Shown: positions 1 to 64,000 of the stretch, in pieces | Numbering within the stretch: position 1 is the first letter of the stretch | Layout of the letters: each line of letters begins with the position of its first letter | NCBI RefSeq assembly: GCF_947568905.1 | Contig: NC_079168.1 | Coordinates: 69,130,001 to 69,194,000 of the forward strand | Reading direction: 5' to 3' | DNA: 64,000 nucleotides | Source of the DNA: Ostrea edulis | Lineage: Eukaryota | The notes under the pieces: model-generated | What the model saw: the letters and a program-made list of their open reading frames with translations, nothing else | Told to the model about the DNA's origin: nothing | The model's database searches: none | Program-made: the position numbers and the translations under genes

Positions 1-3000
1 TAAACATAACACTGATATTCAGAGTGTTAAACATAACACAGAGAACCAGAGTATTAAACATAACACAGAGATTCAGAGTATTATCAGAGTATTAAACATA
101 ACACAGAGATTCAGAGTGTTAAACATAACACAGATAACCAGAGTATTAAACATAACACAGAGAACCAGAGTATTAAACATAACACAGAAAACCAGAGTAT
201 TAAACATAACACAGAAAACCAGAGTATTAAACATAACACAGAGAACCAGAGTATTAAACATAACACAGAGAACCAGAGTATTAAACATAACACAGAGATA
301 CAGAGTATTAAACATAACACTGAGATTCAGAATATTAAACATAACTCAGAGATTTAGAGTATTAAACATAACACAGAGAACCAGAGTATTAAACATAAAA
401 CAGAGATTCAGAGTATTAAACATAACACAGAGATACAGAGTATTAAACATAACACAGAGATTCAGAGTATTAAAAATAACACAAGAGATTTAGAGTATTA
501 AACATAACACAAAGATTCAGAGTATTAAACATAACACAGAGATTCAGAGTATTAAACATAACACAAGAGATTTAGAGTATTAAACATAACACAGAGATTG
601 AGAGTATTAAACATAACACAGAGATTGAGAGTATTAAACATAACACAGAGATTCAGAGTATTAAACATAACACAGAGAACCAGAGTATTAAACATAAAAC
701 AGAGATTCAGAGTATTAAACATAACACAGAGAACCAGAGTATTAAACATAACACAGAGAACCAGAGTATTAAACATAACACAGAGATTCAGAATATTAAA
801 CATAACACAGAGAACCAGAGTATTAAACATAACACAGAAAACCAGAGTATTAAACATAACACAGAGAACCAGAGTATTAAACATAAAACAGAGATTCAGA
901 GTATTAAGCATAACACAGAGAACCAGAGTATTAAACATAACACAGAGAGCCAGAGTATTAAACATAACACAGAGATTCAGAGTATTAAACATAACACAGA
1001 GAACCAGAGTATTAAACATAACACAGAGAACCAGAGTATTAAACATAACACAGAAAACCAGAGTATTAAACATAACACAGAGATTCAGAGTATTAAACAT
1101 AACACAGAAAACCAGAGTATTAAACATAACACAAAGAACCAGAGTATTAAACATAACACAGAGATTCAGAGTGTTAAACATAACACAGATAACCAGAGTA
1201 TTAAACATAACACAGAGAACCAGAGTATTAAACATAACACAGAGAACCAGAGTATTAAACATAAAACAGAGATTCAGAATATTAAACATAACTCAGAGAT
1301 TTAGAGTATTAAACATAACACAGAGAACCAGAGTATTAAACATAACACAGAGATTCAGAGTATTAAAAATAACACAAGAGATTTAGAGTATTAAACATAA
1401 CACAAAGATTCAGAGTATTAAACATAACACAGAGATTCAGAGTATTAAACATAACACAAGAGATTTAGAGTATTAAACATAACACAGAGATTGAGAGTAT
1501 TAAACATAACACAGAGATTCAGAGTATTAAACATAACACAGAGAACCAGAGTATTAAACATAAAACAGAGATTCAGAGTATTAAACATAACACAGAGAAC
1601 CAGAGTATTAAACATAACACAGAGATTCAGAGTATTAAACATAACACAGAGATTCAGAGTATTAAACATAAAACAGAGAACCAGAGTATTAAACATAACA
1701 CAGAGATTCAGAGTATTAAACATAACACAGAGAACCAGAGTATTAAACATAACACAGAGAACCAGAGTATTAAACATAAAACAGAGATTCAGAGTATTAA
1801 ACATAACACAGAGATTCAGAATATTAAACATAACACAGAGAACCAGAGTATTAAACATAACACAGAGAACCAGAGTATTTAACATAACACAGAGATTCAG
1901 AGTATTAAACATAACACAGAGAACCAGAGTATTAAACATAACACTGAGATTCAGAGTATTAAACATAACACAGAGATACAGAGTATTAAACATAACACAG
2001 AGAACCAGAGTATTAAACATAACACAGAGAACCAGAGTATTAAACATAACACAGAGATACAGAGTATTAAACATAACACAGAGAACCAGAGTCTTAAACA
2101 TAACACAGAGATTCAGAGTATTAAACATAACACAGAGATTCAGAGTATTAAACATAACACAGAGATTCAGAGTATTAAACATAACACAAAGATTCAGAGT
2201 ATTAAACATAACACAGAGAACCAGAGTATTAAACATAACACAGAGAACCAGAGTATTAAACATAACACAGAGAACCAGAGTATTAAACATAACACAGAGA
2301 TTCAGAGTATTAAACATAACACAGAGATTCAGAGTATTAAACATAACACAAAGATTCAGAGTATTAAACATAAAACAGAAAACCAGAGTATTAAACATAA
2401 CACAGAGATTCAGAGTATTAAGCATAACACAGAGAACCAGAGTATTAAACATAACACAGAGAGCCAGAGTATTAAACATAACACAGAGATTCAGAGTATT
2501 AAACATAACACAGAGAACCAGAGTATTAAACATAACACAGAGAACCAGAGTATTAAACATAACACAGAAAACCAGAGTATTAAACATAACACAGAAAACC
2601 AGAGTATTAAACATAACACAGAGATTCAGAGTATTAAACATAACACAGAAAACCAGAGTATTAAACATAACACAGAGAACCAGAGTATTAAACATAACAC
2701 AGAGATTCAGAGTATTAAACATAACACAAGAGATTTAGAGTATTAAACATAACACAGAGATTCAGAGTATTAAACATAACACAGAGATTGAGAGTATTAA
2801 ACATAACACAGAGATTGAGAGTATTAAACATAAAACAGAGATTCAGAGTATTAAACATAACACAGAGAACCAGAGTATTAAACATAACACAGAGATTCAG
2901 AGTATTAAACATAACACAGAGATTCAGAGTATTAAACATAACACAGAGAACCAGAGTATTAAACATAACACAGAGATTCAGAGTATTAAACATAACACAG

Positions 3001-3260
3001 AGATTCAGAGTATTAAACATAACACAGAGATACAGAGTATTAAACATAACACAGAGATTCAGAATATTAAACATAACACAGAGATTCAGAATATTAAACA
3101 TAACACAGAGATTCAGAATATTAAACATAACACAGAGAACCAGAGTATTAAACATAACACAGAGATTCAGAATATTAAACATAACACAGAGAACCAGAGT
3201 ATTAAACATAACACAGAGATTCAGAATATTAAACATAACACAGAGATTCAGAGTGTTAAA
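1..3260. repeat. 27-bp minisatellite (CAGAGTATTAAACATAACACAGAGA-TT/AC variants), ~120 copies, intronic in DDX28
   Basis: Continuous 27-bp unit; rare variants recur at a 893-bp offset (TAAAAATAAC at 471 and 1364). The long ORFs on both strands are by-products of the 9-codon unit. Confidence 0.97.
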
Positions 3261-3384
3261 CAGACGAAATATGGAACAATGAAAATAACACACGAAATGT
3301 AGGGTATTAAACTTCACATGTACGATTTTTACGTAACAAATTGCATAAAAAAGTATGTTATTAAAGAACAGTTCTTCCTTACAG

Positions 3385-3477
3385 TTCAGAGAAGGGAAGT
3401 TTGATGATTTTCAAAGTGAGAAGTCTGATGTAATTGTTTGTACAGATGTAGCTTCAAGAGGTCTGGACACCATTAGA
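3385..3477 (+). CDS. DDX28: DEAD-box RNA helicase DDX28-like, internal exon (motif V)
   Basis: ttccttacag acceptor; translates FREGKFDDFQSEKSDVIVCTDVASRGLDTIR (TDVASRGLD = helicase motif V); AGA|gtaagt donor, phase 0. An alternative acceptor ttcag at 3389 cannot be excluded. Confidence 0.9.
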
Positions 3478-5250
3478 GTAAGTGTTATATAGAGGCCAGG
3501 ACACCATTAGAGTAAGTGTTATATAAAGGGCAGGACACCATTAGAGTAAGTGTTATATAGAGACCAGGACACCATTAGAGTAAATGTTTTATAGAGGCCA
3601 GGACACCATTAGGGTAAGTGTTATATAGAGGCCAGGACACCATTAGAGTAAGTGTTAGATAGAGGCCAGGACACCATTAGAGTAAGTGTTATATAGAGGC
3701 CAGGACACCATTAGAGTAAATGTTATATAGAGGGCAGGACACCATTAGAGTAAGTGTTATATAGAGGGCAGGACACCATTAGAGTAAGTGTTAGATAGAG
3801 GGCAGGACACCATTAGAGTAAGTGTTATATAGAGGGCAGGACACCATTAGAATAAGTGTTATATAGAGACCAGGACACCATTAGAGTAAGTGTTATATAG
3901 AGGCCAGGACACCATTAGAGTAAGTGTTATATAGATGGCAGGACACCATTAGAGTAAGTGTTATATAGAGGCCAGGACACCATTAGAGTAAGTGTTATAT
4001 AGAGGCCAGGACACCATTAGAGTAAGTGTTATATAGAGACCAGGACACCATTAGAGTAAGTGTTATATAGAGACCAGGACACCATTAGAGTAAGTGTTAT
4101 ATAGAGGCCAGGACACCATTAGAGTAAGTGTTATATAGAGGCCAGGACACCATTAGAGTAAGTGTTATATAGAGGGCAGGACACCATTAGAGTAAGTGTT
4201 ATATAGAGGCCAGGACACCATTAGAGTAAGTGTTATATAGAGGCCAGGACACCATTAGAGTAAGTGTTATATAAAGGGCAGGACACCATTAGAGTAAGTG
4301 TTATATAGAGGGCAGGACACCATTAGAGTAAGTGTTAGATAGAGGCCAGGACACCATTAGAGTAAGTGTTAGATAGAGGCCAGGACACCATTAGAGTAAG
4401 TGTTATATAGAGGGCAGGACACCATTAGAGTAAGTGTTAGATAGAGGCCAGGACACCATTAGAGTAAGTGTTAGATAGAGGCCAGGACACCATTAGAGTA
4501 AGTGTTATACAGAGACCAGGACACCATTAGAGTAAGTGTTATATAGAGGCCAGGACACCATTAGAGTAAGTGTTATATAGATGGCAGGACACCATTAGAG
4601 TTAGTGTTATATAGAGGGCAGGACACCATTAGAGTAAGTGTTATACAGAGACCAGGACACCATTAGAGTAAGTGTTATATGAGACAAGGACACCATTAGA
4701 GTAAGTGTTATATAGAGGCCAGGACACCATTAGAGTGTTATATAGAGGGCAGGACACCATTAGAGTAAGTGTTATATAGAGGCCAGGACACCATTAGAGT
4801 GTTATATAGAGGGCAGGACACCATTAGAGTAAGTGTTATATAGATGGCAGGACACCATTAGAGTAAGTGTTATATAGAGGCCAGGACACCATTAGAGTAA
4901 GTGTTATATAGAGGCCAGGACACCATTAGAGTAAGTGTTATATAGAGACCAGGACACAATTAGAGTAAGTGTTATATAGAGACCAGGACACCATTAGAGT
5001 AAATGTTATATAGAGGGCAGGACACCATTAGAGTAAGTGTTATATAGAGGCCAGGACACCATTAGAGTAAGTGTTTTATAGAGGCCAGGACACCATTAGA
5101 GTAAATGTTATATAGATGGCAGGACACCATTAGAGTAAGTGTTATATAGAGGGCAGGACACCATTAGAGTAAGTGTTATATAGAGGGCAGGACACCATTA
5201 GAGTAAGTGTTTTATAGAGACCAGGACACCATTAGAGTAAGTGATATATA
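3465..5250 (+). repeat. 34-bp minisatellite built from the exon 3' end plus 5' splice donor (GGACACCATTAGA|GTAAGTGTTATATAGAGG[C/G]CA), ~53 copies
   Basis: Period 34 (3465 to 3499); the first copy overlaps the last 13 nt of the DDX28 exon; the last copy starts at 5224. Confidence 0.96.
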
Positions 5251-5274
5251 CAAATTTTCACATCATTACAGTAA

Positions 5275-5744
5275 GGCCAATTCAACTTAATTAATAGATT
5301 ATCATGCAGGGTCATCAAAAAGTATGGGGCGGGTGGGAGGATTTAATTTTTTAATTTTCATTTTCTGAGAAAATTATTAAAGACCAACGAATTTTTTTTT
5401 CAGCAGAGGTGCATCATTAAATGCCAGATGGATATCAATCTCTGCTATTTTCACAGACAAATTCCAGTTTAAGCTTTAATTTCAAACAGAAAAATACCAA
5501 ACTTCTGCAAGATTTACGCCTGTAAGAGCACGAGAAATTAAGAAAACCATATAGATTTATTTTCTTCATGTGGCTTTTCACGTTGCTATGCCGGAAATGT
5601 AATTAAAACAAGAAGTGTAAATACCGGAGTCGGACTTGAAAATTTTCTGGAAATTGCAAGTTTCGCAAAATAAAAAAATTCAGGGCAGGCCAATTTTTGA
5701 GGGGCGGGCGGGGATGATAATCTATCAATTAAGTTGAATTGGCC
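5275..5744. mobile_element. PIF/Harbinger-like MITE
   Basis: TIR GGCCAATTCAACTTAATT...AATTAAGTTGAATTGGCC flanked by TAA on both sides (3-bp TWA TSD). Confidence 0.8.
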
Positions 5745-5791
5745 TAAATGTTATGTACAGATCTTCACATCATAAATACAGTACATGTTAT

Positions 5792-5960
5792 ACAGTAAAA
5801 ACTGTCTAATCCAATGCCTGTATATTTCGTTTCACTGGGTATTCCGACTCTTATTTTCGTTCTCAACTTCATTGCTTTTTACACTGTTTATTCTGACACA
5901 CTGTGTATTCCAACAATAAATTGTCTTCCAATGCATGTCAGATTAGACAGGTTTCACTGT
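5792..5960. mobile_element. small Tc1/mariner(pogo)-like MITE
   Basis: taCAGTAAAAACTGTCTAATCC ... CAGATTAGACAGGTTTCACTGta imperfect TIRs with TA flanks. Confidence 0.6.
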
Positions 5961-6248
5961 ACACAGGCCTTCACACCATTAGACTAAGTGCTGAATTGTT
6001 ATTAACTAAAACAAATTTGTGCTGTTTAGAAAATGATGTATGGCAATCCTCCTTAAAATACATGTATTGTGATGGTGTTCCATCCTCGCTACAGCATTCT
6101 AATTTCTGATTATATCCAAATTTCTATGGTACACTTCATTTATAGACCTATGTAGTCTCTGCACCCAAGTAAAATTAAATTGACATGTCGTAATTATCAT
6201 AGTGATTGATTTGGTTCAAATCCTTTGTACACATCTATTTTATTGTAG

Positions 6249-6401
6249 GCTCGACATATAGTAAACTATGATTTTCCCAATTTTATATCGGACTACATTC
6301 ATCGTAGTGGGCGAGTGGGTCGCATTGGGTCACATGGTCATGGGACAGTTACCAGTTTTATCTCCGAGAAGTGGGATGTGGAATTGCTCTGGCAATTGGA
6401 G
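6249..6401 (+). CDS. DDX28: DDX28-like internal exon (motif VI)
   Basis: ttattgtag acceptor; ARHIVNYDFPNFISDYIHRSGRVGRIGSHGHGTVTSFISEKWDVELLWQLE; GAG|gtaatg donor; 153 bp, phase 0/0. YIHRxGRVGR followed by GTVxSF..WDV resembles DDX28 as I recall it. Confidence 0.93.
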
Positions 6402-6508
6402 GTAATGCAAATCAGCTCTGGTAATGTATACAGTAAAGCACGATTAAAGAAAAGTACTGGGGACACAGATTTGATTTGTGATAAATGTAATTCATTATAT
6501 CTCATAAG

Positions 6509-6690
6509 TTCATTATAAGTGTGTTCAATGGAACTTTATTTTACTGTAAGCGTGAATTCATTATAAGTGTGTTCACTGTAACTGTGTATTACTGTAAGCG
6601 TGAATTCATTATAAGCATGTTCACAGTAACCGTGTTTTACTGTAAGCGTGAATTCATTATAAGCGTATTCGTTGTACACTTATTTTACTG
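6509..6690. repeat. 48-bp tandem repeat, ~4 copies
   Basis: TTACTGTAAGCGTGAATTCATTATAAG at 6541, 6589 and 6637. Confidence 0.9.
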
Positions 6691-7201
6691 TAATTGTTTA
6701 TTGGCAAAGAACAAGGTACAATTGTGTACATAAAAAGGCCCCAAAAATTCTCTGATTTAAATGTGTCTTGAGTCAAGCTTGATCTGTGTTTTGAATAAGT
6801 TAAATACATGCCAAGTATACTATCTCAACTTAAATCAAAGTTATTTCTTATTTTATAGCATTATTACGTCATGAATAAGAGTTTTTCCTGCCTTTTTTCA
6901 AAAACAGCTTAATAACTGTTAAATTTGATCCAGATTATTGCTTAGGAAAAGGTGTGCCCATCTGTCGAGCAACATGAACTTAATTTAGATTGTGTATTAA
7001 GACAAGATAAAAAATGTGTTTGAATATCAATTTGCTCGACGCATGGGCTGTATGTTTTCTGAAAGGAAAGCACCCTGAATTTATGAAAATTTTCATCGAT
7101 TTTTTTTTCATTTTTGGCAATTTTATACCAACTTCATGCTCCTGTTCATACAACACAAAGCAATTTTGGATCAAATTAAACCTAGTTTGGATTTGCGTAT
7201 A

Positions 7202-8031
7202 CAGTAAAACTCTGATATAGCGAATTTCTGGGGACCCTCCATAAAAATTCACTATAAGTGTAATTCGCTATATGTTTATAGCGAATTCATAATTCATATA
7301 TAACGAATTCGTTATAAAACTGATTTGTTCTACATGTATACCAGTTATATAAAAAAAAGCAGCAATCGATATATTTGCATTTGTATTGTCTTTAAGAGAA
7401 ATGAAGCATATATATTTTCGAGAAGAAATATTTTCATACAAGAAATACACACATTGATTTATATATGATAATTTATCTTGATGGATTATTAAGTCATGCA
7501 AGAACATGTCGAGAGAGAAATGTCAACAAAAGTTTGCGCAATACATACATGTACAGTCTATTGCAATTGTCATTTACTTGTTGCTTTACACAAATAAAGG
7601 AGTGTACGATTAAATAAATGCAATCAAACTTCAAATTTAATTAACGAGAATAGTAAACAATACCGACAATATATTTGCTAAACGTATGTGTAAGTATTGT
7701 TTTGTGTTAACAACCTTTTTTGAAAAAATACAAACAAAAATTTCGCAATAAGTGTGGATCCTTTATATCAATGGAAGACGATTATTAAAAATCACAAAGA
7801 GTTTAAAATGAAAAAAAATAAATTTGTTATAAAAGGTGATTTTTACGTTCATTTTTAATTCAAGGGGAATAGGAATTTACTTCGTTATATCCGTAAATTC
7901 GCTATATCCGTGTTCGTTATAGATGCGTATTTTTATATAGAACATATAAAGAATTTGCCGGGGAAATCGTTTTCACTTCGCTATAGCCGTAATTTCGCTA
8001 TACCTATGTTTGCTATATTCGAGTTTTACTG
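7202..8031. mobile_element. non-autonomous Tc1/mariner(pogo)-like element
   Basis: ta|CAGTAAAACTC ... GAGTTTTACTG|ta TIRs with TA TSD; subterminal TTCGCTATA repeats. Confidence 0.85.
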
Positions 8032-9743
8032 TATATTCCTTATTTGAATGCCAGATTTTTGGGACTCCTACTGAAATCATCTATTTTCTGGGCCAGATGA
8101 CTGTAGAAACTGTCCCTACTTCTTTAGCAGGTGTTTAGTTTTAGTGATAATTATGTTTTAGCAAATTCTCAATTATGAACCAAAAAATCATGACACAATG
8201 TAAAGACTTTGGTGAGAGCTAAATTCCCTTATCATTGTTTTCCTTTTTGCTGACGTGACATTCTCAGTGTACATCATTAAAAACTGTCATCAAATCTAAG
8301 AACTATGTACTTGGTGTACAAATGATTTTGTGACAATTTTAGCTCTCCTTGATGAGGTAGATGACACCTTATGCTGTAATCCCTGGCGTCAGCGATTAAG
8401 TTTTTAAGACTCAATCCAATTCCCGAGGCAATAGGATATGCCTCACCTTCACCATGAATACGATGTCTAGGAATGTACAAATTTATTACTAGATTCTAAT
8501 GCTGACCAGGCAGTAGCGTGTGGAGCAGGTTAAAGTTTTTGAACTTCTCGGGGGATGTCATCCACCATTTTTGTGTGGCATGTATTACTTAGATGAACAG
8601 GTTAAAGTGATTACAGTAGGTAATGTTTTCCATAGAATTCTGAAAAACCGAAGTTTTTTTTTTTTTTTTTAAAAGATGTTGTTGCAGGTTCAATATAAAT
8701 GCAAATGTAGGGCACTCGCACCTTGACTTCATTATCCATGGAAAATACATTTCATTTGATAAAACACCTGTATGTTTAAATGAATATAGATATTAAAAAA
8801 AAAAAAACTGTTTATTTCCAGACCCAAAGTTAAAGGTGTATACTATTTGCATAGCTGCATCATATACTAATATTTCATTCTTACCAACTCCCATTGATTT
8901 CAGTTTGGTGGTACAATAATAGATTCAATTCAATTCAATTTATTCTCATATTGCACTAAACAACATAGAGAAGATATACATATACACACAATGTTAAACA
9001 AAGAATTCAGTTGACGCAATGCATGAAAGAGTGTAGAGTTTATTATAGGATTAAACATTCTTTGCGAAGCACTTTTATGTTAAGTTTGTGAGTAAAATGT
9101 CCAGAGTTTACACATCGATAAATTCTTCAAAAAGAATGTTTGATTCTTATAATTCGAATTCGTTCCCTGCATTGTCAACTTCAATAATTTGAATACTTTC
9201 CCCGCACTATATTGTTAGTTTTCAAGCGCGTATGTATACATAGCGTTTTTGGATTTATTGATGTGTAAATTCTCGTTTAGATTTATCTTTGTCCAATCAA
9301 AGCAATTGTAATAAATAACATTGGAATTATATTTATTTTAACCTGGAAGGGTAGCTCTCTTGTGATGGACATTATGTGACCACGTCAACAATTGGCTTAG
9401 ATGAAAGGAAAACCGCTAACTTATGTATTTTGCAGAACTCCACTTGTTGTTCTGTTAATTGAAGAGTTAGAATGTTAATTATTAATTTTATTACCATGAT
9501 TCATTTATAGCATGTGATGTTATTGTGAGGAAAACCCCTGAGAATTACCAAAATACCAATGGGGGGGGGGGGGGCATAAGGATTGTCATCAAAGGTGGAT
9601 ATAATTTATTTTATTTGAAAAACTGTTGTATGAAATTATAAACTGCAGAAATGATTGATTGTAATAATTAAATCATCAACCAAATTAGCAAACAAAGAAT
9701 ATTATTTCTAATTTTAATATTTTTTAGGTACAGAACTTTTTAA

Positions 9744-10063
9744 GGAGGTACTCTACATCATCATAATGGCTGACTCTTTTTCAAAAACATGGATGAAAAT
9801 ATGAATATCAGCAATATTTGTCTATTCATTTCAAAAATCATCGCCTAGCTGAGTAGCTCAGTAGGTTAGCATGTTGACTGCTGAACTGTAGATCGCGGGT
9901 TTGAGTCCAGCAGGATTTTAAATCTTTTTTTAGATTGCTTACTACTAAAACTGCATTTTTTGACTAAATAAAGTCGAAAGTTTTCAATTTCAAAATATTG
10001 TTGTACATACATGTACATGTATCCTCCACTTTTCATCCATATCAAATTTCTCTGGTGTAGCAT
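9744..10063. mobile_element. non-autonomous Kolobok-like element with internal tRNA-like cassette (copy 1)
   Basis: ttaa|GGAGGTACTCTACA start; GGTGTAGCAT near the end (right terminus degenerate); same family as 55749-58413. Confidence 0.7.
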
Positions 10064-10861
10064 AAAGTCATTTAAATATTACAACCTTTTAAAAAATGTA
10101 TTTATTTATTAAATTTACTTTGAAAAATCGTTTTTGATGTAACTAGAAAATTTACAATTTTAATACCTATATATTGAATGATTGCTCAGCATGGAAAATA
10201 AGTTGTGGAATCATTTAAATTCATGGCTGTTAATTTTCGTGGATTGTGGAGATTTTACAGTTTCATTGGGATGTAATTTCATCGATATGGTTTCTGTACA
10301 CTGAAACATCATATAAGTTACGTATTTCATTGTGGTTTGAAATTCATGAGATACGGGTACTCACAAAATCCGCGAAAACTGAGCCCCCAAGAAATCTCAA
10401 AATCCACGAAAACTGAGCCCCCAAGAAATCTAATGAAACCAAAGAAAGAAAATAATTCATTATTGTGAGTGTAATTCAACTACAATATAAGTTTTAAAAA
10501 ATGAAGCATACATTTCTAAGGATAATAAAAAAATTCAACTTTCAAAATTTTAATGTGAATTATACAAGAGTACATTAATTGAAAGCAAACTCGGTTGTAA
10601 CCAATGACCTCCCTGTTCCCAGAGTCAGGACATTCTTTAGTGGTGCTCATAAGCACCTCTGGTCCGGTATAGTCCTAAATGGTCTTACATCTTGAAAACT
10701 ATTGGAATTCACATCCTCAAAACATGTGTTCTAGTTCCTTATGGTGGACAAATTCATGTCTGCCCATGAAATGTTTCCTGGTGTCAGACCTCTCCTTGCA
10801 CTACGATATATTCTCTAATATCTTGATTTAAAAACTATTGAGATCCCCACCCTTAAACTAT

Positions 10862-12630
10862 ATATTTATGTCTCCTCTTCCCAGAATGGGGACATATTGT
10901 TTTGGTGTGAATTCTTCTTCGTCTTCTTCTGCCACTTCTCATACAAAGTTTGCCCAGGTCGTAACTTTTTTGTCTTTTGACATAGGCCTTTTATATTTGG
11001 AATATTGGTATACCATGATAGTTAGACAATGTGTTGTGTACCATTTTTGATTACCTTAGACCTTGTCCTTTTATGTTAAATTTTGGGCAGTTTTTTGTCT
11101 GTACCAACTCTTTTGTCTTTTGAAATTGGCCTTTGATAATTGGTATTTGGTATACCATGATAAGACTGTGTCGTATTCCATTTTTGATGACCTTTACCTT
11201 GACCTTTAATGTAAAGGTAAAAAAATAGAATTCTGGGGGCAGTAACTCAGGTGACCTATTGCAATAGGTTGTCGTCCGTCGTGCATTAACAATTGAACAC
11301 TTTTAACTTCTTCTTGATAACTACCAGTCCAATTCTTTTCATATTTGGTATGAAGCATCTTTGGAACAAGGGGGACATAAATTTTAAATTTCAGGTCTCC
11401 AGAACCCCTGGGACCTTTGGGGCGGGGCAAAAACTGCCCAAAATTGACCAATTTTCATAAATCTTCTTCTCAAGAACCACACACGTGTAAGAAAATTTGA
11501 ATGCATGGTGATGTAGAGCAGGAAGGCCTCTACAAAAATTGTAAATTTCATGATCCCTGGGGTAGGGGTTCTGACCCCAGGGTGGAGCCAAACTTGGTAT
11601 TTAGTGTTTATGTGTAAAACTCTTAAATAACATCTTCTTCAGTGCTATTGATACTATATTGAAACTAAATAAATATTTAGAAAGAGCAGGTAGTCCTTTA
11701 CCAAAATTATAAATTTGATGATCCCAGGGGTAGGAGTTAATGGTATCAGGGTGGGGCCAAAATGGTCAGTTATTAAATGTGTGAACATTTTTAACTTCTT
11801 GATAACTATCATTCCACTTCTTTTCATATTTGGTATGAAGCATCTTTGAAACAAGGGGGACATAAATTTTAAATTTCAGGTCTCCAGAACCCCTGGGGCC
11901 TTTGGGGCGGGGCAAAAATTGCCCAATTTTCAAAAATCTTCTCAAGAACCACACACATGTAAGAAAAACTAAATGTATGGTGATGGAGAGCAGGAAGGAA
12001 TCTACCAAAATTGTAAATTTCATGATCTCCGGGGTAGGGGTTCTGACCCCAGGGCGGGGCCAAACTTGGTATATAGTACTTACGTGTAAAACACTTCAAT
12101 AACATCTTCTTCAGTGCTATTGATACTAAATTGATTTTAAATGGATAGAGCAGGTAGTCTTTTACCAAAATTATAAATTTGATGATCCCCAGAGTAAGGG
12201 TTCTGACCAGGGTGGGGCCAAACTTAGTATATAGTATATGTGTAAGTTTGCTGATACTGTATGAAATCTAAATACATACTTAGGAATAGCAGAAAAGGAT
12301 GTACAAAAAATGGTGAATCTCAATCAAAACCCAGGGTTATGACTGTAGGATGAGTCCAAATTAGTCATATCTTTTGATGTTTTAATGTTAATACAGCCTT
12401 TCATCAGTGTATGCACTTTTGAAGGCAGTGAAGTTTTAAGAACACATCTTGATTTATACTGTTGCTGAACATTAGAATTTAGCTTCGATATTCAGAACTG
12501 GAAATTTTTTCTAGATTTCATAGCCCATGGAAATAGTGATACTTTTTCACTAGTATTCAGGTGACCGATAAGGCCTGTGGGCCTCTTGTTGTCTTTTGAC
12601 ATAGGCCTTTGATATTTGGTATCTTGGTAA
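10862..12630 (+). mobile_element. nested HINE/Helentron-type non-autonomous elements (inner element ~11240-12590 with two ~375-bp repeats)
   Basis: Inner element has the CAGGTGACC subterminal motif, GTCC microsatellite and 3' hairpin AAGGCCTGTGGGCCTCTTGTT. Host sequence GTCTTTTGACATAGGCC occurs before it and resumes after 12590. Confidence 0.75.
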
Positions 12631-13852
12631 GTTTGATATACTATCATATGTTCACAACACTGTTCCTTGGTTAAAGCACAAATACATATAGGCGGATTTT
12701 ATGTACCGTAAGTCTTAATTTTCCACTTTAGAGATGATCCCTAAAATATTTAAAACAATTCTTCCTAGTTTCTTGTTTATTTTGTCAAGACAAGACCAGT
12801 GGTACATAGGAGCAGGGCCTGTGGGGTCAGGTCAAATCCCATCCAGTCATACATGTTCTAATTTCTTTAAAACTATTGAGATCACCACCTTCAAACCATG
12901 TATTTTCTTGTGCCTTGTGTCAAGACATGTTCTATTGTACATATGATGTGAATATCTTGAAAATGTTTCCCACTTTTAAACTAGATATAGTTTTGTTCTT
13001 TGTCAGGGGCGGATCCTGGAATTGTGGTTACGGGGATGCCCCTTTATGAGGCAGGGGGTCCTGGATTTTAAAGCTTTTATAGAGCTTGAAATATGTTTCC
13101 TATTTAGTCATTTGTACTATTTTCTATCATTTTTTTATAAGGTGAAATTAATAAAAATGATGCAGATTTTAAGGGGTTTGGAAAAAAATCTCCCAATAAA
13201 GTATTTCAAGAAATCAAAAGATTTTGTTATTTATTTCTCCAGGAATGGAAGAAATTATTGCTTCTTTTATCGTTTAGTACATTTTTCTAAACAAGATACC
13301 ACAATTTACCTTAAATTTGAAAATTTTAGGGCGCCGGCTGTCCCCCCCCCCCTAAATCCGACACTGTTCCATTACAAATGCATTGGTATATATTGTTTGG
13401 GCCACTGCAATCATGTTTGACCTATCCCTTAATAAATATGATCTAATATTTTAAATTTATTGAGATCCCTACCCTCAACTCTCTCTTTATATATATAATC
13501 TAATGGTTTATATCTACTGAGACCCCTACCTTCATACCAAGTAGTGTCGACTGTTCATTGTGTTCAATATTACTTTAGGAAGGACCCCTGAACCTGCACT
13601 TGATCCCACCCAGTCATATATGGTCGTGTATCTGGAAAACTTTAAAGATCCATGCCATCAAATCATATATTGTTCCATTTGTCGAGTTTAATTAACCTGT
13701 ATCCATAAAGATGGTCTCTTAGGTCATGCCTGACCCCACCTTATGTCATATGTGGTCTAATATTTTGAAAACGATGATCCTTACCCTCAGTTCATTTTCT
13801 CATAAATGTTCATTCATACAATATTGATATTGGAGGACCTCAGGGGTGTACT

Positions 13853-14988
13853 TTTTAGGTCACCTGAATTCATTCTATCTGTTTTTGTCCGTCATCGTTC
13901 GTCGTGCGTTAACATTTGAACATTTTCAGCTTCTTCTCAGCAACCCCTGAACCAATTTCAACCAATTTTGGCATATAGCATCTGTGGGTGGAGGGGAACA
14001 AAAATTGTGAAATTCGTGGTCCCTGCCCCCCTGGGGCCTGAGGGGTGGGGCAAAAACCATCAAAATGAGTGTAATTTTAAAAAATCTTCTTCTTTACTCC
14101 TGGACATCAAGAAGCCAAACTGTGGGCATAATTATAATGAGCATTGAGCCCTCTACCAAAATTGTGAAATTCATGGCCCCTGGGGCAGGGGTTCTTGTGT
14201 TAGGGTGGGGCTCTATTGGTCATATAGTGAAAATGTAGAAATTCTTTGAAAACCTTCTCTGTCTCTGGGTATTAAGTAGACAAACTAATAGCATGGTAAT
14301 GATGAGCAAGGATGCCTCTTTATACCCCCCGCAACAAGTTGTGGGGGGGTATACTGGAATCGGGTTGTCCGTCTGTCCGTCCGTCTGTAGACGCAATGGT
14401 TTCCGGGCTCTAAAGCGTTATCCTTTCCACCTAACGTCACCATATCATATATATGGACTACCCATGGGATGAAGATGTTCCCTATCGATTTTGGGGTCAA
14501 AAGGTCAAAGGTCAAGCACACTGGACATCGAAGTAGCAATATGGTTTCCGGGCTCTAAAGTGTTATCCTTTCCACCTACAGTCACCATATCATACATATG
14601 GACTACCCATAGGATGAAGATGTTCCCTATTGATTTTGGGGTCAAAAGGTCAAAGGTCAAGCGCACTGGACATTGAAGTAGCAATATTGTTTCTGGGCTC
14701 TAAAGCATTATCCTTTCCACCTACAGTCACCATATCATACATATGGACTACCCATGGGATGAAGATGTTCCCTATAGATTTTGGGGTCTAAAGGTCAAAG
14801 GTCATGCGCACTGGACATCGAAGTAGCAACACTCAGAAAAGAGGTAGTTTATACCTATTACCAACACCCTTTGGGAGATTGGGGTAAGCGGGGGGTATTC
14901 TTAGTGAGCATTGCTCACAGTACCTCTTGTTAAAAATTGTGAAATTCATGGCCCCTGGATCAGGGGTTCTGGTGCTAGGGTGGGGCTC

Positions 14989-15038
<50 letters not shown>

Positions 15039-15451
15039 GTCCTTGGGTATTAAGTAGACAAACCAATAGCATGGTTATGATGAGCAAGGATGCCTCTTTC
15101 AAAATTGTGAAATTCATGGCCCCTGGGTCAGGGGTTCTGGTATTAGGGTGGGGCCCTATTGATCATATAGTGAAAATGCATTTTATTTCTTTGAAAATTT
15201 TTTCTGCTGCTGGGTATTAAGTAGACAAACTAATAGTATGATAATGATGATCAAGGATGCTTCTTTCAAAACTGAAATTTATGGCCCCTGGGTCAGGGGT
15301 TCTGGTGCAAAGGCGGGGTTGACCACATAGCTATTCAATGTTTCTTCCATCCAAAAGTAAAATTCTTATATTTAAACACAAACCTAATTCAAACATTGGA
15401 AGGTTGTTACATGATACTCAGGTGACCTATAAGGCCCTTGGGCCTCTTGTT
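13853..15451 (+). mobile_element. HINE/Helentron-type element with ~166-bp Cg170-like satellite units
   Basis: tttttAGGTCACCTGA 5' subTIR; repeated AAAATTGTGAAATTCATGGCCCCTGG units; TCAGGTGACC plus AAGGCCCTTGGGCCTCTTGTT 3' hairpin. Confidence 0.85.
14320..14931 (+). mobile_element. second HINE family nested in the previous one (three ~138-bp internal repeats)
   Basis: TTTATACCCCCCGC...GCGGGGGGTAT subTIRs, (GTCC)n, 3' hairpin GTGAGCATTGCTCAC; splits the host unit GATGCCTCTT|TCAAAATTGTG at a TT site. Confidence 0.85.
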
Positions 15452-15608
15452 ATTCATACCTTTCTATAATGCAAAATTTTAAAACGAAATTTTCTACTTT
15501 CTTTCCATGGAACAAGGTCCTCAGGTAAGTGGTGTGGCCCCATGGGCCTCTTGTATAAAACGTTTTGTTGGTGTGGGAGTTTTTCAGGTTGTTTTGATTT
15601 TATTTCAG

Positions 15609-15689
15609 ACAGCAGTTAGAAAACGTCAAACCTTCCACAACGTGAATGCTAACATCAAACGGAAGATAGAGGGAGTGCAAGAGTACTGA
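15609..15689 (+). CDS. DDX28: DDX28-like terminal coding exon
   Basis: tatttcag acceptor; TAVRKRQTFHNVNANIKRKIEGVQEY*; phase 0 joins ...WQLE|TAVRK, consistent with the DDX28 C-terminal IE-AAR-R segment. Confidence 0.8.
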   Translation, partial: TAVRKRQTFHNVNANIKRKIEGVQEY

Positions 15690-15772
15690 AATTTGGTGAA
15701 CAGGAGAGCAGAGGTCTTTCTATGGCGTTGACTAATGCAAATATGTCACATATTTTACAGATGTATAAAAGC

Positions 15773-15778
15773 ATTAAA
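15773..15778 (+). terminator. candidate poly(A) signal (ATTAAA) of DDX28
   Basis: Variant hexamer ~85 nt after the stop, followed by a U-rich tract. Confidence 0.4.
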
Positions 15779-18629
15779 AAAATAATTATTATCCGTCTGT
15801 TTTCTGTTTATTTCTTAAATCTTATCCGTCTTGTGTGGAGTAATGCTGAGCTGACTCTGCCAAAGTTAGCTCGCGCGGGGTTAACGTCTGCTGGTGACAT
15901 CACTGCATTTGTCGTGTCCTGCTATTCGTCAAATACTTTCACACCAGAAACAAGTAAGCATCCCAGCATGGTGCCCAAATCTCGGCATTAAATCGAAGTA
16001 TTGGCCGTATTCAACCACTTACCAAGTAAATACGTCAAGACAATACGCTGTGAAAGTGAAAAGTCTATTGTAATCTACTCAACAGATGAACGCCGGGTAA
16101 CCTATCTGTGACTTTTTGATCTGTCTTGTTTTTAAGTGGTCCAATTTAAAGACAAATATGCGGTTGCTCGACGTATTGATATTCTATTTCTATTTATTGC
16201 TATTGTCATAGCTTATGACACTGACGTATCGAATTTTCCTGCATAATAAGTGCAATTTTTTTGTTTTAATAGTCTTTGAATTCTATATCCACGAGCCATA
16301 TATGATGTCATATTAAATGTGGACTTTTGTGGCTGTGATGACAGATACGATCGCGCTTTGGTGATTTCCGATGCTAAAAGAATACGGCGGTGTACAACAA
16401 TGCAGTCCCCCTGATTGCCACCGGAAATCATCAGCGTAGTTATGATACTGCAAATATGTACATTTAACGTTCGATCGGAATTTTCCGGAAGTAATCGACA
16501 GCGCGAACACGGCCCGATTGTGAGCGGTCGATACAAAACGCGGCATACCATCAGAACACCCGACCCGGTTCACTAGGTCGGACGGATGCCTGGAATCCGA
16601 GATTGATCCAGAGCTTGAGACACTTTTAATAGACAGTCGTTAATTAGTGATGAAGCGCATCAGTGATCAGAGGAGAGTTTATTGGATTTTCGTTCTTCTC
16701 GATTCCGAGACACTGCACTTTTACAGGTAGTTAGTAATAGGTTAGATTACAATTCCGCAAGACGACCCGTCCCGAAGTGGCACCGTGCACATTATATAAG
16801 TACCACTCATCACGCCGGTGGCGAAATCACGCCCAAACACGTCTAACTGCACAGTCAGTCATTTATAGATTCTGTTTGGAAGAAGAGAAAACAGCAGTTT
16901 TTCCTCGTTACAAATCATGTACTGCCCTTAGACAAAGGAAGTAAACATATGCAATCCTAAAGCATTGAACGCATGTCAGCTGAATTCTAGAGACGGAATT
17001 TTACCGACAAATAAAAGTCACACGAAGCTGGAGGGATACACATTTCAATACCATTTGGATATACTTGAGTCCATGGTCGCTAATTTGTATTTTCGTTGCT
17101 GATTACCGTGTTTCGTTAGGGGTGGCGTTGGCGTAATTCTGTCAGATTTGAAGGTTTCAAAAAAGCGTAGTTACGTGTATCTATAGGCCTAAGAATGATG
17201 GTACACGTAGGGGGCACTAGTGATAGACATTTTAGTATAAGAACCGTGTTTGACAATCAAATGTCGAGACCAAATCATGAAACAACCAAAAAAAAACAAC
17301 AATGAAATAAAATACAAAATGAGAAGAAGAAGAAAATTGCGGATCTCTCAAATGATTCCTAAAAGTGTGTACCATAAGATATGTTAAAACTATTATGTTG
17401 TGAATTCTAATCACTCAGAAATGCAGTATGTATTGAAACAACTTTAACGCGAAATTTTTGATAACCACATTCAATATACACTTTGCCTTAGATTACATTT
17501 CAAGTCGAGATCAACGCAATGTAACAAATAAATGAAAACATGGTATTACTTTCTTTAAGATTTTGAAATGAAATCATTTACTGTTAACAAGTGTAGGAGA
17601 CAACATGACAAGTAGCTGCTTAATCACCATGTCTACTTAAATAAAAGTATAAGATAAAATAATGGATGTTGCAAAGTATGCATTGTAATTTGATGGAGCT
17701 CCGTGCACTTTTCGTCTGTAAACAGCTCCCGTCCAACGTTTATTTCAGATTTCAGTAAGAATTAGAATTTGTACAAGAAAAGACTAGGCTGTAAATAGAA
17801 ATGCATTCCGCTTTATATCGATTTTTATTTCGATAAACAATATGCGTGTCTAAAAGCAGATCACTCTCAAACAGTTTTAAAAAGCGATGCCTCCTACAGT
17901 TGTTACCTGATTTTAATGCAACTTTAAATTTAGTATACATTTATTGGTTTTCCGTTTCGATGAACAATATGGCCGATATCCCTGAAAATAGAATAATCTT
18001 TCAAATCTTTACAAAATGTTAACTCCTACAGTTTTTGTTTGATTTCATTGAGAATTTCATCGAGAATTTGAAGAAGAGAAAAGTATTTGTATTGTATAGA
18101 TATAAGAGAGGCATCAATTGTAATTCCGCATGTATTTAAGGGTTATTGAACTTACATGTATATTGGTGAATATTAGCCGAGTAGAATTTGAAAAATTCGC
18201 GAACTTCTGAGTGAATTTTCACACCCTAAAAGTATCAATAAAAAAAAAACTCCTTTGATATATAGTTGGACTATATTTCAGTTGTTTTACGTTGAAAATT
18301 TACTCATTTTCTCGTCAAGTTATAAACTGAAGCATTATCGGCACTAACTGCACATACACTAACTAACGCACATTTGAAGGTTCATCCGATTGCATCTATT
18401 TGTGTTTGTGAAATGTTTCAATTTGTAAAATAATAGTTCTGTTGGTCCTTCATTGTAAATCGGGAATTAAGAATTAATTGATACTTAATAGATAAAAAAA
18501 ACAACAACATCAAAACCGGCTACCAGAGTTCATAAACGATAGTCGGTCCACCATCTTTGTTTACAATTTAGCGTGGAATAACATTAACTTGTACTTGGAA
18601 CGTTTTGGTACGTATCCTGTTATTTTAGG

Positions 18630-18887
18630 ATTGATTGATTGTATATTGTTTAACGTCCTACTCGAGCATTTTTCACTTATATAGAGACGTCACCATTGCC
18701 GATGAAGGGCTGCAAAATTTAGGCCTATGTTTGACGCTTACGGCCTTTGAACAGGGAGGGATCTTTATCGTGCCACACCTGCTGTGACACGGGATCTCGA
18801 TTTTTGCGATCTCATCCGAAGGACCGTCCCATTTGGTCGCATCTTACGACAAGCACGGGTTACTGGGGACCTATTCTAACCCGGAAA
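18630..18887 (-). mobile_element. bivalve SINE, 5'-truncated, (ATCA)n tail
   Basis: Shares GCCACACC..GTGACACGGG and AGGCCTATG..CGCTTACGGCC blocks and the TTGATTGATTGTAT tail with copies at 20541, 53030 and 59500. Confidence 0.75.
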
Positions 18888-20164
18888 AGTTGGCGTTCAG
18901 TAACGGCTAGGGCAATGCAGGCTAAAATTCTCTAGAATTGAGGAACATTTTATTGTTCAAGTAGCTATATTTCTTTTTCGATGTACGATATGGCCACTCT
19001 TACAAAGAAGTATGTTTGTTTGCTGTAGGTGAATTACAATATACTTCGACGCCTACATGGCGCTGAGGTCCGCAGCAGTGATGGTTCTTTATTGTACCAA
19101 CCCTGCCATGATACGTGACCTCTATGCAATTCCAATAAATATGCACAAATGAAGATAATTAATGCTAAAATAATTTAAAACTACTATGAAAAATACTTTT
19201 TTAAATTTTGTCTAACTTTAACGAGAGTTTAAACAAATAATTTTTACATTTATGTAGCGATATATTACTTTGTCAATTTATGTGGGTGTTTCTGCAGAAT
19301 CAGAAGCGACTGTTTGAGCTACAGTGTGGTCGGAGACCTGTTTGTATACGTTGTATCGGATGCAGGTTACATTATGATCTATAGTAATACCACCTTGTCG
19401 TATGTATATAACTATTATTTCTCTTATAAAAGTTAAAACTGATATTGCTTGGGAGGGGGGAGCTCTATTAATGTTTTACTCTGTTTATTTTTTGATTTGT
19501 TATTTTCTATTTACTTTGTGAATTCGTACAATATCATTTAATGTTTAGTATTCCTTGTATATCATCATTGGTTGTAACTCACCACATAAACTTCTCATTT
19601 GATAGAGGCGCCCATTCTATAATTAGAGGTCGCGTCAGATGTGGGTAGCACGTGACTTGTGTGTACACAATGAGAGGCGCCTGCTTCGTAAGCGGAAGTT
19701 CCTGGTTCGATTCCAAACCACGACAAACGCTTGACGTTCGAAATGAAATTCACTTGTCTTTTTGGTTAGGTGTGTGTGTGTGTGTGTGTGTGTGGGGGGG
19801 GGGGGGGGGTGAAGCCACAGAAAAAAATGGCACGATAAAGAAACTTTTTTGGTAATTGGTCTACATCGAGCTCTCCAAAAGACGTGAGATGTTATGACCT
19901 TGTTCATGCAAGGAAAAAGCTTATATGGATAACCGACGCCGCTACGTAGGCCAACTATTTAGAAGCATCAAAATGAAAGCAAGACGGTATAAATGTATCA
20001 TTTCAATGAACAGGGCTTTTACAGCGATGTAACACTTTGAACAAATCTTTTTCTTTTCTTGAGCTTGGTAATTCGAGTTTTTTGTCCGTACAATACACAT
20101 GTATAAATGCTAGATGACCAAACTGGATGCAGTCGTGACCAAACTGGATGCAGTCGTTCACTTT

Positions 20165-20252
20165 TGACTCGGATTTCTTGTTTATCTTCTTATGTCTGCT
20201 AACCCTTTTGGGGCATAGGCCGCCAACAAGATTTCTCCAGGCCCCTCTACCG
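20165..20252 (-). mobile_element. RTE-clade LINE 3' end
   Basis: Minus strand encodes RGAWRNLVGGLCPKG, a typical RTE ORF terminus (WRxLVxxLC), followed by an AAG-rich tail. Confidence 0.7.
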
Positions 20253-20357
20253 GTCGCAGTAGCTCAGTGGTTTCTAGGGCGTTCGCTTCGTAACCGGGAA
20301 GTCGTAAGTTCGAGTCCTGTTTATGCCATGGCCGCGTCAAACCTAAGACGTTAAAAT
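20252..20357 (+). mobile_element. tRNA-derived SINE head
   Basis: A box TAGCTCAGTGG, B box GTTCGAGTCC, then the SINE body CCTAAGACGTTAAAA. Confidence 0.75.
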
Positions 20358-20370
20358 ATTGATTGATTGT

Positions 20371-20540
20371 ATGCAAGGTGAATATAACGAACAGTGATCA
20401 ATCTCATAACCCCTACAAGCAATACAAATAGATAGTTGGGCAAACACGGACCCCTGGATATACCAGAGGTGGGATCAGGTGCCTAGGAGGAGTAAGCATC
20501 CCCTGTTGACCGGTCACACCCGGCGTGAGCCCTATATCCT
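20371..20540 (-). mobile_element. Naiad-like Penelope-like element 3' end inserted in a SINE (TTGA)n tail
   Basis: Reverse complement of the repeat at 44000-44190; it interrupts TTGATTGATTGTAT|...|GCTTAACGTC. Confidence 0.7.
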
Positions 20541-20553
20541 GCTTAACGTCTTG

Positions 20554-20588
<35 letters not shown>

Positions 20589-20850
20589 AGACCGGTGAAG
20601 GGCTTCAAATTTAGGCCTATGCTCGGCGCTTACGGCCATTGAGTAGTGAGGGTTCTTCAGCGTGCCACACCCACTGTGACACGGGGCATCCTTTTTTTAA
20701 GGTCATCTCCGAGGACCCGTGACATTCACACCTGATGCCGAGCGTTTGGCGATGGAACTATCACTACCTGTTTTAACGACTTAGGTCTGTCGCGGCAGGT
20801 GGTGATTACTCCTTCGCCAAACGCTCGGCATTTAGAAGTGAGAATCTAAA
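20541..20850 (-). mobile_element. tRNA-type SINE body (minus), plus a short plus-strand fragment at ~20797-20850
   Basis: Same conserved central blocks as the other SINE copies (GCCAAACGCTCGGCAT, GGACCCGTGAC, GTGCCACACC). Confidence 0.75.
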
Positions 20851-20869
20851 TTAATTATTGCGAGCAATA

Positions 20870-21159
20870 TTTCTACTAAATTGATGCTCTCATCAAATGA
20901 ATTGAAGAGAGCAATAATTGAATTAATGTGCGCATTAAATCAATTATTGCTCTCATTAATTCAATTGATGCGCGTATTAACTCAATTGATGAGAGCAATA
21001 ATTGAATTGAAGCGCACATTAATTCATTTGATGAGAGCAATAATTGATTTAATGCGCGCATTAATTCAATTAAAGAGAGCAATAATTGAATTGATGATAT
21101 CTTCAAATAATTGAAGATATCTTCAATTATTTGAGTTTATGTTAATTTGGCGCTCCATA
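20870..21159. mobile_element. truncated foldback/IS3EU-like DNA transposon end with ~21-bp subterminal repeats
   Basis: Tandem TCAATT/AATTGA GAGAGCAAT units ending in GTTAATTTGGCGCTCCATA (CCATA terminus as in 55869-58201); no left TIR seen. Confidence 0.55.
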
Positions 21160-21575
21160 GAGAAGGGCTTTCGTACCCGTTGCAGTTTCCGTCTGTTTTC
21201 GGCTTTCACTACATGGCGTCCTTCGTCTTTCATATGAAGAACATTCTCTTCCAGAATTGGAGAAGTCTTTAAAATCTTGTTTGCATTTCTGTAGCACTTG
21301 TCTTTTTACATGGTAGGGTTGCTAACCCTGCGCAAAACCTTCTGGACACGGAGGACCGGTGGTTTTCTGTTGGAGTTTTCTTTCCCCATGTCATTTGAAG
21401 GCGCCGGAGACTCGCCTTTTGCCACTATCACTCAGCTACCGAAGTATTTCCAAGGTCACCAACGGGCAGGTGTGACATTAGACATGTGGCAGAACCTATC
21501 TGAGACGTCATTAACGCGAGGTTTCGATGGTGGTACTTAGTGACATCAGTTACACCCCTCGTGACCTTCACCAGC
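21160..21575 (-). mobile_element. RTE-clade LINE 5' UTR and ORF start
   Basis: Minus-strand GGTCCTCC..GGGTTAGCAACCCTACCATGTAAAA block resembles RTE 5'UTRs, followed by ATG MKDEGRHVVKAENRRKLQRVRKP; same orientation as the RTE 3' end at 20165-20252. Confidence 0.55.
21426..21569 (-). ncRNA. candidate HDV-like self-cleaving ribozyme
   Basis: Manual fold: P1 AAGGUC/GACCUU, P2 UGUCAC/GUGAUA, P3 ACC/GGU, L3 UGCCCGUU, GG after P1, P4 UAC-UUCG-GUA, J4/2 G-C-UGA (catalytic C at 21435). Deviations: 6-bp P1 and G at L3 position 2. Confidence 0.55.
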
Positions 21576-21624
21576 CTTTGATCCTATATGTTGTGTATAA
21601 GACACTTTGAGAATTGGAAAATGT

Positions 21625-21976
21625 GGCGTCGGTGGCCTAGTACGTTTGCCATTATCTGTTAGACTCTCGTCCGAAAGGTCTTGGGTTCGAGTCCTGGTCG
21701 CGGCAAGGCCGACATTGTGTCCTTGGCAAAGGCACTTTACACAAATTTCCTCGCTCCATCCAAGTGTAAAAGGGGTACCTGGCTATAGACAGTGAAAGAA
21801 ACTGTTAGAATGTTAGCGCTCTAGCGCCTGTAACGGCAGCTTGCACGATATGCTTCCCAGGAAGCTGAGAAATTTCTAGATTGATATAAGATCTGTCGGG
21901 GTAATAATGTATTGTAAAGCGCTTTGAGCAGCATACGCTGGAAAGCGCTATATAAAAACCAATCATTATTGTTATT
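21625..21976 (+). mobile_element. CORE-type SINE, full length (tRNA head, CORE domain, L2-type tail)
   Basis: B box GGTTCGAGTCC; CORE-like TTGTGTCCTTGGCAAAGGCACTTTAC..GTGTAAAAGGGGTACC; tail TGTAAAGCGCTTTGAG..AAAGCGCTATATAAA..(ATT)n. Confidence 0.8.
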
Positions 21977-23210
21977 AAATGTACAAAGGAAAACTAATCG
22001 GCACCCATTTCGCTCAAAAACAATTTTTGGGTTGTTAAAAATGCATGCAACTAGGAAACAATAAACTATAAGGTATACTTTTATTTTGCATTATAAAGAT
22101 GAAATAAAAATTGATAAGACGTAGAATTTAATTTTGCTAGGTGGTAGAATATTACAATTTTGCATTTGGCAGTACTTCCGGGGGAGGGGGGGGGGGGGCT
22201 GATTACGACACAATGATACTGATCTTTGAACCAGTAGTACTTATTATATTATTGTTATTGATTATTCACTATAGTTAATACAGTTGTGGATAAGAGGAAT
22301 TAAACTAATGTCTATTATCTGTGGGAAGAAATAAACCCGAGTTTAGAATGGAAAATACCAATTAGATGTACTTTAAAGTCTGACTGCAAACTCGCAAATG
22401 TAGTTGTGGGAACGCCAGAATATTGAAAAACAATTTCAGGATCATAATTTTATACCAACATAATTTCTTGCTTTGCTGATGCGTAGGGTTACAAGTGGCT
22501 TTGGTGTGCCTGAGGACAGTTCGCCACAAATATGATTCACTCATTCGTTTCGTAAAAAAACCAGATAACATTCACGACAGTGGAAACCTATGATCTTCAA
22601 CTTTTGAAAAGTGGTAAAAATATGACAATATCAATCTGACGTACCCCATAATTCCTTTGATATTCGACAATTTAATGTAACAAACGCCATCTGCATTGCT
22701 GATGGAATGTTCCGCAAAACATCTTCACACGACAAGCGGGCGATATGCAAAACAGAAAGCGAGAAAAATTAACGAGGACACGCCGTAATCGCAATAGCAA
22801 CACGTGTAAGAGGTGTCCGTTACGATAACATCGGAATTAGTGCTTTAGTAGTACACCAAACCACAACTAATTAGAAAAAGTGGAAGAAGAAAATGAAGTG
22901 GTAAATGCGTTGAAGCCGTTTGATGGGTGTTCATTGTTACAGATAAGCTCTACTTTTGAAGCTGTTTTCCTTTCGATGATTGTGGAAACTTGATAAAACA
23001 CCTGCCTTGAGATCGTTAAAGAGGATTTCTAATGTAACCTTGTATTACTAGTATTTATAATTGCCTTGCTAAGTGTTTCAAATTAACAAATAAATGTTTT
23101 AAGTACTTGATTTAAATGCAACCTGTATGACGGTATCCTTTAGCTAATTTACATTATTGAAAATGGGAATTTTATAGTAAGATCCAAACGTCTATAATTT
23201 ATTTTATAGA

Positions 23211-23508
23211 AAACCCTAAATAGCTCAATTATTCTGAATTTAATATCATAGCAACCCAAAATAGCTCAATGATACTGTATTTAATATCACCATACAAACC
23301 CAAAATAGCTCAATGATACTGTATTCAATATCACCATAGAAACCCAAAATAGCTCAACGATACTGTATTCAATATCACCACAGAAACCCAAAATAGCTCA
23401 ATGGTACTTTTTTTAATATCACCATAGAAACCCAAAATAGCTCAACGATATTGTATTTAATATCACCACAGAAACCCAAAATAGCTCAACGATACTGTAT
23501 TCAATATC
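23211..23508. repeat. 44-bp tandem repeat, ~7 copies
   Basis: AACCCAAAATAGCTCAA at 23253, 23297 and onward. Confidence 0.92.
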
Positions 23509-24074
23509 GTAGTAGCACTCTATTATCAAAATTTTCTTTGGCGACCCTACCCTAATTCTTTTCTGTATATATTTTAGTTATTTCACATGTATATACATAC
23601 CTACATCCCTATTACTATTACCTGTTACTAATATTACTAATTATTACCTCCTATTAAAATTTAAAAATTTCCTTTATCAATTTTATTACTCATTTCTAAG
23701 TTACTTCTTGATTTCATTATGATTTATGACCTATTTATAATCACATGTATGTCCGGTCATCAAAAGACAGTACCGCAGTCATCAGACGTGTGGGTACACG
23801 ATGGTCCTTATTTATTTATATTTATTTATTTTTAAACCATGGGACAACCCATACGTCCCATACGGAGCATATGGAATGTTACTACAACACACTTCAACTT
23901 CACTATGTTGGTGCATTTGGGAGGTGTTGGAGGGTGAGGCTGGATCGCAATGAGATGGATAGTATTATGGCAGATAATACAGTCACCAGTCGGTTAACGA
24001 TATATAGTTAACCAATCCTACGAATATCAAACAAACCCCATTTCAAACTGTGAAATGTTTGCATGTTTGTATAT

Positions 24075-24270
24075 AAAATGTTTGTTTGAGTGAGGTGAGC
24101 ATTCTAGCCCATGGCCTCTATTTTAATGTTTGTATGAGTGAGGTGAGCATTCTAGCCCATGGCCTCTATTTTAATGTTTGTATGAGTGAGGTGAGCATTC
24201 TAGCCCATGGCCTCTATTTTAATGTTTGTATGAGTGAGGTGAGCATTCTAGCCCATGGCCTCTATTTTCT
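24075..24270. repeat. 48-bp tandem repeat, 4 copies
   Basis: ATGTTTGTATGAGTGAGGTGAGCATTCTAGCCCATGGCCTCTATTTTA units. Confidence 0.93.
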
Positions 24271-25369
24271 ATGAGTTAGTGGATGATGCAATATTTCCAA
24301 TAAATTCAAGCTTACTTCTTGTTGATCTCAGTATAGTACAGAAAAACAATATCAAAATGATTACTAGTTTTATTTTGTTCATTTTCAAATAGTCGTGCTA
24401 ACCCCGAGGAGTTTACGACCGGTTAGGTTCACCACTTCATTCCTGAAGAGCGGATGAAATCGTTTGCTTGTCGCGCGGATGTAAAGACGATCGAGGCTTT
24501 ATCGGACCCAGAACGCGTGCCGCATTGACAAGCCCGCGCCATCTGTAGAGTATTAAAGTCTAATGGAATCAGGGCCTGTTCATTACAGGGCCAATACGAT
24601 GAACTCTTCAACACTAACAACCTATTCAGAGTGGAAAATTGCAGATGAGGCTATTATATCTGTAGTTTCTGGGTGGACAATTTGTGAATTTGTGAACAAA
24701 CATCCAGTCATATTGTATCTGATTGCGCACACGCAATCCCCCCCCCCCCCCCCCCCCGATCACCTCATTTTATTTCCAAGCTTATATAGTGAATGTCTCT
24801 AGCCATGCAACATCACAGCATATATAATCTTTTGAAATTTTTACGAGAATTGTTTCGATTTCTTGGCGCGCGAAATTATGATGCAGATGAGGAGCACCAC
24901 ATCACAGCTTTGAGGGTAAATTTTGATGTCCCTTGTGAACCCAAGTTGTGTTTAGAGTATAGTGAAACGGTCCCGCTGTTAATACTATTTCAGCAACAAT
25001 ACGTAAGCAAACCACCGAGTCTTCATGGAAATTAGAACTCCATAACTCAACATGAATTAAATCTGATTAATTCACCACATCTAAAGGGGTTTTATGAATC
25101 TTGAGAAATCTTTCAACCATCCCATCAAAAATCCCATGAGTTGTTGCTAATTCTTTAAGTTTGGATAAAGGTATCTACATTTAATATTAAATTTCCGTCT
25201 AAGCTCATCCTATATAACGCGCAAAGATCTATAAAACGGCGATTTTCCAAGGAACAAGCATGAATACATCTAGATAATCTATGAAATTAATGATGAAAGA
25301 AAGTCGAAGCTTTTTAATAATCATTAAGATTTGATGATATACCAAAAGGAGAAAGAGATAGAGAAAGAG

Positions 25370-25495
25370 TTATTAATCTAAATAAGGAATAATATTGTGG
25401 ATTGTATCTTGTTATTAATCTAAATAAGGAATAATATTGTGGATTGTATCTTGTTATTAATCTAAATAAGGAATAATATTGTGGATTGTATCTTG
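25370..25495. repeat. 42-bp tandem repeat, 3 copies
   Basis: TTATTAATCTAAATAAGGAATAATATTGTGGATTGTATCTTG x3. Confidence 0.93.
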
Positions 25496-28400
25496 CGGGT
25501 CATAAATGTTACTCCATTCTTCATTGTTTTCACATACCCCCAGAATACAGACTTATTTCTTATATTTATATTTGTAATATATTTCTTTATAAAAATAGAA
25601 TATAGGTTTCTATGTTTAGTTAAAGTAAGGTCATTCTAAAAAAATTATTTACGCTGAGGAGATCATCGGAGTGTTTGGAAACCTCATTAAAAAACCCGAT
25701 GCCGCTGTAAATTACATTCTTTTTGTAAATAAACTTAACCATGTCGTCTAGAAGCAATCTTCGAATTTTAAAACGTCCAGAATAAACTTTTGATACCCTC
25801 TAAGCCTCATTGTGCCCATTGTAATTTCTTATAAATTACGTGTCAACTTATTAAAACTGGAAAAGCGCGCGCTCGCCGTTGTCATCGGTATTTGGACAGA
25901 TGCCGTGGAAGGGACGCTATGGACTTACCCATAACGAAGTAACCGAGGGCAGGTGTAGCATTACGCATAGAGCGCTATCGATCTCTATCCCCGGTACAGC
26001 ACAAAGACAACCTCCTATTACATCATAGATTCTTTAACTTTAAATCCGAAAAGAAGTACATTAATTGGTTTTCACATGGAACCGTTTTTGGAATCTCGTA
26101 TCAATGCGGAAAACAGATTCTTCGCTTTGCACTTGGAGTCTGGTTATTTTGAATGCAAAATTTATGCTATGAGTGTCATCTTGTAATCTATTTTAAGTCA
26201 CCGGGTGGGTGTAAAATATTTTTACAATATGACACGAGGATACCATAGTTACGAAAGTATTGATGTTAATCTAATTTTAAAATACATATATACTACAGTA
26301 CATGGATATTTTGCATCATGTTTGTTATACGAAGAAAAGAAAATGTTTAAATAAAATACATGTAAAAAATAGAAAGATAGATGTAATATATACATAAATA
26401 TTCTATTGATATATGACTACCAGTACTATATTGTTAATAAACGGTAATATTTCACTATTCAGCAGGGAAATCTTGCTTTTAAAATGAAATAATTTTTTAT
26501 AGGTTTGCAACTTGCAATGTTGCTGTAAAAAATACATAAATACTATTTTATATATACTTGCATTTTTGTGAATAATTTAATTTGATTCACAATTCCTGCT
26601 TCTAGCGACAGTTTATTTTAGCGCAAAATCGGATATTTCTGCAACGGAGTCCAAAATTAGGAAAGAAATCGATTGACGAAATAGCGGAGAATAGAAAATG
26701 TTTCTTTAAATCAAAGAATTCCTTCAAAGTCTGGTAATTTACTGGAAGGAATCTTTTGTTTTTCCTCGACATCTGCCTCAAACCAAGTTCTGCTAAACAA
26801 AAGAGAATATGGCAGACAATGGGCGCACGCGATTCATATTGCACGCGTCCCCACCTGCACGTTCGATCGATAAAGGGGGTTTGAAGCTCGCGCCATTTCT
26901 TGCGATAGGGCAGATGGCTGATTAGATGAGATGATCAGTTGTTCAATATCTCTGTATCCCGGGCTCCTCTACCGCTATTTAGTAACCTCAAACAAAGATC
27001 GTCATCTATTAAAGAAAACTTTGAGTGAAACCTGTAGAAGTTAAAATGGTGATGGACGATCATACGTCTTTAATTGGTCTGTAACCGTCATTTTATGATT
27101 ATGTATCATCACTTGGATATCCTAATGCAAATCTATCTCTCCCATAAGAATTTAAAAATCGGATGAAAGGTTGAAATAGTATTTTTAATCTCTCTCTCTC
27201 TCACACACACACACAGATGAAGAAAATGTTGAATTGCATGTAAATTTGAAAGTCATTTATAGAATATATTTTTTGTTAAAAATATATATCGATGATTAAC
27301 TAATATCTGAGGAAAAAAAAAAGAGGACCCTCCTAAAGGAAAAACACCCAACAAACTACAAAAAGGCGATAACAATAATCTTGCACTGCATGTATTTTTT
27401 GCAGAAATTAGTATGTTTTACTAAACAATTCATCCACTGGTATAAGCGTAAATAATAATTTAAAAAAGAAATATATCAGGACGCCTTTATCTAAGAACTT
27501 TCGAAAGCACTTTTAAAGTGAGACGATTCTGAAACAAAGAGAGACTGGGAATTTGAAATGCGTGCGGGGAACCATTGTGCGAGGTGTTAGGAATGGTGTT
27601 TGGTTTTCCTGGGTAATCTGGGGATGTTACTTTGTGGAGAGAGATCCCATCTCTAACGAGTCTTAATTAAATGTATAACACAAACCTCTGTGAAAATTTT
27701 CATGACAAAGAATTCCTCTCATGGGAAAGTCCTTGTCGTGTCAGTAGTCTGTTGAGACGCGCGCAGGTCTCTCCAAATACTGATACCGAATAGGAACAAA
27801 CGCGGTAGATGATGAAAGACAAAATTACTGGCATATTAAATTGATTTTTTTCCCACAAAATGAAAAGTGCGAGCCGATGCACGCGTCTTCATATTTGAAC
27901 AAGAAAGTGAAATAAAAAACAGTTTGTATAAAACCTGTGTGTACTTATGAAGAAATTATTTCTCATGTGGGAAAATTATCAGACTCCAAAAATGAAACCT
28001 ATTTCTTTTGACGCAAAAGCGTGCCAGTCATGCGACCAGATTAATCAAATTACATATGTAAATTCTCGTTAAAGTAAAATATATTGTTCATTAGGCATCG
28101 CAGCATTTTACGGCAGCTATCGAAGCGGAATAAAATAGCGTACAATTATTTCTTCTTTATTCAATGTTCTTATATGATCTTTTTTGTTAGTTCCCCGCTT
28201 CATTAAATTCCAATAAGCTCTATTGGTCTAATAGCGAAGCGCGGGCATGCGCGCCATACACCGTATCCCTCCGCCAGAGAACACCTGCCCCCAAATTTCA
28301 TCTCCAGTATAGAACTAACCGCCTCCTGCACGCGCGCATAATGAGAAGGCAGGTGATGGCAAATTAGGCACAATACTGTTCGTCTGAAAATCTTATTCAA

Positions 28401-31400
28401 TCTGGTTTTTATATAACCATAGTAAATCTCCAAATAGAAATATTCAAGTGTCTGCAATCTGAATAGACTCACTGATGTCGTTAACGGTTTTCAATTCCTT
28501 AAATAAAAGATCTATAAATAAAAAATATCATTATTTACGCCTTTGTCCCCAGTTTGCTTTACAATTAACATCATTTTTCTTTTCTTTTTGTAGCCCATCA
28601 CTGTCACTCAGCCTGATTCTTTTTATCATATATTTGTATTAAGCAAACATTTAATTTAAAAAAAGAAGAGCAAACACATAAATCTAATGCGGCAGTTTAC
28701 AAGGATTTTTAATAACGAAATTATTTCAGGAAGAACTCAGGTACACGGTGTGTAGTTTTTGTTGAGCATTTTATGTAAAAGTCGATTTTTATACAATCAA
28801 TAACTAAGTCAAATCATTAAACATCAAATGACTAACAGTCACGTGTTTCAGTGAGGTAGTTAAAAAAAAAAGGCCCGAATGCCTATAATATTTGTAATGG
28901 AATTATAAGTATGGATATAATATACACCCAAACGTAACTGGTATATAGGTATTAATCCCCTACGTGTTTATCAGTGTTGTGTTTGTCATTTTAATTTATA
29001 AACAGAGAGTTAATTTCCTCCAAACTTGGTTCAGCTTCAAGAAATACATTAAAAGAGCGACAATAAAACTTGACGTGCGGTCTCTTTCTCCGTCGCCTTC
29101 CAATGGATGAAGTTCCGCTCCGACCGAGACTGTCCGCACTTCTAGGACTGCCAGGAAACAGAGATTGAAAATGAAATCTCGAAGCGCAAGAATCACTACA
29201 AATATTTGCCTGTTTCTGACACCCGCGGCGGAATTTGCTACACATCATGGAACGATACTTGGCCGTTGAGATGAAGAAATCCTGTCAGTTCGGCAGTGAC
29301 TCTGATTACTGAGAGCTCACGGAGGTGACTAATGACAATCCAGTACTTGTGTTAGTATTTAATCAGTCTCCGTACAAGTAAAAATCGATTCGATCCGATA
29401 AATCACCAAGGTATTTACGAGTGCGTTAGAGAGGATTTATTATGAATGATATTTATATTTTTTTTCTTCCTAGAGAATTAGAATGATACAACGGGGGGAG
29501 ATATTTCTATGGTCTTTTAAAAGACATTTCTTTATTAACGGAAGCTGTCGGTGGCTGCCAGTTTCTTCGCTTTAAGTTTCCCAGATGTTGCGGAAGCTAC
29601 GTTCAACAACTGTTGCACCGGAAACTGGAAAACATTTGTAAAACTTTGATCGGTCAAAAGTAACACGTATCGATATTGACGTAATTGTGAAACTACCGTC
29701 GAACCTTTTACTCTTTTGTCTTTCAAAGCGACAGGACAGCATTTTTCTCATAAAGTCCAGTCTATAATATTAAAAGTTAAATTAAAAGATTAATGGCATG
29801 GATACATTATTTGTTTCAGGTTTTTATGCACGGACATGTAAACTTGCAACATTTCATCAAAACAAGCAATATATATGAATAAAAATTATGATAATATTTT
29901 CTATTTTCCCCGGATGCCGCAAGATTGTGAGCAAATCTTTATATAAAAAAAACCCAATTATTCATAATAAATTAAATAATGGAATCTAATTTTGTGAATT
30001 TCCAATATATAATTCAGATTCTTGCCGCTCTGTCCGTTTGAAGCGCTAAACCTCGCATGCTTTTGTTGAATAACAAAAGTCAACAGCTGTCGTCTTTGAG
30101 TTTATTTTCACTTTTTTGTTGAGATGTTTAATGACTTTGTTTTGTACCGCTAACTGTGTCAATATTGTCGATGGATTGTAATCTTTGGTGTTCAAATCAA
30201 ACAAATTTTGTGCATTATAGCTTTGTTCGCGAACAGAAATTCCAGAAGTGTTGGGTAATGGCCACTCCGGTACCGTTCAGTCTGCCGCAATTATATGTAT
30301 ATTTTTTAAGGACCGGGTATCGCTTTATTTTGCCCGGTCCTGGTGCGAAGCAACAACAGTCTATGTACCCCAGTCTATTTTGTGGCTGGGAGAAAGTTTG
30401 AAAGAGACACGTGCTGTCGACATCTGTCGCGTGCTTCGGGATTTTGTGTCGTCTGCGAGTACGGACTAGGGTAACTGTCCTCATCGGGATAAATCTTCCT
30501 TTATCTCATATTCACTTTTTCTCTTTATGTTTTTCAAACTATCTCATGTGTAATCTCATTCCTATGAAGCTATTTCAGCGACGTGCCGTTTATAGATTCA
30601 AAAAGTTCAATATAGCTTAACCACAAAAGTAAAGAGAGCGAAATTCCATATCACCTTAATGCTGCTTAGCAGTGGTAATTCAATTTACCGAATAAAATAT
30701 TAATTGTGAATTGTACCAGGAAGATAATGACAGTATTTCACCCATTGAAAACATCGTAAATAATTAAATATCGCCGTTTGATTTTTATCAGAAATCATCA
30801 AAGATGGTAGCCGCAGCGAGTGGCTGGCAGGAAGAGGTAAATGGCTATGTACACTAGGTAGCCAACTTTATCACCCAACCTTCAGGAATCGATCCCCGGA
30901 TAGCGCCCTTTTTTTGCCACAACAGGTGGCAAAGCAAAACCTCCTCTGCAAACGGCACTAATAAATTATTGATGGACTTTGACATGTTCAATATATATAT
31001 CTTTTTAAAAGAGTAAAATGGACTAGATATCTTCATGAAACGGTTATGCAATTTAATGCCTGAATTGTTTGCATAGCACTTTCCAAGTAGAAATTTGATA
31101 TTTAATGATTTAATGATTTTTATTTTAGCAATAATTGTGAAATCCATACCATCAATTTTAATACGTTAATGGGTTATTTTAGGTATAGCATGATTTTGGA
31201 ATGTCATTGTAAATCTTTCTATAAATGTTGCTTATGTTTTTCCCCCCTAAAAACAATTATTTATAAATGTGAATTGACTATTTCCGAAATTGGAAATCCT
31301 TTCCAAGCAGTAGAGCTCCACAGAAAATTTGATCAATTTAGGGATTTCAGTATTTTAATTTCTTTCCATACAGATTAATAAAATTCTATTGTGGGAAAGT

Positions 31401-31490
31401 TATGAGTTTTCAAGGAACCTTTTTTTCTTCATATAATCAGTCTTTAACAAAAGTTTTAGGAATTGATATTTGACAGCCTGTACAATGTGT

Positions 31491-31528
31491 CGCGTGCGAG
31501 CATTGGTCCCACTCAGCTGTATGCAAAT
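31491..31528. promoter_or_regulatory. upstream module: class-C/Hes site + E-box + POU octamer
   Basis: CGCGTG 31491-31496, CAGCTG 31514-31519, one spacer base, ATGCAAAT 31521-31528; CSL site TGTGGGAA at 31390-31397. Confidence 0.6.
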
Positions 31529-32151
31529 TAACGCGCGCGCGATTTTGGAGCTAAACTTTATTCTGAAGAAATTGCAAGAAATTATTGATTTTCATTTTAA
31601 TTCTTTAGCACCTCTACCATTTTATATTTATAAAACAATTTCAAATGATTTTGATTCAGAATATTATATTATGCCGGTGAAATTACATGTGTATAATTCT
31701 GAGAACAAAATATCTATGATTTTTATTTTTTAACCGTAAGTGCGAATATCAATATTGCGTGTTGTTGATATCATTAAACGACATTTAGTCAATCTACTCG
31801 TTATTGATTGCCTGCACTCTGTAGAAGAATTTTGCCGAGTTCTACAAACAGAAAAAGTTTACCGTTCATAACTGTTTTGATTAAAGAGATTCCCTGTATC
31901 GATTCTTCTATAACTTCAATCATCGCCGTTTCACCTGTGCAAGTAAAACGAACACGCTAGTGAACATTCATAAGCGCCAACTAGTGCGCTATGAGAAAAA
32001 AGTGCGCACCATTAACAAAGAAAATTGGTATCAGAATTTGCGAAAAGCGATCGCTGAAAAACAAAGAGGGTACCTCTCACTGGCTGGGTTCTCTAAGGGG
32101 GCGTGTCTCGTGAATGAATATTCAGAGAAATTCTCTCAGTCTTAACGTGCC

Positions 32152-32159
32152 TATAAAAG
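32152..32159 (+). promoter_or_regulatory. TATA box of Insm
   Basis: CTATAAAAGG consensus 243 bp upstream of the ATG; GGGGCGTG GC-box-like site at ~32098. Confidence 0.65.
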
Positions 32160-32394
32160 GCGATGTGATGCTATTTCTGCGGGTTTGGTCAATAACTATA
32201 CAGGCTGAGATGAACTTTTGTGATTACCATTACTGAACGTGAGAACAAAGCAAACACGATTTAGATTTTGATACAACAAAGATAACTTGACCAAATCCCC
32301 CTTTCGATAACTGTTTTTTCGCAATTCAACCTTTGATGGTAACTTTGGAATCCAGAGAACTGAGAAGTGCTATCCTCCTTCCCAGCTTCTCGAC

Positions 32395-33621
32395 ATGCCC
32401 CGGGGATTTCTCGTTAAAAGGACGAACCACGGAGGAGCCGCGTCCTACAGGGAGAGAAGAACGTCAGAGGATGATCGCCTGGACCTGGAACCGGACATTA
32501 AAAGATTCGGATCTCCGGATTCTGGATACTGCGCCAGTCCTATCAATTTCTCAAAAGATCTAGAGAATAACAACTACGAGAAACCGCAGTGCTCTCCCCT
32601 GTCAGTGAGTACACAACAACTGTACTTTTCAAATTTTGAGCAGTTAAGTGTCAAGTCTCCAAATAACGAGAAATCGTCTCCTAAACCACTGGAACAAAGC
32701 AGCCCCAATAAGAGAAGAAACGAAATTAAGAGCAAGTCTATTAAGAAGCCAAAAGCGGCTCGGAAGATAAATTTTGATGAGGACACGACCTCTCCAGTTT
32801 CGGGCTGTATCATAAAGCATGTTTCTCCAGAGGAAGAAGGAACGGTGATTTACCATGGTGACATTGACAGCACGTACAACTTCGTAGAAGCAACCCCAGA
32901 GGCCCGTGCTGAGATCGAGAAAATCGAGAACAAAATCGGCGACTACATCTGCCAATTGTGCAAAGAATTTTACGAGGATGCGTTTCAACTGGCCCAACAT
33001 CGATGTTCCCGCATCGTCCACGTGGAGTACCGATGTCCGGAATGCGGTAAAGTTTTCAACTGTCCGGCCAACCTTGCGTCTCATAGGAGATGGCATAAAC
33101 CGCGACCTGCGGCAAACAGCAATAGGCAGAGCGCTCCCGCCAAAATTCTCCCCTCAAACCAGAATACTGAAAACAACGGGAACCAAAATGAGGCAAAAAT
33201 TGACAACGCCATGTTCTTGATCCCGACCGATCTCAGCATTTCCAACGACGAAGGGCAGTATAAGTGTGAAACATGTGGAAAGAAATTTCGCCGACAAGCT
33301 TATTTGAGAAAACATCGTCAAACCCACAGTGACTCCACGAAAATCACGCGCAACGACAATTCAACACGACAAGAAATTCTGCGTATCAGCAATTTGAACG
33401 AATTGTCAAACCGAGATTCCGTGCGTCGCGAGATGGTGTCCCCTCTGAATGCCTTTGAGAGTTTGCAGACGAGAGTTCCGGATATGTACGTGTGTAAGCA
33501 CTGCGAGAGTTCGTTCAGCAGTTCTCCAGGATTGACCCGACACATCAACAAATGCCATCCATCCGAGAATCGACAGGTCATCCTGCTTCAAATGCCCTCC
33601 ACCCTTCCCCGCCATATGTAG
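32395..33621 (+). CDS. INSM1: Insulinoma-associated protein (INSM1/IA-1; nerfin/egl-46 family), intronless, 408 aa
   Basis: N-terminal SNAG MPRGFLVKR; KKPKAARKINF..TTSPVSG block; ZF1 CQLCKE..LAQHRC; ZF2 CPECGKVFNCPANLASHRRWH; ZF3 KKFRRQAYLRKH; last finger SSPGLTRHINKCHPSENRQVILLQ. Confidence 0.98.
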   Translation: MPRGFLVKRTNHGGAASYRERRTSEDDRLDLEPDIKRFGSPDSGYCASPINFSKDLENNNYEKPQCSPLSVSTQQLYFSNFEQLSVKSPNNEKSSPKPLEQSSPNKRRNEIKSKSIKKPKAARKINFDEDTTSPVSGCIIKHVSPEEEGTVIYHGDIDSTYNFVEATPEARAEIEKIENKIGDYICQLCKEFYEDAFQLAQHRCSRIVHVEYRCPECGKVFNCPANLASHRRWHKPRPAANSNRQSAPAKILPSNQNTENNGNQNEAKIDNAMFLIPTDLSISNDEGQYKCETCGKKFRRQAYLRKHRQTHSDSTKITRNDNSTRQEILRISNLNELSNRDSVRREMVSPLNAFESLQTRVPDMYVCKHCESSFSSSPGLTRHINKCHPSENRQVILLQMPSTLPRHM

Positions 33622-34792
33622 ACATGATAGAACGGTGCCTTACACACCGTGTGTGCCTGACTGCCAGAAAAAAATGTATATTTTTATGATGAACTTTTTG
33701 ATATGAACGTGCATATGTGCCTTTCCCTTCATATTTACATGTGTGATTGCTTGTCATTTTATTTTAGATATATTTTTATTTTATTTATTTCAAGAAGGTA
33801 TATTTTAGGAGTATTACTATATACAATTTATTATTTACATGATTATCAAGTATTTTAAATGAACTTATTATTATGTTGTTTTAATGCATTATTTTATTAT
33901 TTACGGTAATAATCATTATATTTATTTCAGATATTTTATTTTTACAAAGAGGATATGTGCAATAGTATTTTTACGACAGTGCAATGATCAAGTGCAATAT
34001 TTAAATTATCAATGTTTTAGTGCGCTGTGAAAAGTGTAATACTTAAATTATCAATGTTTTAGTGCGCTGTGACAAGTGTAATATTTGAATTATCTGTTTT
34101 AGTGCAATGATATTCCAGGTGCAATATATCTTCAAGTGCAATATTACAATAGAGATCTATTTTATTGATTCTTATATTTTTATGTCGTACTACAGTGTGA
34201 TAATTATTTTTTTGTCTAGGCTGGGCAAGTGCAATCTAACTTATTCTATTTATATAGTCATCTAGTGGTAGAATTTAGTATTAGTATTAGTGTTGGTATT
34301 TCTCTTTTGGGTTAAGTTTGGGTTTACCTGAACATTGATTATATATATTTAAAAAAAAACCACCCGAAATTCTAACAAAGCGTAATCTTTGTCAAACGAA
34401 TACAAAATCTGTACATTAACTCGGTTTGTTGCTTTTTGTGTTGTGTCTATTATTTACATTAATTGTTTTCATTTTGAAACATTTCAGAGTTTTATTTCAT
34501 CACAAGGTTTTAAAGTAACTAGATTATGTTGTTTAATTTGTTATGTTTATCCTTATTTATTTATTTTTTGCCTTTTATGCAGATTCTTTATCATTTCATT
34601 TAGAATTCCGATTTGTTTGTTTGTTATTAATTCCTTGGTTTTATTATCTGCATACATTGGAGAGAGAGAAAGAGAAAGAAAGAGAGAAAGAGAGAGCGAT
34701 AAGTGAAATGTTTTATGAATAACAAATGCTGTATTTTCATTCGCCCATTGTGACCCTTGTACTTTATAAGAGATGCATTGTTACTTAATAAA
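33622..34792 (+). promoter_or_regulatory. Insm 3'UTR (AU-rich, miRNA seed clusters) ending at AATAAA 34787-34792
   Basis: U-rich tracts, 7 GTGCAAT, 2 GTGCCTT and 2 TGTGAT; first canonical AATAAA I found after the stop. The UTR end is inferred. Confidence 0.6.
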
Positions 34793-48700: not shown

Positions 48701-49490
48701 TATTGTCAAGGGCAATAACTCCTATGGTGATGTTACTCCATTGTACAAGTGTCTAATATATACTATTTCTCCGAAATCCACAATTAGACTCCACCCACAC
48801 ACACTCACCCACCCACACACATAAACAATTAAAAAAAATTGTTGATTTTCCTATGATTATCAATTAAATTACACTATATGAAAAGGAAATTATGGTAAGG
48901 TTCATGGATACCGAATCTGAGAACTGGATGACATCGATTTTTATATTCAGTAAAAGTGACGATCATTACTCCTAAAGTATTTTTAGTAGAACAGTTATGA
49001 CCTGGCCGAATATTTCTCTGTTTTTATCAGTGACCTTGTTCTTGGCAAAATGACCTTGATTCAGGGTCATAACTTAATCTCACTGTCTGATCATAAGCAA
49101 CCTTTCTCATTTCATTCAAATTTATGGTCTAGGGCAAATATACTTTTTTCACTAGTAACCCAGATCTTAGCAAAATGACCTTGATTAAAGTCACGAAATA
49201 TCGTCTGGTCATCAGCAACCTTTGTGACAAGCATGACCTTAATTTTGTTTTTCAATAGTGAACTCGGCGAAATGACTTAGTTCAGAAAACATAATAGTTG
49301 TCTTCAATTATCACGAAGACAGATATTATGATGGTGACCATTTTACTCCAGATAGATTACACTATGTTAAGAGGTCTTGGGTAAACAGATATGTGTAACT
49401 TTTCGTAGGATAGGAGGAAGAATTGGGAATTTCACAGTTCCTGCCCTCTTGGGAGTCTAGAGTGGGACCAGCACCTCTGAAATATTTCAT

Positions 49491-50080
49491 TGAAAGGTGA
49501 AGATAACGAACAGTGATAAATCTCGTAACTCCTATAAGGAATACAAAATTGAGAATTAGGCAAACACGGACCCAGGGGTGGAATTAGATGCTTACTCCTC
49601 CTAGGCACCTGATCCCACCTCTGGTGTGTCCAGGGGTCCGTGTTTGCCCAACTATCTATTTTGTATTGCTTGTAGGAGTTATGAGATTGATCACTGTTCA
49701 TTACCTTCACCTTGCATGCAGCTCAAAACTTAAACGGGAAGTAGAATAGAACCACGCGTAACAGACGATTCTATTACTCGTGACAGTCCAAATTAACCAA
49801 ACAATCAAACTAAAAGAGACTGTCATTGGATAAAATGCTGTCTGACGTGTTTTATACCAATTGAGGTCGTTCTTGGCACACTGATTTTGACCTACGGATT
49901 ACTCCGTTTACCCAATCGAGATATAGGGCTCACGGCGGGTGTGACCTGTCAACAGAGGATGCTTACTTCTCCTAGACACCTGATCCCACCTCTGGTATGT
50001 CCAGGGGTCCGTGTTTGCCCCACTCTTAATTTTGTATTCATTTTATGAGTAATGAAATTGAATTGATCATTGTTCGTTAT
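49491..50080. mobile_element. Naiad-like PLE ends: inverted pair (49491-49716) and a direct copy (~49823-50080)
   Basis: TGAAAGGTGAAGATAACG..GGACCC is the reverse complement of GGGTCCGTG..TTCACCTTGCA; the third copy includes MLSDVF. Confidence 0.75.
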
Positions 50081-51544
50081 GGGAATGAAAGAAAATACAT
50101 TTACGATAGTACTCGTATGTTCCTTGTATGATAAGTAAAAATCTTGCTCTATTTCGTACCAGGAGCATACCAGGCGTCATATTTAACTTGCATGAGATTT
50201 CCGATGAAAAAATGTTCTCAACACTGAATTTGCTCTCTTTTAGTGGAAAATGGATGCTTAAACTTTTGAGAATTCGTTTCAAAGTAGTTTCTATGAACGC
50301 AGGCATGACTCTTTTGAACTAATCAGTCAGCGACTTGATAAGAATTTCGATAAGCCTCGTTTTGAGTTCAGTAAAAAAATATTAAAAAGTATCCGGACGT
50401 AAGGATAACGCAGACTACTAGATATATCCTCTTTCACCAAATTCAGTGACTCATGAAATTAACGTCACTATTAACAGGGCGGCAATGACGATACACGATC
50501 ACGACGTGGTTGATATAGCATCAGACTGTTTCCTTAATTCGCCAATCATAATGAGTGTTCCAACAGGCGGTATCCTGTAGAAGAAAAAATAGTTCTACAT
50601 AATTTTGCCCCCCCTCCCTTTCCATAAGAAAATGAATGATGCTAGATACAGAACATTCAGAAACGGTTGACCATAACTCATGTTGAGCTTTATCATAATG
50701 TGTCCTTTTTCCTTCTCCCTTCAGTGCTTCTTGACTCCCGGACAGGGTGTCCTAGTTATTTTGAGATTTTACTAGTAACTGAAGCATGAACCAGAATTGG
50801 GGGTAAGAAATGTAACAATCAAGAGTTGCTTAGTTTCCTAATAAGAAATCTGATTGAAAGTCAATTAGTAATTCTTCTAGATTTTTTTTCTTCTTTAAAA
50901 GTTTAACTTGTCTAGAAAAAAAAATAATGGTAGAAACATATTTCACTTTTGCTCGTTAGTTTCTGATATCTTAAATTGACACAAGACATCCGGCAGGCCT
51001 CCGTTCAGTGTAGTGGAACCTATAATTTTCTCTCGCGTTAAGTTAATTTTTCACACGATTTATCTTAAGGTGAAGCGAGAAGAGAAAGTGCTTTAAAAGT
51101 AAACATCAATCTTCGACTCGGAGGATGTCACGCGAGACTTCCCCTCCTCACCTCAGGCAATCAGCTGTGGAACATACTACCAGAAGGAGTAGCGGAATCA
51201 AACACGCCTCAGTGTATTAGAGGACTCTGCAGTTTTCAAACTTTTAACTTGTATTGTTTTTACTGAGCACCGTACACTCAGCTGATTCTGGACTTGTCTG
51301 GAGAAGACCGAGTTACACAGGTGTTTGTTGTCTTTACGTAATGTACTTCGGTTTTCAACGTAACATTTCTTCAGGTGAACGCATGAAAACTAACACCTGA
51401 AATAGTTGTTATTGTTAAATGAAAGAATGGAGACCCTGCATGGGATACTGTATGATATATTTGTTTGTTCATTTTATGCCTCTTTGTGAATTTTTCATCA
51501 CTAGCAAATTACAAATATAGAGCTATGCTTATCGTTCATGGTTG

Positions 51545-51735
51545 TAATAAATCTTTAACGTGCCAACGCTTGCCTCCGTGATTAAGGCCATATCCGAAGG
51601 ACCCGCGATAGCTTCAAGCGTTTGGCGAAGGAGCCATCACTATCTATGTTTACGTCTTATGTTTAACGTGGACGTGGCACAGGCGGAGCTCGAACTCACG
51701 ACATCCCGAGAACACTCTTCCACCGAGGTACTGCA
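51545..51735 (-). mobile_element. degenerate tRNA-type SINE
   Basis: AGCGTTTGGCGAAGGAGC block and reverse B box CTCGAACTC. Confidence 0.6.
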
Positions 51736-53029
51736 ACCAATACCAAGATAGATTTGTGCAGATTACACAAATGATCCGGTCTATTTCAAGTGACATCACT
51801 GTTTCATTTCCATTGGAGGTTAATGGGGTGATTTACAAACCGAAAATGGTATATAAACGAGACAGTTGATGTGTTTTCTCATTGACGACCCCGCGATGAT
51901 TAATCCGCAGACGGAGTATATTTTAAGGATGTCTCAGTTTGCAGTGAAAACAATCATGGCTACCACAGTAACAGGAGGACAAACTTCTGTAGGAGTGTCA
52001 GAGTTTACAGAAACTTCCCAGTGAAATACTCTGATATTCAGCATTCATAGGGGAAAGAAAGGAGAAAATATGGCGAGCAATTTAAATCTTTGATACATTT
52101 CTGAGTAAGTTTAGTCGTCTCCTGGGGGCTAAAGAAGTCTGTTGCAATCTTTATACTTGTGGAGAACTACACTTGTTTGGGCATTAATGTCGACATCTGT
52201 ATGACAGTTTTCCATAAAGCATTGTAAATAAAAATCTATAAAATATTATCAACGAATGTAAAAGAAAACCAGTATTGGATTTTGCCTGCATTCCACGGCA
52301 ATGAACACTATTGAAAAGGGATACCTCGAGGCCATTATTTTAATTCGTATAATTTGGTTCTGATGCAGCGGACGTTGTGAGATGGCGTGAAAATTCATTT
52401 TAGTCAGATAAGGTTTATGTAAACTTCATAATGCTCATCATCACGCAACTTGAGAAAAAAAGCGCTGGGAACAATGCTGGATATTTCCTGGAAAAGGCGT
52501 CATTGATCTCGGTGGATTTTGGCGGGCTGATGTCAATCTCGGTTGTAATTAGAAATTGACGCTGGTCGTCGTAATCACAGACAATGATGCAGAAAAAAAA
52601 TGACAAACTCCTCACTTTAAAATTCTTGTCATCTGAGAATCACTGCTGCGTCCCAGAGTGATTGTCATTATTCTATAATAGCTTGCTAATTTTAGACAAG
52701 GACGGTTAAATATTGTGATGGGGATCCAGTTCCCTATGGCTATTGAATATTTTGATAACATAAAATATGAATTAAACAATAATTCTTGGAGATGAGGACA
52801 AGTAAATATGTCTGACTCATCGTTCCTGGATATAAAATTCCTAAACACATTTTCTTATAAACATTACGATATAGGCAAACACAAAACGTACCTTTTTTGT
52901 GCTTGTGCCCCCTCAATATGAATTGTCCTAAGTATCAATACTAATAATTCCTGAAATAGGTTTTGAATTGGACAATATAGAAATCTGTTAATCACATTTA
53001 TTTTGTTTTTCTACACGTACTTCGGGAAG

Positions 53030-53285
53030 AGTTTTACCGGCCGCGATGCGTTCCTGTTAGAGACCCGCTCGTGCCATGCCATGCCCTAAGACGTAAAAAT
53101 ATGTAATGACTATTCTTCGATTCGAAGAGATGTTGGACACTTTTGCATGAGACCCCTTAGACCCGAGGTCCCGTGTTTTGGTAAGCTTTGGCACAATGAA
53201 AAACCCCTCAATAAAGACGTCTCCATATGAGTGAAAAATTGTGGAAAGAGACGTTACACAACATACAATTACATGTAATCAATCG
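53030..53285 (+). mobile_element. degenerate tRNA-type SINE
   Basis: CCTAAGACGTAAAAA, GAGGTCCCGTGT and GACGTCTCCATATGAGTGAAAAATT blocks. Confidence 0.65.
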
Positions 53286-53378
53286 ATAATACGGCCCTGA
53301 GCGTCATACATTGGGCAAAGTTTGTGGCACTTTCACTATTCCTTCATGACAAAGCTAGAATACGTGTTCTTCATGTTC

Positions 53379-53722
53379 AATATAGACTTCTACTGATACA
53401 ACATGTACCAGAATAGTGAGATGATAATGATAATATCAGCAATATAGACTTCTACTGATACAACATGTACCAGAATAGTGAGATGATAATAATAATATCA
53501 GCAATATAGACTTTTACTACTGATACAACATGTACCAGAATAGTGAGATGATAATGATAATATCAGCAATATAGACTTCTACTGATACAACATGTACCAG
53601 AATAGTGAGATGATAATAATAATATCAGCAATATAGACTTTTACTACTGATACAACATGTACCAGAATAGTGAGATGATAATGATAATATCAGCAATACA
53701 GACTTCTACTGATACAACATTT
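53379..53722. repeat. 62/65-bp tandem repeat, ~5.5 copies, alternating (127-bp dimer)
   Basis: Unit starts at 53379, 53441, 53503, 53568, 53630 and 53695. Confidence 0.93.
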
Positions 53723-53989
53723 ACCACCATAGGTTTTGTGCTTTGTTTGCTAAATACTCAGGAGTATATGTGCATCATCATTAACTACATGGTAAACATA
53801 GCCCACCATTGAGTCTTATTCTTTGACCACGAGAACATCAATTTCAAAGTTTTGGTGGATATCTCCTTACTCCACATTTGCACCAAGTTTCGAAATAAAC
53901 AAAATGTTCACGAGAAATGAAGACCCTGTATGTGATACTAGGGGCCACATCCGAGGAATCAATGCCCGAACTTGCTGCCATGAATTTAC

Positions 53990-54332
53990 ATAATGATTTA
54001 GTTGGCCATAACAACCTATCATTGGGTCGAATGCTGTCTGATGTGTTTCATACCGATTGTTAGGCCATTCTTGGCACACTGATTTTGACTACGGATTACT
54101 CCGTTTACCTGATCAAGACATAGGGCTTTGACCGGTTGACGGGGATGCTTACTCCTCCTAGGCACCTGATTCCACCTTTGGTGTGTCCAGTGGTCCGTGT
54201 TTGCCCAACTCTCTGTTTTGTATTGCTTGTAGGCGTTATGAGAGTGATCACTGTTCATTATCTTCATATGAGAGGAAATATTCTCGAGAGGGACGTTAAA
54301 CAATATACAATCAATCGTTATCTTCACCTTTC
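53990..54332 (+). mobile_element. Naiad-like PLE 3' end, with a SINE tail embedded near its terminus
   Basis: NLSLGRMLSDVFHTDC* plus the shared 3' region; CATATGAG..GACGTTAAACAATATACAATCAATC inserted at ~54268-54315. Confidence 0.72.
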
Positions 54333-55086
54333 ATGCTACATATTTAGAAGCCAAGGGAATTATTTTTAAATATTCAAAGTTAAACAGTAGTTTTTCAATG
54401 GTGGAAACCAGACCAAAATTTTGTCAATATTTTAAACTATAATATCTCGATAATTTCTATAAATTATTGATTACCGAATATATTTAGAAACCGAATATAT
54501 TTAGATTTTTTTCTTCTTCAAATTCATAATTTGAACTTATACTTTATTATTAGCTCTGCTGAAATTAACCTTGAAAGTTGACCTAAACAGTGTTTTTCAT
54601 ATTTTAGCACCGATTTTGTCATAAATTTTGGCCTTTAAGCACTCCAGGGCAGGCCTGTCCCTAAATGAAATTATGATAATTTGATGGGTTATAATCTTAA
54701 GAACATTTCACAATATGATATTTTTAGTGGCACCCCTGACCTGAGGTAGAAATTCACAGAAAACACAAAATATTGGAGAACCTGTTTTTTGACGTTGAAC
54801 CTAGTTCATATTTATACTCTCAGGTCTTGAATTTAGACGGAGACAAGTATTTTCAAAAGAAAACAAAAAGACCGACATATCTCGCTTATTCAAACATATT
54901 TCAAGACATATCTCATATAATAACTATTAACTTTGTGTTGCTGAACAGAATAGACGTGCTCTATAAAAAATCATCTAGGCAAAGAAACGGATAATTATTT
55001 TGATGTTTATATTTTAAATATTTTGTGTTTAGTTATCATCATCTTGAAGTATATCTACAAAATGTAGATATTGAATGAAGATTATC

Positions 55087-55088
<2 letters not shown>

Positions 55089-55146
<58 letters not shown>
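55089..55146. repeat. (AG)n microsatellite
   Basis: Direct observation. Confidence 0.97.
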
Positions 55147-55149
<3 letters not shown>

Positions 55150-55748
55150 TGTCACTGTATCAGTGTATGCTGAGGATTCTAATTTCATGGTTCGAATTCA
55201 CCTGACGCCACGCTTACTATTTTTTTTTTTTTAATTTCACTTTTTCAACACTTTTTGTTATATTTTGTAGAAAAAAATGCACAATACATTGTATTCGATT
55301 GATGTCTGTCACCTGGACAAAATTCTAGATGTTCTATTTTTAGAACGTGGTTTGTCAGAGTTTAACACTTGTTTTGCCGTAACACTACACTATAGAAAGG
55401 AAGGCTCTAGAATCTTCTTTTTAGTACCGACTGTAAATTTTGTGGTAATAAGCATTCTATAAGCACTCTAAGGAATTATATTTGGACACTGTTTTAATGA
55501 GCTTTAGTTAAACCTACTGTAAGTTATTAATTTTTTCATTGATATGTTTTTCTGTAAATAACTGTAAATAAATTGTTAAATCTTTGAATTGTTTGCGATT
55601 GATTTTTGCTGGTCAGATAAGGTTTATTCTGACCCATGACAGTGGAACTATGTCTCGATGTGGCAGACTAATCCTTCTGCGTTACTCTACTCGAGTATTG
55701 CCACAGATAAAAGCATACCAAGCTAAGCATGCTGTGTTTGCCAATTAA

Positions 55749-58413
55749 GGAGATACTCTACATTCTCATAATGGCTGACTTCTTTTAAAATATGGATGAA
55801 AATATAAATATCAGCAATACATTTGTATTTGTCTATTCATTTCAAATAGACATCGCCGAGCTGAGTAGTATGGCAAGCCCTTTTACTATTTATTCATAAA
55901 ATAAGATATCTCTTTAAATAAGAGAGATATCTCTTTTGGTTAAAGACATATCTCTGTAAGTTAGAGAGATATCTTTTTACGCTAGGGAGAGATCTCTTTT
56001 GTTTAAAGAGATATCTCTTTAAACAAAAGAGATATCTCTTTTAATGAAAGAGACATCTCTTTAAGCAAATGAAATATCTCTTTACGCTTGGGAGATATCT
56101 CTTTCTCTTTGAGAGATATCTCTCTAAGCTAGAGAGATATCTCTCAGAGAGAAAGATATATCTCTCTAGCGTAAAGAGATATCTCTCTATCGATGTAAAA
56201 AGAGATATCTCTTTAAGTTAGAAAGATATCTCTTTAAATTTTCAAAAAGAGGTATCTCTTTACTATAAAGAGATATCTCTTTAGATCCCCCCCCCGGTGA
56301 TCATAATGACTTCTCCCTATTGCATTGTCATTGAAATGATGTAACCCTATTTTTTAACCAAGCAAAATACTTCTAGCGTACAAATGGCGGGAAAGGTTGA
56401 AGAGGTGGTTGGGGTAATATTGTCAAGTTGCCGAGGGACGAAATCTAGTCTAGCTCGCATATTTCATCAATTTATTGTCTTTGTTTTTTGTTACCTGTAA
56501 ATGTATACATTTCACATGCGGTAAAATGCAAAATCTTCTCACGGGATTGCAGCCATTAGGGTGTCGCTAAAACGCGGAACGGAAAACGAAACGGAACGGA
56601 ATTAAAGAATTGGAATGATTAATGTAGATAAGATAACGGTAAAAATCGGTGGTGAGGGTCCATTTTGATTAAAATCAACAATTTGGGAATTGTTTACAAG
56701 CGATAAAACAACTTTATCTTAAAATTTTGCATCATAAATTGATTAATCGAATTTCGGTAAACGTTAGTATAAGAATTTACAAGGCATTTTACAAGAATTT
56801 CGAAATTTCGGCAATGTCAGAGGCGAGCAGTGACACCTAACCTATGGGTAGAGAATGAAAAGAACACACGTGGTTTATATCCCCCCCCCCCCCCCCCGTT
56901 GGCAAAACGTCATTAACGCACATGCACACGTATTTACACATAATACCGTGTATGTGTGTTATTACAACAAGGAGTGTGATATGTATAAAACAATAATAAT
57001 TCATGATCTTATTTAGTCAACAAGTTAAACAAATTTTGTCTGATTTATCATTTTTTAACTAACAGGAGACTTAGTAACCGCAACACTCCAATCCTAAATA
57101 GGGAGAACTTCTGGCAGTTAGTTTTTAAACTAAATACTTGTATAGCTTAACATTTGGATTAATAATGAGATGACTTTAATTCCATTCAAGCATAAATTCT
57201 GTGTTAGCTTTTTAGCTACTTCATATATTATGAAATAAATCTGTTAATTCCTCTTACTATTGGTCGTAAACTTCATGCACCCTAGTTAACATTGGTTTTG
57301 TTTCAATCTTTCTTTCCTGCTGTATCTGTTTCAACACTAATCCGCATGCTATCGGTAAATGTACGAACTTTCACATAGATTCATCCCAAATGAGGCAAAA
57401 CTTTTTTCTTCACCGGACTCGTTCACTTTAAAATTTGATTTGATACATAAATGTATATTGTATCAGGTGTTGAACTAAATAATTCAAATTCAGTTATCTT
57501 AAACAGATGTAGTTTGATTAAAAGCACGTTCAATTTAAAAAGGCTATGTTTAGGGAAACTTGTTCAAAGAATTATTTTATCTTTTACAATGTTGTTTTCG
57601 GGGGAGTGGGGTGTACCTTTTATTCATTGGATGGGCTCATAAAATATTTTCTTACCATACCAGCCAGAATAAAGTAATAGATTATAATTCAAGTCTTTTT
57701 CAGTATGTTACCTTATTTATTTTTTCTTCATTTGTGAAACAACATACTGTCAAAATTTGGGTGTGTGTGTGTGTGAGATATCTCTTTCTCTTTGAGAGAT
57801 ATCTCTTTTTCAACGATCAAAAAGATATCTCTTATACTTTGAGAGATATCTCTCTAGGAATTCTTAGAGAGATATCTCTTTAAGTGAAAGAGATATATCT
57901 CTAAGTGAAAGAGATATCTCTTAAAGTGTAAGAGATATCTCTCTAAGTGAAAGAGATATCTCTTAAAATGAAAGAGATATCTCTTTAAGTGTAAGAGATA
58001 TCTTTAAAAGTAAAAGAGATATCTCTCTAAGTGAAAGAGATATCTCTCTAGGTGAAAGAGATATCTCTTATCTAGAGAGATATCTCTTAAGATTAAGAGA
58101 TATCTCTCATTTTAAAGAGATATCTCTTTAAAATAAGAGATATCTCTTTAATTTAAAGAGATACCTTATTTTTCGAATAAATAGTAAAAGGGCTTGCCAT
58201 AGAGTAGCTCAGTAGGTTAGCACGTCGACTGCTGAACTGTAGATCGTGTGTTCGAGTCCAGCAGGGGTTTTAATTTTTTTTCCAGATTGCTGTCTACTAA
58301 AACTGCATTTTTTGACTAAATAAAGTAAATTTGAAAGTTTTCAATTCAAAATATTTTTGTACATATCATCCACTTTTCATTTATCTTAAATCTCTCTGGT
58401 GTAGCATACCTCC
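55749..58413. mobile_element. non-autonomous Kolobok-like element (copy 2), split by a nested 2.3-kb element
   Basis: TTAA|GGAGATACTCTACA ... TGTAGCATACCTCC|TTAA; the two halves join into a sequence matching 9744-10063. Confidence 0.85.
55869..58201. mobile_element. IS3EU-like non-autonomous DNA transposon with long foldback arms
   Basis: TIR TATGGCAAGCCCTTTTACTATTTATTC / GAATAAATAGTAAAAGGGCTTGCCATA; 6-bp TSD GAGTAG (55863-55868, 58202-58207); ~400-bp arms of GAGATATCTC repeats. TAY..RTA termini with a 6-bp TSD fit IS3EU as I recall it. Confidence 0.8.
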
Positions 58414-59499
58414 TTAAGAACATTTTAGGGACTGAGAAACAGGTGTGTTTTGTTGCTGTGCATAAATGTACGCATACGTTTGAATTCAACGGGCTAATTC
58501 AAAATGCACAAAATTACACAACACACAACATTAGCTACATTCTCTCGGATTCCCATTTTCACAATTCTAAGATCATGCATCAATGTTATGTTACTTGGTA
58601 TTATCCTTGAACAACTTCCGGTCCGAGAGGTTGATGACTGGATTTTAGATTGTGCAAGTTCAGTAAACGTTTGATTAAATCGAAAACCGAAGAATGCCAT
58701 CATCTATGGTGTATATGCTGCATTTTACTTTGGCTTTGCTCAGCAGGGACTAGAATTTGTAAATTTTCTCCGACACGACAGCGTAAGTAGGCAGTGTCAG
58801 CGCAACCGGATGTAAGTGTTAATCGATTTACTGGTTCCTGTAAGCACGTCAGCAATAAATAAAATTCTAACAAATTATGAAATTATATCAGCCTTTAGAT
58901 AAGTCAATTACATTTAAGTTATTAGTGTTATGAAATATAGATAGCAATAAATGAATATGCCTCATATATATATTTTGTTCCTGACCTGGTGGCCCTGTTT
59001 TTCAAGTGATACTTTTAGCATAATTCTCGTCACAAAACTTATTGTCATGATACACAAAATTCGCGAAAACCGATTTGCAGCAAAAATAATAGTAATCGGA
59101 TTTATCACCAAACATGCATGCATGTGTCATACAGGAATGAAAGTACCACCCCCGGATGTTTAGTTTACTAAACGTAGAGCAGGTGTTTGAAGCTGAAGCG
59201 GCGATATATCGGCTTAAATAGAGAAAGTGTCCCGTGATTGGCCAAAATCAACAGCGAAATTATTCGGAATTGAAAGAGTACGTGTTTAAATCAATTATTG
59301 TTAAGAGAAATTATGACACAAAATCGAGAAATCACTGAGAAAATTATCGTGTTGGGGGTGTTTAAAATGAAGGGGGCAATTCACTGCGGATTATTACATG
59401 TTGTAAAGAGGTACAAATATCACCTATAAAAAGGCAATGCAATCCAATACATTTGTTGTGGGGTTTTATCATCCTACAAATATTGTTGGGTTGGTTTGG

Positions 59500-59625
59500 T
59501 TTGGTTGTATATTGATCAACGTCCCTCTTGAGTTTTTTCCCGCTCATATGAAGACATTACCATTACCGGTGAAGGGCTTCAAAGTTTAAGCCTATGCTCG
59601 GCGCTTACGGGAGGGACCTTTATAT
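59500..59625 (-). mobile_element. SINE 3' fragment
   Basis: CATATGAAGAC..ACCGGTGAAGGGCTTCAAA..GCCTATGCTCGGCGCTTACGG. Confidence 0.7.
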
Positions 59626-59649
59626 TCATCTTGGTCGTAAACCTTTTCG

Positions 59650-60737
59650 TGTTATTGGGTGGGGGATACGTCATGTTATTGGATGTGTGGTACGTCATGT
59701 TATTGGATGGGTGATACGTCATGATATTGGATGGGTGATACGTCATGTTATTGGATGGGAGATACGTCATGTTATTGGCTGGGTGATACGTCATGTTATT
59801 GGATGGGTGATACGTCATGTTATTGGATGGGAGATACGTCATGTTATTGGCTGGGTGATACGTCATGTTATTGGCTGGGTGATACGTCATGTTATTGGCT
59901 GGGTGATACGTCATGTTATTGGCTGGGTAAAACGTCATGTTATTGGCTGGGTGATACGTCATGATATTGGATGGGTGATACGTCATGTTATTGGATGTGA
60001 GATACTTCATGTTATTGGCTGGGTGATACGTCATGTTATTGGCTGGGTGATACGTCATGTTATTGGCTGGGTGATACGTCATGTTATTGGCTGGGTGATA
60101 CGTCATGTTATTGGATGGGTAAAACGTCATGTTATTGGATGGGTGATATGTCATGTTATTGGCTGGGTGATACGTCATGTTATTTGATGGGGGATATGTC
60201 ATGTTATTGGATGGGGGATATGTCATGTTATTGGATGGGTGATACGTCATGTTATTGGATGGGTGATACGTCATGTTATTGGATGGGTTATTGGATGTGT
60301 GATACGTCGTGTTATTGGATGTGTGATACGTCATGTTATTGGATGGGGGATATGTCATGTTATTGGATGTGTGATACGTCATGTTATTGGATGGGGGATA
60401 TGTCATGTTATTGGATGGGTGATACGTCATGTTATTGGATGGGTGGTACGTCATGTTATTGGATGGGTTATTGGATGTGTGATACGTCGTGTTATTGGAT
60501 GTGTGATACGTCATGTTATTGGATGTGTGATACGTCATGTTATTGGATGTGTGATACGTCATGTTATTGGATGGGGGATACATCATGTTATTGGATGGGT
60601 GATACGTCATGTTATTGAATGGGGGATATGTCGTGTTATTGAATGGGGGATATGTCGTGTTATTGAATGGAGGATACGTCATAATATTGAATGGGGGATA
60701 CGTCATGTTATTGGATGGGGGATATGTCGTGTCATTA
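59650..60737. repeat. 24-bp minisatellite (GATACGTCATGTTATTGG[A/C]TGGGT), ~45 copies
   Basis: Direct observation; explains the periodic ORFs at 59579-60742. Confidence 0.96.
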
Positions 60738-60888
60738 GATGAATGAGTGTATACTCACGGTCATATATAATAATTTAATACAGATATCAGAACCTTTTAG
60801 TCGGTTTATTAATTAATCAATATTCAAATCTTACCATTTCGTTGTTCAGACTACGAAGTCATTTGTGTAAGGATATGCAACAAACAAG

Positions 60889-61292
60889 GATTATATCGTG
60901 TCAATATCATGCAATATACCTCTATATTGTTTACATCGTGTCAATATCATACAATATACCTTTATATTGTTTATATCGTGTCAATATCATACAATGTACC
61001 TTTATATTGTTTATATCGTGTCAATATCATACAATATACCTTTATATTGATTATATCGTGTCAGTATCATACAATATACCTTTATATTGTTTATATCGTG
61101 TCAATATCATACAATATACCTTTATATTGTTTATATCGTGTCAATATCATACAATATACCTTTATATTGATTATATCGTGTCAATATCATACAATATACC
61201 TTTATATTGATTATATCGTGTCAATATCATACAATATACCTTTATAGTGTTTATATCGTGTCAGTATCATACAATATACATGTACCTTTATA
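60889..61292. repeat. 40-bp minisatellite, ~10 copies
   Basis: TTTATATTGTTTATATCGTGTCAATATCATACAATATACC units. Confidence 0.95.
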
Positions 61293-62187
61293 TTGTTTCC
61301 GATTCTGGTTTAAGGTAGCGACGGATAGGAATCACGTAATCAATAAAAAAAAAAAAGTATTTTTACATGAATTTATTTTTCGGAATTCCTTGCGCCGTCA
61401 TAGAGTAATTGAAAAACAAAGAGGGATTCTGAGAATGTCTTACTGTAACAGGGCCGAGTAGAGAGAGAAAATTATCAGTAGATTTGATTAAGTATATCTA
61501 TGGTTAAGATGGCTATGGGTTTCACTACTACCAGCACGGGTTCCGCCCATGATGAAGCGTTCTTGAATATTCGTTTGATACAGTATTAAAAGAACAAGGT
61601 CTCAAAAGAAATATCGGTATATTCACGTGAAGAATAAAAGTATTGGCACTGACTCTATGGAGTAGATGAGTGACACATAACACCATCTGTTCTGATGTCT
61701 GAGATTAGCCCGCATCTTTCTCCTCCCTCCCAGTCCCATTACCCAAGATGAAGATAACAGACGGTGCCACTTCACGCCGTAATCAGCTCGGACGGTGTGG
61801 AAACTGGTTCAGGCATCTTGATGACAACAAGAGGCGATGACTTGGCTTTATGGCTTTATAAACTATCAATTTTACTGGATAATGCTATAATATCCGTGGT
61901 TTCATTTCGTAATCGACCTGCAAATCGGCACGGAAATCGCTAGAACAACTGAGCGAAGTTTTGTCGGTCAGACACTTCAAGATTCTAATTATCTTATGTA
62001 TTCATTACAGTATTTAAATGCTTTCATTTTGTAATTTCATCATTTTTGATCATTTCAAATTGAAACTGATTGAAAGACACACTCTCTTTTTATATATTAT
62101 CAATAGATATCTGTCATGTTTGAAATTTTGAATGTATTTATCTTTTTTTCTCATGGTAGTTTGGTTGTTAGAATGTTCGCTTCATGA

Positions 62188-62188
<1 letters not shown>

Positions 62189-62237
<49 letters not shown>
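62189..62237. repeat. poly(G) tract (49 nt)
   Basis: Direct observation. Confidence 0.9.
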
Positions 62238-62238
<1 letters not shown>

Positions 62239-62452
62239 CTCCGCTCATGCTTTGGCAGCCTGAAACCTAAGATGTTAAGATTGGTAAAAATACTTAGTGA
62301 TTCGACAAACATTCGGTATGTAGAGGCGAGAACCTTTAAAAACTGGAGTCCCGTGTCACGGCATGTTGTTGGTACAACAATAGAGTACACCATTAGGGTA
62401 CATGATATACCCATCTGAAACTACATGTATATATCTGTGTTTGCATGCAAAA

Positions 62453-62699
62453 CCCCCAGGTTTGATGGAGCTAGGCCTTGCAGTGTACAGGATACCCCAG
62501 GTTTGATGGAGCTAGGCCTTGCAGTGTACAGGATACCCCAGGTTTGATGGAGCTAGGCCTTGCAGTGTACAGGATACCCCAGGTTTGATGGAGCTAGGCC
62601 TTGCAGTGTACAGGATACCCCAGGTTTGATGGAGCTAGGCCTTGCAGTGTACAGGATACCCCAGGTTTGATGGAGCTAGGCCTTGCAGTGTACAGGATA
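62453..62699. repeat. 41-bp tandem repeat, 6 near-identical copies
   Basis: CCCCAGGTTTGATGGAGCTAGGCCTTGCAGTGTACAGGATA x6. Confidence 0.96.
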
Positions 62700-62767
62700 C
62701 TTGTAGACGTATTTGATTCCACGAAGTCATAATTCCACGGATTATCGGTTTTATACGCTCGTCAAAG

Positions 62768-62898
62768 ACGGGATGCTTACTCCTCCTGGGCACCTGATCC
62801 CACCTCTGGTGTGTCCAGGGGTCTGTGTTTGCCCAACTATTTATTTGTATTGCTTATAGGAGTTATGAGATTGATCACTGTTCGTTATCTTCACCTTC
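62768..62898 (+). mobile_element. Naiad-like PLE 3' end fragment
   Basis: GGGATGCTTACTCCTCCTGGGCACCTGATCCCACC..TTATCTTCACCTT. Confidence 0.75.
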
Positions 62899-62899
62899 C

Positions 62900-62992
62900 A
62901 TTATGGTATGGCATCGTCCGTCTGTCTGTAAACTTTTAACATTTTCGATTTGTTCTCCAGAACCACTGGGCCTATTTCAACCGTTTGGCAAA

Positions 62993-63023
<31 letters not shown>

Positions 63024-63597
63024 GTTCAAATGAAGGGCCATGTCCCCTTCAAAGGGGAGATACTCGCAAAAATAGGATCGTGTCATTTGAAAATCTTCCT
63101 CTCAAGAACTACTGGGCCAGAAGAGCTGAAATTCACATGAAAGGTGTCTGACATCGTGCAGATTCAAGTTTGTTAAAATCATGACCACCGGGGGTAGGAC
63201 GGGACCACAATAGGGGATCAAAGTTTTACATACAAATATTTTGGGAAAATCTTTATGAATGTTTTTTCAAGAATCACTGGGCCAGAAAAGTTCAAGTTTA
63301 CATGACATAGTGCAAATTCAAGTTTAGTAAAATCATACCCTCGGGGGTAGGGTGGAGCCTCAACAAGGAATCAAAGTTTTAAATGCAAATAGGAAAAATC
63401 TAAGAATATTTTTCTCAAGAACCACTGGGCCAGAAAAGTTCAAATATACGTGGAAGCTTCCTGACATATAGTACAGATTCAAGTTGTAAAAATAATGCCC
63501 CCCCCCCCCCCCCACCTAAATTCCTATATGCAAACCAAATCTTTAGATATGGGCCAAGGTCAGTCAGGTGAGCGATGTGGCTACTAAGCCTCTTGTT
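62900..63597 (+). mobile_element. HINE/Helentron-type element with Cg170-like ~166-bp units
   Basis: GTCC microsatellite start; repeated CTCAAGAACCACTGGGCCAGAAAAG units; TCAGGTGAGCGATGTGGC..GCCTCTTGTT end. Confidence 0.8.
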
Positions 63598-64000
63598 TCG
63601 TGATTGATACATGTATTGTCATGACATTTTGTCACAACCTCCCTCTTAGAGAGATACATAATTAGTTTACATTTCAACTTGATTGATACACCTTGTCCTG
63701 CTTTGGGACTAAAAGTAGGTCAAATAGTTTTATGGAAATTTTCTCATCATGGATACAGATATTGCACCGAAGGTCTAATAGGCGTATGTTGTAGCGTTTA
63801 CAGTACTCATGTTAGTGTGGCCCGCGGGATTCCAAGGAATAGCATATGGCGTTCATAAAAATATTTTATGTACTATGAGTCCGCTGAAGTTACGCGGACT
63901 TTTTGTGACGGTGGACTTAGTGTAAATAGATACCGCAAGTAAAAAAGTACATTTGATATGAACCGGACTCAGTTTGACTACTACAAAATGAGGCTACAGT

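Follow-up and report, generated by a model that had tools for sequence, protein, structure and literature searches.

Does a short pair of adjoining binding sites upstream of the Insm gene of the oyster Ostrea edulis represent a regulatory element inherited from the ancestor of protostomes and deuterostomes, or is it merely a chance or convergent match to a motif known in vertebrates? The question arises from a preliminary description of a 64,000-nucleotide stretch of the oyster genome (hereafter the window; assembly GCF_947568905.1, contig NC_079168.1, positions 69,130,001 to 69,194,000), in which a composite of an Ascl1-type E-box and a Brn-type POU site was noticed about 870 bp before the ATG of Insm. 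It was argued that such a match would imply either a cis-regulatory link conserved since the bilaterian ancestor or striking convergence. Here, we first ask whether the composite is real and rare, then whether it is kept at the same gene in other animals, and finally which proteins might read it. The answer is that it is kept almost letter for letter upstream of Insm in several molluscs, a brachiopod, an acorn worm and, with one substitution, a fish, and that it probably dates to the ancestor of protostomes and deuterostomes, although binding in molluscs is inferred.

The composite and its surroundings in the oyster

The + strand of the window reads CAGCTGTATGCAAAT at 31514-31528, which is ATTTGCAT-A-CAGCTG on the - strand. 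The features of interest in and around this element, with positions in the window, are as follows.

31514-31528 (- strand): composite element, made of the E-box CAGCTG (31514-31519), a 1-bp spacer T/A (31520) and the octamer ATGCAAAT (31521-31528)
31512-31528: 17-bp run, CTCAGCTGTATGCAAAT, invariant in four oysters
31491-31496: CGCGTG, which is CACGCG on the other strand, a class-C Hes/Hairy-type hexamer 17 bp 5' of the composite
31532-31541: CG-repeat block 3 bp 3' of the octamer (CGCGCGCG is invariant in the four oysters), while other bivalves have CACGCGCC, CACACGCGC or GGCGCGTGCC in the same place
31390-31397 (+ strand): CSL/Su(H)-like TGTGGGAA, not conserved
32152-32159 (+ strand): TATAAAAG, a candidate TATA box, 624 bp downstream of the composite
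32395-33621 (+ strand): Insm coding sequence
30418-30434: block CGACATCTGTCGCGTGC, with the E-box CATCTG next to CGCGTG, conserved within oysters only
30919-30931: block ACAACAGGTGGCA, containing the E-box CAGGTG, conserved within oysters only

The identity of the gene is clear. It is an intronless ORF of 408 aa with a SNAG-type N-terminus (MPRGFLVKR) and C2H2 zinc fingers (Pfam zf-C2H2), which matches human INSM1 (chain 3zms_C) with an E-value of 2.3e-60 and is 84-97% identical to oyster proteins named insulinoma-associated protein, including 84% identity to Saccostrea 'insulinoma-associated protein 1a-like'. The composite ends 867 bp before its ATG, in agreement with the preliminary description, and is the only match in the window to both the strict and the degenerate pattern, when 0.00 and 0.01 matches, respectively, are expected from dinucleotide-preserving shuffles. 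In the whole 895-Mb genome (52 contigs), ATTTGCATNCAGCTG occurs 13 times, whereas the same pattern read backwards occurs once and simple arithmetic from base composition gives about 6. The degenerate ATTWNCATNCAGSTG occurs 410 times, but many of the listed matches are the identical ATTTACATGCAGCTG, which may be a repeat. One exact hit within 1 kb of a named gene is therefore expected about 1.5e-5 times, which means that the motif is not so frequent that such a hit would be expected. As for the 12 other exact genomic copies, several lie in repeats, none has CACGCG within 80 bp and most of their flanks hold few CpGs. They give no evidence for a wider set of target genes.

Comparison with three other oyster Insm genes, from Saccostrea echinata and two unnamed oysters, shows that all loci with enough upstream DNA carry the exact motif at the matching place. 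In a four-oyster alignment of the 3.4-kb upstream region, the 17-bp run that contains the composite is the only invariant run of 10 bp or more between 31200 and 31745, a poorly conserved stretch of about 550 bp in which only 23% of columns are invariant. From 31745 to the ATG (31745-32394), 68% of columns are invariant, and this part includes CCTATAAAAGG at about 32150-32160, a candidate TATA box, with CGTGCCTATA invariant in oysters. If this is so, the transcription start, inferred about 25-30 bp further on, would place the composite roughly 650 bp upstream of it. By contrast, the CSL site, which the preliminary description had placed 100 bp away (it is about 115 bp away), is not conserved even among oysters, since only 2 of its 8 columns are invariant, it is broken in Saccostrea and it is not alignable in the other two oysters. 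Likewise, the two further E-box blocks invariant in oysters have no consistent match outside oysters.

Distribution of the element across phyla

Far from being absent in related bivalves, the element is present upstream of Insm in every mollusc locus with enough flank. The exact 15-mer, spacer base included, lies (positions relative to the ATG) at -1643 in Pecten maximus, -3060 in Mactra, -1707 in a Mya-like clam from a marine metagenome, -2260 in Haliotis rubra, -2491 in Lingula anatina and -1819 in Saccoglossus kowalevskii. Variants with one or two changed bases are found in (i) Pinctada (E-box CAACTG, -1295), (ii) Dreissena (E-box CATCTG, -1705), (iii) spotted gar (octamer ATGCTAAT, -3022) and (iv) two unidentified lophotrochozoans, here called L030 (E-box CACCTG, -4386) and L032 (E-box CACCTG and octamer ATGTAAAT, -3112). 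Over the 15 loci, that is the oyster window and 14 others, 12 of the 15 positions are invariant and two more are at least 90% conserved, 13 loci keep ATGCAAAT, 11 have CAGCTG and two have CAGGTG (read as CACCTG on the gene strand), whereas CAACTG and CATCTG fall outside the Ascl-type consensus CAG[C/G]TG. Spacing and order are identical in all 15 loci, where the element is always upstream with the E-box distal and the octamer proximal to the gene. For 12 independent lineages, random orientation would give the same orientation throughout about 1 time in 2048.

A chance match without function, which would have been a reasonable concern for a single hit in a 64-kb window searched for many motifs, is refuted by these comparative data. 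Under uniform composition, a match with at most one mismatch on a given strand in 10 kb is expected about 4e-4 times per locus, about 310 kb of Insm loci from taxa lacking the element hold no match with two or fewer mismatches on either strand, and the 15-mer read backwards has none in the positive loci. Moreover, an unbiased strand-specific scan of all 12-letter words in +-10 kb of non-coding DNA from nine independent lineages returns only sub-words of the composite as shared by five or more lineages, so such a search would have found exactly this element and nothing else.

The element is nevertheless not universal. No copy was found, within the flanks examined, in termite (up to 5.3 kb upstream) and other insect loci, an arachnid-like locus (9.4 kb), scorpion-like, decapod-like and isopod-like loci, clitellate-like annelid loci (up to 6.8 kb), a brittle-star locus (2 kb only), four coral loci (up to 9.5 kb) or Nematostella (10 kb each side). 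These negatives are limited by flank length (2-9 kb in the ecdysozoan loci), and taxon labels for loci derived from metagenomes rest on best protein similarity only, but no ecdysozoan or cnidarian carries the element in the flanks seen, and an origin before bilaterians is therefore not supported.

Could the same optimal composite have arisen independently next to Insm in protostomes and in deuterostomes, because the same two proteins regulate the same gene? In favour of such convergence, the conserved part is only 15-20 bp and the flanks do not align between classes or phyla (beyond the 15-mer, only a loose KAG and a CG-rich block recur), so homology rests on position and orientation rather than on an alignment, and absence from several lineages shows that turnover is possible. 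The RalGAPA-like neighbour in Lingula and the CFAP61 neighbour in gar have no counterpart in the oyster window or in the other loci compared. We nevertheless consider convergence unlikely, because the spacer base is the same, the orientation is constant, the element lies on the same side of the gene (0.9-4.4 kb upstream), it is present in every slowly evolving lineage sampled on both sides of the protostome-deuterostome split, and the scarcity of exact copies in the oyster genome means that new origins are rare.

It is more doubtful still that the element serves a function other than docking transcription factors for Insm, such as part of a small RNA, a boundary element or control of a different neighbouring gene. 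Although this possibility is left some room by an unmapped transcription start and a lack of chromatin or RNA data, 15-20 bp are too few for a structured RNA, the element stays with Insm across phyla while the neighbouring genes differ, and the sequence is a textbook pair of transcription-factor sites.

A companion site and the candidate binding proteins

An unbiased scan of 6- to 8-letter words in the +-80 bp flanks of the composite found CACGCG/GCACGCGC/CACGCGCC to be the words most enriched over their null, occurring in 6 of 9 lineages against a null mean of 0.32, with no unrelated CpG-rich words beside them. Relative to the start of the composite, CACGCG lies at -23 in three of four oysters (it is lost in Saccostrea), +18 in Pinctada, +20 in Pecten, +19 in Mactra, +39 in Lingula and +51 in gar, and L030 also has one. 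Overall, it is found within 80 bp in 7 of 12 lineages, a count never reached in 5000 dinucleotide-preserving shuffles of the flanks themselves (the maximum was 5), which control for their CpG richness. Since CACGCG appears to be the class-C site of Hairy/Hes-type repressors, but varies in position and side and is missing in five lineages, we regard it as a likely but unproven part of the module.

The proteins that could read the composite are encoded in the oyster genome, which has four POU loci. One is class 3 (an intronless 425-aa open frame, with an E-value of 4.5e-91 to a class-3 POU domain against 3e-59 for class 2), one is class 2 (5e-65 to Oct-1 against 1.5e-49 for class 3), and the other two look like class 4 and class 6. 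There are at least 42 bHLH matches, and a cluster of intronless bHLH genes at 43.68-43.76 Mb of one contig (C3) includes a 207-aa ORF that matches human ASCL1 with an E-value of 3e-38, while the next best bHLH scores 1e-7.

In vertebrates, the motif type and its role at INSM1 are already known, and the literature invoked in the preliminary description holds in substance. Cooperative binding of proneural bHLH and Brn1/2 proteins to a conserved motif was described at Delta1 and other targets (Castro et al. 2006, Dev Cell 11:831), with CAGCTG as the Mash1 site adjoining an octamer-like POU site, and Insm1 among the Mash1 targets (PMC2770102; PMC2330019). The POU partner there is class 3, of which this oyster has a gene. 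More recently, POU2F1 and ASCL1 were reported to co-occupy by ChIP-seq a regulatory element about 6 kb upstream of human INSM1 that carries tandem motifs, and likewise at the DLL3 promoter and near DLL1 (bioRxiv 10.64898/2026.04.08.717069). In these human cancer cells, INSM1 is among the genes that depend strongly on POU2F1 and its expression falls on POU2F1 knockout, the association with neuroendocrine genes depends on motif orientation (which matches the constant arrangement seen here), and structure predictions place ASCL1-TCF12 and POU2F1 confidently on 5'-ATTTGCATACAGCTGT-3', but not on the swapped order or without DNA. The first 15 bases of this 16-mer are the oyster sequence, and gene, half-sites, 1-bp spacing and relative order are the same. 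What differs is the distance to the gene (-6 kb in human, -3 kb in gar, -0.87 kb in oyster, although we could not show that the gar site is the same element as the human one) and the reach of the conservation, which that study shows across 100 vertebrates only. In the literature searched, the literal 15-mer occurs in that preprint alone and no report of conservation outside vertebrates was found, which appears to be the new aspect of our findings. The same bHLH-to-Insm logic is seen in Drosophila, where the upstream neuroblast enhancer (-1529 to -160) of the Insm orthologue nerfin-1 carries three conserved CAGCTG E-boxes of the Achaete-scute type, with no adjoining octamer reported (PMC2529316), and the termite and other insect loci that we examined lack the composite. 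The oyster Delta-like genes also lack it, since none of the three best DSL-domain genes, scanned over 40 kb each, has the composite, so a whole conserved set of target genes is not shown.

Taken together, the best explanation (to which we give a probability of about 0.7) is that the composite is a transcription-factor docking site that controls Insm, inherited in place and in orientation from the common ancestor of protostomes and deuterostomes. In the most likely mechanism, which for molluscs is inferred from vertebrate work, (i) an achaete-scute-type bHLH, paired with an E-protein, binds CAGCTG, (ii) a class 2 or class 3 POU factor binds the adjoining octamer with its POU-specific half (ATGC) next to the E-box and (iii) the fixed 1-bp spacing lets the two stabilise each other on DNA and switch on Insm in committed neural or neurosecretory precursors. 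The nearby CACGCG site might let Hes-type repressors downstream of Notch veto this activation in neighbouring cells. It remains possible, though rather unlikely, that the element is homologous but read in molluscs by a different pair, with a Neurogenin/NeuroD/Atonal-class or MyoD-class bHLH or a class 4 or 6 POU factor, or by a single unknown factor that recognises the whole 15-mer. The E-box core indeed varies, with CAACTG in Pinctada, CATCTG in Dreissena (the type preferred by Neurogenin/NeuroD) and CACCTG in L030 and L032 (which Snail/Scratch-type repressors can probably bind too), and invariance of the spacer base fits a single continuous recognition surface. However, CAGCTG is the preferred site of Achaete-scute/Asense/Ascl1 (PMC2770102; PMC2529316), ATGCAAAT is the canonical class 2/3 octamer (PMC9081933), and ASCL1 and POU2F1 are the occupants of the vertebrate counterpart.

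Significance for the evolution of neural gene control

Very few non-coding elements can be traced between protostomes and deuterostomes, and those that can, such as elements near Id and SoxB2 genes, seem to have been found as long alignable blocks (tens to hundreds of bases) whose binding proteins are mostly unknown. Here, the conserved unit is a bare pair of binding sites, whose occupants have already been identified in vertebrates, next to a gene that marks neuronal and neuroendocrine precursors from flies to humans. This makes an old question directly testable, that is, whether the gene network for making neurons and secretory cells was wired the same way in the bilaterian ancestor. On a bolder reading, which we consider only slightly more likely than not, the E-box/octamer site at Insm, often with a Hes-type site beside it, may be one of the oldest cis-regulatory elements that can still be traced base by base. 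It would have fixed the link by which achaete-scute plus POU switches on Insm in the last common ancestor of protostomes and deuterostomes, after the split from cnidarians, and would then have been kept in slowly evolving lineages and lost or moved in others, marking a shared neural or neurosecretory precursor programme.

The result also shows that alignment-free scans for short composite sites at orthologous genes can find deep conservation that standard screens miss, and it would give the tandem site at human INSM1, which is of interest in small-cell lung cancer, an evolutionary depth of more than half a billion years.

Other sequences around Insm

Besides the composite element, two more blocks are invariant in the four oysters, both of which are specific to oysters.

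Window 30418-30434: CGACATCTGTCGCGTGC, a Neurogenin/NeuroD-type E-box abutting a CACGCG-type site
Window 30919-30931: ACAACAGGTGGCA, a CAGGTG E-box

Of note, L032 (the Insm locus of an unidentified lophotrochozoan) has a one-mismatch copy of the first block at -962 in the opposite orientation. In gar (locus L014), two further sequences were noticed, which may be remnants of local duplication, or chance.

L014:7807-7821: a second, degenerate copy of the composite at -2194 (CAGCTT-T-ATGCTAAT), in which the E-box is broken
L014:6086-6095: a partial word, CTGTATGCAA, at -3915

Other copies in the oyster genome

Many of the 410 genome-wide hits to the degenerate pattern are the identical ATTTACATGCAGCTG, which suggests a dispersed repeat family that carries an E-box plus an octamer-like word and inflates the degenerate count. 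As for the other exact genomic copies, one of them (L147, at C4:35764174-35764188) also matches the extended consensus G-CAGCTG-T-ATGCAAAT-GAG seen at Insm in other phyla, while L143, L146, L148 and L154 share flanking similarity and so lie in repeats. The genome also has a cluster of four intronless bHLH genes within 85 kb (C3:43678033-43763304, comprising L121, L123, L130 and one more), at least two of which have an achaete-scute-type basic region. This cluster looks like an achaete-scute complex in this oyster.

Insm and its neighbours

A protein 97% identical to the window's Insm (P0001, from a JGI metagenome contig) is labelled 'transposase-like protein' by its source, but this is almost certainly a mislabelled oyster Insm from host DNA in a metagenome. 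Two genes lie next to Insm in other lineages.

L012:18851-21428 (Lingula): a RalGAPA-like gene downstream of Insm
L014:1-5638 (gar): CFAP61 upstream of insm1

Neither gene was found in the oyster window or in the other loci that were fetched. Since these genes appear to be the two neighbours of human INSM1, Lingula may keep an ancient Insm-RalGAPA linkage.

Follow-up and report, generated by a model that had tools for sequence, protein, structure and literature searches.

Why should the sequence that follows an oyster Insm gene, a regulator of neural differentiation, contain the same 7-mer seven times within 279 nt, and is this array a genuine regulatory element or an accident of local duplication? 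The motif, GTGCAAT, is the perfect complement of nt 2–8 of the microRNA miR-92 (seed AUUGCAC). A sequence-only reading of a 64,000-nt stretch of the Ostrea edulis genome (NC_079168.1, positions 69,130,001 to 69,194,000; hereafter the window, with coordinates counted from its first nucleotide) had drawn attention to these motifs and had proposed that they form a strong miR-92 switch on Insm, or a sponge-like untranslated region, which was partly built by a local tandem duplication of about 43 bp. In this study, we revisited this array by examining its sequence context, its conservation in other bivalves and its pairing with published miR-92 sequences. The array has been kept on the same strand across bivalves and ends in one site that can pair with almost the whole microRNA, and we consider it probably a real and ancient on/off switch, although its inclusion in the Insm mRNA and its function are inferred from sequence alone.

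RESULTS

The array lies downstream of an Insm orthologue

The gene preceding the array is a single-exon ORF of 408 codons on the + strand (32395–33621, stop codon TAG at 33619–33621). Its product starts with the SNAG-like motif MPRGFLVKR and contains C2H2 zinc fingers, as detected with Pfam. The best named homologues are the insulinoma-associated protein 1a-like proteins of Saccostrea, Pecten, Haliotis and others; homologues named insulinoma-associated protein were found in molluscs, a brachiopod, hemichordates and arthropods with E values down to 1e-230, and the closest are oyster proteins with 84–97% identity. The ORF is therefore an orthologue of the Insm/nerfin-1 family.

The observation made in the sequence-only reading held exactly. 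GTGCAAT is present on the + strand at 33957, 33979, 33992, 34102, 34119, 34136 and 34229, that is 336–608 nt after the stop codon, with start-to-start spacings of 22, 13, 110, 17, 17 and 93 nt. Four of the matches are followed by A and are hence 8mers, namely site 1 (33957–33964, GTGCAATA), site 3 (33992–33999), site 5 (34119–34126) and site 6 (34136–34143), while site 2 (33979–33985), site 4 (34102–34108) and the seed match of the last site (34229–34235) are 7mer-m8 matches. The other six matches in the window are scattered over both strands and the total of 13 is not above the 9.1 expected from shuffled sequence, so the signal is the local clustering. In the interval 33793–35121, seven matches compare with 0.14 expected from a first-order Markov model, and GTGCAAT is the most frequent 7-mer in this interval.

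The only AATAAA or ATTAAA hexamer between the stop codon and +2.6 kb is an AATAAA at 34787–34792, a likely poly(A) signal. It lies in a block of about 140 nt (34720–34860), and about 70 nt on each side of it are conserved in three other oysters (L008, L001 and Saccostrea; L numbers denote the orthologous loci retrieved for comparison). This conservation continues further past the hexamer than a simple downstream element would need. A (GA)n tract is present slightly upstream (34660–34696), and GA repeats are also prominent at the equivalent place in L008, L001, L004-6, where the contigs end in the tract, and Saccostrea. The array is therefore located between the stop codon and a conserved putative poly(A) signal, and we refer to this region as the presumed 3′UTR. 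In an index of sequencing runs, one labelled RNA run contained only 6% of the sampled words of 33930–34330 and a run that is only guessed to be RNA contained 29%, a poor representation which neither supports nor refutes transcription of the array.

Six of the sites are conserved among oysters and predate the local duplication

The orthologous regions of four other oysters carry seven (L008), six (L001), six (L004-6) and five (L007, Saccostrea echinata) sites at the same distance from the stop codon. In the five-oyster alignment the sites stand out as invariant islands in otherwise diverged AT-rich sequence: for the six core sites, which are all except site 4, 41 of 42 columns are invariant compared with 126 of 466 other columns (Fisher P about 1e-20). 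The single exception is in site 1, which is orthologous in four of the five oysters but reads GTGCATT in Saccostrea. The 17-nt spacing between sites 5 and 6 is kept in all five oysters, as is the roughly 13-nt spacing between sites 2 and 3. Positions 33755–33792 were left out of these conservation counts and of the expectation counts given here, but were included in the alignment itself, in the list of sites and in the 7-mer scan described below, the latter two covering the whole 1.5 kb after the stop codon.

Tandem Repeats Finder reported a 42-bp repeat at 33990–34105 (2.8 copies, 90% matches) and a 17-bp repeat at 34101–34144, and together these cover four of the seven sites. Site 3 heads the first copy of the 42-bp repeat, copies 2 and 3 carry the decayed motif GTGTAAT at 34034 and 34076, and site 4 lies at the tail of the third copy. 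Outside this window the 42-bp repeat was found only in the closest relative, L008, which has two copies with both seed matches intact, and it is absent from the three more distant oysters. The duplication is therefore recent. It contributed one intact site, site 4, which has no counterpart in the other oysters, and two decaying copies of the motif, whereas six of the seven sites are orthologous across five oysters and so predate it. The array was thus not mainly built by the local duplication, contrary to the emphasis of the sequence-only reading.

Similar arrays are present in other bivalve lineages

Within 1.5 kb after the Insm stop codon, we found seven sites in Pinctada imbricata, eight in another bivalve (L017/L018), 16 in Dreissena polymorpha and nine in Potamilus streckersoni, compared with three in Haliotis rubra, two in Lingula anatina and only one canonical site in Pecten maximus. 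Arrays are present in eight of nine bivalves, but are not universal. The expected number is 0.07–0.21 per 1.5 kb, and all 77 sites in the 12 species are on the sense strand, with none on the opposite strand within 1.5 kb. One condition set beforehand for rejecting the proposal, namely that orthologues lack the sites, is therefore not fulfilled. The Dreissena sites are spaced 13–15 nt apart within about 230 nt (L014, 5834–6066) and were built from a diverged 28/84-bp repeat in which the seed match is kept while the spacers vary; the Pinctada array contains a 17-bp repeat, and no tandem repeat was detectable in Potamilus. As part of the site count in this window, Dreissena and Pinctada comes from tandem duplication, the counts overstate the number of independent events; however, this does not affect the orthologous oyster sites or the repeat-free Potamilus array. 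Since the repeat units differ between lineages, site number has been renewed independently.

To avoid a bias towards miR-92, we also asked which 7-mers with at least two G/C are shared by all eight lineages, counting the five oysters once. Only three were returned, GTGCAAT, the overlapping TGCAATA, and GTGCCTT, which is the seed match of miR-124 (molluscan sequence in PMC7328434). In the window, GTGCCTT is found at 33635–33642, where it is followed by A (8mer) and lies 14 nt after the stop codon, and at 33717–33723 (7mer-m8). The columns of the first match are invariant in five oysters, and this match sits in a possible CGGUG/CACCG hairpin that is likewise invariant in these oysters. GTGCCTT is present in every lineage examined, from oysters to Lingula, mostly close to the stop codon, with two copies in all bivalves except Dreissena, which has one. 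In addition, TGTGATA at 34196–34202, a possible 7mer-A1 match to the miR-2 family (sequence in PMC7328434), is conserved at the equivalent position in all five oysters in the spacer before the last miR-92 site, but was not found in the other bivalves.

The base following the miR-92 seed match, where an A is a signature of Argonaute, is A in 81% of oyster sites and 87% of Pinctada/L017 sites, compared with a background of about 30%, and the two bases preceding the match are A in 81% and 74% of oyster sites. Of 62 gaps between neighbouring sites, 43 are 13–35 nt and none is shorter than 13 nt, a range that is associated with cooperative repression. The array RNA is not predicted to be structured (fold z-score +1.2); no Rfam family was matched at gathering scores in the window, and only chance-level hits were obtained in 33800–34900. 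A miR-92 precursor or another known structured RNA was rejected on these grounds.

The terminal site extends into the complement of the 3′ half of miR-92

The last site (34216–34236) differs from the others, a feature that had not been noticed in the sequence-only reading. Here, GGCTGGG (34219–34225) pairs with miRNA nt 13–19, CAA faces nt 9–11, GTGCAAT (34229–34235) pairs with the seed, and nt 12 of the miRNA is bulged. These assignments are based on miR-92 sequences of other bivalves, which share UCCCGGCC at nt 12–19, namely Tegillarca reads mapped on a C. gigas scaffold (PMC3972184) and C. gigas miR-92b, 92-3p and 92c (PMC4778033 supplement); the seed AUUGCAC is present in C. gigas, Tegillarca and Biomphalaria miR-92 sequences. 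The duplex energy of the terminal site is −26 to −33 kcal/mol in this window and −27 to −36 kcal/mol in the other oysters, compared with −9 to −21 kcal/mol for the other sites. The 3′ part alone gives −14 to −16 kcal/mol here and −13 to −20 kcal/mol (−13.1 to −20.2) over all seven species, with 7–9 contiguous G:C-rich pairs starting at nt 13 or 14.

[quoted passage not shown] Its seed match is a 7mer-m8 in this window and in Saccostrea, and an 8mer in L008, L001, L004, Pinctada and L017. The site lies outside any repeat, and about 70 nt around it are the best-conserved part of the distal UTR. The L017 and L018 contigs, which come from two different runs, both stop 12 nt after this site, through either a transcript end or an assembly break. 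The site is absent from Dreissena, Potamilus, Haliotis and Lingula; in Pecten, GGCTGGGGCGACAGTGCAGT, about 1591 nt after the stop codon, looks like a diverged copy with a G:U pair in the seed and is a possible relic. In every UTR that has the site, the GGCYGGG element, the complement of the miRNA 3′ half, occurs once and only there, and the chance of finding it at a given offset is about 6e-6 at this base composition. This identifies miR-92 as the partner and rules out explanations based only on a 7-mer.

DISCUSSION

We suggest that the stretch is a conserved array of target sites for the miR-92 family in the presumed 3′UTR of the oyster Insm gene, a reading that we hold with good confidence. 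Six sites are ancestral to oysters and one more came from a recent 42-bp duplication. The sites sit 13–24 nt apart in two groups, and this packing suggests that several Argonaute–miR-92 complexes load on one mRNA and repress it jointly, so that Insm protein would be made only where miR-92 is low. About 90 nt further on, the terminal site is predicted to bind far more tightly and would either anchor the complex on the mRNA or, as in target-directed miRNA degradation (TDMD), destroy miR-92 once Insm mRNA accumulates. What our analysis establishes is the presence of the sites, their strand, their enrichment, their conservation and their pairing with published bivalve miR-92 sequences; that the array is included in the mRNA, that it mediates miRNA-dependent and cooperative repression, and that it has any effect on miR-92 levels, including a ZSWIM8-dependent loss, is inferred. 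The interpretation given in the sequence-only reading is therefore supported in part: the sites lie downstream of a real Insm orthologue, are far above chance and are kept by orthologues, but the role ascribed to the duplication and the sponge alternative are not borne out, and the parallel drawn with fly nerfin-1 is one of logic only.

What the terminal site may do is less certain. According to a review of TDMD (PMC10899785, section 11), trigger sites combine seed pairing, at least six contiguous 3′ pairs starting at nt 12–13, 3′ energies of −9.6 to −17.1 kcal/mol, and an unpaired centre that breaks pairing at nt 9–10. The first three features are present. For the fourth, the result depends on the paralogue considered: with C. 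gigas miR-92b, which is the most abundant family member in the C. gigas gill small-RNA libraries of PMC4778033, nt 9, 10 and 12 are unpaired, with 92-3p and 92c the break is partial, and with miR-92 forms that read CACUUG only nt 12 is bulged, which is less than the 3–11 nt loops of validated triggers. The conservation around the site, its retention in Pinctada and L017, and the fact that in flies the miR-310 family, which shares this seed, is under TDMD control through marge are in agreement with a trigger; however, in this window the site is only a 7mer-m8 with a G:U pair in the 3′ helix, and it is missing from several lineages. A TDMD trigger thus remains a tentative proposal, which would refine rather than exclude the main explanation, and we regard a high-affinity anchor as somewhat more likely, though also less than an even bet. 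Cleavage by Argonaute, as for HOXB8 and miR-196, would give rapid and irreversible removal of Insm mRNA. With the Tegillarca-type miR-92, nt 2–11 and 13–21 pair and the scissile position 10–11 lies inside a helix; but every lineage keeps a one-nucleotide deficit opposite nt 12 or 13, all three published C. gigas members mismatch at nt 9 and/or 10, and six further seed-only sites would be superfluous, so that slicing appears very unlikely.

Explanations that do not involve repression by miR-92 fare worse still. A neutral AT-rich minisatellite, with the motif count as a by-product of replication slippage, might be suggested by the repeats in this window, Dreissena and Pinctada and by the two duplicated copies that have already lost the motif, but it is hard to reconcile with six sites that are orthologous in five oysters while the spacers between them diverge, with repeat units that are unrelated between lineages yet all carry the same 7-mer, with the repeat-free Potamilus array and with a terminal site outside any repeat, and we rejected it. 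GCAAT is a C/EBP half-site and homotypic clusters are typical of enhancers, and the motif could alternatively be the target of an RNA-binding protein. However, the strict sense-strand polarity, the enrichment of A after the motif, the two bases before it, which are mostly A in oysters where the C/EBP consensus needs T then G/T, and the extension into the complement of the miR-92 3′ half, which neither reading explains, led us to consider both as highly unlikely, and C/EBP-type DNA sites were rejected on strand polarity and flanking bases. A passive sponge that titrates miR-92 away from other targets could draw on seven to sixteen sites per molecule, but miR-92 members are among the abundant miRNAs in bivalve libraries, with 10^4–10^5 reads or more, RNA runs contain very little of this locus, and a transiently expressed transcription-factor mRNA is, by inference, unlikely to reach titrating amounts. 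The only plausible way for this mRNA to affect miR-92 is the TDMD-like terminal site.

The closest known case is Drosophila nerfin-1, the Insm orthologue, whose mRNA is held silent in neural progenitors through many miRNA sites in its 3′UTR. It carries 12 sites for neuroblast-enriched miRNAs, including a homotypic set of five miR-279 sites and a validated miR-9 interaction (PMC12064045). miR-92a/b are among the most neuroblast-enriched miRNAs in that study, yet its TargetScan counts list no miR-92a site in nerfin-1, and no extended-complementarity site is reported for nerfin-1 in the text consulted. The bivalve UTR, in contrast, is dominated by one miRNA family with 5–16 sites, and no miR-9 match was found in any of the 12 regions. 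Classical multi-site switches, such as lin-4/lin-14, let-7/lin-41 and hbl-1, and let-7/HMGA2, likewise have several sites for one miRNA in the 3′UTR of a developmental regulator, conserved across species and giving switch-like timing; here the miRNA–target pair is different, site number is maintained through turnover by unrelated tandem duplications in different lineages, and the array ends in a near-complete complement. Compared with the TDMD triggers Cyrano/miR-7, NREP/miR-29b, marge/miR-310 family and ago1/miR-999, the terminal site shares the seed match, the contiguous 3′ pairs, the energy range, the local conservation beyond the seed and the location in a (presumed) non-coding part of the transcript, but its central unpaired region is shorter, 1 nt or a 2+1 nt interrupted loop depending on the paralogue, and it is preceded by an array of ordinary sites for the same miRNA. 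INSM1 is listed among the predicted targets of human miR-124-3p (PMC10185633), and targeting by miR-124 is a prediction only in both cases. Literature searches on Insm and miR-92, on oyster Insm and miRNAs, and on miR-92 expression in trochophores or Platynereis returned nothing relevant, and we found no report of a miR-92/Insm link in molluscs or elsewhere.

Insm is a conserved regulator of neural and neuroendocrine differentiation. Here one miRNA family has kept 5–16 sites on the same gene in lineages that separated in the early Palaeozoic, and the renewal of site number by unrelated duplications is unusually clear evidence for selection on site number and not just on site presence. This provides a defined and testable miRNA–target pair in molluscs, where almost no miRNA target is validated, and the terminal site is a concrete candidate for target-directed miRNA degradation outside vertebrates, flies and nematodes. 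It is possible, though doubtful on present evidence, that the Insm mRNA of pteriomorph bivalves is both a heavily repressed miR-92 target and a trigger of miR-92 decay: miR-92 would hold Insm off until Insm transcription outruns it and would then be cleared, giving a bistable, irreversible commitment switch. This would be the first TDMD trigger proposed in Lophotrochozoa, and an example of a target-site array and a trigger for the same miRNA combined in one UTR. In our model the two miR-124 sites would shut Insm off again in mature neurons, and the combination of miR-92 and miR-124 sites suggests a simple timing model for neurogenesis, in which Insm expression would be confined to a short developmental window.
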